DNA from: Vitrella brassicaformis CCMP3155
Taxonomy: Eukaryota > Protista > Chromerida
NCBI GenBank assembly: GCA_001179505.1
Contig: CDMY01000399.1
Location: 1-64,000 of the forward strand
Length of the DNA stretch: 64,000 nt
Direction: 5' to 3'
Part shown: positions 1 to 64,000 of the stretch, piece by piece
Position numbering within the stretch: the stretch's first letter is position 1
How the letters are laid out: each line of letters opens with the position of its first letter
Program-made: the position numbers and the translations under genes
The notes under the pieces: generated by a model
Told to the model about the DNA's origin: nothing
Database searches by the model: none
The model's input: only the letters and a program-made list of their open reading frames with translations

Positions 1-507
1 AGAGATGAGGTCCTCAGGAAGCAGACCCGCCCGCTGCTGTGTCCGAGCATCGGCCGCATGATGAGCGCGGCAGGACACTTGAAAAGCATTCCAGCGCATC
101 AGCGCGACCGACAAACACTGCCCCCAATGGTTCATGACACCCTCATGAAAAAATGCACGGTCTTCTGCAGAGCTGGCGGGTGGGGGGACGCGCCGCTGCG
201 CCAGACGGCGAAGCAGAGTGGGAGACGGAAGAGCACTTGACCATCTGCAATGGGAACTGACAGAGTACGCGTCTTTTTGATCACCTGCAACGATGGCAGC
301 CAGCACGGCTGCCTGAAACAGGGGCATCGAGGCCGCGAACCTTGGAGGGGGGGATCTAAGCAGTCGCCAGACTCCGTGAAACGCTCTCTCGGAGATCTGA
401 CCTCAAATCCGCTCCAATCGCTCCCAGCCAAGGCTGCTTAGCTTTCTCTGAGCATTCACCGCTGATTTTCCACTCCGCAAGGACGGACCGAGCGCTCAGA
501 CAAAGCC

Positions 508-1511
508 ATGGCGCTGCGCCTCTCCCTCTCGCTGCTCCTCGTCCTCTCCTCATCAGCCGCCATCCTCGTGCATGCCAGGCTGCCGTCATCACAACCACCA
601 GCAGCAGCGGAACCTGATGGCGGCAAGGTTCTCCCGATGGCGTGGCCCGAGGTGTTCCATGCCTTAATGGTGCAGCAACGCGGCGGCGTGCCGGGCGTGA
701 CGGACCTCTACTATGGTGCGTGAGACGACACAGAGATGGACGACGCAGGCGGACATGATCATTGATGCTTTTTTTGTCTGCTGTCGGCGCGTCGGGCAGA
801 TTGGCCGAACCGCAGGAATCTGCACGTCATTCGCTTGCAGTATCAGAGCACTCTGTACGACAACGAGCGGCAGGGATACGGGGCGTACTATCACCCTACT
901 GAAGGTCAGTCGGTGCGACACACAGTGCAGCACCGACACACCACACACATTCATTCCTCGTGTCTGCCTTCCTGCCTTCCCTGGATGCAGGCACGTGTTT
1001 CGTGATCGATTTCCAAGGCGTTGGCATCCTCACGCCCGACTGGCTGGTCGACAACTCGACCTACCTGGGCACACAGGCCGTCAACAACCGCACCTGCCAC
1101 ACATGGATGAAGGGCGACAGCATGGACCCAAACCGACCTGGCCCCTTCCTCCACTACTGGGAGGACGTCCACACGCGGCTGCCCGTGCGATGGCAATTCT
1201 TCGACGGCATGAGCTTCGACATCATCCAGTGGCATGCGGGCGAGGCGGCGAGTGAGGCCGTGTGGGCCATCCCGCCCTACTGCCCCAACATGACGACGAC
1301 CGAGGCCCTGGCAGGAAGAGATCCGACACGTGTGGACGAGCATGTCTTCTATCGGAAGCTGGGAGGCGGTTCGGCGCTTGTGCGCTTGTTGCATGAAGGG
1401 GGAGGGGGGAGGCAGTCTATGTGTGAGGGCGCGAGGGACTGCACTCAACGAATGGATGGATGGAGAGGGAGAAGCGGACTGCTGGGGACGCGTAGTCGCC
1501 TGTCTGTATAA
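508..1511 (+). CDS. Secreted ependymin-related / plant At4g14100-like protein (3 exons: 508-715, 800-904, 991-1511)
   Basis: Signal peptide MALRLSLSLLLVLSSSAA. GT-AG splicing joins WPEVFHALM..TDLYY|DWPNRRN..LYDNE..|GTCFVIDFQGVGILTPDWL..TYLG..CHTW..YWEDVHTRLPVRWQFFDG..IPPYC, which matches the recalled At4g14100/EPDR pattern. Confidence 0.8.
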
Positions 1512-1810
1512 GCGATTGCTTCCATAGGTCTTCTTGACGTGTGTCTGTGAGTTCCTGCGTGCATTTTTGTACGTCGTTTTCCTTAGGTGTGAGAGGTATG
1601 TATGCTGTCGGAGTGTGGAGATACTCAGACACGATGCCTTCAATGCTTCCGTGTTCGAAATGCATGCACTGGCATGAGCGCTTACACCCGATGCACTCAA
1701 TGCATCAGTCAGTCAGGCAGTCACATCTTCCCTCAATCCCTACTCTGTCCACTCGATCGTTGCCCGTCAAAAGGAACGGAGAATCACTCCATGCACACGG
1801 CGGTCCATCG

Positions 1811-2110
1811 NNNNNNNNNNNNNNNNNNNNNNNNNNNNNNNNNNNNNNNNNNNNNNNNNNNNNNNNNNNNNNNNNNNNNNNNNNNNNNNNNNNNNNNNNN
1901 NNNNNNNNNNNNNNNNNNNNNNNNNNNNNNNNNNNNNNNNNNNNNNNNNNNNNNNNNNNNNNNNNNNNNNNNNNNNNNNNNNNNNNNNNNNNNNNNNNNN
2001 NNNNNNNNNNNNNNNNNNNNNNNNNNNNNNNNNNNNNNNNNNNNNNNNNNNNNNNNNNNNNNNNNNNNNNNNNNNNNNNNNNNNNNNNNNNNNNNNNNNN
2101 NNNNNNNNNN
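1811..2110. other. Assembly gap (300 N)
   Basis: Run of exactly 300 N. Confidence 1.
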
Positions 2111-2432
2111 GGGGGCCTTGGTTGTTGTGTCTGTCTGCCTCTCTTCATTCTCAGACGACACAAAAACTCCACTCGGGACGTCTGTCTCAATCTACCGGTC
2201 CCGCCAAACTCCAGTGTCCATCCATCCCTTATGAGGCGGCCACCTGCTGTGCCGCCGTCGTCGTCGCCTGCTGCCGCATCGCGTGAGCAGATCTCTCGTC
2301 GGCATCGGCGCCCTCTATCGGTATGTTGCGCTGCCCCTCGGCCGATTGCTCCTCCTCCCATCTGATTGAACGGCAAGACAACACATGAACCAATGTGTGT
2401 AGGAACAATTTGGTGGCGATGCATGGCTTTGC

Positions 2433-3793
2433 TCACATGTCGAGTATTGGGGGCACGTCGGCGATGGTGCGGACCTCAGCGTCGATGAGCCGCCTCTTGT
2501 CGGAGTCTAGCCGATACAGCTTGGGCTCCCATGACGATGCGGGCGACTCCTGCGCACAGAGTCCCAGCAAGAGAAGGTCGACGTAATGAACCACACATGG
2601 TCTCTGTTGTCATCTTCTCACTGACCTCTCCCCGGAGCCCCGTGACCCATATGGTCCGCCAGCTCTGCTGCTTCGCCGGCACCACATCAGCTGACAAATC
2701 GTCACCCACATGAACCCAACGGTCGCCGGGAGAACGCTGCAACCAACCAGCCAGCCAGCCAAGACACGCAGACAATCCATCTCTGCGACATCTGTCGGTA
2801 TGTGTGTGTGTGCTGACCATGTATCCCGCCACCCTCATGGCCGCCTCGTAGACCTTCTTGCTAGGCTTGGAGGCCCCCACATCCTCGGCGTTGATGCAAA
2901 AGTCAAAATACTCACTCAGCACCTCTATGCGCTCCGTCCGCGCGTTGCCGTTGGTGATGGCCCCGATGCGGTAGCCAGTCGACCGCAGGGAGGAAAGGGT
3001 CTCCAGGGTGCCGTCGGGAAGGAACTCCAACACGTCGTGACGCGCATCGGACCACACTTGGAAAGCCTGATCCACCAAAAGCTGACCGAAACCACACCAC
3101 ACACACGTTCATGACACACGCATCGCATCGTGTGTGATCTATCTTTCTTTGCTCTTTATTCACCTTTGGTTCATATCCCGTCTTCACGGCAGCCTCCTTG
3201 AGTGCCTCCTTCCTCAGCCGCGTGAGGTATGTGACGACATTGGCCAGCCTGGGGTCCCTCTTCTGCTTGCGCCGGTAGATGGCACGCATGAGGTCGTCGA
3301 TCGACCCGTAGGACTGCGACAGCCACCGCCCCATGCGGGGGTATTCGCGGTCGAGATACGCCTCGAGACGGTCCTTGGCCGAGTCGAGAACGGGGTTCGC
3401 CGTCCACAAAGTGTCATCACTGCACGCGCGCACACAAACACACACATACTCGAAGGCCATGTATGGCGCCGATCCATCGCCGACTTACAGGTCAAAGGTG
3501 ATGACTTCGACGCGCTGCGCTGCGTCATTCGAGGCCGACGACGATGAAGGCACAGCCGGTCCGGCCAGTGAGCGAAAGACATCAGCGAGTGCATGTCGCC
3601 GCACGCCGCTCCTGCTTCTGTCCCTCTGCCTCCTCCTCAACAAAGTCGCCTCGCGGACAGCAGATGGCGGCGGCGCGAATGCCACCGAGGATCTGTCATC
3701 TCCCCACGCGTATGAAAGGCCAACGAGAGTAGAGAGAAACAAGATGAAGCTGCGGCTTGGGAGGCTGGTGAAGAGACGAATGAGCGTGTCCAT
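2433..3793 (-). CDS. HAD-superfamily hydrolase, subfamily IA (YigB-like phosphatase), with bipartite leader (5 exons)
   Basis: Motif I VITFDL|DDTLW, motif II ITNGN, motif III SKP, motif IV HVGDDLSADV. The last exon ends DAEVRTIADVPPILDM* (stop at 2433-2435). The N-terminus has a hydrophobic segment, VAFAPP and an Arg/Ser-rich stretch. Confidence 0.9.
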
Positions 3794-3979
3794 CCTGCGA
3801 AGGTCAATGGACTTTACGTTTCACTCACCCTAAGGACGACGTGGACGGACGTGTGAGCGTCGGTGCCGAGGGAGGTCAGCCAAGACGTCAGCGTTTGCCC
3901 CTGAGCGATTTGGAAGGACCACATCAACGAGATCACCATCGCAGTTGACTGACAGGAGCCTCGCAGCCACTACAGCAGG

Positions 3980-4340
3980 ATGGCACGGCAGCTTGCTGGT
4001 AGGCAACGAACAGACGCCACAGCAGCACGGTGCAGACCGATATGGACGCTGTGTGTGTGTGTGTGTGTGTGTGTGTGTTCTTGGCAGGTAGGGAGAAGAA
4101 GGAGAAGGGTCAGGAGAGGCGTGCCCGGAGGGAGTCCAACAGACACATACACCAGGGAGCAGGTCAGCAACACTGCACCAGCACACACAACCACTGCCAT
4201 TGCACTGCCCATTGTGTGACCTGGTGTATGTGCGCGCGCGCGTGTGCGTGGGTGTTGTTGTGTCAGTCTATGTGGTGTTGGGCATCACGGGGTTCTTCCT
4301 CTTCATCTTCTTCCTCCTCATGTGGATTGCCAGCCGATGA
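3980..4340 (+). CDS. 55-aa single-pass membrane micro-protein, SMCO4-like (exons 3980-3998, 4088-4162, 4267-4340)
   Basis: Two phase-compatible GT-AG introns give MARQLAGREKKEKGQERRARRESNRHIHQGAVYVVLGITGFFLFIFFLLMWIASR*. The basic N-terminus plus C-terminal TM resembles SMCO4 (MRQLKGKPKKE...). Confidence 0.7.
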
Positions 4341-5979
4341 CGACCGCAAGCAATGTCACACAGCCCGTCATCGCGCGTTTCGCTTTCTTTTTCTCATTTC
4401 CGTGTGGACGCCCTGCTGCCCTGCTGGCTGTCGTCGCAGACAAGGTGCCTGGTGACGACCCGACCTCTCTGTCCGCCTATGGTGTAATTAGAGGGAGGCA
4501 GAGGTGGGCAATGGTCAGCTATTTGTGTGCGGGTCGGGTAAGGTAGGTGGATGGGGTGGGTCGACAAACAGTGACTTCCTAGGGATTGGTTGCCGGGGCG
4601 CGTGAGTGGCTCGCGCATGGCTGTGCTTTGTACTGATTACGAAGCTAGATAGACAGACAGCAGACAGACAGACAGGTAGAGAGATGTGGCTCACACACGC
4701 ACCTGCAAAGGTCAAGAAGGGAGGGAGGGGGAGGGAGGCCAATGCCGTGCTCCTTCCTTGCTTTCTCCTCATCGCATCGCATCGCATTGACGGTGGGTGG
4801 CTCCATGCTGCTGCTGTCTGATGGCTTGATGTCAGAAAGCGGTGTCTATCGCTGTCTCTGTGGGCCGTGGCTGGCCCATTGAGATAGCGGTGGACGGCGC
4901 GGTCGGACATCGGGCAATCGGGCAGCGTGATGATTGCCCTGTGGATGACACACGTGCGCTGCTCGATGGTTGTGGCGTGACATGCTCACACTCGAGCGCT
5001 TGCCGTCTTGTCGTTGATAGCGAAGAGGTATCAATGACGAGTCTCCAACAGCCTGTTGCGGAAGCATGCACTGCTGCTACAGACAAAAAGAGTGGCTTGC
5101 CGACCTGCCAGCTGCGTGTTCTGCATCATTGACCCACGTGTACCCATGCCATGCATTTGAGTCCATCCATCCATCCATCCATCGTGTTCATGACATCATT
5201 TTTCAATGCTTGTGTGGGTGTGTGGGTGCGGACCCCTTTGGAAATGTGTGCACATCAACGCATGCAGCCTCCCTCGCCAGTCAATATAATCAGAAAGCCA
5301 GTCAATCCAGAAAGCCTCGCCAGCCATTCAGCCATCGACAACAAAATTCGTTTCATCCCCATAAATGCCATCATGTCATGCTAGAAAGTCAGGTCGGCCC
5401 CACACGTCATCTCGTCGGCAGTTGCGCCTGCCGATCGATGGACCACTTGAGAAACACTAGTGCATTGCATGCCAGCGGTTAGAAAATGGCCGCCCACGAA
5501 TGTCGATGAAAATCCCACGTCGTGCCGCATACCCGCAGCTTTGCGGCGGCCCGACACACCGACACGAACATCCAGACAGGCACACGTATTGAAAGAGCGA
5601 CAGAGAGCCACACACAGACACACACACAGACACAGACACAGACAACACACACACGCGAACAGCCCTGCCACAGCAGAGCGCCTCCCCGTCGCATCTCCAA
5701 ATTGAGACCCCCACACATGCACATGCACGGCACGAGGGCATGGATGGAAGGCAGAAAAATGCGCCATCCGATCGATCGGTAAGCGAGCACGTTGGAATGA
5801 CGTGTGTGTGTGTACGCTGACACGCACATGCGTCCATATCATATCGACACAACGTGACTGACGTGGGCCTTGTCCAAGAAACAAACAACAACCGATCTCG
5901 ATGCACTTGACAGAAAGCCATCGGCCGATAAAAACCAGAAAATGCATAGCCACACCCAACACACACAAATTCTACTGAT

Positions 5980-7751
5980 CTACGCTCCCCTCTCCCTCTC
6001 CCTATCGCTCTCATCCCCAACGCCGCATCTGTCGTCCGCCTCCCTGCCAGCGGCCCTCTGAGGGCTCCCCGCACCGCCCTCGTCGATCATCAAAGGCGGC
6101 AGGGACTGCAGCATCTCGTCCGCCAGCGGCCGCCTCTCGTCTATCGGATCCAGCACCACACCCCCAATGCTCGGCCCCCGCGGCAGTGGCTGCGGCGTCA
6201 CCTCCCTCTCAAACACAGGTGGCGCAGCTGGCGCATCCACACCCTCGGCAGAGGGCAATGTGTTCTCGACACCATCTGCCTCGTCGTCCAGCGTGAATCC
6301 CGCAAATCGGTCGTGTGGCTCGTCGGCGAGGTCCCCCGACTCGCTGGGGTCCTCCAGAGCAATGTCGGCCATCAGCAGCTGGGAGGCGGCCGCTGCGTTG
6401 ACGGACGTGATGGCGTGTAGGAGGTCGGGATTGGAGAACGGCAGCAGCCCGGTGGATGGCAGCTCTGCAGCGATGGCTGATGCTGGGTGGGAGAGGGCGG
6501 TGACGAACGATGCGCGTGAGAGCGCCGTGACGCCCGAAAAGATCGTCTCGCGTCCAACGGTCCCGACCTGCGCACACACGCACACCGTGGACACTGAGAT
6601 ACTCACTTGCTGGTTGTGGCGTCATGTACCTCGCTGCCGAGTCGTTCGCGGGCGTATGGGAACAGTCTGAGAGGGTCTTTGTGTCCCAGCAAGTCCGTCA
6701 AGGTCCGAACTGACCGGCTCGAAAGCGCCGGGCTCAGGGGAACCCCACTAGCACCAGCACGGAGACCGCCCTCCTCCAGCAATGGCCTGAGCGACAGACG
6801 AGGCGCAAAGGCTTATCTCTCTTGTCCAAGTGTGTGTGTGCATCATTGCGTGTCATCTCTCACTCGGCGAGCTCTCCCTGGCGGCCAGAAGGGGCCGATA
6901 CGATCATTCTGAACCTGCAGAGGCACAACCCCAGGTGCTCACGTATTGCTCACGCACTCCTCTGTCGCCCAGCCCTCTTCGCCTGCTCACGTCGGCAGCT
7001 TTCCAAACGGCTGTTTGAGGACAATGTAGAGGGCGAGGAAAGCCGTGTAAAGGCCCCCCATGACGACACACGCCCACTCGAATGGCAGGATGTCGGTCAG
7101 AGCACCTCCGACAACGGGACCGCAAGTCTCACCTAGGCTCATGAAGCACACACACAGGGAGGTCGCCTGAAGGAAAGAGAGAGACCAAGAGAGGGACAGA
7201 CAGGTGAGGGAGGGGAGAGGGCGAGCTCTGAGCCTCACCAGTTCCTTAGCCACGGGCCCTTGATGATCGACGTCTTGGTGCAGCAGAGGGATGGTCGGGA
7301 TGAACGCCAACTGACACGCAAACACAGTGGGACGGGACACGTCGCTTCAGGTCGATTGCGCGTGTACCGTATGCTTACCGCATTGCCCACAGGTATCAAG
7401 GCCAGGGCCAGCAGCTGCACAGCACGCAACGCGCACATGACACACACGGACAGACAGACAGACAGTCACACGTGCTTCCACATCTCTCCCCATATATATC
7501 TCGTGTGTCCTCACCAATGCGATCCATCCCGACACCGAGTGATCAGTCACAATGCCGGCACTCTCCAGGAAGGGAAATGGTCCCAGCAAGACGTAACCCA
7601 CCATCAGCAAGACGAAGCCCGCCGTCGTGTAGAGGGCATACATCGGCGACCGCTGCGCCTGCCTGCCAGTCAGAAGAGCCCCAACAGTGTATGTGCCCGA
7701 CTGCAGGCCGAGCAGAAGGCCGAACAGCCAGTTGGGCAGGGGGCCTGAGCG

Positions 7752-7782
<31 letters not shown>

Positions 7783-9685
7783 AGGGAGGGAGGGAGGGAG
7801 AGCGGTCGATGTGCCTTCCCCGTCCGTGTGTGTACGTTCCGCTCACCTAGATAGAAGTTCTCGCGTGGTTGGAAGACGGGATCATAGAACGTGTAGCTGG
7901 TGTTGTTGAGGAAGATGGCCACCAGCGTGATGACCACTCTCCATGACAATATGTCCCAGTAGGTCACATTCGACCCATAAGCTCCCTCGCCATGCCGGCC
8001 CCTCTTGCCGCCCCTCTTGCCCGACTGCCGGTCGGCACGCCGCCCTGTGCCGGGTGTGGCGGTGCACACAGATGAGGCGCCCGAGAGAATCCGGCCACGC
8101 CTGTGGTGTTTGCGGGGCCGCAGGTGCGCGCCGCCGTCATGGGAGGGGACGGGAGAGCTGGGTTGCTGCTGGTTGGCCTGGTTGATGGCCTGTGGGCTCT
8201 CGGCGGGGAGGGAGGATTTGTCGGTGGGGGAGAAGGAGGGGTCGTCCGGGTGGCCGAGTGTCTGTGGACGAAGGTCCTGCATGCACCAGACCAGAGCAGA
8301 CCAGACGAGATCCACATGCATATCCGAGACTCGGGGCCTCACCGCAATGTATCCCTCGTTGTCTTGCAGCGCTGGCAGCGAGAGGGGGGTGGTGGTGGAC
8401 AGGTCGCTGGGATTGGTCTTGATCGACTGGTCACCCTCTGGCTCGGGGGGCAGGGTCGTGGAGCGATGGATCCAGCCGGAGGATGACTGCCCATGAGCGA
8501 TGTCACGCTCTGACATACCATATGCCACACAATGGATGGAACCGACCGGACACACAGCTCTGCTCATCGGATGACTGACCTCTTTCCCTTTTCCGCTCAT
8601 CCTCGATGCCCTTGAAGCCCGGCGTCTCCATCGCACCCCTCTCTCCGCCATCAAGAAGATCCGACATGCCCCTCTCCCGGCCATCCACACTCCACATCCG
8701 CTGCCGCTGTGGTGCGGCGGCATCGTCAGCCGCGATGGACGCGTTGATCTTGCTCTGGATGCCGGCCGCCAGGAGATATCTCATGCAGAGGGCCAGACAG
8801 AGGAAGAGGATAATTGCCTGGCAGAGGAAGGGGAGCGGGAAGCCCCCGGCACTGTACAAAAAGCCTCCTATGCACTTGCCCGTCACCGAACCGATGCCCA
8901 CCGCGGTCTCTGAAACGAGCAATGTACGTGTATATGTCTGTGTGTGTGTGTGTGTGCTTGCGTGGCTGAGTTGGTTACCAACGAGGCCAATGACGATGGT
9001 GAGTCTGGTGGGGAAGAGAAACGGGCAGAGCGAGTAGACAGCAGTGGTGAAGACGATGGATGACGTCCCCAGGATGCCCCGCAGCGCGAAGTTCTGCCAG
9101 TATTTCGTCGACAGGGCCAGGAGGACGTTGCCGACAATCGTCACCGCCAGGCTCACACCTGACGACACACACACAACCAGAGGAGGTGACCTGCTGGTCG
9201 GTCCCTATTTCCCATGAGCCGCGTGCAGAGCTTACACAGGCACATGGTCGGCCCGAAACGGATGCATATCCGGCCGCTCACTGCATCAACACATAGCACA
9301 ACGACAGACATTGCCATCAGCGAATGTGTGCAGCAAAGACTGATGATCACCTGGGGCAAAGAGGCATCCGACGAACGGATAGAACGCAAACAAAACACCT
9401 TGGTGCGTGTCACAGGCGGGTAGATCTATGCAGGGATGCAAATTGCGTGTCTTACGGCCTCTTGCTCACCGATGCCGAGTGAAGATGCCTTCACTTTGGT
9501 CGCCAGATAGGGCGCGTAGAACGCTGCCGGGATTGTCTTCTGCACGCACCTGCCGAGAACACATAGACACAAGCAGTGAGTGCATCATTGCACATGCGGC
9601 CGTGTAAGCATGCTTACACCCAGAAGACAGTGAAGAGCAAGGCGTACAAGAGGATGTGCTGACGGCGTGCTGCCTGCCGCTCCAT
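5980..9685 (-). CDS. Major facilitator superfamily transporter, SLC18B1-like, multi-exon, with a long central loop and acidic C-tail
   Basis: Successive TM exons: TIPAAFYAP, NFALRGILGTSS, ETAVGIGSVTGKCIGGFLYSAGGFPLPFL, AFIPTIP, SLGETCGPVVGGALTD. The start is uncertain (ATG at 9685 or 9713). Confidence 0.85.
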
Positions 9686-9760
9686 CTGAAGGGGAGTCAG
9701 GCTGAGCTCGCATCTGGGGGCCGGCCCCCCCTTGGCAGTCTCAAATCTGGGGATCTCATC

Positions 9761-11058
9761 ATGGCGCCGTCATTCTACGACGTGCTGGAGGTGGCACCAT
9801 CGGCCTCCCTCGACGACATCCGCAAGGCATACCGAAAGCTGGTACGCGCGCACAACTGACCATATACACACGTTCCTTCATACTCCTGTTCCTGGCTGGG
9901 GTGGGTGGCGCTGCCTGCAGGCCCTCAAGTGGCATCCCGACAAGAACCCGAAGCGACGCCAGCAGGCCACCGAGAAGTTCAAGCAGATCAGCGAGGCGTA
10001 CGCCACCCTCTCTGACGAAACCAAGCGGCGACGATACGACCTCGGGCAGAAGGAGCCGCCTCCGACAAGCACCACCAACCACACTAACACCGCCAACCCC
10101 TTCCGCACGTCGCACCCGTCCTTTGGCGAGCCCGAAGGAATGCCGTCGGCTCCTCAGCCGCCCTGGGCACCGGGAGGCATGAGGGGCGGTAGCAGGATGG
10201 AGTGGACCTTCGGCAACGCGCAGCATCCGTTCTTCAAATCGGACTTCAGTTTCGCTGATGCTGAGGCCATCTTCCGGTGGGCTTTGCGTCTTGCCTTTCC
10301 GTCGGGTCCACTTCTGTTGACTTGGTTGTTCTACGTGTGCAGGGAGTTCTTCTGGGGCGATCCGTTTGCTGACTTCTTCGATGACATGCGGGGCATGGTC
10401 AACGCCATGGAGGAGGGGGCAGCCCTCAAGAAGGGCATGTAAGCCTCTTCCTTGCAGAAAGGAGTCTTGCTGTTGTCATATCTTTCCCTCCTTTCATTCA
10501 TGCAGGTTTTCGTCTCCATTTGCTGACATGATGGACCAATTCACCGGCTGGCAGCCCTTCGGCAACCGCCGCTCGCCAGACCGACCGTCCCCCTTCCACG
10601 AGGGCGGCTGGCGGCGATCGGCCCAATACAACGCCGTCCCATCAGAGGATACTGAAGACCCCTCCTTCCACCAGCAAGAAACAGACGACGTTAACGCCCG
10701 CTTCCCACCTCCCAAATCGACTCTAAGAGTCCCCAAACACAAAAGCACTACCACTAACAGCAGCGGCAGCAAAAAGAAGAGCGGCTCCTTCTTCGTCCCG
10801 GCCAACAACCAGAACAAACCGGGCAGCAACCGTGCGGATGAGTACGGTGCGACGGATGGCCTGATGGGCGGTGGCAAGGGCGGCGCAGGTAGTGGCGAGA
10901 AGCAGAAGATCATCCGCATCACGCGTGTGCGGTACGCTGACGGGCGAGAGGAGCGGACGAGGACGGAGGAGTTCGTGGATGCGGGTGAGGGGGCGGGGTT
11001 CTCGCTCGCGGCGCCCTTTTTGAAGCGACCCTTCGGCAGTGGGTACACGAGCCTGTGA
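9761..11058 (+). CDS. J-domain co-chaperone, DNAJB6/B8-like
   Basis: [15 protein letters not shown]|[27 protein letters not shown] (HPD motif), then a G/F-rich region (DPFADFFDD) and a C-terminal [17 protein letters not shown]. Confidence 0.93.
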
Positions 11059-12191
11059 GTGAGGCAAGGAGACACACACAGGCAAGCAGGCAGGCAGGCA
11101 GACTTGACGACAGGCAGACGGTACAGGTGATGGGCTAAAGGCAGCGTGTTGATGAGACATGTGGATGGATTGATTGCCTGCATGTGTGGGTGAGTGTGTT
11201 CTTGCGTGTGTGGGGGAGGGGTGTGGGAGCGAGCGGGTCGATGTGGACTTGTGTTGTGCATGGGGACTTCAACACGTGACCATCTCGTCTGTTCATCGGA
11301 AGACCATTTTTGCAGTTATGTGATTGTTCTGTCTGTTGGTCCGATGACACCAGCGGCCATTCCGTTGCTTCCCAGCAGCCATCGGTGCCTGGGCGTCTGT
11401 TTCAGGATCGATCAAAACGCCAACCAATCAATCCATTCACTCATTTCGTTCAGATGAGCATGACAGCGACCTTCATGCGCACTTGCAATGGGAAAAACTC
11501 TTGCAGCGATCGTCAAATGCAAGCTTAGACAAAGTTCGCCATCGATCAGGGCCGCCAGGAAGGTGGCACGGTGGCAGCGCACACCGGTGGACGGATGGAT
11601 GGCTAATGTGTGTTAGTGTGTGTCGACGATAATGGAAAGACAAACATGGTTGAATGCTTTGCGTGTTTGCTCTCCCGCCGGGAGATCTCGATATCTCTCT
11701 GAGTGGCTCGCACAGTAACAATCAATGAGCTGGCCGTGGCTGGCTGGCCGTACGTGAATTGATACAGTCATGATGGTAATGAGTTGACATCACGGCAGTC
11801 ACGGCACACACAGGCAGACACACTCCACCACGCAGTCATCGAGAGAGAGATCTGGCAGGTCAGCCAGCCATGCAGCCAAAGCAGTCCCACATCGGCCGAA
11901 GCACATCACATCAAAATCGGCCCACAGCGGACCGCACCCACACCGACAGACACACACAGATACAGACGGAGGGAGGGAGGGAGAGAGGGAGGGCTACACA
12001 CAGAGAAGGGGCGAAGCCATAGACCGACTCACGCAAGAATCAGAGCCAAGCCAGCCATTCGGTAACGCATCAGCAGCTGGTCTACAGAGTCACGAATCGG
12101 CTACAGGGATGCATGACAACAGCCAGCAGCCAAAGATACCTCCTGACGGCAGGCACGCACACTCAGCCACCAGTACTGACTCATGGATCGA

Positions 12192-13839
12192 TCAGTCGCC
12201 GCACTCTGCCTCGGCTACGCCGCCGTCACCTGCCGAAGGCACCACACACACACACACACACACGAATGTGATGCAGGTCGACGTGCGTGTGGCTGCGTAC
12301 CTCCGCTGTCCTCTCCGCTGCCCTCATCCAGATCATCCCAACCACCGCCACCATCGTCTGCACCACACACACAGAGTGAAGGCACATCGTCCATCCACCC
12401 ACCAATGTGCGTCTGTCCGTACCATCGTCATCGTCGCTGTCGTCATCTTGTTGCTGCTGCTGCTGTTCTACTTGGCTGTCGAAAACGTATGACGCCACTC
12501 GCCCCAGCGCCACACGGGCCAGCCGAGTGGTCACAGCGAAGCGACACTTGAAGGGCGCACCCTCACGCATACCAGCCGCAGGTGCCTCGGAGGTTCGAAC
12601 ACAACCCCACACTGCAGACAGACGACAACAACACATGACATTTGACCAGTAGAGCTGCCTGTCCGTCGGCCTGACCGGTGCCGTCCCCACAATCCAAAAT
12701 GACAATCCACGCGACGAAGTCGTGGCTGCCGTTGATCAGCACCAGCCATCGCACACCACCGCCCCAGCTGAGTGTCGTCGAGCATCCGGCCACCGGTGTG
12801 TGGGGCGACTGAGTGAGGAGGCCATCCAGACGGCCGCCACCAACACGCCTGAACCAAACACACACACACAGACACCTAATCAAACACGCATCCCTCTTGC
12901 CACTGCTGCCATTGGTGTGTCACCTGTTGTGTGATATCTGTGTGTGATTGATCTGGTGAGTCCCATAGAAGTGGTCGAGGATCTTGCGCTTGGCGAAGGA
13001 CGACACCGACGCATCGGTGGTCGGACCGCGAGACACCCATTCGCCGATGGCGTCCCTGTAGCGGATGCGGCTACGCACTGGTGGGTCATGCTGCTGTCGG
13101 TGCTGCTGATACAGATGGTGGGCAGCGAGGGGCGGGTCGAGATTCAGCCGGAAGTCGGGCTGGTCCTTGATGGCCCGCACCTCACTATTGTGGCCATGGT
13201 GGAAGATCCGCAGGCAGCTGTCGTCACCGAAGTCGATGTGGCGGCCGACCACCATGAGCTGCGCCAACACACGGGGGAACGATTCATACGCCTAGACCAC
13301 ACCATACAGACAGACAGAGAGAGAAGGGATGAGGCCTCTCTGTTATCTCCCGCCCCTCTCTGTGTGTGCCTTCTTATCGTCTTGTTTGCGTGTGTGTTGA
13401 TGTCATCTGCTGTGAGGATGACGGGCAGCGTGCAGCAGCCGCACTGCCCCGCCAGCTCAATCACCTCGCCGATCTCCACCCATTCTCCCTCCTCCATCAC
13501 ACACACAGCCACCAGCAGGTCACGCACGCCGAACTGGTCATCGTCGAACCGCACCAGCAGCCCCGCCTGTGACCCGAGCGAGTGGCGGAGCCGATCTCTC
13601 AGCTGAGCCGCTCTGAAGAGACCTCTGAGCCACGTGCAGGTTGCTCTCAGCCGCAGTATGTCTGTGAGGCTGAGCAGATAGAAGGTCCGACGACCAACGA
13701 AGATGTACGTGAAGGGATGCTGCTGCTGCTGCTGCTGCTGTTGCTCCATCATCGCGGCAGCCACATGAGATGAAGCAGCCTCACGGACCTTCTCATCGTA
13801 CGGTGATAAAGCACCCTTTCCTTTCAGGGGTCGCCTCAT
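12192..13839 (-). CDS. Lineage-specific multicopy family protein with F-box-like N-terminus (copy 1)
   Basis: FYLLSLTDILRLRATCTWLR resembles the second half of an F-box. Sequence similarity and shared intron positions with 34949-36560. Acidic C-tail. Confidence 0.7.
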
Positions 13840-14022
13840 CCATGCCGTATGGTGCGCATGTGTTTCTGCGATTGCTTGTGTCTTTGCGTGAGCAAATCCA
13901 TACCGACTCTAGATCAGACGTGCTGCTGCTGGGTCGCCCATGCTTCCGTGTAAACGATCGCCCTTATCGGCAGATCTCGAACGCAGGGGGCGTTGCCCAC
14001 CCGTGCACTCGCTCTCTGAGTG

Positions 14023-14457
14023 ATGAACGTCAGGTGGGCTGACCGCACACACACAGCACACGCATTGCCGGGCGCTGGCTGATCTGGATCGTTTCTTTCC
14101 ATCTCTGTGCTGTGTGTGTGTTCTCTCTGCAGCCCCGAGTACTCAGAGACCACCATGTGGCTGCAGGCCTGCCAGCAGGCCCTGATCAATAGAGATGGCA
14201 AGGCGCTGTCGCAGTGCTTTGACGTCGCCAAGTGCCGATTTGCGCCTGATGACGTAAGACCGTGTGTCAATGAGTGACTGCTCACATGGGTCTGGCCATG
14301 GGAAGATACATGCGTGTGTGTGTAGGCTCTGCTGCCGCACCTGTCAGTGCCCGAGGGCGGCGAGTCGTTCGCCCAGTGCGTGCGGCTGCTCTTTGTGGCC
14401 ATGAGGGACATGCAGCAAAGGTACGCACACACAGATGCATGGACATTCGTGTGCATC

Positions 14458-14493
<36 letters not shown>

Positions 14494-16457
14494 ATGCAGC
14501 CGGCTGGAGCAAGCTGTGGACAACATGCTGCAGTCCGTCATGTGCGTACGTCTCGAGATGTGTCGGTGTGCTGATGGACAGGCCGACAGACAGACACGAA
14601 TGTCTGCTTGTCTGCAGGAAGTGCTTTGAGTTCTACGAGACGACGCCATACGACAGGGTGGGTGCGGTGCCAGATAGGCACACAGTCACACACACAAGAT
14701 GTCTTGTGCCGTCCTCTCATGTCGTGTGTGTGTGTGTGTGTGTGCAGATGGTGCTGCCCGTGTTGGTTCGTCTCACTGTGAGCGCACTGCGGGTGGCCAA
14801 ACAGGTAGGTCGACAGAGAGGCAGGCAGGCAGGCAGGCAGACACCAAGACAATCTACTTATCTCATGTGTGTGTGTATGTGTGTGTGGTCAGGCCGACCT
14901 GCAGTACACGAGTGCGCTGTACGAGTACGTGTCGGTCTACATCAACAGACTGAGGGAGAAGCTAGGTAGGTCTGACCAACACACACACACACGCATCTCA
15001 CACATGTGTCTGCAACCATCCATCCATCCATGTCTGTGTGTGTGTGTGTGTGTGTGTGTGCAGGTCGGCTGCCGTTCCCCAGCAAGAGAGCCGGCCACCA
15101 GCTGCTGTTGGCGCAGATCATGAAGAGCACACTCATGGTACGTCTGCTTGTATCTGACGTCGATGCTCAAAGCCGTCTGTCTCTTTGTGCGGTCAGACGA
15201 GCACCAGTGCCTCCCAGATCGTCCGTGCGGAGGATCAGGCTGGCCGGTAACCCACCAACCACTAGAACACATACATGGCGTCCATCTGTATGTGTCTGTG
15301 CGTGGGCCTGCAGGCTGAGTTCCCGTGAGGGAGTGCCCAAGGGGATCGCCGTGCAGTGCGCTTACTTCCTGGCCAAATCCTTTGCCTGGCAGGGCATGCA
15401 CACAGACGTATGCACACACACACAGGGATGTACCTGCAGCCACAGAATGGGCCGTCCCTGTCTGTGCGGTGTGTGCAGGCGCTCAATCATCTGCTGTATG
15501 CATGGCGCACCTGCCACAAGGACCACAGGAAGAACCTTCAGTGAGCGCACACGGAGGAATGCGACGCCAAAGAGCCACAATCCAGTTCATTCATAAGTGT
15601 TGTGTGCGTGTATGCCATACACATAGGTCAATATTGATGCTGCTGGTCCCCCTGCAAGCCCGCCAAGGCCTCCTGCCAGCCAGAGGACTGCTCGACAGAT
15701 ACGGGTGCGTGTGGGTGGCTGTGTGTGGGCATGAACAGACATCACACACTTGTGCGTCTGTGTGTGTCCACATGCAGGCTGCCATTGCTTGAACAACTCG
15801 TCTGTGCCGTCCGCAAGGGGAACATTCGCTCATTCGACGCTCTGGTAGGTGGTGGGCGGGTGACATCGGCCGCCGATGTGTCAGATGTGTGTATTCCGTA
15901 TCATGATGTGGTCTGGTGCAGTGTGACGAGCTGGATGCGTCCTGTCTGGGTAGCGGCACATACCTGCTGATCAACAACCTGCGGCGACTGATGCACAAGA
16001 CACTCTGCCAACGAGTGTACGCCATCGATCCACCCATCCCAGCCACCACTGCCAACCACTGTCCGCGCGTCTCTCTGCGTGTTGATGGATTATGCTGCCA
16101 GGTATATGTATCACTTGGGAGAGGTGGCCAAGGCGCCACCCAACACGCTCTCAGCCAAGGTAGGTACCTACACAAACACACCAGATGTTTTCACACCATG
16201 GATGGATGGATGGATGTGTGTCTGCCTCGGCAGATTCTGCCCATCGGCCTCTTCACTGCCGCCTTCAAGTAGGCACAGCGGATGCATCCATGTGTCCGTT
16301 CGCATGGCGGACGCATTTCTGCGTGTGTGTGTGCAGGTGGCAGGTGGAGGCGCAGGGAGAGGAGTGGGGCGATGCCGAGGTGCGTACAAAGCACATCACT
16401 TGCCCATACGGCATATGTCCATCTAGTCTATCCCACGCACCCGTGTCCGTCCGTCCG

Positions 16458-16492
<35 letters not shown>

Positions 16493-16594
16493 ACGTGTTC
16501 CACTCTACAGTCTCTGATGTCCGACTCGCTCATGCGGGGCTACATTTCTTACGAGAGGGACAAAGTCGTCATACCATCGCAGCCATTCCCTTGA
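14023..16594 (+). CDS. PCID2: PCI domain-containing protein 2 (Thp1/CSN12-like; TREX-2 subunit), highly fragmented into short exons
   Basis: Exons SILMLLVPLQARQGLLP, AVRKGNIRSFD, GTYLLINNLRRLMHKTL and terminal LMRGYISYERDKVVIPSQPFP*, matching the PCID2 C-terminus (KGYISH..KLVVSKQNPFP). Confidence 0.85.
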
Positions 16595-16833
16595 CAGGCA
16601 CAGGCTGGCAGGCAGACAGGCAGGGAGGGAGGGAGGAAGGTGACGACTGTGGTTTGTGGATAAGTGGCTGTGCCGTTCCATTCATCCAGCGACACACGCG
16701 TAGATTCACTTGTTGACTCATATCCGCTGGCAAACACAAAAGCAAATCATTGCAAATTACATGCACATGACATGGAGGGTGTGGGAGTGAGACCCTTCAT
16801 CAGATCCACCGCGACGCCGGAGAGGGACAGAAT

Positions 16834-16847
16834 CTGCGAGCTTAGCT
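16834..16847 (+). promoter_or_regulatory. Candidate upstream element CTGCGAGCTTAGCT
   Basis: An identical 14-mer occurs on the - strand at 54824-54837. Each copy ends 82 nt before the downstream ATG. Confidence 0.45.
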
Positions 16848-16929
16848 GCGAGATTAGGAAGAGCCTCTTATAACATTGCCCCTCTCCACCGCCTCCTTCC
16901 TGCACTTGGTGTAGCCATCGTTGTGAGGG

Positions 16930-18207
16930 ATGCGTCCCGAGGCGCGCCGGAAGCGTGGAGTGGACGTGGTGCGGCCGATTGTCATCGGCACGTACGCCGT
17001 CATGATGACCAAGAAGGTGACAGAGATCAGACAGATGAGAGGGACGGCGTATCGCGTAGCACATTCGTGTGTTGATCTGTTCGTTTGTTCAGGAGACCGA
17101 CAAGCGCCAGGACAATGCCACTCATCAGTGGACGTGTTTGCTTCGCTCGCCGACCAACGAGGACCTGTCATACTTCATCAAGAAGGTCGTCTTCCTCCTG
17201 CACTCGTCATTCGACAGACCTGAGAGAGGTATGTGCATGTGCAGCCACGCACAGATGCAGACATCTGCCCTCAAACGTGTGGTGTGTTCCTGTGTGTGGT
17301 TTGATTGTGCGTGCTCCTAGTGGTTGAGCGGCCGCCCTACCAGGTGGCCGAGTACGGGTGGGGCGAGTTTGAGATAGCCGTGCGGATTCACTTTGTGGAC
17401 CCGACCGAGAAGCCCCTCGAGATCACCCACTTTCTGCGGGTCGGTAGGACGACAAGCCGGGCACACCGGCCCGCCTGCCTGCACGTGTGTGTGTGTTTGC
17501 GTGTGTGTTGGCTGCTATCTGGCAGTTGTTCAAGGACGGCAGCACTGACGTGCAGCCACCCAGAGACCCAATGGAGGCAGAGACCGTCGCACACGAGGCA
17601 AGCAAGCCAACAACCATTCATTCATCCAGGTGGTTGCACCGTGTGTGTGTGTGTGCGTACGTCAGACGTATGACGAGGTCATATTTCATGAGCCCTCTGA
17701 TTGGTTCTACGACAAGCTGATGGCCGGCCCAACCGGACCGCCGACACAGCACGCCCTCCAGGGCAACTGTAAGACACACACGCATAGTCAGACAGACGCC
17801 AGAGAGCAATGGATGGATCAATGGATGTGTGTGTGTGTGCGTGTGCGTGTCAGTCGAGCACTTTGACGAGGAGGCTGAGCTGCGTAAGATCGGTGCGGCC
17901 GACGCCCTCATACAGGGCAAGATCATGGAGCTCAGGCAGCAACTCGTTGAGATGGAAAAGAAGGTACGTGCGTATGGACGCATCGGATCGGATCGATACG
18001 AGTCATTCATTCATTGATTGTCCTTTCTCATGCCCGCAGTGTAAAGAGGCGCACGACAAGCGCACAGAGTTGATGCAGAAGCAGCAGGCGGCGGCAGCCA
18101 TAGCCAGCGGCGGGGCACTCGGGGGCCACTCACAGCAGCAGGGGATGCCCATGGCTCCGCCCGCACTGCCAGGTCAAGACGTGTACATGCAGCCTTACAC
18201 ACAGTAG
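16930..18207 (+). CDS. YEATS4: YEATS-domain protein (YEATS4/GAS41/Yaf9)
   Basis: PIVIGTYA..THQWTCLLR..FIKKVVFLLHSSF..ERPPYQVAEYGWGEFEIAVRIHFVD, then YDEVIFHEP and a C-terminal coiled coil. Confidence 0.93.
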
Positions 18208-18673
18208 ACAGTGACAGTGACCATGGGATGGATGGATGGATTCATGGACCCTTACGAACATGCATGAATACACGTATTCACTCATCGGTTCATTGACGTG
18301 TTTGCACCTCATTGTCCTTCATCTGTCTGTCGGCCGATCGATCACTCGCGTGAGCGCATCACTCGTCAGTCAGTCAGTCACTTAGTCAGTGTGGGAAGGG
18401 CAGATAGCCATAGCCGTAGAAACCTGCCGGCGCGTACTCGTACTCCTCGTGAGTAAGCGCCTTTCCGGATGCTGCACACACGCACACATCGTGTCACAGC
18501 GGAAGACTGAGTGTCTATCTGTGTCTCTGCCGGTCACATACGTGTAATGGGTGGGTGGTATTCGATGTAGCGGCCGGGTGTGCCGGGCGGGCCGGGCAGC
18601 AGTGGAACAAGCCGGGGCGGCGGGACTGATGATATGCAAACACACAGGGCGCGTGTTGTGTTGTGCGACCCAC

Positions 18674-20250
18674 TCACTCATTGTTCCATTTGTTACTTGT
18701 CTCTGGCTCGACGTATTTCCTCAGCGGAGCGATCTGTCCGCGTCGTGAGGGAGGCCACACCTCGCCCGTCTGCTGGTGGATGGCGCCCGACTTTTTGAAC
18801 AGAGCGCCGGTACGATTCACCAACACGCGAAGACCTGCACACATGGACAGCGAGGGGGAGACATGATCAATTTGCCTGAGTGTGTGTGTCGTGCCTGGTT
18901 TGGGTGTTGGCCTTGTGGATTTCCTCTCTGCGATGGCGGCAGGTCGCGGCGGCAGGCGACGCACAGCCACGCCGGCGACAGGCGGCGGGGTTGGGGATGG
19001 AGCAGCCACGAGACACGGCCACGGAGACGCACACTCACTCGCAAAGCGCCTGAATCATATGCACACACACGGGCACGTGAATGTGTGTGTGTCTCCTTTT
19101 CTGTGTCTTGCCTTCTGTCCTCTTCGGTGGCATCCGTGAAGTCTCTCTCAGCGGTGCACACGCCCTTCTTCGTGCTGCTGCTGCCCTGCACGTGTGGCGG
19201 GGGGCGACACACGCGGCCGCTCTTGGCGAACACGCTGGCCGCCTCACTCCACTGGTCGGGGCTGATGAACAGAGATACGAATGTATGAAGTGCCTTTCTC
19301 CCTCTTGTCTCGTGTCTGTCTCACCATGGTGCCTTCCAGTCGATTGGGCACTCGTCGATTTGGCACGGAAAGAACAGTGGGTTGCACTGCCGCTCGATGT
19401 CCGCTTGTCGCCCTCATCGAGCAGGAGGAAGGACCTTCGCTTGATGCCGCATGTGTTGCCGCCGGTCGCGATGTCGGCCGGCTCTTCACAGCTGCCGTCC
19501 TCCGGTGTGTACACCCAGCCAGCAGGACACTCCTACTCTCTCTCTCTGTCACTCACACAGACACAGAGGAATGATCGCTGCCTGGCTGCATGCCAGCCTT
19601 TTGTTGACTCACGGCTGTGTAGTTGCGGATGCACTGAAACGGACCGCAAGGCCACACGACTGAACCTGATAGATGCATACGCACACACAGGTGCTCTGGC
19701 TGTCTGTGTCTGGCGGACTAGCTAACTTACATTTTTCTGCAAAGTCGAATTTCATCTTGGGTGTCCAGTATTGAAAGTTGACCACATTCTTGCAGCGACC
19801 ACCGCGATGCTCACTGCATCGCATCCACACAGACACATGGCCATTCATATGTTCATGGATGTCTTGGACGGAACCTGAAGTCAGGTGGTGCGTGGCACTC
19901 GTGGCTGCCGGTGTGTGTCCATCGCTCGGGGCAGAGTGTGTCCATCTCCAACTCACAGTGACGCGCACACGGCCTGCAGGCAAGGAGTGGCATCCTGTGT
20001 CTGTCCTACGTGCTGACCCACCAGTCGGCTTGACATTCTCGCGCCCATTTCTGCTTGGCGAGTATGCTCAAGTTGCGGAAGTCCATCGGGCTCTTGCACG
20101 GGCCTTGGTAAGTGAACATGGGAATGCCTGACAGACAGACAGACAGACAGACAGACAATGGAATGTGCGCTGTTTGTGTGCCGCCAGACATACATGTCTC
20201 TTCGTCGCTCTGAGGTGCGAAGGGCTCCGGACACGGCGCCTTGTCTGCAT

Positions 20251-20281
<31 letters not shown>

Positions 20282-20994
20282 CCACAGACCCAAAGAGAGA
20301 GAAAGGGCAAGCAGCAGTGTCGACTGGGAGGCTTGTCAGTGCATCCCCCTCACAGTTGCGCCCATGTTTGCACGTGCGGTCATCATGCAAACACGGGAAC
20401 TTGCACCCGCACGTCGCCGCCCACTCAGCCTTCGTCACGTCCAACCTAATTGATCGATGGATGGATGAAGGACACAGCACATACAAAGAACACACAAAGG
20501 AGATGGACGGCAGAGAAGCTTGTCTGTGTCTGACTGTGTGTGACTGACCATCCTTCGAAGGACACGCGAGGTTCGCAGAGGCCGTGCTTCTGATACTCCT
20601 CGTCTGCCTGGCAGAAGTAGTCGCCGTTCTCGTCCTCGACCATCGTCCAATTCATCGGACACGGCGCGTGAGTGTCCCGACCGCCCGGGCACTCGGCATC
20701 GACCTGAGCCTTCCTGTTGATCTCTTCAATGTCCTCGTTCGCACCCTCAACGACATTCGACTCCAGTCGACGAATTGTCAACGGGGTGAGAGCCGCCGCC
20801 GACAGACGCGTCTTTGCGGCCGCATCTGTCGGCTCTCCGGACGACAAGAGGCCGAGAACTTGAGTGTCCTCGGCTGCCTCGCCGGCCGTGTCTTGAGAAG
20901 ACGATGAAGACACAGACAGCAGTCTGAGAGAGGATGAGTGAGCGAAGCCGAGGAGGGATGCGCAGACACAGACAAGAGAGAGGAACGACCGCAT
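18674..20994 (-). CDS. CPW-WPC domain secreted/surface protein (apicomplexan-chromerid family), with an apparent 1-nt frameshift near 19401
   Basis: Signal peptide MRSFLSLVCVCASLLGFA. Repeated CPxxW...C...C...K..W...C...F/WPC units (CPMNW, CPAGW, CPDQW, ECASPWPC). The 3' end is approximate. Confidence 0.85.
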
Positions 20995-21089
20995 CGTGGA
21001 TCTGCTTGCGTCGATTTGGGACACGCCGCGATTACTTTTGGCAATTTCGTTTACTTTTCATTCGTAAACACTCACGGGTCGATGAAAAA

Positions 21090-21711
21090 ATGTCCCTTTG
21101 TGCCCGTCAGGAGGCCATCATTAGCTGGCTGCGAACCAATATTGACCGCCTTGGCGACGAGCAAACGCGAGATCACATCTCACGGGCGGCGAAACTCACC
21201 GATGGCGACGGAGGAGAGATAGACTGGGAGGAGCTCACGTCACTGCTCAAATACGCCCTGCGGACACGAGCAGGTGCATAGAAGAGGCGAGTGACGCATC
21301 CGCTGGCCATCATCGTGTGTGCCTTTATGCAGAGGAAGAGGGGTTGTCGCGTAGTTTGGTCAGCTACTTTCTGGACACTTTGGAGGAGCTGCACGCCAAG
21401 CGGGAGAGTGCGCTGGAGCTGGAGGCCAGCACCAAGCTCTATGAAACGCGGCTGCAAGCCAAACGACTCACGGAAAAGGTCAGCAGAAGACACGGCCTTT
21501 CTCATTGCGAATGCATCTGTGTCTGCGCGTGCATGTGTAGATCCGTACCAGCTGCACCAAGGCGCTGAGTTTGTTGGACAAGCAGGCCAATGCCCCTCCT
21601 CCGCCTTTGCCGCCCGCGAGGCCCAGCCCGTCGCTCTTCCCATCCCCATCACCGGCACACCCGTTGCCGCGCGCGAAGCGCTCTGGGACGCCACGCACAC
21701 CACGGTCGTGA
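21090..21711 (+). CDS. Hypothetical protein with degenerate EF-hand-like loop, coiled coil and Pro-rich tail (3 exons)
   Basis: In-frame GT-AG splicing is plausible: DGDGGEIDWEEL, LELEASTKLYETRL, PPPPLPPARPSP. The start is uncertain. Confidence 0.5.
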
Positions 21712-22553
21712 TGGATAGGTGGATGGATGGACGGATGGATGGGATTGGGTGTTTGTTCTGCTGCGTGGATGCGGACCGCGTTGGTAACGGATAGCAGCAA
21801 GGGTCCGAATGAATGACATGCACGTATGTGATCAGTGATCATTCAGTCACGCTCACACTCTCTACAAGCCCATCCATCCTCACATATTCAAGGACGCAAA
21901 AACATAGAGAAACCATACCACACCACATGATATGCAATGGCATCGCGACATGCACGTACGTAGCAAGCTACCTACCCAGCTACCTACCAGCCTCAATTAT
22001 CATCGCTTCTCTTCTCGCCTTATCTCTTATCTCAACCTTCCCTCAAATTGTCCTCTTCGATCTTTGGTGTGTGCCACCGGCCAGCAAACGCAAACCTATC
22101 AACAGAGTGCATCAATCAGTGTACGAAGCCACACAAACCCCGTACGCGTGTGTGTGTGTGTGCGTGCATGCAGAACAGACAGACAGTCAGACAGACGTTC
22201 CGTATCTCTCGCTCGCTCTCACACACTGCGATATGAACATATACGGATGTGCGCTGACGCGCACTCGTCAATCGATTCAATCATCCATCAATTCACACAT
22301 GGTTCTCTTCTGCCTTGAGCAAAGAAAACCACACTCACGAGACGGCACCGCACGCACGGCAAGTGCCCGCCTCTGGTTGGGTCGCTCTCGCTCTCAGATC
22401 ATACCATCGGTAAGAAGGGGAAGCAGCAAGGGGAGAGGGAAGACAGCAAGACAGGTAGGCCAGTGGACACAACAGACAGACAGACAGACAGACAAGACAG
22501 ACAGATCAACTGCGACGCATTTAAGATGAATGTGTGAACCCCCCTCTCTCTAG

Positions 22554-22593
22554 CAGTGACGTGTGCATGTCCACAGTGACGTGTGCATGTCCA
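22554..22593. repeat. Perfect 2 x 20 bp tandem duplication (CAGTGACGTGTGCATGTCCA)
   Basis: Read directly from the sequence. Confidence 0.9.
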
Positions 22594-24310
22594 CACCATC
22601 GCATGGCTGATCTACTCTTCAATCACCTCGCGTAAGTGTCCCCCTGCACGTTGACAGCATGCTGGGAGACACTTGCGTGACGGCGTCGAAGGGCACATCA
22701 TCCACAGAGATGCAGTACATAACGACACCATACGGGACACATCGATCGCGACGAAAGCAGGTGACGGTCGAGAGCCGATCGGCATCGTCTCCTCTGCCCT
22801 GCGTGCCGGTGCTGGCGGCCCACTCAGGCTGGCAATGCCAAGCGAGCCGACAACACCAACGCAGAAGTGAGAGAGGCACAATGGTCTGATCGGGACTCAC
22901 ACCGGCGGTCAACCTCCCCACTGTAGCTCGGCTGTCATGACGCCTCTCTCCCCCTCTCCTTCATCCCCTCCCTCCCTCTAGTCTGCCTTGGTAACGCGTA
23001 GGTGAAAAATCCCATGCAATTGTGCTGCATTGGTTGTACGTGGGTGTATGTGTGCGTGAGGTGGGGGCGTGTGTGCGCCGGGATGACAAATAGCTGTATG
23101 AACCGTGGATGTGAATCGTTGGTTGAGTCAGTCGGTCATCAGTGAGTGAGTGTAGTCAGTCAAGTACACTTGCACCAGACAGACAGACAGTCAGACAGAC
23201 AGACCTACCCACGTCCTAAGAGTAAGAAGAGTACGGCCCATCACCCTCTCTCTCTCTCCCTCTCTCTCTCTGTCAGGCACACAGACAGACGCACACACAG
23301 TCAGCCAGACAGACAGGCAGGCAGGCAGGCAGGCACAGAGAGAGGGGAAGGTAGGATTCACTGCGCAAGATGGTAGGAGAGGAGTGTAGTAGAGGGTGGA
23401 TGGATGGATCGAGGGGGAGAGAGGAAGGACCCCAGGCAGCCAGCAACACCACATAATCTACATCTCACCAACAGCACCACCAGACGCACACCCAGATCGA
23501 CATCACGTACACACACGTATGCAGGAGCGTTAGGTATGGACTGGACCACCACAAAACCTCCACCTATCCTATCTATCCATCCGTATATCGCACTTCGATC
23601 AAGCAGGCAGGCAGGTACTGTAGCGCTGACTGACTGAGGAAAGGCATCTGGTCAATGGCGACCACTGCCCACAATTCCCTCCTCATCCCTTACCCTAACC
23701 AGCATGACAACACATCACATCACATCACATCACATCACATGAGCATTAGGCAAGTAAGTTTTCCCTCCCTCGCTCTCTCCCATGTCTCTCGTCTGTCCGT
23801 TCTCTTTCAGAGAAGCTCCCTCTCTCTCTCTCTGCCCCTCTCTCTCTGCCCCTCTCTGTTCTGTAAACATCGATTCATGTCATGTATTGTATGGGCCACA
23901 ACAGCCGAGAAAAAGAAGGCACGCACACCACACACATGAACGGCACGACACACGAAGAGGCGATGCGAAGAAGAAACACAGCAGCTCCCCACAACTGAGG
24001 GCAAAAAAGGGTGGCCAACGACGATCGCATAAATCAGCCATACCATACATCCATAGATAGAGATAGAGATTGAGATAGTTACCGCACCACGCTCACCATC
24101 CCTACCCTCCCGCCCAGCCCCATGCCACCGCCCGATCCCGTCCGTATTCACAATCCAGCAAGGGAGAAAAATCACATCTGAACACACATACATTGTGCTC
24201 TCGCATCATCCACCATGCACCCATCCACCCACGCATTCACCGAGCATCTCTCGCCCCTCCCTCCCTCCCTCCATCCAGCCATCCAGCCATCCATGTGTGT
24301 GTAGCTAATG

Positions 24311-27300
24311 TCACTCCTGGTATGAGATCAGCGCCGCTAGGTTCGCCAGCTGCGGCGTCACCAGCTGAGCCATCTCGATGATCGACCTGGCCACACACAC
24401 ACACACGCACACACACACACAGACACAGACACACGCAGCAGACAGACAGACCATGGGCATCACAAAACACGAGAACCGATGCCAATGCAGCACCGTGCAC
24501 CATTCCACTCACCTAGGGTTGCCCTTGAGCCGCTCCATGATGGGGTGCTGCATCAGCCGGTCCATCGCCTCGTCCCTCCCCAGCACGCCACCCTCCCCTC
24601 CACCACTGCCCGATGACCCGCCGCGGCCACTCACATCCCGCACGCACAGCGGCCGGCCCACCCGTCGCAGGAAAAGGTCCGCCGACGCCGCCCTGTCCAG
24701 GGGCATCAGCTCCTGGGACACCACTTTGACCTTGCCCTCGCTTATCAGCTGAATGGGCTTTCTGCTCGTGTCGTCGGATGGCCCATCAGTGTTGTTGGGG
24801 AGGGTGGAGGCCTTGTGGTGTGGGAGAGGGGGGTAGTTGGGTCGGGTGGAGAGGGAGCAGGTTCGGGCGGAGACGACGATGTGCAGGCCCTCGAGGCCCT
24901 CGGTCATGTGTGGGTGGAGGTCGTGGTTGAGGACGCTGTGCACGTCGCCCAGGAGCAGCTGCGTGAGCACCGCCTGGAGCCCGCCGGCCTTCAGGAAATC
25001 GTCCACCCCATCCAACACCAGCAGGCAACGACCTGCCAACACCACACACACAGAGAGGACACAGACACGTGTTGCCGGAGACAACCTTCCTTTCCTCTCT
25101 CTGTCTCACCTTTTCGCAGCCGCTCGGTGAGCACACGGACCGTCTCGCGCCACCGCCATCCCTCCAGATCGACGTTGCTCTCGCCTTCATCGCTCACGAA
25201 GCTGCCGCCCTCCACAGTGTGTTCAGACGCAGCCCTATCACGCGCCGACGATGCGTGCTTGATGCGACGATGGCCAGGCGGGAACTGAGGCACCTCCAGC
25301 ACTGATGAACCGAACACAGAGAGAGGGAGATGCCATGTGAGACGTGTCTGTGTGTCTGTGTGTCTGTGTGGTGTGTGGTTGCTGTCCCTTGTGCGCACCT
25401 GTTGCTAGAAGGTTGTGTATAATGTTGGTGGTCTCCTTGACCACTCTATACCCGCATGACGACCCCTCCACGCTCAGCGGCAGGTTGCTCAACGGCGCCA
25501 GGCGCAGGAAAATGACGCCCCCGGGGAAGATCTCCTCCCCCCGCAACGCGCAGTACCGACTCACCTCCTCACACACAGCCGTCTTGCCCACCCCCTCCTC
25601 GCCATGCAGCAGCACCAGCCGCCTCCGGTCCAGCAGCTGCAAAACCACCCACACGTCCAAGGTGCGGCCCACGAAATCCTCTGGGGGCTGGGGGAGGTGC
25701 CGCTTGACGAAGCATGACACCCTGCGAGCTGGCTTCCGCCTTTCTGTCCCAGTGACGGAGGGGGCTGGCTCGGTGCTGACGGATCGCTGGATGCCGAACA
25801 GGCGCGACATGAGCGACGGTTGCTGGGCTGATGTGGGTGTGGGGGCAGGGGTAGGGAGTGTGGTTGCTGGGATGGAGTGAGCTTGGTCGTCGGGCGTGCT
25901 GCCAAAGCCGATCCACCCGAACACGATGGGCAGCTGGCGAATGACCTGCAGACACATGCATGCATCAGACACACTCATCCATGCCTCTCTCTCTCTCTCT
26001 CCCTCTCCGTCTCTCACCGGGCATCTGCTCTGCTGCCATCTCTGCAGCAGCGGGCTCGAAGCAAGGTGCGGCAGCACAATGCTGGGATGGCCACTTGGCA
26101 GCGCCATCAGAGACGGCGGCAGTGACAGCGACAGACCACCGCTGCCACCGGGCGAGCACGGCACCGACGAGCACACCGGTCCCGGCCCCCCTGGTGACTC
26201 GCCTGACGTCATACGTGGAGGTTTGCTCCGCTCGCACAGCCAGGTGTTGTTGTTGTGTGTGGAGTGCTGTGATTGGCCGGAGGGGGAGGGCGGCGAGAGG
26301 GATGGCGGGCGTGGGTCGTCGCGCGGGCGTGGCTTGCTGTTGCTGCTGCTTGCCGATGGACACAGCACCTGAGACACACACACACACACACACACACATG
26401 CAGAGGAACAGAGAGACGCCCTTACTCTAATCTGACCTGTGAGTGGTTGCCGTCATGTGGGAGCAGCACGAAGCTCTCTGCGTCTGTGTTGTAGTTGTGC
26501 GGCGCCGACTGCACGGCCGCCCTGCCCAGCATGTAGGCCACGCCCACGTCCTTTCCGGACGCAAGGGCCAGGTAGAAACCCGCCGTGAACTGACGAGCCG
26601 CCTGGTCCTGCGCAAAGCAGAGAGAATGCAATGCAGCCACATGGATGATGCACCCAGCCCAGAAGGATGTGTGTGGGGGAGAGGCGGAGAGGGGTTGACC
26701 TACCTGTACGGTGTTGCTGACACAGATGACGTGTGGGATGCCGGCGGACGCGATGGCCACACCGATCTCATAAGAATGACAACAGTTCAAAAACACCAAC
26801 CTGTCGGCCGACACACAGACAGACACACGTCAGCCATGAGCAAAGCAAACACATACCCCCCCTCTCTCTCTGTGTGTGTAGGTGCTCACTGCACATCTGA
26901 CGAGCAGCCCTCAGCGTTATCCGTATCGTCGACCGACGAGGCACCGCTGTACACGGCCTCCAGCAGAGTCCGGAAGAAAGCAGGCGTCGCCACGTGCGCC
27001 GACCCCCTGACAAACCAAACCCCGCCACGCAGAGACACAAGCGACAGACAGAGATTGCACGTGTGCATCGAGTGCGTCATGGCCCTTGTATGGGGACAGT
27101 ACCTGCCGTCTTCGAAGGCGAGGCCACCCTCAAGCCCGTGTGCGGACAGGTGCAGCAGCTGCCCGCCGCCGAGCGTCAGCAAGGACCGCAGCGCAGCCGT
27201 GGTCGCAACACTTGCCTGAGCGATCCCATCCACACAACCAACACACGAGACACACACACAGAATGAATGAATGGGCAACCCGCTGTGAGACGTGCTGTGC

Positions 27301-28903
27301 GTCTGGGCGTGTACCTCGATAGCGACGTCGCTCCTGCCTGCGGTCTGGAAGGCGTGTTCGAGAGTGCGGAGCTCCTCGTACCAGTCGAGCGGGGGAAGCG
27401 GGCACAGCTGACCGTCCGGGCCGCACATCGTCAGCGGCGAGGCAAAGAGAAACTTCACACTCATCCTGTCACACACACACACACACACACACATACAGAG
27501 ATGACAGAACCATCCAAACATGTCTTTGTCCATCTTCCGGCGGCCAGCTTACGCGTCGTCCGCTGCCTCGTTCTCGCTCGCGTCATCCTCCTCCTCCCAC
27601 TCGTCATGGTCATGCTCATCGCCAGCATCGACCGACGGCCGGTACACCTCCGTCTCGAAGCTGCCGTGCGTCCCATCCGAGAGAAATGAGTCAAACAGGC
27701 CGCCCAGGAAGGGCGCGTTGCGCGATGATGAGCCGCTCGACGCCTCGTCGGGGTGGCATGGCGATGGCGATGATGACGACCGGCGAGTGCCGCCGCAGCC
27801 GGCGAAGTGCAGCAGCTGGTCGATCTCTGAGGGCTCTGCTGTGTGCTGGGGGGTGGGTGTGGCCACTGATGGGGGGGGCGGCATGGGGCTGAACGAGGAA
27901 GGGTGCCTGTGAGAGGTGAAAACGGCCGGCAGGGATGTGTAGGTAGTTGTCTGTGTGTGTGTGTGTGTGTGTGTGTACTGGTAGGTACCATCCTGTGTCG
28001 TCTTCGGAAAGAGTGCGGTCGACGTCTGGCTCGCTCGGCACATACGATGTGGACAAATTGCCCACCACAGTCAAACCAGACCTGACAACAGCAACAACAA
28101 CAGCAACACACACACTCACACACACAGATGCACACAAGACGCCACACGTCCTTTCTCACCAGCTGGACTCTTCGCTGGCGGTTCTGAACCTTACGGCAGC
28201 CCTGCCGGCCTCATACCCATCCCTCTCGCCATGGTGATCCGACGGGCAGTAGGGAGTGGTCATGACCTCACTCGCATACTCGCGCTGCTCGTCCACCACC
28301 GGCAAATGAGACGACACCGACCGCTCACGACAGCTGTCGTGATGAGGATGGTGCTGGTGCTGGTGGTGGTCATCGCTTCTCGGCGACGAGAAGCGGCGGA
28401 AGGACAGCCACCTCGACAGAGAGAACGGCCGGCTCTCGTCAGCTTCGCCGCCATTGGCATTGGCGTCAGTGGCATCGTCGTGAGGCACACTTGCTGAGCG
28501 AGAAAGGGTGGGCGAGTGAGGGCTGCTGGGCGATGGGGGTGACTGTGGCGCTGAGGGGATCATGCGCTGGTGCGAGGGGTCGGTAGATGGGCTGTACAGG
28601 GCTTCCCCGCCAAGCAGGTCACTCAACATCTGACACGAGACACACACACAGAAAGGCGTGAGTGAGAGGTGCAACCGCGACAGGACGTCTCACGACCAGT
28701 GCAGGCAGCCTCAGTGAGACCATCACCCACAGCTACCCCGCCCCCCTCTCCTCCCCACCCCGTCCCACCTGCAGGCAGGAAGACGTCCGCTGCGACACGG
28801 GTGCGTCCCTCCTGAGCATCGAGGTGCATGGCGGGTCAGGGGTAGTCGCGCGGCAGCTGGAGGACGACCGCTCCATCGAGGGCGTCTTGCGGGCCAGACT
28901 CAT
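24311..28903 (-). CDS. CHAT (caspase-like) protease - STAND/NB-ARC-type NTPase fusion (NLR-like)
   Basis: CHAT: KFLFASPL, LDWYEE, LLHLSAHG (His), LVFLNCCHS (Cys), DQAARQFTAGFYLAL. NTPase: PEDFVGR, LVLLHGEEGVGKT (Walker A), CLLVLDGVD (Walker B), IVVSAR, LMPLDRAASADLF, LKGNPR (GxP). Both ends are approximate. Confidence 0.85.
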
Positions 28904-29270
28904 GGTGCAGGGGTGGTCAGAGGGGGTGTTCACGAAGGGGAGGGTGTGTGCGTCATTGACACGGCATCTTGGCAAAGATCTGTCGATAAAGCCGTGGCAC
29001 GTGCATGGCCCTGGCAGACCCTGCACATCCTGGGCCTCCTGGAAGGGCGGCAACTCAACTTATGCTTCGATCGAAGCGCTTCCTCCGTTTAACCCTTCTT
29101 TGCTCTCTAACCCGAAAGCGATAGCATCCTTTCACCTCTTTTGGGACTTCCAGCTCACCGAATGCTGCTCCGAGAAGCAGAGCCCGGTGAACTCTCTCAA
29201 TCACATCACTCATGTCTGACACCCGAGATCACCCCGCTGACAATCGCATCTTCAGCGAGATACCGTTGAA

Positions 29271-32200
29271 ATGAGTCAGCAGCCAGAGGACCGGGCGCAG
29301 GAAGACGAGCTGTACAGGGAGCTTGCCCAGAGTGTGCGTAACCATGCGGCAGTGAGGGAAGGGGAAGGGGAAGGGGACGATGCCCATGGCGGTGCGAGTC
29401 CGGGGATGAATGGGGCGGGGGAGGGGAGGGAGGCCGACGACAAGAAGGTCACCATCACCCGTAAGCACCATGCAGGGAGGGGGATAGAGGCACGAACACA
29501 TCGAAATTCCCTTTTCCCGGCTCTCTGTGTGTATGTGTGTCTGTGCGTGTGTGCGTGTGTGTCTGGTGTGTGGCAGAGAACGATGTGTGTCTGGCCGTGC
29601 CCGACACGGCGAGTGCCCCCCCTGACGGCCACCCGGCCGGCGACTCGCCTGTCCAGGCTGAGATCTCAGGGTGAGCAGCGCACCCACTCACACACGAACT
29701 GTGTAGTTGTTGCCTGATCCTGATCCGTGGATCCATCGCATCGGTCCGTGTGTGTGTATGTCTGTCATCAGTGACGTGACCGCGCTGCTGAACGACTTTC
29801 ACGACCTGCCGAGCAAGAAGCAGTTCAGGCCGCTCCAGCACTTTCCTAAGAGATGGGACGATTTCAAAGCCGTAGGTGAGTGGATTGGTGGGCTAACACG
29901 AGAGCCCAACACACCACACGCACGCACAAAGGATGTTTGTTTCTTGTGTTTGCACAGGTCTGTGGTGTTGGCGCGAGTATGTGCCTATCGGTGGCTGGCT
30001 GCCGACGTACAACTGGCGGAAGGACGGCGTCGGCGACCTCGTCGCGGGGATCACCACAGCATGCTTTCTCGTCCCTCAGGTGACCATCCATCCATCCATC
30101 CATCCATCGTGAAAGCGGCTGTGTGTCTATCGCTCTGTGTGTGTGTGTGTGTATCGATCAGGGCATGTCCTACGCATTGGTTGCCAACCTGGAGCCCGTG
30201 TACGGCCTCTACTCAGCCATGGTCTCCACCATCGTCTACGCACTACTCGGCAGCTCACGGTCAGTCAGTCTCCCACTGCCCCCTCCCCTCGTCTCCTTCT
30301 CTTTGCACACAATCAATGAGTGCGTTTCTGTGCGCACTTTCTTTCGGTGCATTGCAGGCAGCTTGCTGTGGGTCCCGTAGCCATCGTGTCGATCCTGACT
30401 GCAGAGGCCATCTCTGAGCTGGGCATCGACCCCAAGCTGTCTGACGGCAATGAGAATCCCCTCTACACATCAAGGGCCATTGCGCTCGCCTTCGTGGTAG
30501 GTGAGCAGTGAGTGAGCACACAGACAGCTGTACGGCCCTGCCCTGCACTCTTGTGTTGTGCCGCGTGTGTCGTGTCAGGTTGGCATCTACTCGCTGGGCC
30601 TGGGTCTGTTTCGCCTGGGGTTCCTGGTCAACTTCCTGGGCCACCCGGTGGCCAGCGGCTTCACCTCTGCGGGCGCCATCATCATCGGCCTCTCACAGTT
30701 GAAGCACGTTGTCGGATACCAGGTGAGAACCATCTCTGCAGCCAGCAGCCGTGTGTATGTGTGTATGTATGTGTGTCGTCAATTGTCACCAACCAGGTGG
30801 ACAAGGGCACGATCCAGAAGAGCTTTGAGTCGATCATTGAGGGGGCCGAGGACTTCAGCTGGCAGTCGTTCCTGATGGGGGTGCTGGTCATATTTGTCCT
30901 GTGGCTGTTCAAACGCAACTTCTTTGTCAAACACCCCAAAGTATGCCAAAGCCAAAGCCAAACAGCACACAGAGATGCCCGTCTATGCAGAGAGAGAGAG
31001 AGAGACCCCTTTTGGATCATTGTGTCCTTTCCTCAGTTCCAGTGGATCCGTCGGCTGCCCTCGCAGCTGCTGGTGATCATCTTCGCCACACTCATCACCT
31101 GGGCGGCCGGCTTCCAGAACAAGCCAGCAAAAATAAAGGTACACTGACACGCCCAACCACCCACCCACGCAGATATACGCCTTCCCGCATTATCTGTGTG
31201 GGTGTGTTTGCAACAGATCATCGCAGCGGTACCCGACGGCATCCCGAAGGCGCAAGCGCCAGACATCGACAGCAACGTGTTCGCGGACCTGGCTGTGGCC
31301 GGCGGCACCATCACTCTCATCGGTATGTATCAGAAGAAGACATAGCGGCAAAGAGTCCGTTTGTTGCTCTATGGTGTGGGGTGTGTGTGCGTGTGTGTGT
31401 GTTCGTAGGGTTTATGGAGTCGATAGCAGTGGCGGAGATCTACGCGACCAAGAACGACTACTCGCTCATCCCAAACCAAGAGCTCATCGCCCTGGGCGCC
31501 TGCAACCTCCTCGGCTCAATGTTCTCGTGCTACCCCACTGCAGGTGACACCATCCACCCACCACACAGATCGAGACACCGAAAGATATTGTCACGCCTCT
31601 CTCTCTGTGTGTGTGTGTGTGTGTGTGTGGTATCAGGCGGCTTTGGCCGCACGGCCGTGAATGCGGCAGCGGGTGCCAAGACGCCCCTGGCGTCGCTGAT
31701 AACGGGGCTGGTCCTGGCGCTGGTGCTGGCCTTCCTCACGTCGCTCTTCTACTACCTGCCAAAACCCTCTCTCGGCGCCATTGTGATATTCGCCGTCGTC
31801 GGGCTCTTCGACTGGCAGGAAATGGTGGGTGTGGTCGGCAGGTTCACTCACGGCGATGGGCGTGATGGACGGATGGATGGATGGGTTGTGTGTGTCAGGT
31901 GCATCTGTGGCATGTCAACAAGCGCGACTTCTGCACGCTGATGGCGACGTTCATCTTGACGCTGACCCTGGGAGTGGAGACGGGCATCCTCATCGGCATC
32001 GGCATTTCCATCATACTCATCATCCACCAGTCGGCATTCCCATACACAGCTGTCCTGGGTACTTACTTGGACACGCACGCACCAGCAACACTTGTGTGTC
32101 AGCACATGTGTGGATGGATGGATGGCTGCAGGTCGTGTGCACAAACTGGGTGCCCCGTCTGAAGCCCCTGAAGCGGCGGAGGACCAGGTGTACCCTTTCT

Positions 32201-32951
32201 ACAGGTGCGGTGGGTGCGTCGGGCACATCCACGCCACGCCATATATAAACGTTCCTTATGTGTGTTGTGCTGTGTGTTGTGTGTGCTGTGTTTAGGGACA
32301 TCCGTCGCAAGAAGGACATCGCGTCGACCGTGCCGGGCGTGGTGGTCTTCCGGTTCGACGCCGACCTGCACTTCGCCAACTGCAACTTCTTCAAGGCACC
32401 CAACCAACCACACACCCATTCCCTCCTGACCCCTCCTCTCTGTGCGTGTGTGGTGTGGGCAGAAGCGTCTTCTCGAAGAGTACAAGCTCGCTGGCGGCTT
32501 CACCGGCGTCGAGGCCACCACCACGGTCCCGGCACGCGGCAAGGAGGAGACGGATTCGCCCGTCCTGTCGGTTCAGGAGCAGGAGAACGCCGTCCACACG
32601 ATCGTGCTGGAGTTCTCGAGCGTCACGCGCGTCGACTCCAGCGCACTTGCCGTACTCAAGAAGGTCCACGCTTACTACAGAAAGGTAAGTACCCGGATGA
32701 CCTCCCACACACACACACACACGCACACACACACATGCGCAATGTTTGTGTGTGCACAGAGGGGAGTTCGTCTGTATGTGGCCAACGCCAAGGCGGCGGC
32801 GCGAGACGACCTGCAGCGGGGCCACGTGGCTCAGATGTACGGCTACACGCACTTCTTCCCGTCGGTGGACTTGGCTGTCAAGCGGGCGCTGCTGTCGTGT
32901 GGTGGGTCGATGTCACGCAGCTACGAGAAGACCACACCGGTACACGCCTAA
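29271..32951 (+). CDS. SulP/SLC26 sulfate/anion transporter with C-terminal STAS domain
   Basis: [11 protein letters not shown]|[18 protein letters not shown]|[34 protein letters not shown]: [24 protein letters not shown]. Confidence 0.95.
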
Positions 32952-33632
32952 GTGACTGATGGATAGATGGATTGGCTGCTGCATAAGGGGGGAAGTTTGC
33001 CGTTGCTCGCGAGCCTAGTGAGGGGTCGGTGTGTCACTCACTAATGTGGTGGTGTTTACGTCTCATCTAGCGCACAGATACATGCTCATGAATGAATGGC
33101 TCTCTGGACGGACGGCTCTCTGGATGGATGGATGGAGTATTTTTCGGTCCTACTTATGCATCCGTGTGTTTGTTGCTGGCAGGAGCGAGATAATGCTTTG
33201 CTTTGCTCTGCTGTGCTCTTTGTGAGGGTCTTCTTGTGAGCGAGAGGTCTCACACATCACATTGACAGACAGCCATGATGCGCATGGAGAGGGGAGGGGG
33301 ACGGTGGAATTAGTTCAACAAATGGAGCGACACATGGTCTGTCCCGATGTCGTCCATACGCATCATGCGCACACACACACACACACACACACGTCCATCC
33401 ATTCATCCAACCGTTCCCCACTCACCATCCACCCGTGACGCGCGCCACACACAGACCATGCAGCACACACGGAAAGAAGAAGCCTTGAGACAGTTAGGTC
33501 ACCCACCCCTTATATACCAGCCCTTCCTCCCCCACCCACCCTCTCTTGCCTCCCCTCCCGTCACGCCAGCAGACAGTGCCGTCGAAAGAAAGAAACTGGC
33601 CGTTCAGAGGTGTAGTGCTCGCTCCTCTTCAG

Positions 33633-34143
33633 TTAGTAGCCGGGGTTGCCGCCAGGCGTCGGGCGGCCGAACAGGAGCACGTTGGGCTCCTTGCTGACAC
33701 CCGTTGATTGACACACAGGGACAAGACAGACAGCGCGAACATCGGATGAATGGATGGCAGTGGCTGGCTGGCTGGATGCCATCCAGCCTGGTCGTGTCCA
33801 CATGTGGATCCTCATACCCTGGATGCCCCATGTGGATCCAGCCTTTGCTCATGCTCAGCCGCAGCCCGCCACGGCCCCACTCCTCCTCGGTCAATGTGTC
33901 GCGGCCAGCCTGCTTCGCCGCTCTCATCAGCCTCTTGTACTCCTGCAAGGTGGCCGCACTCAACCTGACCACACAGAATCAGCCAGCAGGCGGGCATTCC
34001 ATGGAGTGGAACCTCTTCTGTTTATCTTATTGTACGATCCGCCACTCGCCCCAGTTGTCCTTGAGGCGAGGGCCGTAGAGGTTGCCACTCGTGTCGGCCA
34101 GTGGTATTGCCTCCCTCTCTTGTGAGATCGGTAAACTTGCCAT
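33633..34143 (-). CDS. Divergent Cks1/Suc1-like cyclin-dependent kinase regulatory subunit (3 exons; first junction uncertain)
   Basis: LYGPRLKDNWGEWRI ~ YSDKY.D..EYRHV. TLTEEEW..GLRLSMSKGWIH ~ LMSEEEWR.LGVQQS.GWVH. After a GT-AG intron, KEPNVLLFGRP ~ PEPHILLFRRP. Confidence 0.72.
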
Positions 34144-34948
34144 GTTCCGGTACCCCTTGGCATAAAAGGCCGTCTGGCCACCGCCTCTCTCACCCCTGAC
34201 GTATCTGTGTGTTTGTGAGTCACCAGTCTGATTGTTTGAATCTATCGTGGCGGCGGGCGAACAGCCGCGAAGGCACGAAGAGAGCGAGAGGGTGTGTATG
34301 AGTCTGTCTGCGTCAGCGAGGAAGGGGGCGGGCGGCGAGGCATAAGACAGGCAGACAGACAGACAGATAGATTAGTCCATGATAATTGGATGGATAGATG
34401 GCCAGTGTATGCCTGGCGGCAATTGATAGTTGATGAATTCGCTTGCTGTCCGTCATGTGCCACGCATACGAATACACCGAGTCCATCCATTGCAATGAGA
34501 GGGGGCTGTACACGCACACAATGATTGAGAAGTGATGCAGCCAGTCAGTCAGTCCCCATCGTCCGCGGCACCCACACCCACAGCCAGGCGACCCGTAGGA
34601 CAGATATGTATATAGAGAGGAGACAAGGAGAGTGAAGGGATCGAGGGGGGGAGGGCTACATCCACACACAGCTCTGCAGACGGCAACGCAGACACCGACG
34701 CCTCACAGAGGGGCCCATCCATGTGATGTGTGCGGGTGACTTGAAGACATGACAGCCCACAGCCCACAGCCAGCCAGCATCGGTGGGCCAGCGGCAGCAG
34801 CTAGCTACGGAGTCCGTTGTGAGCAATCCAGCCACAGATAACCTCCTGGACACCCACACAGCCACACACACACAGGGGGCACGACATCCATCAATCCATT
34901 GACCTGACAAAGCCATTTGTGGCGTACCGGTACTGTTTTGTTGGTTGG

Positions 34949-36091
34949 TCATCCGAGCGATGCAGTGTCGTCAGCGCCGTTCTCCTCCTCAGCTGCGGCG
35001 TCCTCGCCTGTCAAATAAACACACACACACACACACGTGTGTTGCGGATTGCCACCAGATGTGTGTGCCTCTCTTCCTCTGTTGGTACCTCCGCTGCCGT
35101 CAGCCATATCGTCACCATCACTGCCGTCCACACCACACACACAGAAGGCCCATCCACCACACACGCTTTCACTCACATGCTTCCGTCTCTTCCCTGTCCG
35201 TACCATCGTCACTGTCGTCATCGTCGCTGTCATCGTCTACCTGGCCGTCGAAGACATATTGCGCCACACCTGACCCCAGCGCCACACGGGCCAGCTGAGT
35301 GGTGACCGGGAAGCGATGCTTGAAGGGACCACCAGCACCAACCACAGGTGCCTCGGTCGTCGCGACACGAACGTCCACTGCAGACAGTCAGACAGAGGAA
35401 TGACAGAAAGAAAAGAATACATGACATTGACCACCAGAGCTGCCTGTCTCTCGGCCTTACCGTAGTTGTTTCCTAGATCCTGAATCAAAGTCCATGCGAC
35501 GAAGTTGTGGCTGCTGTTGGTCAGCACCAGCAACCGCACCTCACCGTCCCGGATGAATATGGTGGTGCACCCGGCCACTGGTGTGTGGGGCGACTGGGTC
35601 AGGAGGCCATCCAGACGGCCGCCGCCAACATACCTGAACCAACCACATACGCACACACACAATCACACACGCACCCCTCTCGCCACTGGCGCCATTGATG
35701 TGGTACCTGTTGAGTGATATCGATGTGCGATTGATCTGATGAGTCTGGTAGAAGTAGCTGAGGATCTTGTGCTTGGCGAACGACGACAATGACGCATCGG
35801 TGGTCGGGAGATGGCCCGACTCCCATTCGCTGTGCTGGAAAAAGTAGTGGATGCGGCTACGCACTGGTGGGTCATGCTGCTGTCGGTGCCGCTAATACAG
35901 ATGGCCGGCGGCGAGGGGCGGGTCGACGTCCAGCCGGAAGCCGGGCTCGTCCTTGATGGCCCGCACCTCACCATTGGCATGACGGAAGATCTGCAAGCGG
36001 CTGCCGTCACCGAAGTCCACGTGGCGGCCGACCACCATGAGCTGCGCCAACACACGGGGGAACGATCCATATGCCTACACCGGACCACACG

Positions 36092-36124
<33 letters not shown>

Positions 36125-37363
36125 ACACAGACAGAGAGGATGAGTCCTCTCTGCTCTCTCCCCGCCCCTCTGTGTGTGCCTTACCGTCTTGTTGGCGTGT
36201 GTGTTGATGTCATCGGCCGTGAGGTTGAGGGGCAGCTCACAGTAGCGGCACTGACTGGCCAGCTGCAGCACCTCCCCCGTCTCATCCCACCGCCCGCCCT
36301 CCTCGGCTATCCACACGGCCGCCATGAGGTCACCCATCCCCAGCGATGGGTCGAACCGCACCAGCTGCAGCTGTGGGGTGTTGATGCCGTGGCCATCACG
36401 GCTCAGTGAGTTGGCGAGGCGGTTGCGCAGCTCAGCAATGGTGAAGGCAGCCTGGATGCGCCGCGATGTGGCTCTGTGGCGGGCCGCCGTGACGATGTCG
36501 GGCAAATGGCCTCGGCTGCCAACGAACAAGTGGCTGACGGGGTGCTCCTGGCTGCCCCCCTGCAGATCGCACACACACGTAACAATGCAGATCGATACAC
36601 TCACAAGGCCCATCTGGTGCATGGCGGTCGGTTGTGTCAGACCCACCTGACAACGCGGCTGCTGCTCTTGCTGCGGGTGGCTGCGGGACGATGCGACGCC
36701 GTGGCGGTCGGGCGAGGCGAACAGCTCGTCTACTGCATCGGTCACGATCTGCACACACCACACAAACGACAGACACCGACATCAACACGGTGCTGTGTTG
36801 GCGATTCTAAAAATAAAAACACACACACTGGTCTTCTGACATGCTCACCCCTTTGGTGGTCTGTGTGTCGCCCCACATGAGCCGCTGCATCCTCAACGTC
36901 GTCACGCTCGACTGCAGCGCCGACTCGCTAACCGAACTCTCACTCACAAGGGCCGCACTCTGACAATGAACAATGGGACACACAAACCCACTCAGGCCAT
37001 AGATAGGCCGTGACACGTGTCGCTTTCGCTCACCCAGATGCCGCCCGCTATCTGCTTCTGGTTGGTCTTGCGTGTGATGTAGACGGCCGTGGCGGCCAGC
37101 AGACGGACATCGCACCCGGCCAAATCGACGTCACACATCGACAAGAACTGCACAGACAGACAGACAGACAGACAGGGAGAAGCCATTCGATGGCTGGAGG
37201 TGTCTGTGTGTGGCTGGCGGACAGACTGACCATGAGGTATTTGGCGAATGAAAACAGGCGGCCGTGGGTGTCCATGGCGGCAGCAGTGAACAGCTTCTCT
37301 ACACACCCAATGCCGCACACAGAGCTATCAACCGCACGACCCACCACCTGCACACAAAGAGCC

Positions 37364-37396
<33 letters not shown>

Positions 37397-38050
37397 GGTC
37401 GGCGCTGCACAGGTGTGCGTCGTGTGCGTGTCTGTGTCTATGTTTGTGTTTCAATACCTGTGTGTGTGTGGGGTCATCCGGCATGTCGTCCATCAGCAGG
37501 TGTGGCTCCAGCCGCTTCACGCAGGCAGCCACACACACAACTGCTACCTGTGTGTCAGCAGCCAGTCAAGTGACACACACATCCCATGAGTCCTTACCCT
37601 CTGTCTGTCATTCAGATCTCTTTGCCTGTGATGCGTCGTTCGTGTCGATGAGTTTGTCGGCGAGGCACACGTCCAGCAGCCGCACCGCCCGCAGGACGGT
37701 CGCGTCGCGGCAGCCCATCGACGCCGCTCTCTTGACCATCCCGTCCACCAACACGGCTGCAACACACGACAGACATCACAGCACACCTCTGAGTGCATCT
37801 GTCGTGTGTTGTGTGGACGTCGGGCGTACCTCTCTGCTGCGGCCATGTCATGTTACCGACCTGTTTGTCAGACAGCCGAACACAGAACACCTCTTGATTG
37901 ATCAGTCATCCGGCATTCCCGCTCGTTTATTGTCCTGCTCGCCTCACCGTGATGACTGCCGCCATGATGCCCTGCGATGGGCCTCAGCGATGAGTTGAAA
38001 CCATCACTTTGTGTCTGATGGGGCTCCAGCTGCCCTCTGGAAGGCATCAC
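34949..38050 (-). CDS. Divergent cyclin (N- and C-boxes) fused to lineage-specific F-box-like family domain (copy 2)
   Basis: QSR|AVLVDGMVKRAASMGCRDATVLRAVRLLDVCL ~ MRAILVDW..ETL.LAV..LDRFL. FAKYLM|FLSMCDVDL..LLAATAVYITRK..W ~ cyclin C-box. A phase-0 junction leads into GGSQEHPVSHLFVG, which is homologous to 12192-13839. The start is 38050 or 37909. Confidence 0.72.
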
Positions 38051-38510
38051 AAGCGCTGAGAGCGACGAAAAGGGCCTAGGATGGATGCGAGCTTGAAAGG
38101 GGAGGAAGTGAAGGCGTTTTCGGAAGCCGGTGACGGAGATGTCCTTCCCGTGAGCCGCCAGCCCCCTTCAGAGGCGTGCTGTGTTCTCTTTTAGCGTTGA
38201 GTGCCTTGCGTGTTGCCGGGCTGCGTCCATCTCGCGGGCCGTGGAGGAGATCTCTGTCGGTGAGTGAGCAGCCATGAGCAACGGACCAGAAGGCATCCAC
38301 GGGCAGCCCTGATCCATGTCATTTCGTGGTGTCTTTGATTCTGCAGATGTGAGCTGTGAGATCTGCGTCGGAAGCAGGGTGGCAGCGGACCATTCAGCAC
38401 CGAAGCGAAGGGCCGCCGAGCACTGACCAGGTCAGATGGCTAAAGCGGAGCGGGCACGGGCCATTCTACACATTGTGTGTATGGATGTTGTTTCTCGCAG
38501 CTGTGAGGCG

Positions 38511-40440
38511 ATGGAGTCGGCGGGCAGCACAGCATAGACCACAGCTGGCCATCCATCGCCCCAAGCAGTGCTGGCCAAAGTGGGCAAGCTCTGCGATGCC
38601 ATCCACACCAAAGAGGCGTACGACGAGGCCGTCCAGCAGCGCGGGCTGGATCCCGTCGAGGCCGAGATCACCGCCGTCATGGCCGACATTTGCCAGCTGC
38701 TAGCATCGGCAAGTGGTCCGCAGGTTCGGGTGTCGAAGCTCCTCCGACCGTTGTCCACCAAGCACATGTGCGACATCGTGGGGCAGAAAGCCGTAGATGC
38801 CGGTGTGGTGCCTGCCTTGGTAGGGCAGCTGAGTGAGTGCGAGGAGATGCAGATACCAGCAACATTAGTTCTGGCCCTAAGCATGCTGGCGGCTGATCAT
38901 GCTGCGGCGGTGGTGGATGCGGGTGCGGTCCCGCCCCTGGTGCAGCTCGTGTCGTCAGGCACCGACCGTGTGCGCCTGGCGGCGATTGCGGCGCTGCGCA
39001 TGATCATGGAGGGATCGGTGGACCGTCGCGATGCCGTGGTGGCGGCGGGCGTCCTGCAGCCCCTGCTGCCGGTGACGCGCGAGAGCAGCGACACCGATGT
39101 GCTGACCTGGAGTGCCCGCCTGGTGTACGACCTTTGGAGTGTCGCCGAGAACGAGCCTCTCCCCATCCCTCTGGCCGAGTTGGCCCCCTTCGTGCCCGTG
39201 CTGGTCGGTCTCATCGCCGCGCCTGAGCAGGACGACCGTGTGCTGCAGTCCGCACGAGGAGCCTTGGCGCAATACAGTGTGTGTGTTGAGGAAGACGGTC
39301 AGTATGCCTAAGTGCCTGAGAGATCGTTGAGGTGCAGTGCATGGTCCGCTTGTCCTATATGCTCAGGTACCGATGCCGATCGAGATGCTCTTGTGGAGCA
39401 TGGCGCCGTGGCGTCGATGGGGACACTTCTGGCCGACAAACACGCGAAATCCATCGGGTACATGATAGTGCACTGCATGACTACGGGTAAGACAGACACA
39501 CTGAATGATTCACACACACTCACTGATTGCAAGAACGTCACGTGAGTGTGTATCAATTAATTACAGGCACCACTGCACACAAACAGGCCGTCATCGATGC
39601 TGATTTGGTGCCTCTGCTGGTCGACCTGGCGGCTGGCGAGAAGACTGATCCCAACCTGAAGAAGATAGCAGAGAAGATCATCGGAAATATAGTCCGAGGA
39701 GGTTCGCAGCGACAGGTGCCTACGCTGACCGCTGAACAGCCCCACACTCACGGGCCTGTCTGTGTGTGTGTTCATTCCTCGTTCAATCATTCAGGTTGAG
39801 CATGTGGTCGAGTGCGGCGGCATCCAGCCCATCAGTGGCCTGCTCGACGGCGAGAATGACAATCGACTTACAGCCATGCTCTGGTTGCTGGACAAGATAC
39901 TAAGGTAGGTCAACAAGCTGCCGCCTCTGTGATACCCGACGTGTGCTGCCTTTGTGTGTGCAGAGCGGGTCGTCAGAAGCAGGCCACGAGGGCCTCCCCG
40001 ACAACCCCTACTCCACTCTAGTGGACCAGGTGAGCGAGCAAGAGAGAGAATGACGGGAAATAACCACCATTTACACAGCTGTCCTCTATTACGTTTCACG
40101 CAGGCGGGCGGTGTGGACAAGGTAGTCGAGCTGCAGACATACAATGACATGGGAGTCGCACTACAGGTAGCCCCACGTGTAGCAGGAATACCCACTGTCA
40201 GTGTGCCCTTCATTCATTCAGGCGATCGTGTGTCTCATAAGCCACTTCCCTACTCGCGTCGACGCACAGCGATTGGAGGCCTTGATTGAGGCGGGTGTGA
40301 TCCGGGTGGTGCAGGCCGACGAGGTGGAGACGAATGTGGGGGCGGATGATGATATCGGTAGCGATGGAGACAGCGATGGCGGTGGAGAGGGGGACGGCCA
40401 GCTGGAGGGTGATAGTCGGGGGGAGAGGGAGGAGGGGTAG
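38511..40440 (+). CDS. Importin-alpha-like armadillo-repeat protein lacking an IBB domain; in-frame TAG at 38535-38537 after the best ATG
   Basis: ARM repeats VVDAGAVPPLVQLV and AVIDADLVPLLVDL. VEHVVECGGIQPISGLL..LDKILR, DNPYSTLVDQ|AGGVDKVVELQ match the importin-alpha C-terminal pattern. Acidic tail. Confidence 0.8.
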
Positions 40441-41507
40441 ACAAGACACACACATTTATGAGAGGCTGCATGTCTGCCTTTATGACGGGTTTTCACGTCC
40501 ATATTGTTTTCCCTCAGGCGAGGTGGCTGGCGTGCTGCAGTAGAATAGCTAGCTGGGTGGGGGTGGGTGGCTTAGCGGTGAGTGGGCGATTGAGTTGACG
40601 TTTCGGACCGACACACTTGAAGCTTACGTGTCTCCACACATACACACACATACATCGACACAATTGTGTGTGACGTCCATTCCATAAGTGCACTCAATGC
40701 TGGCTACACTCATCGATCAGTCACAGTGGGTGATACACATGACCAAACAAACACCGCACAAACACCTGAGGTCCGTCACACGCCCCTCGCGGCCCCCCGG
40801 CCCGCCCAGACTATGGGAGCAAACAACCCGAGAGCACACCACACGCCAAATACATACAGCCAGCAAAGAACGGCACGCCCACAGACCTCCATCCATTAAC
40901 AGCAAAGTTAAGTCACGACTACTACTACTACTACAGACACACCAGACACATCAGTGAAGCAGCGAGCCCAACCCCTCCCTCCCTCCCTGTCTGCCTGAGC
41001 GGGCGAGTGATTCTCTCGGTCACTCAGCTAGTGGTAGCTGTTGCCCCCCCTGAGTTTGCTGCTGCTGCCGTGGCCATAGTGATCGATGCACTAAATGGGC
41101 TGTGAGCCGACATGCTTCATAGTGCCATTGTGGCCATGTAGATGTGTGTGTGCGCGCGTGCGTGTATGTTCAGCAGCTGAATGCGGTGCGCAGCACACTT
41201 ACCTGAGAGACACGACAGACAGACAGTCAGGCGACGGATGGATGGATGGAGAGACAGATGTGCATATCCTTCGCACATTCGTGTGAGTGAGTGAGTGGAT
41301 GGATGGATGGATGGATGGAAGAGAGGGACCTGTCGCACACCTGTCAATGATTCATCACATATATCGTCCGACCACACACATCTCATACATGTGAAGAGAA
41401 CTCGGCCTGCCTCCCTGCCAGCTGGCTACAAGGGGGCTTGCCAAGATCGACAACCAGTCACTAAACACACCACACAGCACAGTAGAGGACACAACAGATC
41501 GACACCA

Positions 41508-42566
41508 CTAGACCCTCACTCTCATGTTCTCATTGACCTCCTTCTCCAGGCCGAATCGCCTCAGCAAGCGGCGGAAGAGGCGCATCGACACGGGCAGACG
41601 GACGTCGAGCGGACATGATGCATCGGCAGCACATGGCTCAGTCGTGCAGAGCTCGATATTCGACCCGAAGCGCACCCTCACAAAGGCAGCAATGGTGTCG
41701 TCAGGCCGAAATCCACTGAGAATAACCAAGCGGCGGTAAGAACGACTCTTCCAGAGCCGGTAGCTGATAGCGATGCCCTCCTCGCCCGTGAGCTCATCAC
41801 TCATCCGACTGTCGCTCCTGTCGACGTGTACACTCAGCACGACCCTGGACGCCGAACGGGGGTCTCGTGCGACCCAGCACTGGAGCAGCATGTAGAGCAT
41901 CAGTGCTGTGAAGGATGGGAAGAGTTTGTTGTCGTCGATGACCACGGGATTCTGTTGGTTGTAGCCCTTTCTGTAGGGGTCGCCAGGTGGCAGCTTTTCT
42001 TTGTATTCGCCGATGATCGCCCTGTACAGCGGGTCGCCTCTGCACGCCACTCGATGACCAATGAGGGACAAATAGACCGTTTCTGTCAGAGACAGCCGCC
42101 GTGAGGCCTTCGTGCGCACATGAGCCGCCACCCATCGAGCTGACAGCACCACCGGCAGCGTCCTGTCAGCCATCAGCCGATAGTTGACGGCCAGCCGAAT
42201 GAAGGCCCCAATGTTCCTCCAGCCGTCGCCGCCTTGCTCCAGCACACGGGCGCACGCCAGGAAGTAGCCGAGACGGCTTGGACCACGCAGCCGGCGGGAA
42301 CACCACGCAAGTCGGCGGAAGATGGCAAGAAGTCCAGCTACATAACCACCAGCAGCCACATTCCCTCCGTACTCGCGGTCGATGTCGATGACGCCTCGGA
42401 GGGAATTGCCTTCAAGACGGGCATCGATGCGCTTCAGCAATAGATCAGCGGTGACGACAGAAATGTGGCTTTCTCGCGAGGTGCTGCGAAGCGCTGCCAA
42501 TTCACCCACGGACAGAAAAGGTACGAGCGCATTGTGCCACACATCGATGGGAAGCAGGTCTGTCAT
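41508..42566 (-). CDS. Intronless 352-aa lineage-specific protein with F-box-like N-terminus
   Basis: Uninterrupted ATG-to-stop ORF. DLLPIDVWHNALVPFLSVGELAALRSTSR fits the F-box pattern LP.E....I..FL....L..LR.vS. Confidence 0.75.
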   Translation of the reverse strand: MTDLLPIDVWHNALVPFLSVGELAALRSTSRESHISVVTADLLLKRIDARLEGNSLRGVIDIDREYGGNVAAGGYVAGLLAIFRRLAWCSRRLRGPSRLGYFLACARVLEQGGDGWRNIGAFIRLAVNYRLMADRTLPVVLSARWVAAHVRTKASRRLSLTETVYLSLIGHRVACRGDPLYRAIIGEYKEKLPPGDPYRKGYNQQNPVVIDDNKLFPSFTALMLYMLLQCWVARDPRSASRVVLSVHVDRSDSRMSDELTGEEGIAISYRLWKSRSYRRLVILSGFRPDDTIAAFVRVRFGSNIELCTTEPCAADASCPLDVRLPVSMRLFRRLLRRFGLEKEVNENMRVRV

Positions 42567-43061
42567 TTCGAGCTGCCGCCATGCCCATCAGGGTTTGGTA
42601 ACCCTGTACACCTAACCCTGAATGAGAGTGCAAAATAATAGCTGTCAGCACCGGTGCATGTGTAAGTTCATAGTGTGTGTGGTCTGGATCCGGATGTGGT
42701 TTTGCGATGAGGATGATCCTGGCTGCAGCCAATGGCCGTCACGTGTACCAGAGTATGAGTGGATGTGTCGTCGTGGGTCAATCCGACCGTTGTGTATGCA
42801 TCAGCTCAACCATTTAATTTGCACGGGACAGACACTTCATGTCGTCCATGATGTATAAATGGACAATATTAATAGGAAACACAGAACAGGCCAATCTCAA
42901 CAGGTCAGAGCATGTTGCAGATGGCACACATATCTCCTACCGCCAAAAATGTCAAACACACATCGACAAAGACCCATTGCAGATGACAAAGAAAGGACCT
43001 ATCAGCAGTCGACAGACAAGTCAGCGACATGTCTCTCGCACCCGCAGCAACACTTGGTCTA

Positions 43062-46000
43062 TCAAGAGAAGACCGCCTGAAAAGCGTCGCTCCAGGCTAC
43101 GCTCCACCTGAGACACAACAAGCAACATGGAGACGGAGAATAGAAATCGTGAGAGGCGCGGTAGGAGGGGAGGCCACTCGTTTGTGTGTACCTCCAGTAT
43201 GCTCTGAACACACGAGAGTTCACACCAGCAGCACCCCACAGCCAATACACAATCCTGCGCGGCACGAATGCACACGGACAGTCAGGAGTGGTTGTGTCTC
43301 CCCTATTGCTTGGGTGTGTGTGCGTGCCTTGTGTCCAGGTTGGACAGGAGAGTGTATGGCATGTGCGCGTCCAGCGGCTCGTCCGAGTCGGTGATCACCA
43401 TCCCATTCGCCACCAGGTGCGAGTCCAGCGTGTAGATCAGCTCCAAACCAGACAACTGAAAACGAGAAACCGGCAATTTCTTTTGAAAGTGGCATCCAGG
43501 CGTACACGTGCTTTTACCTGTGTTGATCTTCTCGCACCAGTGACGCGGGCAGGGCCAGACGGCCAGGAAATCGAGGCATTTGGTGGCGCGGCGGGCGACA
43601 CGGCCGCCTCAGTGACATTGCTCCTTCCTGCCGCACTGTCGCCCCCTCCTCTTCTGTGCCAACATCGTGATGGCATTTCTTGCGCGGCGTCTGGCTCTCC
43701 TCCGGAATGGCGGCTGGGCGGCCCTACTGTCTCAATCCAGTCGCCAGGCATCACCTGATCGGCACTGACGACATGCCGGCCCCTCCCTCTTCTCACCACA
43801 GGCAGCCTGTGAGAGGGCGACAGACGGAGAGACACCGATGCCGACGATGAGGAGCATGGTGGCGGTGCATCCTCAGTCCTTGTGGCCTCGATGTCGATCA
43901 CACGAGTCGGCCTCACTGCACACAAAGGGTGCACAGACGCAGGCAGCCACTTATGGAATACAAAGAGGTAGACGTGTGTGCGTGTTGTCCCTGACGTACT
44001 TGGGTACGACTCCCTGAAGTACACCTCTGTCAGTCTGGGCTGCCCTCCTGCGTTCCCGTCGTATGACAGTATCCGATCGCCCACACGCACCTCAGACGCC
44101 GCCACGGCCTCCAGCGGCTGAAACGGCTTGGTTGCTCTCTTTTCCGCTTTCAAAGCCTCCTTGTCCGGCCTTTTGGCCATGATCCCAACACCCAGCAACA
44201 GATCGATAAGGCGACCGATGACCAGGAAGAGTGACATGACACGACTCACTTCGCCGAGACTGCTACGGCGAAAGAAGTGAGCCTCAGTGTTTCCTCCCCT
44301 GTGTTGGAACGAGTGGTGCAGGCGGGAGCTCAGCGATTGAAATGATGACAACGGATCTCCTGTGTTGGATAATCGGACCAGCGGCCGTGGTGTCTCGTTG
44401 TGTGTCGGGACCCTCCAGATGGTGGCATTGGGGTCGATGCACGTTTTCTGCGAAAAGGACTGTGCGCAATTGAGCGGCTCGTCAGGCTGGCCGACCCACG
44501 TGCCCCAGAGACACTGGTAGTCTACAGCACAAACACACACACGCACACATACAGACACACTTACATTCGCTGTGTCGAAGCGAAGCGTGTATCTTCGACG
44601 TACGTTTGCCTGATCTCTCGCCGTGGAGTCTCGCCATCGGGTTGGCCATCTGTTGTGGCCAAAACCACTTGAAGTAATAGACATGCCTACATGACAGACA
44701 GACAGATACACGTCAGCCAGCGTCAATGGATGGATGGAGGGATGGAGGGACGGAGGGATGGAGGGATGGAGGGATGGGTGGCGTGTCGACATACACGCTG
44801 CTGGGGGGCCCGATGCGGAAGATTCTCCAGATTTTGACTACCGTGTTGACGGCCCAGGCTATCACGGCGGGTCCACCCTCATAGGGCGCTCGCGGCGGCA
44901 TGATTCCTCATAGGGTTTCTTGCCTATACCGGTCTCTATCGTTCGCCGACGCTGCAAACAACCTGCGTGGACGGGTAAAGTCATGACAAACACATAGGGG
45001 AGGGAGGGAGGATGGGTGGACAGACAGATTTTGTCCGTCTGTCTGTCTGTCTGTCTGCCTGTCTGTATGCCTGACACACTCTGTCATTCATTTGTTACCG
45101 AAGCCGCCGCCTCTGACAGTGATGTTCCTTCCGGGCACGTCTCTCATCCACTCATCACCGTGGTAAGGGGAAACGCCGGTCTGCGTCCCCCAGTACTGGG
45201 CTGTGATCGTGACCCTCCCTGACGAACCAACAAACGAAGCAAGGAACAGACAATGAACGCAGAAATTGCAGAACGCTGCGCTTACCTGCGCTGTGAGAAA
45301 GGGTGAATAGTTTCTCCTGGTCCTCCTGCAAGGAAAACACCACAGTGTGTGACGAATCAATCATTGGTCGAGCAACTGGCAAGCTGCCGTTGCGTCATTT
45401 TCCTCTTGGTGTGCACTGCCAGGCAAAGCAAGCGCACCGACCATGAAATCCGCGAGGGTGAAGTTCTCCGTTCTCCCTGACAGACAGGAGAGGTACACAT
45501 GGGGGGATCCATGCACCCGTCATTCATCTACGTATCGGTGTGTGTGTCTCTCTTGAACCATTTCTGTCGCTCACCAACGAAGTCGTCCTTAATCGGGTCT
45601 TGATCCCACAGAGCCAGGTACCACCACTTTGTACGGCTGAACATTATCGGGCCAAGCTGCGGATCGGCAGGCACATGTGGGATGCATGAAGGGGAGCAAG
45701 CGCCATTGGTTCGTCTTTGTGGTCGTCCAATCCACCGCCACACCCACCCTGTTGGGCCATTGTTGAACGATGGCCTCCTTCCCACTGCCTCTGTGTTCTT
45801 CGCCTTTGACGACCGGCAGGCTGTGCGGCGACTCAAGCCTGCACTTGCTCTCCTTCATCTCGGCCTCACACAGCCTCCCGTAGAAGTCACCCACGCCGAC
45901 CAGGTCATCGTCACCCAGCCGGTCCTTGTCACGACATATCCTGAATCCCAACGCATGCATGCATATCTCCATATGTGCCTGTTGATTTCGTCACTCAGTC

Positions 46001-49000
46001 GACGGCGTACATACATCGGGCCGACTTTGAGGAAAGCTGTCCTGGGCTCGGCCTCCTGTATGGGGCCTTCCGATTCGTTCTTCTGCCCGCCGATCCTCCC
46101 CGCGATGTCCCATTCGGCTGCAACGGTCTTGTTTAGCTTGGGCTGGGGCTTCTCGCAGCCAGGTGTGTAGCAGAAGGCGTAGTATCTCGCCCGATGCCGC
46201 CGCACCCATGGGCGCTGCTTGACAAAGTCGTCGTAGATGAGGTTTTCGAACTCGACAGACAGGGGGCCGGCCACATTGTAGCGGACCGTCTTGTGGGGCT
46301 CGCGAAAGGGCAGGGGGCACATCTCTGGTGGGTGCAGTGTGTGTGGGAGAGACACACACAGACAGGCAGGGGATGCATATGTGCTGTCCCGCCGTGGTTC
46401 GCTCACTGATGCAGGTGAAGGGTGTAGTGAGGTAGCCGTTAAAACACTGAGTCTTGAATGCAGGCCGGTCATCCCAAGTGGCTTGCTGCGGCTCAGGCAG
46501 GTAACCATTGGCACACCGCACCTCTGTCTCGGCTCCAGGTACCACAAGCCCATGCATTAGGGGCAGGGGGTAGCCTTTCTCTGGGTGGTAGTAGTTCTGC
46601 TCCCTCCCGTCGGCGTACACCATCTCATAACCAAACGGCTCGCACATCGCTGCGGTGGACAGACAGGATCACACAAACTCTGCTGTGTCCCGTCCGCTGC
46701 TTCCCCCTCCCTCCATCCCTTGGTTACGGTGGCACTGCATCTCGGGCTCAGACCAGTGGCCGTTGTTGCAGTGGACCTCTGACGTATAAGGCGGATCGAG
46801 CACGTTGGTGGCAAATGTCCACCTGAAACCAATCACACACGCACGGACATCATCAGCATTGCCCGTAGCACCAAACCAGCATACATACTGACTGACTGAC
46901 CTGCATTTGAGTCTGTCTGCGGGTGCCTTTCCGCCTTCAGCCGGGTAGACAAATGAGTCGTTGGTGCAGCAGGAGACCGTCCGTGAGGCGCCGTTCCGCA
47001 CAGTGCCGGTGTTGTAGACGGTGTCCATGCCTGTCCCGCTGCGCTCGACAATCATGGAGATGCCGAAGCGGCTGTCGTGGGTGTAGTCCTCCTCAGGCAC
47101 GTACTCTGGGCAGTTGGCTGTGAGTGAGTGGGGACAAAGCACATATGTGCCAACGGGGATTCTCTGTCTGAATGTCTCTCTCTCTCTCTCTCTCTATGGC
47201 TGACGTTCACAGATGAGGAGACGCGTGCTGTAGTCGCCATCCTCGCATGTGATAAACTGCCGGTCAGGCATACCGGACTGAGTGAACACCATCGACTGCC
47301 CATCCATCGAACATGCCATCGAGTCACACAAAGACACACCCATCTTGATTGACAATTTCTCTTGACTCTTCCTCCATCTGTGCTTACGTCTGAGTGCCTG
47401 ATGGCGCATCGTATCTGAAGTGACTTGCCGGCCGGGAACAGTGATTCCGTGAGGTGGTCCCGTGGCCGGACGATCTGATACCGCGACTGGTTCATGACGG
47501 CGATGTCATTCGCCAGCGCCCACTGGACGTAATCGATGCACATCTCTGACGAACACGGTGAATCGACAGACACAGAGAGACAGACAGACAGACAGACATG
47601 TGTCGCTTCCACCCTCTGTGCGTGTGTGTGTGTGTGTCTGTGTGTGTGTTGCCCCCCCTCAGTGCTCACTTCTGCATCTCAGTTCCATCGGCCACCAGTG
47701 TCCATCGTTGCACTCGATGGTCTCGGGCTCTGAGCCGCTGATGGGCGAGAAGGTGCGTGCGCAAGACACCGATATGACGGTGCCGTGCCGCAGCGACTCG
47801 GACCCGCCCTCGATGGCGTATTTGGCCATCGACTCGCCCATGCCATCGAAATACACCTGCAACTCAGGGCAGTCACCTAGACAGGAGACCAAGCAAAAAC
47901 AGGTTGTTTGTCTGACGGCTCTCGAGCGTGTGTGTGCTGACGTGCGTACGTCTGCACTGTATGCCGGTGAGTGTCCAGACGCCATCCTGACAGTCAGTGC
48001 TGTCCATCGGCCGCGAGAGAGTCGACATGAATCCCCCTGTGGTGTTGCAAGTGACTAGAAGCCGGTTGCCGTGGATGTAGAGAGGCAGCGACCTGTTCTT
48101 CTCGTCGACTCGGGGCACGTTCTCCCCCGACGGCGGCGTGTTGGCGAGTGAGTCTGATATGACGTAGCGGAATGGCTCCTCGTCTGGGCGGTACAGACGA
48201 AGGTCTATCTGGGCCAGGCACGGACCTGCGCACACACACACATCCATCCATCCATCCATATCTCACTGTCCGTCTTGGTGTCTGTCCGTCTGTGTGGTGC
48301 TGTCATATACGTGGGCATGATAGTGTGGACCGTTCCCACTCGCCGTCGTTGCACCTGACCGTCTCGTTCTCTGGCGCCGGGTGGGGGCAGTACTTGGACT
48401 CGCACTTGAGGATGAATGCCGTCCCGTGGCGCGAGCAGCTGTCACCACCCGCATAAAAGGGAGACGCCTTGTCCTTCTGCACACACAACATACCACCGCC
48501 TGTGGTGCCGTGGTGGGGTGTGCCTCGATCGCCTGCTTGCTTGTCTGAGTTGGTCTTTGGTCATGCATGGCCCGGGCGGCTCGCACTTCATGCGGTTCCC
48601 TCTTGTCGGCTTCACAAACGGCGGACACCGACGATGGCAGAAGTGCTGCATGTCGGTCCACACAGCGTTGCGGCACTGCACGTCGCACTGGTGCTTGCTG
48701 CAGTCCTCCACGTCCCTTGGAATCCACTCGGGATCGGTCTCACGCATGGTCGCCAGATGCTTCCGCATCTGTGTCATGGGGCTGGCAAGGTCATACTCGC
48801 CCTTGCACATCAGCTTCATGAACGAGCCGTCGTCGTAGAGCTTCGTTCGGTCGAGCGGCTCGTAGAAGAACCGATCAAGAGTCTCGTTGAGCGTGTCGGC
48901 TCCCCCTCCCCCGCCGACAGAGAATTGAGGGCCGGGTGCCTGCTCCTCCTCCTCGTCTTTCCCTGGCTCAGACGGACGGCCGCTGAAGAGCACCTCATAC

Positions 49001-52000
49001 CGCGCTGGGCTTAGCTCCCAGAAGGCGTCGCCGCGACACTGGGCTGCACACAGAGACGAGAAAGCGCCCTCATCTGTTGATTTGCTTCTCTGTCTCCTTC
49101 GTGCTGTGCTCACGTTTGCACCGGATGGCCTGTCGCGACCAGGTCCCATTGAGGCACCGCACCATGTCTGGCTCGTCGGACTTCCACTCGGGGTCGCTCC
49201 AGCCCTCCACACACCTGATGAACCGCTGGCTATTGTGGCGGAAGTAGGGCTCCACCGCTCGCATGGCGGCCTTGGCCTCCGCTGATGGACTGGCCATGTA
49301 GTTGAAACCCTGCTGGTCGACCTTGAGCTCCTCTGGCGCGAATGTGGGAACCGGGGAGGAGACATACATTTGGGGTGGGCTGAAGGGCGACTGGTAGGGG
49401 AGACACCGCTCTGTGCAAAGCAAACACACCAGACGACAGATGGCTGCGCTGCTGTGTGAGCGTGTGAATGGTCGGCTGGTCGGTTAGTTACTTCTGCATT
49501 GCATGGCGATGTGTTCGAACCGGCCGTTGTCACACGTGATGGCCTCTACGTGGTCATAGCCCACAGGGGGCAGCGCAGTGAAACCACTGACGATCTCGTC
49601 GCTGTCTGAAGGGCACGGAGACATGCGAATGGTGAAGGGGTGAGGGGGCAGGTGGAAGAGCGTGTTTGCCTTTGCATTGAATGTAGGCGGTCTCCCCGTG
49701 CGTGTACAAGGCTTTGCTGTCGTCTGATGGGGGCGCATACACCACACCAGGCCGGAAGAACCGAGACAGCGGGGCCACACACGGATCTGCACACACATCA
49801 CATACACCCAGACACCGCAGCCACTGCTGCATTGTGTTCCACCCACCCCGCCACCCATCCGTCTATGGCTGACCTTTGCAATCGAACTCCCTCGGCGTCC
49901 AGTTGCCGTCGAGGCAGCTCAGTGTGGTGCATTCGTTGCTGCTGAAGGCCGGCTTCCAAGTGGTGCCCCTATCGTCCCCATCCGCCCCACAGCTGATGCT
50001 CCGCCACTCGCGCGGCTGCACATCGGGTGTCTCATCCTTGGCACACCCGAACTTGACGCAGGACGAGTGGCGGGGAAAGTCGCTCAGATGGACGCCGAGG
50101 GCGAGGGCGGCGGGTGTGGACCCCTGTGGGCGGACGATGCCCTCACAGGCCCGATCATCCGTCAGCTGGGTGGCGTCTTCCAGCTGACGGAAGGCGTACC
50201 TCTTGAGGTCGACCACCTCACTAAGATCGCGACACGTCTCTGCATACACAGGCAGGGAGGGGCGATCGTATGTGTGTCAGCGTGATGGGCCTCGCTCACT
50301 TTTGCAGGTGAGATAGGGATCGGGTTCGCTCCATTTGCCGTTCTGGCAGGCGATGGTTGCGATGTCGACGTTCTCCCCGGCCCTGTGTTTGGTTCCCTCT
50401 GTGATGTTGAAGTAGCCCCTTTTGTTTGCGCATCTCACTCGAATCCTCTCTTGGTGGTTGTACAGGTCCTTGTACTTGTCCAGCCGCTCAAACGACAATA
50501 CCGCTTCGGGTGTGGCCGTGAGCTCGGGGGCCTTGCACTCCCCTGACACAGACACACACACACGCACACACACGAACACCTCCTGCCCCTTTTCCCCCTC
50601 TGTCTATGGATGTGTGTGGGGTACTTACTTGTGCAGACGAATGGTGGTGGCACGGGCGTGAAGGTGCCGTTAGAGCAGACAGCCGAGACGAAGCCCGGCT
50701 GGGCTGGGGAAGGGGCAGTGTCGTTGACGAGGGAGCACCTGACAGTGACGTGTGTGCCGTGGGGATACGGGAGGGTGGCGTGGCCTTGGGGCGGCTGGAT
50801 GGAGTAGAACGAGGGGTTGCGGATCTCGTGAAGCGGGTAGTCCTCACACGGAGCTGACACACACACATCCATCCATCCGACCATGCCATGATACACACGT
50901 CCATGGATGCACCTTTCCAGGGAGCTCTGTGTGTCCCTTCCCCCCCCCTCCCCCCCGACGCCCCACCCACCCATGCACTCGAAGGGCGCCCCGGTGATGC
51001 GCCCCCGGTCACATGTGAGGACGTCGGTGCGGTCCACGGCACCCCCGTTGGGCGCCAACTTCTTCCTCTGGCTGCACTGCAAAGTCAGCTGCATCCCGTG
51101 GGGCTGGAAGGGCTGCTGCAGCAGCTCCTGTATCTTGGCCGCATCGCTGACGGCCACACTCTCCCATGGCACGGCGCCGCGCGCAGCGGGGAACGCGGCG
51201 GGGTCGAGGGACGATGCGCGGCGAGTCATCTTGGGGTAGGTGTAGGCCTCCGTTGGGAAGAGGGGCTGGACGGTGGGGCAGTCAGGTCCGCAGATAAGGT
51301 TCTGTTTGCTCCACTGCCCCTCGTTGCAGACGATGTCCATCTCATCCGGGCCCACGATCGGGTGGAAGTGCTTGGACGTGGCGCATGCGATGGTCACCCT
51401 CGTGCCGTGGGGGGACGGGCCACGCAGCACCGACTCGTCGCTGATGACGTACATGTCGCTCACCGCCCCTGGTTGGGGCACGCTGTTCTCCGGCCACACG
51501 TAGGTCGTTTGGGGCGCCAGGGTCGCCGAGACGTCCTTCAAGGAAAAGGGAGGGCACCCCACTGACACACAGAGACAAAAAGGAATCGGAGGCAGCCATG
51601 AGAGTGTCTTCCTCAGTGTACGGTGGCAGGCAATGTGCAAAGGCGTCCAGTGGCCCTCGACGCACGCCAGCTCCTGCTGCTCATTGGCCGACGCCAGATT
51701 GCCCGTCGTCTTGCTGGGGTCCCTCTGGCACTCGATCGTCACCTTGAAGCCGTATCTGAACGAGGCCGCCTTCAAGAGCTCATCCTGCGGCGGGTGCGTC
51801 ATGAAGCGGTCGTCCGCTAGTTTCTGCCAGGGGCCGCAGTCCTCCTTGCATCTCAAGGTGAGGTCCGTCCACTGCCCGTTGCTGCACACGGTGGTCTGGT
51901 GGTCGGGCATGTTCTCATCGGCGGAGTGGGAGTTGGCGGCACACCGAACGTTGGCTGTGGTGGAGTGGCGGAATGGGGGGTGGGGGGGACCGGTGAATGG

Positions 52001-54741
52001 CACATTGTACTCGAGGCTGTACTTGATCGCCTCCTCTTTCTTGATCGGCGGGCCGCTCGTGCACATTGCTGGGCGCACAGAGGGAGGGAGACGGGTGTCG
52101 CGTAAATGTGTGTCTCTGCAAGGGGGCCTGGCCTACTGGAGCATCTGTAGTCCTGTCGCGTGTACTCGTCTTCAGGCGGCCACGCCCTCCCCGTGCACTT
52201 GACCAGCTCCACCTCAGGGTCACCCACCGCACGCGCAAACCCCCCCGTCTCGTTGCATGTGATCCGCATTTGGCCAAGGTAAGGCACCTCGTACTCGGTG
52301 GCATTGACCCCCTCCAGCACGTAGTGATGCACATTCTGCCGAAGACGGAACAATGGGCAGTGGCCTGACACACACACACGCCAGGCACCCACCATGTTTG
52401 CTGGGGCGCGGTGCACGGCTTTGCTTACCGGCGCACTCGAGCAAGAGAGCGGTCCACTCGCCGCCGACGCAGTAGATGTACTGGAACTTCTGTTGGAATG
52501 CGGCATTGACGGGCTGCGCGTAGTCGGGCATGCACATGACCTTCCGCGATGCCCCCTCCATCCTGCCGATGTCCTGCCCCTCGACCTTGTACCGCACAGC
52601 CGATATCGGGTGCTCGTAGAAGGGCGGCTCCAGGATGTCATGCGGACACATCTCCTTGCACTGCAAGTCCATCACGTCCAGTATGCCGTCGTTGCAGAAG
52701 AGCGCCGTCTCGCTTTGCATCCCCAGTGGCGGGAGGTAGCTGTCGCCGCACTGCAGCTGGGCGCTCTCGCCGTGCCGCAGCTTGGTCGGCCGACGGGGGC
52801 TTAGCAGGCGATAGAGAGGCCGCTGCTCCAACATCGGTGCTGTTCCACCAATCCAGCCTAGTGGGGTCACTTGCACACACACATATATAGAGAGAGAAAG
52901 ATGACAACAGGGCGAGATTGGATGGCGTGTTGTGTGATTGTTCCGCTCACTGAGGCAATCCAGAATCCGTGGCGGGAGCTCCCCGCTCTTAACTGCCCCA
53001 CACTTGACAATGTCCGTGTCGACGAAGCCGTGGTAGGTGGCACCCGACTTGGTGGTGGGCAGCCCCTCATCCCCTGTGGCGCACTTGAGCGTGAGCACAC
53101 CACCGAAGGGCATGGATCGCTCCAGTGCTCTGTAGGTGAAGGGAGACGTGTCACTGGAGCGGCCGAGGTATGCTTCTGAGGGGGCGCCCTGGCTGGCCAG
53201 GGCCTTGATGTAGGGCGGGCACTTCTCTGGCACACGTGAGACATCACGATATGCAGTCGGGCTGCATTTTGTGTCTCTGTCTCTCTGTGTGTGTTACTTT
53301 TGCAGTTGCACGAGCAGTCGTCTGGCGTCTTTTCGGGGTCGCACTCCTCCGTCTCGGCATCGACCTCACCATCGCCACAGCGCTGAACGAGATCTGACCC
53401 ACACACACACAGAGACGGCCACATGAGAGAATGAATGTGTGTAGGCATCAGATCAGCTCTCTCTTTGCCCACTGAGAAGGTCGGCCGCTTGGTCCGTAGC
53501 TCCCTTCATGTCTTTGACGAGCCGCCCCTGGTTAGTGTAGTGCATGTACCGCACCCGGCCCCTAAAGCAATTATTCTGAAAGTATTCAGAAAAACACCAA
53601 TCTATTCGGGCAGTTTATTGCATCATAGCTCAGAAGTATATCTGATAAGGCTTTCTTACGCCCCGGTGATCGCACCCCAGCGACAGGGGGCTCGGCGTCA
53701 GCATGTTCGCCGCGATTTTGGCCGGCACAGCCACCTCCCCCGCCAGCCTGCCCATCTTGAAGATCTGCAGTGTCGACTGCGACATCACAAAGTGGTAGAG
53801 AAACCCAGCGGCCGACCGCCAGCAGACGCGGATCATGCCTTTGGGCGGGTCGGGGTCCGTTACATTGGTGGGCGTGTGAATGTCGATCAAACCAAGGTAC
53901 ACCGACTCAGGATCCACCTCGATCGTCGTGCCCTCAGCGTCTTGATGGACGGTGTATGCGGCCGATGCGCCCAGCCGGAAGCCCCAGAAGTTGTCGAGAA
54001 AGACGACTGGCTGCCCTGGTGGGGGAGGCCGGTCGAACGCCAGGAGAAGGGCGAAGGTGAATCCCTCGCTTTGGGACTCGGCCCATCGGTAGCAAACGCG
54101 CAAATGGCCGCTTGGTGGCGTGATGAGATACCGACCAGGCCCGAATCCTGCATTAAGATTGACATTACATCATGAGAGCAGTGAGTGCAGGACTTAACTG
54201 ACTTCACTCACTTGTCCTTACCAATCCATGTGACGACACCGCCTGTGTGTGGGTCATCTCTGCAGCCACAAGGAAACCCGGCACAGCCACGTACGGTACC
54301 GAAATGTCAGTCTGTGTGCATTGATAGCATATGAGCTTACGACTGGTGCAGCAGCGGCGGATGGTCCTCTGCATCAAACACCTGCATATTGACGCCCAGC
54401 GCCCGGTCCCGCCAGCTCCACGGCAGCCACTTGTCCTCAGCCGAAACCTTCAGCGATATCACCTCCGCCCGACGCACATCGCACTCGGGCACCTTGTCGC
54501 CCTTCTCCAGCTCAGCCTCCACCTCCTTCCACCGATTCTCGCCTATCTGCGCCCGCAGCACATCCGAATCGGACGGCGCCGGCTGCTGCTGCCGTACCAA
54601 TTTATGGCTCTGTATTGCGCTGAGCCGCCCGACCTCTGCACTGCTGCCTGGGCCGCTTTGCAGTGGCTGGCTGGCCGATACAGTGATGAAGACAGCGCAG
54701 GTGACGGCGAAGATGGGGAGCGAAATGCGCCGGGCCGCCAT
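43062..54741 (-). CDS. Giant secreted protein: signal peptide, cysteine-rich CGDG..EECD unit, ~20 Sushi/CCP-like repeats, C2-like segment, C-terminal Hedgehog-type Hint/Hog domain
   Basis: Signal peptide MAARRISLPIFAVTCAVFITVSA. Repeats C..HG..(V/L).(I/V).C..C..G.W....C across 46.3-53.2 kb. DKDRLGDDDLVG and WDQDPIKDDFVG. Hint blocks TCIDPNATIW, SEVRVGDRILSYD, LRLSPSHRLPV, VSADQVMPGDWI, HLVANG. Junctions near 44.9 kb and 53.6 kb are not fully resolved. Confidence 0.78.
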
Positions 54742-54823
54742 GTGAAGGCGGGCGCTGATGATTGAATGCAGGCGCTTCGCGGAAAAAAGGGAAGACAGAC
54801 GAGACGCGGACACCCCGCCCACA

Positions 54824-54837
54824 AGCTAAGCTCGCAG
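54824..54837 (-). promoter_or_regulatory. Candidate upstream element CTGCGAGCTTAGCT (second copy)
   Basis: Reverse complement of agctaagctcgcag, 82 nt upstream of the ATG at 54741. Confidence 0.45.
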
Positions 54838-54840
54838 GGA

Positions 54841-54884
54841 GAGAGGGGAGGGAGGGAGGGAGGGAGGGAGGGAGGGAGGAGGGA
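54841..54884. repeat. (GGGA)n microsatellite, representative of the many GT/AC, GGAT, CAGA and GGGA tracts in introns and spacers across the window
   Basis: Read directly from the sequence. Confidence 0.9.
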
Positions 54885-55272
54885 GCGGCAGAGGTATCAT
54901 TTAGTGCCGTGCATGGCCTGTTCCGACAGAGGAATCCCATCGCATCAGACCCCTGTCTGTCTGTTTAATTAATGTCTGTCTGTCTGTCTGTACAAAACGG
55001 ATACATGTGTGTGTACTGTACGTACGTATGTATGTTTCTGTCTCTGTCTCTTCATGCCTCCTTCCTTCCCATGCCGGGTGGTGCCCCATCACCCGGCCGC
55101 AACGCCCCAACCCGCCCCGATCCCGAGCTCATTGTCAGCTCACTTCCCCGCCTAGCTATACACATACATTCACCAGTCAGTCGCAGCCAGCCAGCCATCC
55201 ATATGTATTGAGCAAATCTGTCACCCACTGTCCCAGCAGGCAGGGCCCGGCGGGCGCCTGTCCATCACTCCA

Positions 55273-56475
55273 TCACATGATGGCGCAGCATCTGCGGTTC
55301 ACCTTCTGGGCCGTTTTGAAGAACGCCTTGGAAGAAGCTGCACACACCGCACACGTGCACACAGTAGTGTACTTGTGTAGAAGTCTGATTATTGACAATT
55401 AGTGAGTGAGAGTGGCTTTCTGTGCACTGCACCACCCCGCCACTCACTCACCTGAGAGGTCATCGCTCTTGGCCACCAGTGCGTCGAGATTCTCACCCCG
55501 CTTCAGAATGTTCTTCATCGTGGTGTGCATGATGTCCTGATCAGTGAGTGGACCAATCACACACACACACGCACACACGCGCACACACAAATGGTGATAT
55601 ATCGACCATTTACTGTGCTGCCGCGCGCGCATCTGTCTGCTGCAGGTGGGTACCTTGGTCTCGTCGACCTTCTGTTGTGTTCTGCTGAGCGCATCGACTT
55701 GTGTGGGGTCCTGCACTGACCACAGGCCCATAGCAACAGGCAGGAGCTCATGGCGGCGTGCAACACACCCTGCTCCCCCACCTGGTAGAGCTTGAGGATG
55801 CCCATGAGCTCCGTGTTCCAGCTCCTGGAGAGGGCGAAGTCCCTGCCGGCAATCCGCCACTCGCCTGAAGGGTAGGCCTCCAAGAAATCCTCACGCACCT
55901 GAGCCACACCCTTGTACGCCACCCTGCACACACGCACACGCAGCTCCACATGGATGCCCGGCCACTTGTGTGTGTGTGTGTGCCTGCCTCTGTGGGTATT
56001 CGTCGCTGGCAATGAAGACGATGGCGATGCCGTCGCGGTACCTAAGGCAGTGCGCCACCCACTCCTCCTCATGCTCGACGGACTGACGACGGTCGACAAC
56101 CAACTGCACACACACACACACACACACAGAGTCAGGTTGTCTGAGCAGGGGAGGAGGGACGCATTGCTTGTGTATGTGTTCCATGCACGGGAGCATACTT
56201 ACGTGTGGAATTGCGGTGCGTGCGAGGAAGTTGCAGGTCTCCTTCATCGCCGAACGCTCCAGGAAAGGAAAACTGAACAATCACACAAACACACAATCAC
56301 ACACACACATCCCATACATGACGGCATGTCGGGGCTTCCTTCGTGTGTGTCGGATTGGATTGTCTCCTCACCATGACACGTCGTGTGCTGCCGCGAGAAA
56401 TATGACGGTGTCGTCGCCGGGCGGGCACCTGGCGACGATGAGACCGATGGCATGAGGGCCCGCACGAGGCGCCAT
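55273..56475 (-). CDS. YKT6: Longin R-SNARE Ykt6
   Basis: FLAAAHDVS|.FPFLERS, IASDEYPQR|VAY, KLYQ|DPTQVD, DETK|DIMHTTMKNILKRGENLDALVAKSDDLS, SKAFFKTAQKVNRRCCAIM* (CCAIM prenylation motif). Confidence 0.95.
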
Positions 56476-56877
56476 CGCTCATGCTATAAGGGCACTATGA
56501 ATGAATCAACAATCGCTTGTGAACCAAGCTGGAGTGCTGGCTGACGCGCGCCCTGACCCTTCTCCCTCTCTCCCTCCCCTGAAATTCCCTCTGTTCGCGA
56601 GCTTTATTGCGAGCTCAGATGTGGGATACTCTGAGAGAGATCTGGCAGCGATAGGCAGAGCAGCGCACTCGTAGCGTCGGCCTGAGAGGTTCTGAAGAGA
56701 GATCTGACTGCATCAGCATCGGAAGGTTTTCCTACTTCTTTGCTCGCAAGGGAGAGCCTCACGCGGCGACGAGTGGGTGAGTTTCAGCCCGTCTATCTAT
56801 CGGCCTTGCAGCTGACGACTCAGCTGTCTGTCAACAGTCTATCGGGACCTCTGGAGCCTGTTACGACGCTACGCGAG

Positions 56878-58242
56878 ATGTTGGGCGCCGCTGATGTGGA
56901 GGAGGAGCATGTGCCCGTGTGGAACCTCACCGTGGAGCTCCCCAACGGCTGCACCATTCCATTCGGTAGAGAAAGGAGATGGGCTGGCTGCGAGGGTGCA
57001 TGTGACGTGGATCGGGGTGTGTGTGTGTGTGTGTGTGCATGTGCAGAGATGTCCCCTGCCGCCACTGTGGGGGAGCTGAGGGCCGAGGTGAACGACCTCA
57101 CGCCCGCATGCTTCCTCACGGCAGTGCACGTGAGACGCGGCAACACGCAGAGACACTCACTCATGTGTGTGGAGATCGTGTGTGTCTGGTCTGGTCTGCG
57201 TTGCCTTGTGTGCAGCTGGAGTGCGATGGCGCCGTGCTGATGGACGAGGTGCAGCTGAGGGCGGACCCTCGCATCTATGACGGGGCAACCATCAAGCTTG
57301 TCGACGGTCAGTCAGTCAGCACACACAGCCGGTTGCAACCACGCCCCACCACGCACACACGCCATATGTGCTGTGTTTCTCCCCATCAGATCGCTACACC
57401 GACGCGGGTGTGCGGCGCCACGTGAGACGGCTCCGGCAGGTCATGAGCGGCAAGTGCACCCTCACTGCAGCCGAGCCGTCGATGCAGCCCCCCCAGCCCA
57501 CCCAACCCCCCGACAGCAGCGCCACACCCGCCGGCAAGGGCAGCAAGGCGGCGTCAAGGGCATCAGGTGGCAAAAAGAGAGACAAGCGACGGCGGCCGAG
57601 GCGTGAAGACGCCGAGAGTGAGGCACCTGAGACCCAGAGAGATGACGGTGGGGGCAGTGGCAGTGGTGGCGGTGGTGCGTTTGGTGAGGTGGGTGAGGCG
57701 GACGGGTTTGAGCCGCAGGACCTGATCGACGAGAAGCCTGAGGACGTGCTAGCCGTGCTGCTGGGGCCCAAACCCGGCAAAAGGGAACGGACACAAGGGG
57801 TGGCCATGAAGGTCAGCCACAGCACGGCCAGCAATCTCATCTCCCGGCGCTCTGCTCTCACAGGCTGATTGTATTCCCCCGTGTGTGTGTGTGTGTGCAG
57901 GGTGTGCAGTGGCTTCGTTCGAGCGGCTTCAACCCTCCCCCCTCCAGCAGGCGGCTCCGTGGCGAGATCTGGTACTACGAGGCCCTCACCCTCGAAGGCA
58001 CTCTCCTGCACATCGTCGCCACCGAGAACGGATTCACCCTCTCCAGTGCACAGCCGCAGACACAGCCGGCCACGGCAGCGGCAGATGGGGGAGCAGCAGA
58101 GTCCACTAGCAGCCCGGAGGCTAGCAGCACTGCAGCGCCCTTCGATGCGCGCGGGGACGGCAAGAGGGCGAGAGACGCACGCAGGAGGGGAAATGGTACG
58201 AACGAACAAACGGGTCACAGAGAGACAGAGAGACACCACGCA

Positions 58243-58275
<33 letters not shown>

Positions 58276-61200
58276 TGTGTGTGCAGATCGGTCGCTGGAG
58301 ACCCCTGACAGCAACGGCAAGAGCGGTGCAGTGACGCCCACCGCTGCACCCACGCCCAATGGCGGCGGGCCGTTATCCCCAGCCCTGTCTTCACCCACAC
58401 AGCTGCCCCCATCGCCATACAGACGGCTGGACGACGTCTACCCCCTGCCGGTGCCGGCCGCACCAACCTCCCCACCACCGTGCCCCACCACGCCCATCGG
58501 TACAAACAAAGGCCTGCCGTGCAGTGCACGCCTGAGCACCTTTGTTATGTGACTTGTGATGGCTGCAGGTGGGTCGTCACCGCCGCCGCCTTCCTTGTCA
58601 GGAGGTCAGTCGGCCTCTCCCTGGCTGGGCCTCACTGTCAGCGGCGATATGGGCGCCGGCGGCACGATGGGCGTGGCGGCTGCCGAAGGGGGCGGCAGAG
58701 TGTGCTTCACCCTACTTGCCGACCTGCTGGCGCACTACAGCCCGGCGTTTGCGTCAGCACTGGTGCGGGTGGCGGTTGAGGCGCCGCCAGCGCAGGCCTC
58801 GCCGCTCGACAGGCGGTCCTACCTCGCGTCACTGAGAGTGCCGCCCTTCGCCGGACCCTGGGTCGTCAGAGGTGGCACAGCCAGTGCTGCTGATGGGGAA
58901 GATGCGGACACGGTGGGTGAACAGACAGAAGGGCAGCACAGAGAGAGAGAGGGCGTGGTGTGTGTGGTGTGGTGTGGTGTGGTGTGTGTGTAGGATGATG
59001 ACCATCCGTTTAGTCCGGATCGTGTGGAGGGCGTGCTTGAGTGTGAGGCGGTGGGTGCGGCGGCGCCTCAGCGTGACTGGAATGAGGAGCTCCAGCGGAT
59101 CCGTGAGATGCCATCCGACACAGAATTCGCCAAGCGCGTCAGAGACAAGGCATTCACCCAGGTACGTGCGTGAGGGCTGGCGGACACGGAGAACCAGGGA
59201 GGGACATCTTTCGCTTTGTCTGTTGACGTCTTGTGGTGTGGTGTGGTGGGATCAGTACTACTCGTCGTTCACACAGGCGTCGGGTGCGACGGCGATGCGG
59301 ATCCGCCACGGGATGGTGGAGCCCTACCCCACACACAGGTCCATCCACGGACCCACCGCACCACCACACGCACCCACGGTAAGGCACACACACGCACACA
59401 CAGGGGACAGCACTCACCGCCCCCAGAAAGGATCAAGCTGCCTGCCTCTCATGTCGTGTCATGTGTGTGGTGTGCAGGTGCCTCCGTGTGACGACGCATC
59501 GAAGCCGGTCTACGTCGACAACGGCCTGCTCTTCACCGCCGCTGGATTTGCTGAGGAAGACGACACAGACACGGGTACACACAGGGGTGGGTGGGTGAGG
59601 CGCCATGCATGGCCATCACACACACATGCATGTGTATGTGTTGGTGGTGGATGGATGGATGGATGGCAGCTGCCCCGTTCACCCCCGTCCCTCCCCGACT
59701 CCCCGCCCATTGCCGCGGCCTCGGGCGCCATCTCGGCCGACCCCCACACAGACGTGACGTCGCTCGCACGCAAGCAAGCGCCACACAGCTCATTGGCAAC
59801 ATCGACAACTACGATACCGACATGGCTACCTCTGCTGCTGCTGGTGGGGCTGATGGCGAGACCCACAAAGCCGCTGATCAGGTGGACTTCTCCGATCCGA
59901 AGGACTCGGCGCACAGGCGTTTCGAGCGGAGGATGGCCGAGAGGCGGCGAGAGCTGACGGAGGAGATCCGGGAGAGCCGCGCCATGGCGATCGCCATCGA
60001 GGGCGACGAGGGTGAGAACGCCTTGGTGCAGAGGGAGGTGGAGAAGCAGCTGCAGAAGGAGAGGAGGGCGATACTGGCGTCGTGCTTCCCTGGCGGCATC
60101 TGTCCCGGCGTACCTCCGACGAGCCAGGCCACCAAAGACAAGAACGTGTACACGCCTGCCGTGTGTGTGGTGGACTATGGGGGCGTGAGGTTCCTGGCCG
60201 AGAGCCTTATCCCTGGGGCGCTTGACGCACGGCCGGAGAGGTCAGAGGGAGGGCTGGCAGAGATGGATGGGGCGGTGCGGTGATAGCGGTGCGGTGATAC
60301 TCGAGTGTGTTGTGTGTGCTGTGCAGTGTGGTGTATGGTCTGTCGGGTAAGAGGGAGTTCGGTGTGCCGTCGGCGGAGACCAAGAAGCTGCTGTGGAAGA
60401 AGGTACACCATACGTCTGAGCTGCTCACTGCAACGCGACACGGTTGTGGAACGAACGAATGCATGGCATGGCTGTGCGTCAGGTGGGTCGGCACATGGCC
60501 TATCAGCCTCACGACATCGTCGACAAAGATGGGCAACAGGTGGGTGGGTGCACACTCAACTCACACGTGTGTGGGGGTTGTCTGTCTGTCTGTCTGTCTG
60601 TCTCACACGTGTGTGTGTGTTTGTGTATGTGTGTGTGTATGTATCAGCACCGTGTGTTGCTGCCTTGCGAGAGCAAGCTCTTCCGGGGCACTGACGGGCG
60701 GCAATATCTCACCGGCTTGCAGAAGGCCACACCAAGAGACCTCAACAGGTGACAACGAGCCGCACACCACACAACACAACACAAGATCCAGCCTTTCTCT
60801 GGTCCCCCTCCCTCCCCCCGTTGCCCCCCTGCCCCGCGCAGCCCCTCCCCGCGCGACGCGTCCTTCATCCTTCGCCCCGAGATCGTGTGCGACTACCTCC
60901 AGCGGCGGCAAACGCATTTACAGAAGCGCGACAACATCAAGAAGGAGGCCACCATCACCCCCTCAACCACCACAGAGGCAGAGGACACGCCATCCGCCCC
61001 ATCCAACTCCACCAACAACACCAGCAGTGGCGCATCCACGGCGGCTCACGATGCGTGGGATCCCCCCTCTGATGACGAGATTGAGGACGAGGAGAGTGCC
61101 TGGATGGGTCAGTGCGACCGTGAGCTGCAGGAGCAGATCAAGAAGCGGCAGTACCAGACCCGCCAGCCGGTGGAGCACCGGTACCACGCCAAGGACGCCC

Positions 61201-64000
61201 TCCCGTCATTCTACGGCGCGCAGATCTGGTACGGCCCCTTCGAGTGGCCCCTGCACGACGCGAGGCGCAAGTACGAGCACAACATCCTCAGGATGAGACT
61301 CAAGGAGATCAGCATCCACAGGAACGCCGACGAGCAGCAGACACAGCCCACGGCTGACACAGCAGCAGCAGCAGCAGAGGCGGCCAATGGGGGTGGCAGC
61401 AGCAAGGACGGTGGTGGTGGGGGCGGCGCCGACGAAGCAGATAATGACGAGGGCAAGAGGGCGGAGCGAGTCGAGCGGTGGCTGAAGGAGAGGGAGGGCG
61501 AGTTGCTTCACTACCCCCCTCGCGTCTTCCAGATCAACCAGGGCACTCCCTGGCTGCCCATCCCACTGGTGCCCGAGCGCAAGTCGGCCACACGGACGGC
61601 TGCTGAGAGGCGAAGCGCCGAGTCTCACGCGGCACTCGAGGCGATGGCTGGCGAGGTGAAGGAGTACGCCATTCCGGAGCTGTGTTGCGTGCTGGCGGTA
61701 CTGCAGCAGCACCAGCACCTCCCGATGGACTCGGAGCGGCTCAAGCAACTCTTTCACCGCTATGGCGTCAACATGCGGTACCTTGGGCACGTCCTGTCGC
61801 GCATCGAGCATACCGACACTCTCTATAATCAGCCTTACACGCACCAGCAGCAGAGAGAGCAGCAGCAGCAGCAGCCCCACTCGGTGCCGGCCGCGGAGCT
61901 GCTGCTGCGGGACATCATAGGGCGGTCGGCCAGCTACCACTTCAGCCGCATTCTCGCCCAGCAGCCCGCGGGCGCCCTTCTCGCCACAGCGGCACACCTG
62001 CTGCAATGCCTCTTCGGTGACAGCGAGCCTGATGCAGAGGCCACCGTGACGGTGCCCATCGAGGCGTCCCTGCCGGCCGCCCTGCACTCGATGACCCAAG
62101 ACCGGCTGTGGCGGAGCATCTGCGACCGTGCCAAGAAGCACTTCAGCTACGTGCTGCCGGCGTCTGTCGTCCACTGCACCCCCCTCAACCGCCACGACGG
62201 ACGGTTCGCCATCCTGCGGACCATCTGCAGAAAGGTCGGCATCTGCATCAAACACACAGCCCTGCGCAAGGTCGTCAAGCAGTACGTTGCACCGTGGCCG
62301 TCGCCACACGAGCTGCAACAGGGGAGCGGACCTGACAACAACAAGCAGCAGCAGCAGCAGCAGGCAGCCCCCTCCCCGCCCCCATCAGCCACGCCGCCCC
62401 CCACTCCCACTCCCACCCCTCCGGCCCAGACAGATGATGGGCTCCCTGTGTCAGAGGAGGCCACCACAGCGGCTCCCGACGGGCCATCGGCGGCGAGTGA
62501 CGAGCAGGCCGACATCGACAATGCGACGCTCTCTTTCGAGATGGTGGATGAGCAGCAGCAGGAGAGTGACGACCAGCAGCTGGAGAGTCATGAGACAGAC
62601 AGGGAAAGGGACAGGGAGAGGGAGAGGGAGAGGGGCACCGCCAGCCATGGCTTTGTGATCGTGTCGAGCGACTTGGTGGGGATGGTGCCTGTGGTCAAGT
62701 GCGAGGGGTGGGGTGCGCTGCGGTCGGTGTGGTCGGAGATCGTCGCTGCACAGATTGCCGGCATGCAGGAGTTCATGGCGCTCGCCATTCAGTCCTACGA
62801 GAACGCCATCAAACTCATTAATGAAAACGGACGGGCCGTCTCACGGTGAGCAAGAGAGAGAGAGCAGTGAGAGAGACAGAGAGGGAGGGAGGGAGGGAGG
62901 GAGGGTGAGTGAGCCACACACCAACACACACACACACACGTGTAGTCCTGTGTCTGCCTGTCTGTCTGTGTGCATGGCTGCAGCGAGGGTTACATTTGCC
63001 ACAGTGGGCTGGGGCACGTCCACATGCACGCCCAGCACTTTGACCAGGCGGCCCATCACTTCGCCACCGCCCTGCTAATTCTGGAGGCTCTCGAGGGCGC
63101 CGACCACCCCGACGCCATCGAGATGCACCAGAACCTTGGGCTGTGCTGCATTCCCATCCTGCAGACCTTCCAGAAGCACACCCCCCCAGCTGTGTGGAAT
63201 TCCTACCGACTCCGCTGTCTGCGGCACTTCAAGAGCGCCCTGCTGCTGCAGCGGGTGTGGGCGTGCGCCGAGAACCAGCCCCTGCCGCAGCTCGAGATCA
63301 TCTACTTCTACATCAAGGCGGCGTTCATCAGCTTCTCACAACAGGCGCTCGGCCTTAGTGGCGGGACAGAGGGGATGATGGGAGGGCTGCAGAGGGGGGC
63401 AGCAGAGGACCAGCAGCAGGCGGGCGGCCTGGCGGTGATGGCCATCCCTTATGTGCACACGCTGGCCTACTACATGGCCCACATGCTCAGAAACGGACAA
63501 CACGCGATGCAGGACAGAGCCCAAATACGCGTGAGCAAAAGAGAGAGAGAGAGAATGGATGGATGGATGGATGGACACTGTGTTGTGTGTTGTGTGTGTG
63601 GATCGCTTCACTCTGTGGTTCTGTCTGTCAGTACCATGAGTGCCTTCTGCAGGTGTTCCAGCAGTTTGAGAACTACAAGCAGGCACTGTACCACGCCCGC
63701 CAGCAGCGGACCCTCCTACTCAACATCGTCCCCTCCAAGCACGAGAAGATTCAGGTCAGTGAGGTGCAGTGCGCCTCGGGGAGGCGCCCCGCCCGTGGTG
63801 GGTCAGCCGTCCGGTCACCCAATCCATCGGCAGACGGATTCACCACACCACAGATGTGTGTGTGTGTGTGTGTGTGTATGTTTATGTGTTTATGTGTAGG
63901 AGCTGGACATGTTGCTGCATCAGCTGACGCGCAAGGCGGTGCAGACGGCCAAGCGGGGCACCCCCTACGGCCCCTTCGCCTCCATCGCCACTGGCGGCCC
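56878..64000 (+). CDS. CLU1: Clustered mitochondria protein homolog (CLU/TIF31), truncated at the window end
   Basis: SSGFNPPPSSRRLRGEIWYYEALTLEG, RDWNEELQ, VVDYGGVRFLAESLIPG, ESKLFRGTDGRQYL, LFHRYGVNMRYLG, then TPR-like helices near 63 kb. Confidence 0.92.

Follow-up and report, generated by a model that had tools for sequence, protein, structure and literature searches.

Gene Organization and Transcription

The window, i.e., the whole analyzed stretch of 64,000 nucleotides of Vitrella brassicaformis contig CDMY01000399.1, carries on its minus strand a CHAT–NACHT gene of 14 exons, with a coding sequence running from 28903 to 24311 and a product of 1128 aa (P0001; Table 1). All 13 introns have GT..AG borders, a single frame is open throughout the 14 exons, and the spliced translation is identical to the annotated V. 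brassicaformis protein CEM10008.1 (A0A0G4FBM1), in agreement with the earlier supposition that the host is a photosynthetic alveolate. The exons coding for the CHAT protease and those coding for the P-loop NTPase are joined in frame within transcript contigs, and the junctions are present in four runs. One of these contigs (X6 record 16, 3534 nt) spans from upstream of 28769 to about 24300 with the same junctions, and two further records (X7 records 18 and 19) agree with it. V. brassicaformis expresses a real gene that fuses a CHAT protease to a STAND-type P-loop NTPase.

The in-frame splicing proposed in the preliminary description is borne out by these data, both domains lying inside one transcript contig rather than on different transcripts, and all the motifs listed there were located on the minus strand. 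The interval that it gave to the gene (24311-27470) starts at the stop codon, and its other limit falls 5 nt before the first CHAT exon. It therefore leaves out coding exons 1-4, which reach up to the ATG at 28903 and account for about 350 aa.

The N-terminal region encoded by these exons is rich in S, P, G, and T (40%) and has an acidic run immediately ahead of the protease. No Pfam family, including Roc and COR, was detected in aa 1-380 of P0001; its N-terminal ~350 aa have no atlas neighbor (best score 0.47) and no similarity to the N-termini of the dinoflagellate relatives. No targeting or membrane domain is recognizable in the 1128-aa protein. The linker between the protease and the NTPase is also S/P/G/T-rich (48%); nothing comparable occurs in the relatives, whose linkers measure only 40-70 aa. 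Upstream of about 29200, the plus strand contains ORFs resembling a SulP-type transporter.

Table 1. Features of the CHAT–NACHT gene, in window coordinates.
Feature	Position	Strand	Remarks
Exon 1	28769-29038	-	5' end uncertain, ATG at 28903
Exon 2	28160-28629	-	
Exon 3	27989-28081	-	
Exon 4	27553-27906	-	
Exon 5	27315-27465	-	
Exon 6	27103-27215	-	
Exon 7	26890-27006	-	
Exon 8	26704-26800	-	
Exon 9	26437-26607	-	
Exon 10	26018-26368	-	
Exon 11	25399-25945	-	
Exon 12	25110-25301	-	
Exon 13	24513-25032	-	
Exon 14	24311-24386	-	
N-terminal region, about 350 aa	27465..28903	-	no detectable domain
CHAT-type caspase-fold protease domain, aa 352-565	26443..27464	-	five short exons
Predicted catalytic His427 codon, LHLSAHG (aa 422-428)	27138-27140	-	aligned to 8TL0
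Predicted catalytic Cys485 codon, FLNCCHS (aa 481-487)	26779-26781	-	aligned to 8TL0
Interdomain linker, ~200 aa	25694..26442	-	between protease and NTPase
STAND/NACHT-like P-loop NTPase, aa 769-1128	24314..25693	-	nucleotide-binding domain (NBD) and helical domain 1 (HD1) only
EDFVGR motif	25664-25681	-	hhGR upstream of Walker A
Walker A GEEGVGKT, aa 799-806	25580..25603	-	G..G.GK columns invariant in alignment A3
Walker B LLVLDGVDD, aa 934-942	24998..25024	-	NACHT hhhhDGhD type; Asp938 (A3 column D174) invariant
Sensor-1 strand IVVSAR, aa 982-987	24863..24880	-	Arg (A3 column R223) invariant
MPLDRAASADLF motif	24671-24706	-	present as in the preliminary description
GxP motif KGNPRS, aa 1100-1105	24383..24526	-	divided by the last intron (24387-24512)
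Stop codon TGA	24311..24313	-	25 residues past the GxP proline

CHAT Protease Domain

Pfam searches with the raw ORF pieces gave no CHAT match because each exon is too short, and PDB sequence searches with single exons returned either nothing or P-loop noise. With the full spliced protein, the Pfam CHAT family (PF12770) was matched above threshold (33.9 bits at a cut-off of 24; 3e-8) at aa 381-534, which corresponds to positions 108-258 of the 289 in the profile and leaves its N-terminal third unmatched. The AlphaFold model of the domain (pLDDT 84.9, pTM 0.80) has as its top Foldseek match the SAVED-CHAT protease of Haliangium ochraceum (8TL0; E 5e-11, TM 0.62-0.64), followed by gingipain R, caspases 1, 4, and 11, Csx29, DdvA, and separase. 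The same protein is the best profile match, at 7e-26 for the family profile.

Both residues put forward as catalytic in the preliminary description align with the proven dyad of SAVED-CHAT. His427 corresponds to the histidine of HFIGHG (chain residue 355, H375 in the original paper) and Cys485 to the cysteine of LNACCT (chain residue 402, C422 in that paper), and the H375A/C422A double mutant of SAVED-CHAT is inactive. Cys485 is the sole invariant column in alignment A2, while His427 is kept in every relative that covers its position. By sequence and structural modeling, P0001 carries a clan CD CHAT protease domain with a predicted catalytic His-Cys dyad.

NTPase Module and its C-Terminal Boundary

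The signature motifs expected of a STAND-type P-loop fused to CHAT, namely FVGR, Walker A and B, the sensor-1 arginine, and GxP, are all present in P0001. Alignment A3, bacterial members included, shows no variation at the F, G, and R of FVGR, and the second acidic residue of Walker B is variable across the family in the same alignment. In alignment A1 the proline of GNP (Pro1103) does not vary and is matched to GCLPLAI of the Phytophthora infestans protein PITG_03457, the position of this motif being that of A1, since MAFFT places it differently in A3. The module is enlarged by three long, low-complexity, disordered insertions that are specific to Vitrella.

A scan with the Pfam CHAT and NB-ARC/AAA profiles had been proposed earlier; CHAT and AAA_16 came out above their cut-offs and NB-ARC below. 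AAA_16 (33.4 bits vs. a cut-off of 32.6) is the sole STAND-type profile passed by P0001, which stays below threshold for NACHT (15-19 bits), NB-ARC, and nSTAND3. Several relatives exceed the Pfam thresholds, P0003 and P0009 for NACHT and P0006, P0009, and P0010 for NPHP3_N. In NCBIfam there was only a sub-threshold P-loop match to FxSxx_TPR. Profile matches covering most of the module were obtained for Roq1, Apaf-1, NRC1, and NLRP5. The structural model, although of low overall confidence (pLDDT 62.9), aligns over its full length to residues 103-346 of Apaf-1 and 152-379 of NRC4, that is, to their NBD and HD1.

The fold comparison bears on the possibility that NBD and HD1 form a classical AAA+ ring, a constitutive hexamer that, in the manner of Lon or FtsH, remodels substrates or feeds them to the protease joined to it. 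An alpha/beta domain with a helical lid is a minimal AAA+ unit, and the best Z-score, that of the NRC resistosomes, barely separates STAND from classical AAA+ proteins (12.3 vs. 11.5), with proteasomal Rpt subunits, p97, and ORC/Cdc6 at 10.7-11.5. Nonetheless, such a ring is highly improbable: the sequence profiles indicate STAND families (NACHT, NPHP3_N, nSTAND1, AAA_16) and not classical AAA, FVGR and GxP, both typical of STANDs, are invariant, and the long flexible linker between protease and ATPase is unlike the packed rings of Lon and FtsH. The Swiss-Prot fold matches are mostly STANDs as well. As judged from sequence and model, the NTPase is STAND/NACHT-like and is limited to NBD and HD1.

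The winged-helix domain (WHD) that would follow HD1 is absent, as P0001 ends 25 aa past the GxP proline, and no Pfam repeat family of the sensor type (LRR, TPR, WD40, or ANK) was found in the protein. The transcript contig appears co-linear with the genome for ~10 nt beyond the TGA, judging from record length and bin depth. An extra exon past the TGA, for which a possible GT exists at 24312, was rejected on transcript depth, annotation, and the end points of homologs. In the relatives, the end lies no more than 10-20 residues from this position of the alignment, at real stop codons located inside the contigs, and the same end point was found in at least eight distinct dinoflagellate relatives. 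The early C-terminal end is a conserved trait of the family and not a truncation artifact.

Relatives and Comparison With Known Systems

Relatives of P0001 were identified in dinoflagellates, including contig ERZ1738535 NODE-1816 (L004, a 1520-aa ORF), Polarella glacialis CAE8684674.1, Durusdinium trenchii EP00913_P026096, and several marine contigs. They are 24-37% identical to P0001 and share with it the CHAT-linker-NBD-HD1 core, the HRPL..RD and VTPQL motifs, the His and Cys residues, and an end 10-20 residues past the VTPQL motif. They differ in having Cys or Ala after the catalytic His, where P0001 has Gly. Whereas P0001 has large NTPase insertions and a domainless N-terminal region of 350 aa, the core is preceded by Roc (39.6 bits) and COR-A (50 bits) in L004, a single complete relative, and by COR-A in contig L002. 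A Polarella gene model that combines a pseudouridine synthase, PPR repeats, and the core (P0039) looks like an annotation merger, since transcript-like contigs show COR, and was not used.

A search of 1.8 billion representatives with the Walker B-to-GxP exon returned P0001 itself, an unrelated repeat protein (P0002), and P0003, the only genuine relative among the three, with the same architecture as P0001. The word-indexed homolog searches, in which scoring was limited to the 8000 candidates with the most words in common, were dominated by low-complexity words and missed known relatives; the metagenome relatives were found with a narrower alignment. In the NTPase tree the dinoflagellate proteins group with P0001 (support 82/80), which sits on a long branch. 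Eukaryotic sequences stand apart from the sampled bacterial ones in the trees of each domain, and in the CHAT tree the bacterial domains form a clade separate from the eukaryotic ones (98/97). This separate grouping in both trees argues for a shared history of the two domains. On sequence grounds, P0001 is assigned as the Vitrella member of a small chromerid–dinoflagellate family with a common abrupt C-terminal end. Our literature search found no description of a chromerid or dinoflagellate CHAT-NACHT protein or of a ROCO-CHAT (Roc-COR-CHAT-NACHT) protein.

The CHAT-STAND architecture is not unique to Vitrella, as fuller, TPR-bearing relatives exist in Phytophthora and bacteria. PITG_03457 (SAM-CHAT-NACHT-TPR, 1651 aa) has the same order of CHAT and STAND domains; its CHAT domain is the closest to that of P0001 (34% identity over 215 aa, E 4e-28), while the NTPases are weakly similar (E 0.001). 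Its N-terminal SAM domain, the long region that follows HD1, and the TPR repeats (1296-1390) are absent from P0001. The lack of these parts might mean that the Vitrella gene descends from a full SAM-CHAT-NACHT-TPR gene and is now decaying, still transcribed but without regulated function; the low-complexity insertions in the NTPase and the 200-aa linker, both missing from relatives, and the long branch in the NTPase tree point the same way. We regard decay as very unlikely, given the open frame and canonical splice sites of the 14 exons, the intactness of every predicted catalytic and nucleotide-binding residue, the end point matched in the dinoflagellate relatives, and the spliced transcripts in four runs.

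Bacterial CHAT-STAND-TPR proteins, e.g., P0014 of Micromonospora sp. (Trypsin_2-CHAT-AAA_16-TPR), resemble P0001 in the succession of CHAT and a STAND module with FVGR and Walker motifs. These proteins and the fungal CHAT NLRs contain WHD/HD2 and TPR, WD40, or ANK sensors, which are absent from P0001, and many bacterial and fungal CHAT-STAND genes adjoin a substrate gene, whereas no obvious one lies near that of V. brassicaformis. SAVED-CHAT is a bacterial, CRISPR/CBASS-linked phage defense protein, in which ligand-driven oligomerization activates the protease; it oligomerizes via a cA3-binding SAVED domain and not a P-loop NTPase. The apoptosome of Apaf-1, to which the NTPase model of P0001 aligns, is likewise a STAND platform that activates a caspase-fold protease, caspase-9, by proximity. 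Apaf-1 recruits its protease through CARD and contains WHD, HD2, and WD40; P0001 has the protease in the same chain and contains nothing beyond HD1.

Proposed Mechanism and Biological Role

In our interpretation, which we hold with a probability of roughly 60%, P0001 is an intact, expressed CHAT protease joined by a linker of ~200 aa to an NBD+HD1-only STAND NTPase, belongs to a chromerid–dinoflagellate family, and is activated by nucleotide-driven self-association. The gene structure, transcription, conserved truncation, and relatives, together with the domain identity and catalytic residues, are observed, whereas oligomerization, activation, and biological role are inferred. ATP binding by the P-loop module would lead to self-association of P0001, which would bring the CHAT domains together, and their proximity would switch on limited proteolysis of a substrate, for which the apoptosome of Apaf-1 and caspase-9 and the filament of SAVED-CHAT serve as precedents. 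Contacts between NBD and WHD make up a main interface of the solved STAND oligomers, with HD1 positioned outside this interface (PMC13581612), and a protein such as P0001 that has no WHD may for this reason fail to form an NLR-like assembly. With neither a winged-helix lock nor a repeat sensor, P0001 would have to be controlled in some other way, the candidates being a partner protein, the expression level, or the N-terminal region, which has no detectable domain in Vitrella and contains Roc-COR in dinoflagellates.

CHAT-STAND fusions are recognized defense and death modules of bacteria and fungi. Two parts, the winged-helix lock and the repeat sensor, are considered to restrain NLRs. The term "NLR-like immune or cell-death switch" of the preliminary description is only partly supported because the sensor is absent: the CHAT effector and the STAND NTPase stand, while the protein ends at HD1, with neither WHD nor repeats. 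An immune or cell-death role, drawn by analogy from bacterial and fungal systems, would make P0001 an effector-NLR that senses a pathogen or stress and kills the cell when its CHAT domain cleaves a pore-former or another executioner of this kind. This is consistent with the control of fungal gasdermins by CHAT-bearing NLRs and TPR proteins (PMC12881547), the fused N-terminal caspase-like proteases of bacterial Apaf-1 orthologs (PMC13581612), the action of SAVED-CHAT in phage defense, and the TPR-sensor sister proteins of Phytophthora. The absence of a sensor domain and of the lock argues against it, as do several other observations. No second copy, paralog, or TPR partner of the gene was found within the window, where tblastn with the post-NTPase region of the Phytophthora protein (aa 601-1651, TPR included) gave no match either; the searches revealed no sign of lineage-specific expansion or variable repeats; and no PADLOC family was matched. 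The window also contains no obvious substrate gene, as noted previously. Moreover, the family has been conserved since before the dinoflagellate–chromerid split, which looks more like a core signaling role than an arms-race receptor. Overall, we consider a genuine immune or death receptor rather unlikely, and a nucleotide-switched protease controlled by other means preferable.

For dinoflagellates and related organisms, the physiology of regulated cell death is well documented, but few of its molecular components are known. The expression in a chromerid of a CHAT-STAND fusion from a conserved chromerid–dinoflagellate family that lacks both the winged-helix lock and the repeat sensor raises the mechanistic question of how a STAND-tethered protease is controlled without them. 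Tentatively, chromerids and dinoflagellates might possess an undescribed class of caspase-like protease switch, in which a minimal STAND (NBD and HD1) drives the CHAT protease. With Roc-COR upstream in dinoflagellates, one protease would there be gated by two different nucleotide switches. Should this hold, and should the protein trigger or execute regulated death in these algae, bloom collapse and the breakdown of coral symbiosis would become accessible at the molecular level. The residues for mutation are defined, namely His427, Cys485, and Lys805 of Walker A, and the Roc-COR-CHAT-NACHT proteins of dinoflagellates constitute a second testable lead.

Gene structure and transcription

The window consists of GC-rich eukaryotic DNA with short introns rich in CA/GT repeats. 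All of the CHAT and NTPase motifs listed in the preliminary description were found on minus-strand ORF fragments between 24311 and 27533. Fourteen exons were derived from the sequence, with GT..AG ends in 13/13 introns, and together they give a single open frame running from 29038 to a TGA at 24311-24313. The spliced translation is identical over 1128/1128 residues to the Vitrella brassicaformis CCMP3155 protein P0001 (CEM10008.1/A0A0G4FBM1), whose database name is only "AAA+ ATPase domain-containing protein".

Transcript evidence was drawn from 4 of the 8 public runs containing the stretch, compared over 23400-29399. The predicted introns are exactly absent from assembled transcript contigs, with 8 junctions listed, all of them CT..AC on the plus strand; this support comes from assembled contigs rather than individual reads, and masking during read alignment hid two junctions flanked by repeats. 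One contig of run X6 (record 16, 3534 nt) begins upstream of 28769, takes in the CHAT exons as well as the P-loop exons, and reaches about 24300, so that both modules belong to one transcript and not to different ones; the same region is spanned in two parts by records 18 and 19 of run X7. The final ~86 nt of the X6 contig and the bin depth are consistent with a transcript that continues co-linearly past the TGA, and the stop is therefore in use and not removed by splicing.

Microsatellites, either (GT)n or (CA)n, occur in many introns of the gene (24387-28768), frequently abutting the acceptor site, and several of these were masked as repeats in the read alignment. Contigs of several runs match only 25586-25852 and 24543-24593, being unlike the sequence on both sides, with the same letters across runs. 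These breaks may stem from a paralogue whose P-loop segment is nearly identical, from use of another donor (GAG/GTGAGT) close to 25586, or from chimeras that arose in the assembly graph at the Gly-rich region. In run X6, transcript contig depth is 162 at 23400-23699 and 70 at 23860-24244, compared with 43 for the CHAT-NACHT gene. The stretch 23400-24244 lacks a convincing ORF; its signal stems either from a 3' UTR that is long and unevenly covered or from a transcript separate from the gene.

CHAT protease domain

The CHAT-type domain read from the DNA is recognized by Pfam in the whole spliced protein (33.9 bits against a cut-off of 24, aa 381-534). AlphaFold modelling of aa 345-590 with 18 aligned sequences gave a confident structure (pLDDT 84.9, pTM 0.80) that displays the strand-helix alternation of the caspase fold. 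In PDB, Foldseek ranked SAVED-CHAT in its activated filament form (8TL0) highest, with its five chains at E 5e-11 to 3e-10, TM 0.62-0.64, and identity 21-22%; next came gingipain R, caspases 4, 1, and 11, Csx29, DdvA, and separase. Its neighbours in the language-model atlas, at a score of 0.96, are bacterial CHAT domains of short length (170-200 aa).

The aligned CHAT-domain profile matches 8TL0 with E 7e-26, and in that alignment the family's H-G and A-C-H-S motifs coincide with H355 and C402 of the chain. Because the numbering of the deposited chain differs by 20 from that of the paper, these residues correspond to H375 and C422, the catalytic dyad of SAVED-CHAT, the double mutant of which is inactive (8TL0 paper). 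The P0001 equivalents are His427 and Cys485, which bears out the earlier reading that both catalytic residues are present. Cys485 is the sole invariant column of the CHAT-domain alignment, and His427 is kept in every sequence covering the position.

NTPase module

In Pfam, only AAA_16 passes the threshold for the P0001 NTPase (33.4 against a cut-off of 32.6), and matches to NACHT, NB-ARC, nSTAND3, and nSTAND6 are confined to the vicinity of the P-loop. Among its relatives, NACHT is above threshold in P0003 and P0009, and NPHP3_N in P0006, P0009, and P0010. Positions invariant in A3, an NTPase alignment that includes bacterial members, are F, G, and R of FVGR, the Walker A G..G.GK, the Walker B Asp, the sensor-1 Arg, and the Leu of L.PL.

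The NTPase model (pLDDT 62.9) has a confident core and three disordered Vitrella-specific insertions. Its best Foldseek matches in PDB are a wheat resistosome, Apaf-1, and ZAR1, with AAA+ proteins close behind. VIA-align Z scores are nearly equal for NRC resistosomes (12.0-12.3) and Apaf-1 (11.2) on the one hand and for Rpt, p97, and ORC/Cdc6 (10.7-11.5) on the other; therefore, structure alone does not separate STAND from AAA+. The Swiss-Prot fold matches are mostly STAND proteins (Rv0894, GutR, many plant R proteins, alr2800), profile matches spanning most of the module are Roq1, Apaf-1, NRC1, and NLRP5, and the language-model atlas assigns it to NB-ARC/NACHT clusters at 0.97. We concluded that the P0001 NTPase derives from STAND proteins and belongs to the NACHT clade.

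Absence of WHD, HD2, and sensor

The entire NTPase model aligns to residues 103-346 of Apaf-1 and 152-379 of NRC4, i.e., to NBD and HD1. The GNP noted in the sequence is a genuine GxP motif, as its Pro1103 is invariant in the NTPase alignment A1 and aligned with GCLPLAI of the Phytophthora protein; a second alignment, with bacterial sequences included, put the motif at a different place. Only 25 residues follow it, and P0001 contains no winged-helix domain, HD2, or repeats. The relatives from Polarella, Durusdinium, MMETSP, and marine contigs all end 10-20 residues beyond the end point of P0001, at real stop codons inside their contigs; therefore, the truncation is a family trait and not damage.

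Relatives and architecture variants

Bacteria and fungi have known CHAT-STAND fusions, and oomycetes have uncharacterized ones. P0001 is itself an existing public database entry, with precomputed CHAT and AAA_16 annotations. Fuller proteins than P0001 are the SAM-CHAT-NACHT-TPR protein PITG_03457 of Phytophthora infestans and the bacterial CHAT-AAA_16-TPR proteins. Searched against 1.8 billion representatives, the Walker B-to-GxP exon retrieved only P0001 itself, P0003, and one repeat protein that is unrelated. P0003 is encoded on a marine contig and is laid out as CHAT-NACHT, like P0001. A search with P0003 led to Polarella glacialis, Durusdinium trenchii, one MMETSP transcript, and several marine contigs, in all of which the motifs HRPL..RD and VTPQL recur. 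These sequences are a sample of the family's taxonomic range.

A Roc-COR module precedes the core in a dinoflagellate-type relative, whereas P0001 has none; its first 350 aa gave no matches in Pfam, in comparison with dinoflagellate N-termini, or in the language-model atlas.

Domain layout of dinoflagellate-type contigs carrying the CHAT-NACHT core
Contig	Feature	Position	Content, in order
L004 (ERZ1738535 NODE-1816)	ORF, 1520 aa	60-4619 of 4703 nt	Long region without Pfam match; Roc (39.6 bits); COR-A (50 bits); CHAT (35.7 bits); NACHT-like NTPase; stop
L002		2-343	COR-A upstream of CHAT-NACHT core

In the literature searched we found no description of the ROCO-CHAT-NACHT architecture and no account of the WHD-less, sensor-less chromerid-dinoflagellate form. 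Both this conserved form and the Roc-COR-fused dinoflagellate version appear to be undescribed. A different layout is given by the Polarella glacialis gene model P0039 (CAE8639015.1), in which PPR repeats and part of a pseudouridine synthase are joined to the CHAT-NACHT core. Adjacent genes have probably been merged in this model, since COR domains occupy that position in transcript-like contigs from close relatives.

On sequence comparison, the affinities of P0001 are mixed: its CHAT domain has its best match in the oomycete protein PITG_03457 (E 4e-28 vs. 3e-6 for the dinoflagellate protein), and its NTPase has its best matches in the dinoflagellate proteins (E 9e-13 and 4e-9 vs. 0.001 for PITG_03457). 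Small per-domain trees set the eukaryotic proteins apart from the sampled bacterial sequences (CHAT 98/97, NTPase 81/79). In these trees, which have thin sampling and several long branches and from which no origin was inferred, P0001 groups with MMETSP and dinoflagellate sequences.

Putative mechanism and role

The gene is intact and transcribed, and in its product a flexible linker connects a protease dyad and a P-loop that both look competent. Nucleotide-driven self-association of NBD-HD1 would concentrate the CHAT domains and lead to their activation. Apoptosome-type platforms likewise activate by oligomerization-driven concentration. In SAVED-CHAT filaments, oligomerization activates CHAT (8TL0 paper), and Apaf-1-type platforms with a fused protease exist in bacteria (PMC13581612). 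The main difficulty for P0001 is that the NBD-WHD contact is a principal interface in solved STAND oligomers (PMC13581612), and its assembly, if any, must therefore differ. Since P0001 is devoid of a WHD, the usual ADP-locked closed state cannot exist; control would probably lie in the N-terminal region, a partner, or, for the dinoflagellate proteins, Roc-COR.

An immune or cell-death role of P0001 is plausible by analogy with the CHAT systems of fungi (PMC12881547) and bacteria (SAVED-CHAT; PMC13581612). A classical receptor is disfavored by the missing sensor, by the lack of any sign of gene expansion in the searches run, by the absence of a PADLOC match, and by the search of the window, which, in agreement with the preliminary description, found no substrate gene nearby.

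Neighbouring features

Upstream of the gene and divergently transcribed, plus-strand ORF fragments at ~30500-33000 contain long hydrophobic stretches and a STAS-like tail, and look like a SulP/SLC26-type anion transporter. On the minus strand, a 192-aa ORF at 20446-21024 opens with a signal-peptide-like segment followed by an acidic body rich in Cys, and may represent an exon from a gene for a secreted protein.

What the first reader, a model, noticed from the sequence alone, without database searches (positions are those of the whole stretch)
43062..44520. Hedgehog-type Hint/Hog autoprocessing domain at the C-terminus of a giant Sushi-repeat surface protein
Seen: the last exons encode ..SQKT-CIDPNATIW (Cys codon 44439-44441, at the Hint N1 position), SEVRVGDRILSYD..GQPRLTEVYF, LRLSPSHRLPV (His codon 43809-43811; block-B TxxH with Thr->Ser), VSADQVMPGDWI and RVTGARRSTQ|LSGLELIYTLDSHLVANG. 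A Trp-rich amphipathic tail follows (IVYWLWG..AYWRWSVAW..*). Established: Hedgehog Hog domains self-cleave before this Cys, and a C-terminal recognition region attaches a sterol to the N-terminal product. Hint proteins are known in protists, including alveolates. Inference: this alga may make a multi-thousand-residue adhesin-like ectodomain that cleaves itself and is possibly lipid/sterol-anchored, using Hedgehog chemistry on a Sushi scaffold. The residue before Cys is Thr rather than Gly, and the terminal SCY is replaced by TDSD, so the nucleophile or adduct may differ.
Basis: partly seen in the sequence, partly recalled or inferred. Interest (0 to 1): 0.87.

Follow-up and report, generated by a model that had tools for sequence, protein, structure and literature searches.

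The report
Hedgehog-type self-cleaving domain, uncoupled here
The stretch really encodes a Hedgehog-type self-cleaving (Hint/Hog) domain from a small Vitrella family of giant sushi-repeat secreted proteins, but at this locus a frameshift and stop codons separate it from the giant protein in the only transcript form seen.

Summary
The window is Vitrella brassicaformis CCMP3155, contig CDMY01000399.1.

**What holds up**
- All quoted motifs and codon coordinates are correct. RNA contigs confirm the exon joins.
- The domain is a true Hint/Hog module.
  - An AlphaFold model superposes on Drosophila Hedgehog-C (1AT0/6TYY) at Z 20, rmsd 2.0 Å, over 143 of 145 residues.
  - A two-helix tail follows, like the sterol-recognition region.
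  - The 30 best Swiss-Prot model matches are all Hedgehog proteins.
- Paralog CEM03304.1 passes the Pfam Hint threshold and also hits Pfam Sushi.
- Three paralogs (2679-2743 aa) carry giant and Hog in one frame.

**What does not hold here**
- With the observed splice joints, the giant ORF stops at 44862-44864.
- The Hog ORF lies in another frame of the same exon.
- GenBank annotates two genes, of 2435 aa and 400 aa. UniRef already names the 400-aa one "Hint domain-containing protein".
- Against the paralog, this junction has a 1-nt deletion, TGG>TGA, AGG>ATG and a 36-nt insertion.

**Open question**
- The Hog ORF stays open for 450 codons and is as constrained as the upstream exons (Ka/Ks 0.18 on both sides). 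How it is translated is unresolved.
- A roughly 100-aa insert follows strand 1 in all four paralogs.

The scan noted another, broken copy of this family elsewhere in the genome (s1-212008).

The parts
44795..44962 (-). Junction exon. The giant ORF (frame A) ends here at TGA 44862-44864, followed by TAG. The Hog ORF (frame B) opens after TGA 44908-44910, with its first ATG at 44899-44901.
   Evidence: RNA joints 44960>45097 and 44685>44794; three-frame reading. Comparison with paralog locus L002 shows a 1-nt deletion, TGG>TGA, AGG>ATG and a 36-nt insertion. The annotated giant gene ends at 44862.
44604..44686 (-). Exon of the conserved pre-Cys module (HVYYFKWFW...GERSGK). It contains the annotated start ATG of CEM10019.1 at 44647-44649.
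   Evidence: Joint 'side 82' fits the donor at 44603 (GTACGT). P0001 and P0002 both read GERSGK|HYQC.
44442..44521 (-). End of the last sushi-like half-unit (YQCLWGTWVGQPDEPLNC) and the linker ending in ...SQKT, the residue before the scissile bond.
   Evidence: Translation; invariant Cys, Trp and Cys columns in four paralogs.
44412..44441 (-). Hint strand 1, CIDPNATIWR. The Cys codon 44439-44441 is the predicted nucleophile (equivalent to Hh Cys258, intein Cys1).
   Evidence: Model residues 9..313 align to Hh residues 258..402 and to intein residue 1 onward. pLDDT is 88 for this strand. C, I, D and W are invariant.
44130..44411 (-). Insert of about 95 aa between Hint strand 1 and the next strand. 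Sequence is variable and model confidence is low. It includes a hydrophobic helix, VMSLFLVIGRLIDLLLGVGIMA, at 44175-44240.
   Evidence: Continuous in RNA contigs of X5 and X1. Present in all four paralogs but poorly conserved. pLDDT below 50. Hydropathy.
44000..44129 (-). Hint strands KPFQPLEAV...VRVGDRILSYD...RLTEVYFRES. The invariant Glu codon 44010-44012 lies at or next to the position of Hh Asp303.
   Evidence: The Glu-to-Asp303 mapping is by motif spacing only and is uncertain by one residue.
43518..43915 (-). Central Hint exon. Block B is LRLSPSHRLPV (Ser 43818-43820, His 43809-43811). VSADQVMPGDWI follows, then a low-complexity loop, then ARVTGARRSTQ.
   Evidence: RNA joints 43915>44000 and 43455>43518. 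Invariant L.LSPSH.LP. The paralog's Pfam Hint match covers this region.
43328..43455 (-). Last Hint strands, LELIYTLDSHLVANGMVITD. The Asp codon 43387-43389 equals Hh Cys400 and the intein terminal Asn. Next come the invariant D.DEP.D motif and the start of tail helix 1.
   Evidence: Model residue 311 aligns to Hh residue 400 and to the last residue of inteins. Invariant columns.
43062..43254 (-). Two short exons (43192-43254 and 43062-43107) encoding the Trp-rich two-helix tail, an SRR/ARR-like helix-loop-helix, and the stop at 43062-43064. The intron 43255-43327 that precedes them is GC-AG.
   Evidence: RNA joints. Helices 321-342 and 345-365 in the model. Matches to Hedgehog models run on into the region after Hint.
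44963..54741 (-). Upstream giant gene (annotated 2435 aa) with a signal-peptide-like start and many four-Cys sushi-like units. It is collinear with paralog P0002.
   Evidence: tblastn of P0002 covers 54699 to 43185 in order. The unit at 52424-52723 aligns to the Pfam-Sushi-positive unit of P0003. No Pfam Sushi hit on the window's own ORFs.

Best explanation
Window 43062-44907 (minus strand) encodes a genuine Hedgehog-type Hog module, that is, a Hint fold followed by a two-helix Trp-rich tail. It belongs to a Vitrella-specific family in which this module sits at the C-terminus of secreted giant sushi-repeat proteins of about 2,700 aa.

Proposed mechanism (inferred by homology, not shown). The invariant Cys of CIDPNATIWR attacks the preceding Thr-Cys peptide bond in an N-to-S acyl shift. 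The invariant block-B His and Ser (SPSH) and a nearby invariant Glu assist. The resulting thioester is resolved by water or by a lipid or sterol held by the helical tail. This releases the upstream polypeptide and possibly lipid-anchors it.

At this locus the module is uncoupled from the giant ORF. A 1-nt deletion and stop codons in junction exon 44795-44962 end the giant protein at 44862-44864 and leave the Hog ORF in another frame. The Hog ORF is still intact, correctly spliced, transcribed and under purifying selection. It is therefore probably still translated, by a route not yet seen: a minor in-frame splice form, or its own start codon at 44899-44901.
For: Fold: the AF2 model core has pLDDT 75-89. 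Foldseek's best hit is 1AT0, Hedgehog-C (E 1.2e-6, TM by target 0.78). VIA-align gives Z 20.4, rmsd 2.0 Å, 143 of 145 residues, model 9..313 = Hh 258..402. The 30 best Swiss-Prot AFDB matches are all Hedgehog or warthog C-terminal regions and extend past Hint into the tail helix. Atlas structure neighbours are Hint/Hedgehog clusters.

Sequence: paralog P0003 hits Pfam Hint PF01079 at 33-34 bits (cut-off 29.7) and Pfam Sushi at 6e-19. Four paralogs share invariant C-I-D, GD, VYF.E, L.LSPSH.LP, VAN, D.DEP.D, NLDTR and YWRW. UniRef names P0001 'Hint domain-containing protein'.

Transcription and splicing: spliced X5 contigs.

Uncoupling.

Constraint: the ORF is open for 450 codons over 7 exons. 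Ka/Ks against the paralog is 0.177 just downstream of the break and 0.175 upstream. Only 5 of 69 otherwise conserved sites are changed, against 16 of 80 in the fused paralog P0002.
Against: - The window's own protein gets no Pfam Hint hit and no PDB sequence hit.
- The alignment behind the model has only four sequences.
- No cleavage, adduct or protein evidence exists.
- The residue before Cys is Thr (Arg in P0003), not Gly.
- The Hh Asp303 equivalent is at best a Glu, and its mapping is uncertain.
- A 95-aa insert splits the first hairpin.
- Every in-frame rescue splice site found is weak: acceptor scores are -6.0 and 0.9 against mostly 8-16 for real ones, and the donor scores 2.8 against 4.6-11.6. 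None was seen in RNA contigs.
- No slippery site for frameshifting was found.
Confidence: 0.6

Rival explanations
1. Orphaned relic. After a recent frameshift or nonsense mutation, the Hog exons are untranslated 3'-UTR of a Hog-less giant sushi protein and are on their way to decay.
For: There are two independent disabling differences against the fused paralog, a 1-nt deletion and TGG>TGA. The only transcript form seen is out of frame. Candidate rescue splice sites are weak. The scan's note s1-212008 reports another copy of the family as a transcribed pseudogene (not checked here).
Against: There are 450 open codons across 7 correctly spliced exons. Ka/Ks of 0.18 directly downstream of the break equals the upstream value. 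This copy has fewer private changes at conserved sites than the intact fused paralog P0002.
Confidence: 0.25
2. Gene fission. The locus now makes two products. One is a Hog-less giant adhesin. The other is a small stand-alone Hog precursor starting at the new ATG 44899-44901 (or at 44647-44649 as annotated), which cleaves off only the short conserved pre-Cys module.
For: AGG>ATG creates a start codon two codons after the frame-B stop, with A at -3. A 36-nt insertion adds a hydrophobic stretch (PAVIAWAVNTVV) right after it. GenBank annotates a separate 400-aa gene.
Against: There is no evidence of a separate transcript start. The Hog exons sit on the same spliced contig as upstream giant exons. 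A short upstream ORF overlaps the ATG. The N-terminus is only weakly signal-like. Reinitiation after a 7-kb ORF is unlikely.
Confidence: 0.2
3. The Hint fold is retained as a non-catalytic structural or binding module, with no self-cleavage in any family member.
For: The -1 residue is non-Gly, Ser replaces Thr in block B, Asp replaces the motif-J Cys, there is no clear Asp303 equivalent, and a large insert follows strand 1.
Against: The nucleophile Cys, the block-B His and the Ser are invariant in four paralogs that are only 34-61% identical. Burglin 2008 (PMC2362128) reports the motif-J Cys replaced by Ser, Thr or Asp in moss and red-algal Hog domains.
Confidence: 0.15
4. It is an intein-like or BIL-type element that cleaves or splices at its C-terminal Asp rather than acting like Hedgehog.
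For: The Asp of ITD aligns with the terminal Asn of many inteins, and intein Z-scores (up to 19.5) are close to Hedgehog's 20.4. The motif VANG.V resembles intein block G.
Against: The +1 residue is Ser, Gly, Ala and Ser in the four paralogs, so there is no conserved C-extein nucleophile. The penultimate His is absent. Only Pfam PF01079 is hit, not the intein, PT-HINT or Vint models. No intein host protein reached the 30 best Swiss-Prot matches. The domain is C-terminal with a helical tail, as in Hog.
Confidence: 0.05

Closest known systems
Hedgehog C-terminal autoprocessing (Hog) domain, e.g. Drosophila Hh-C (PDB 1AT0, 6TYY)
   Same: Same Hint fold (Z 20.4, rmsd 2.0 Å, 143 of 145 residues). 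Cys at position 1. Block-B hydroxyl-x-x-His. C-terminal position in the protein. Followed by a helix-loop-helix tail like the SRR described in PMC7906309. In the paralogs the cargo is secreted.
   Different: About 13-20% sequence identity. Thr or Arg instead of Gly before the Cys. Ser for Thr in block B. Asp in place of Cys400 (SCY becomes TDS). Glu at or near the Asp303 position. A 95-aa insert after strand 1. No sequence similarity in the tail. The cargo is a 2,300-aa sushi array, not the HhN signalling domain.
Protist Hog proteins (Burglin 2008, PMC2362128): dinoflagellate, Cryptosporidium, red-algal, moss, cercozoan and other Hog domains with unrelated N-terminal regions
   Same: Hog domain on lineage-specific secreted N-terminal regions, alveolates included. 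The motif-J Cys is often replaced by Ser, Thr or Asp.
   Different: No sushi-repeat cargo is described there, and no paper with both 'Hog domain' and 'Sushi' was found. This family was found only in Vitrella. The insert in the first hairpin is not a described feature.
Paralogs in the same genome: CEM24571.1 (P0002), CEM03304.1 (P0003), CEL93093.1 (P0004)
   Same: Collinear giant sushi-like array, pre-Cys module, Hog module and tail. They are 38-61% identical to the window's copy in ungapped Hog columns.
   Different: In the paralogs giant and Hog are one annotated ORF. Here they are split by a frameshift and stops and annotated as two genes (2435 aa plus CEM10019.1, 400 aa).
Inteins and bacterial intein-like (BIL) domains
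   Same: Hint fold, Cys1, block B His.
   Different: No terminal His-Asn, no conserved +1 nucleophile, not inserted in a host protein, no homing endonuclease.

Membership tests
Hint/Hog (Hedgehog-type autoprocessing domain) | Hint fold | tested here: met
   AF2 model against 1AT0/6TYY: Z 20.4, rmsd 2.0 Å, 143 of 145 residues. Foldseek E 1.2e-6. The 30 best Swiss-Prot AFDB matches are all Hedgehog-family.
Hint/Hog (Hedgehog-type autoprocessing domain) | Match to Pfam PF01079 (Hint module) above the gathering score | tested here: inconclusive
   The window's own protein has no hit. Paralog P0003 scores 33-34 bits against a cut-off of 29.7 when the C-terminal region is scanned alone, and 28.6 bits as the whole protein. 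Homology of the window's copy to P0003 is clear.
Hint/Hog (Hedgehog-type autoprocessing domain) | Nucleophilic Cys at Hint position 1 (motif A) | tested here: met
   Model residue 9 (Cys, 44439-44441) aligns to Hh residue 258 and intein residue 1. It is invariant in four paralogs.
Hint/Hog (Hedgehog-type autoprocessing domain) | Block B Thr-x-x-His | tested here: met
   S-P-S-H is invariant in four paralogs. Ser replaces Thr; the His codon is 43809-43811.
Hint/Hog (Hedgehog-type autoprocessing domain) | Catalytic Asp (Hh Asp303/D46) for adduct transfer | tested here: inconclusive
   An invariant Glu (44010-44012) in VYF(R/K)E(S/T) lies at or one residue from that position by motif spacing. No residue-level structural alignment was available.
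Hint/Hog (Hedgehog-type autoprocessing domain) | Motif J (S-C-Y) at the end of Hint | tested here: not met
   T-D-S is at that position; the Asp aligns to Hh residue 400. Burglin 2008 reports Ser, Thr or Asp at this Cys in moss and red-algal Hog domains, so this is a known variation and not an exclusion.
Hint/Hog (Hedgehog-type autoprocessing domain) | C-terminal adduct/sterol recognition region after Hint | tested here: inconclusive
   The model has two helices, 321-342 and 345-365, at pLDDT 55-77. The tail is strongly conserved. Hedgehog model matches extend into the first helix. No sequence similarity to motifs K or L was tested.
Hint/Hog (Hedgehog-type autoprocessing domain) | Same polypeptide as a secreted N-terminal cargo | tested here: not met
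   Not met at this locus in the observed transcript. Met in paralogs P0002, P0003 and P0004; P0002 and P0003 have signal-peptide-like starts.
Hint/Hog (Hedgehog-type autoprocessing domain) | Autoproteolysis and ester-linked adduct | not testable with these tools
   Needs biochemistry.
Intein / BIL | Terminal (His-)Asn plus a conserved +1 Cys, Ser or Thr | tested here: not met
   Thr-Asp is at that position. The +1 residue is Ser, Gly, Ala and Ser in the four paralogs.
Vint (VWA-Hint) | Pfam Vint/Vwaint match with an upstream VWA domain | tested here: not met
   No PF14623 or PF14624 hit in any family member at E up to 10.
Sushi/CCP repeat protein | Pfam PF00084 match in the upstream repeats | tested here: inconclusive
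   Paralog P0003 hits at 6.3e-19 in 4 stretches. The window's ORFs have no hit at E up to 0.1. Window 52424-52723 aligns to the Sushi-positive unit of P0003 (37% identity, E 2e-17). The AF2 model of one window unit was too poor to use (pLDDT 49).

The most novel reading that the evidence does not exclude
The locus is a live switch and not a wreck. A minor in-frame splice form, or a newly born start codon with a hydrophobic leader, would let the alga make two things from one gene. One is a Hog-less, freely secreted giant sushi protein. The other is a Hog-bearing form that cleaves itself and ester-links the ectodomain (or only the short pre-Cys module) to a membrane lipid or sterol. That would be Hedgehog chemistry used as a surface anchor in the closest photosynthetic relatives of apicomplexans. 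Two candidate splice routes would restore the frame. One is a 71-nt intron at 44859-44929. The other uses the acceptor at 44858 with the normal donor.
Probability: 0.25. Interest if true: 0.7.

Novelty: new variant of a known kind. Interest (0 to 1): 0.5.

Why it matters
Hog domains are known on many unrelated protist proteins, but what they attach and to what is unknown outside animals. This is a small, tractable family in which the cargo is a 2,300-aa sushi-repeat ectodomain in a chromerid, the free-living sister of apicomplexan parasites. If the chemistry works, it would be an alternative to GPI for anchoring giant adhesins. It would also give a non-animal system for asking which lipid a Hog tail selects.

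The window's copy adds a natural experiment. The same module is uncoupled from its cargo yet still conserved.

The domain itself is already flagged by automatic annotation (UniRef 'Hint domain-containing protein'). The news is therefore the architecture, the insert and the broken junction, not the existence of a Hint domain.

Tried and rejected
- Pfam on unspliced ORF pieces of the Hint region and of seven upstream ORFs gave nothing.
- A profile of three paralogs, and P0003 alone, against PDB sequences gave nothing relevant.
- Word-indexed homology searches with the family profile, with the P0002 C-terminal region and with the P0003 Hint region found only Vitrella paralogs or nothing.
- I first supposed an intron between the Cys strand and GDRIL (a GTGAGT at 44244-44249). 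Continuous RNA contigs of X5 and X1 reject it.
- I first placed the donor of the intron before exon 44000-44521 at 44564, giving a 43-nt intron. The joint's 'side 82' and the annotated proteins place it at 44603 instead.
- I considered reading the hydrophobic helix in the insert as a transmembrane span. It is not conserved in hydrophobicity across paralogs, and it would separate strand 1 from the rest of the fold.
- A -1 ribosomal frameshift between 44910 and 44862 was considered. No slippery heptamer is visible.
- The alternative acceptor at 44951 leads to an earlier stop.
- The AF2 model of one sushi-like unit was too poor (pLDDT 49) for a fold search.
- Ka/Ks over the Hint core is uninformative because Ks is saturated at 1.46.
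Full report
**Where we are.** The protein encoded on the minus strand at 43062-44649 is GenBank CEM10019.1 (UniProt A0A0G4FBM5) of Vitrella brassicaformis CCMP3155, contig CDMY01000399.1. Vitrella is a chromerid alga, a free-living relative of apicomplexans.

**Checking the observation.**
  - the Cys codon at 44439-44441;
  - GDRIL within 44067-44090;
  - SPSH at 43809-43820, with the His codon at 43809-43811;
  - VSADQVMPGDWI at 43734-43769;
  - LELIYTLDSHLVANGMVITD at 43387-43446;
  - the stop at 43062-43064.
- I laid contigs of four public runs on 42900-48800.
  - Runs X2 and X3 are unspliced and DNA-like.
  - Run X5 gives spliced contigs whose skipped parts are GT..AG on the minus strand, so it is RNA.
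  - The exons are 44795-44962, 44604-44686, 44000-44521, 43518-43915, 43328-43455, 43192-43254 and 43062-43107 plus 3'-UTR. Intron 43255-43327 is GC-AG.
- They also show that exon 44000-44521 is one piece. The Cys strand and the GDRIL strand are therefore separated by about 95 translated residues, not by an intron. A contig of run X1 also runs through 44191-44346.

**Is it a Hint domain?**
- Pfam finds nothing in the window's own sequence, spliced (P0001) or not.
- An exhaustive phmmer search of 1.84 billion representatives found only the window's own protein and two giant Vitrella proteins. A word-indexed search added a third.
- All three giants carry the same C-terminal region.
- One of them, P0003 (CEM03304.1), matches Pfam Hint PF01079 at 33-34 bits, above the 29.7 cut-off. 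It also matches Pfam Sushi at 6.3e-19.
- The four C-terminal regions align with these invariant features: C-I-D...W at the start, GD..LS, VYF.E, L.LSPSH.LP, V.A..V..GD, VAN, D.DEP.D, NLDTR and YWRW.V.
- An AlphaFold2 model of P0001 residues 35-400, built on this four-row alignment, has a confident core (pLDDT 75-89) and four disordered loops.
- Foldseek against the PDB puts the 17-kDa Hedgehog autoprocessing fragment 1AT0 first (E 1.2e-6, TM by target 0.78). Inteins and BIL domains follow.
- VIA-align gives Z 20.4, rmsd 2.0 Å over 143 of 145 residues, with model residues 9..313 on Hedgehog residues 258..402.
  - The Asp of ITD (model residue 311) falls on Hh residue 400 and on the last residue of inteins.
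- Against Swiss-Prot AlphaFold models, the 30 best matches are all Hedgehog or warthog proteins. Those alignments run past the Hint fold into the first tail helix.
- The Hint/Hog assignment is therefore solid. The tail is two helices, the same arrangement as the helix-loop-helix modelled for the Hedgehog sterol-recognition region (PMC7906309).

**Which kind of Hint?**
- Only PF01079 is hit. The intein, PT-HINT and Vint models are not.
- The residue after the terminal Asp is Ser, Gly, Ala and Ser in the four paralogs. There is no conserved C-extein nucleophile and no His-Asn, so an intein-type reaction is unlikely.
- Replacement of the motif-J Cys by Ser, Thr or Asp is what Burglin (2008, PMC2362128) reports for moss and red-algal Hog domains. 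That paper also documents Hog proteins in dinoflagellates, Cryptosporidium and ciliates.
- The departures from Hedgehog are:
  - Thr (Arg in P0003) before the Cys;
  - Ser for Thr in block B;
  - an invariant Glu at or beside the Asp303 position, mapped by spacing only;
  - the 95-aa variable insert after strand 1, present in all four paralogs.
- The insert contains a hydrophobic helix in the window's copy, but its hydrophobicity is not conserved. I have no explanation for it.

**Is it the C-terminus of the giant protein?**
- In the family, yes. P0002, P0003 and P0004 are annotated as single proteins of 2679-2743 aa. P0002 and P0003 have signal-peptide-like starts.
- The window's gene is collinear with P0002 from 54699 to 43185.
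- A window unit at 52424-52723 aligns to a Pfam-positive Sushi unit of P0003.
- At this locus, no, at least not in what is seen.
  - Joining the exons as the RNA contig does, the giant ORF runs into TGA TAG at 44862-44864 and 44859-44861, inside exon 44795-44962.
  - The Hog ORF is in another frame of that exon. It opens just after a TGA at 44908-44910.
  - GenBank agrees: a 2435-aa gene ends at 44862, and a separate 400-aa gene follows.
- Aligned to the paralog's DNA, the window's junction has a 1-nt deletion, TGG>TGA, AGG>ATG and a 36-nt insertion.
- RNA and DNA contigs show no indel against the window here. This is not an assembly error.

**Is the Hog ORF dead?** The evidence says not yet, and probably not.
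- It is open for 450 codons across seven correctly spliced exons.
- Against the paralog, Ka/Ks for the 89 codons directly downstream of the break is 0.177 (Ks 0.53). The sushi-like exons upstream give 0.175 (Ks 0.66).
- At sites where the other three paralogs agree, the window's copy differs at 5 of 69. P0004 differs at 4 of 68, P0002 at 16 of 80 and P0003 at 36 of 100.

**How it could be translated is open.**
- Three in-frame routes exist on paper:
  - the normal donor joined to an acceptor at 44906, a GAG site created by the TGG>TGA change;
  - the normal donor joined to an acceptor at 44858, the TAG of the giant's second stop;
  - a 71-nt intron at 44859-44929 that would remove the deletion and all the stops.
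- All of these sites score below the gene's real sites. With this many GT and AG pairs, such solutions are expected by chance.
- Alternatively, the new ATG at 44899-44901 could start a stand-alone precursor. It has A at -3 and is followed by a hydrophobic stretch that the insertion supplied.
- The X5 contig runs through the exon unbroken. Any in-frame form is therefore minor in that run.

**Known or new.**
- UniRef already calls P0001 'Hint domain-containing protein' and the giants 'Sushi domain-containing protein'.
- I found no paper that describes this family. No paper holds both 'Hog domain' and 'Sushi'. The Vitrella genome paper does not contain 'hedgehog' or 'intein', and the passages shown for 'Hint' did not concern the domain.
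- The scan itself noted the whole gene (s1-221635), the junction problem (s1-221926) and another, broken copy of the family on a different piece of the genome (s1-212008). I did not check that other copy.

**Verdict.**
- The fusion claim is right for the family but not for this locus as transcribed.
- Self-cleavage and lipid anchoring remain inference.
- It is a new architectural variant of a known kind, of moderate interest. The conserved but uncoupled Hog ORF is the one real puzzle.

Noticed in passing
window 46649-46730 and 46766-46784: Run X5 shows two splice forms at one intron (46649>46728, and 46649>46730 with two other letters), each at about depth 20. It also shows three base differences (T>C, G>C, G>C) at half depth nearby. 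This could be an allele, a paralog cross-match or alternative splicing.
   Followed up: no
window 45286-45940 versus P0002 residues about 2241-2250: The window's transcript has four short exons (about 115 aa, ICRDKDRLGDD...FTLSHSAG) that have no counterpart in the annotated paralog P0002. Either the paralog model skips exons or the copies differ here.
   Followed up: no
window 44522-44564, 44721-44782, 44995-45075: Introns around the junction carry simple repeats: a GT-rich run, (CCATCC)n and (CAGA)n. The reads tool skipped them as repeats.
   Followed up: no
window 43255-43327: A GC-AG intron, the only non-GT donor among 15 introns checked in this gene. It is confirmed by contigs of two RNA runs.
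   Followed up: partly
P0004 residues about 2311-2349: Paralog CEL93093.1 has a strongly hydrophobic stretch of about 35 aa (transmembrane-like) just before the pre-Cys module. The window's copy has only a short hydrophobic stretch there and P0002 has none.
   Followed up: no
window 41508-42566 (minus strand): A single-exon ORF of 352 aa directly downstream, annotated as a gene without any Pfam family.
   Followed up: no
alignment A2 (Hog regions of the four paralogs): The in-frame fused paralog P0002 has the most private changes among the three closer copies, 16 of 80 conserved sites. Its Hog module evolves faster than the uncoupled one in this window.
   Followed up: partly
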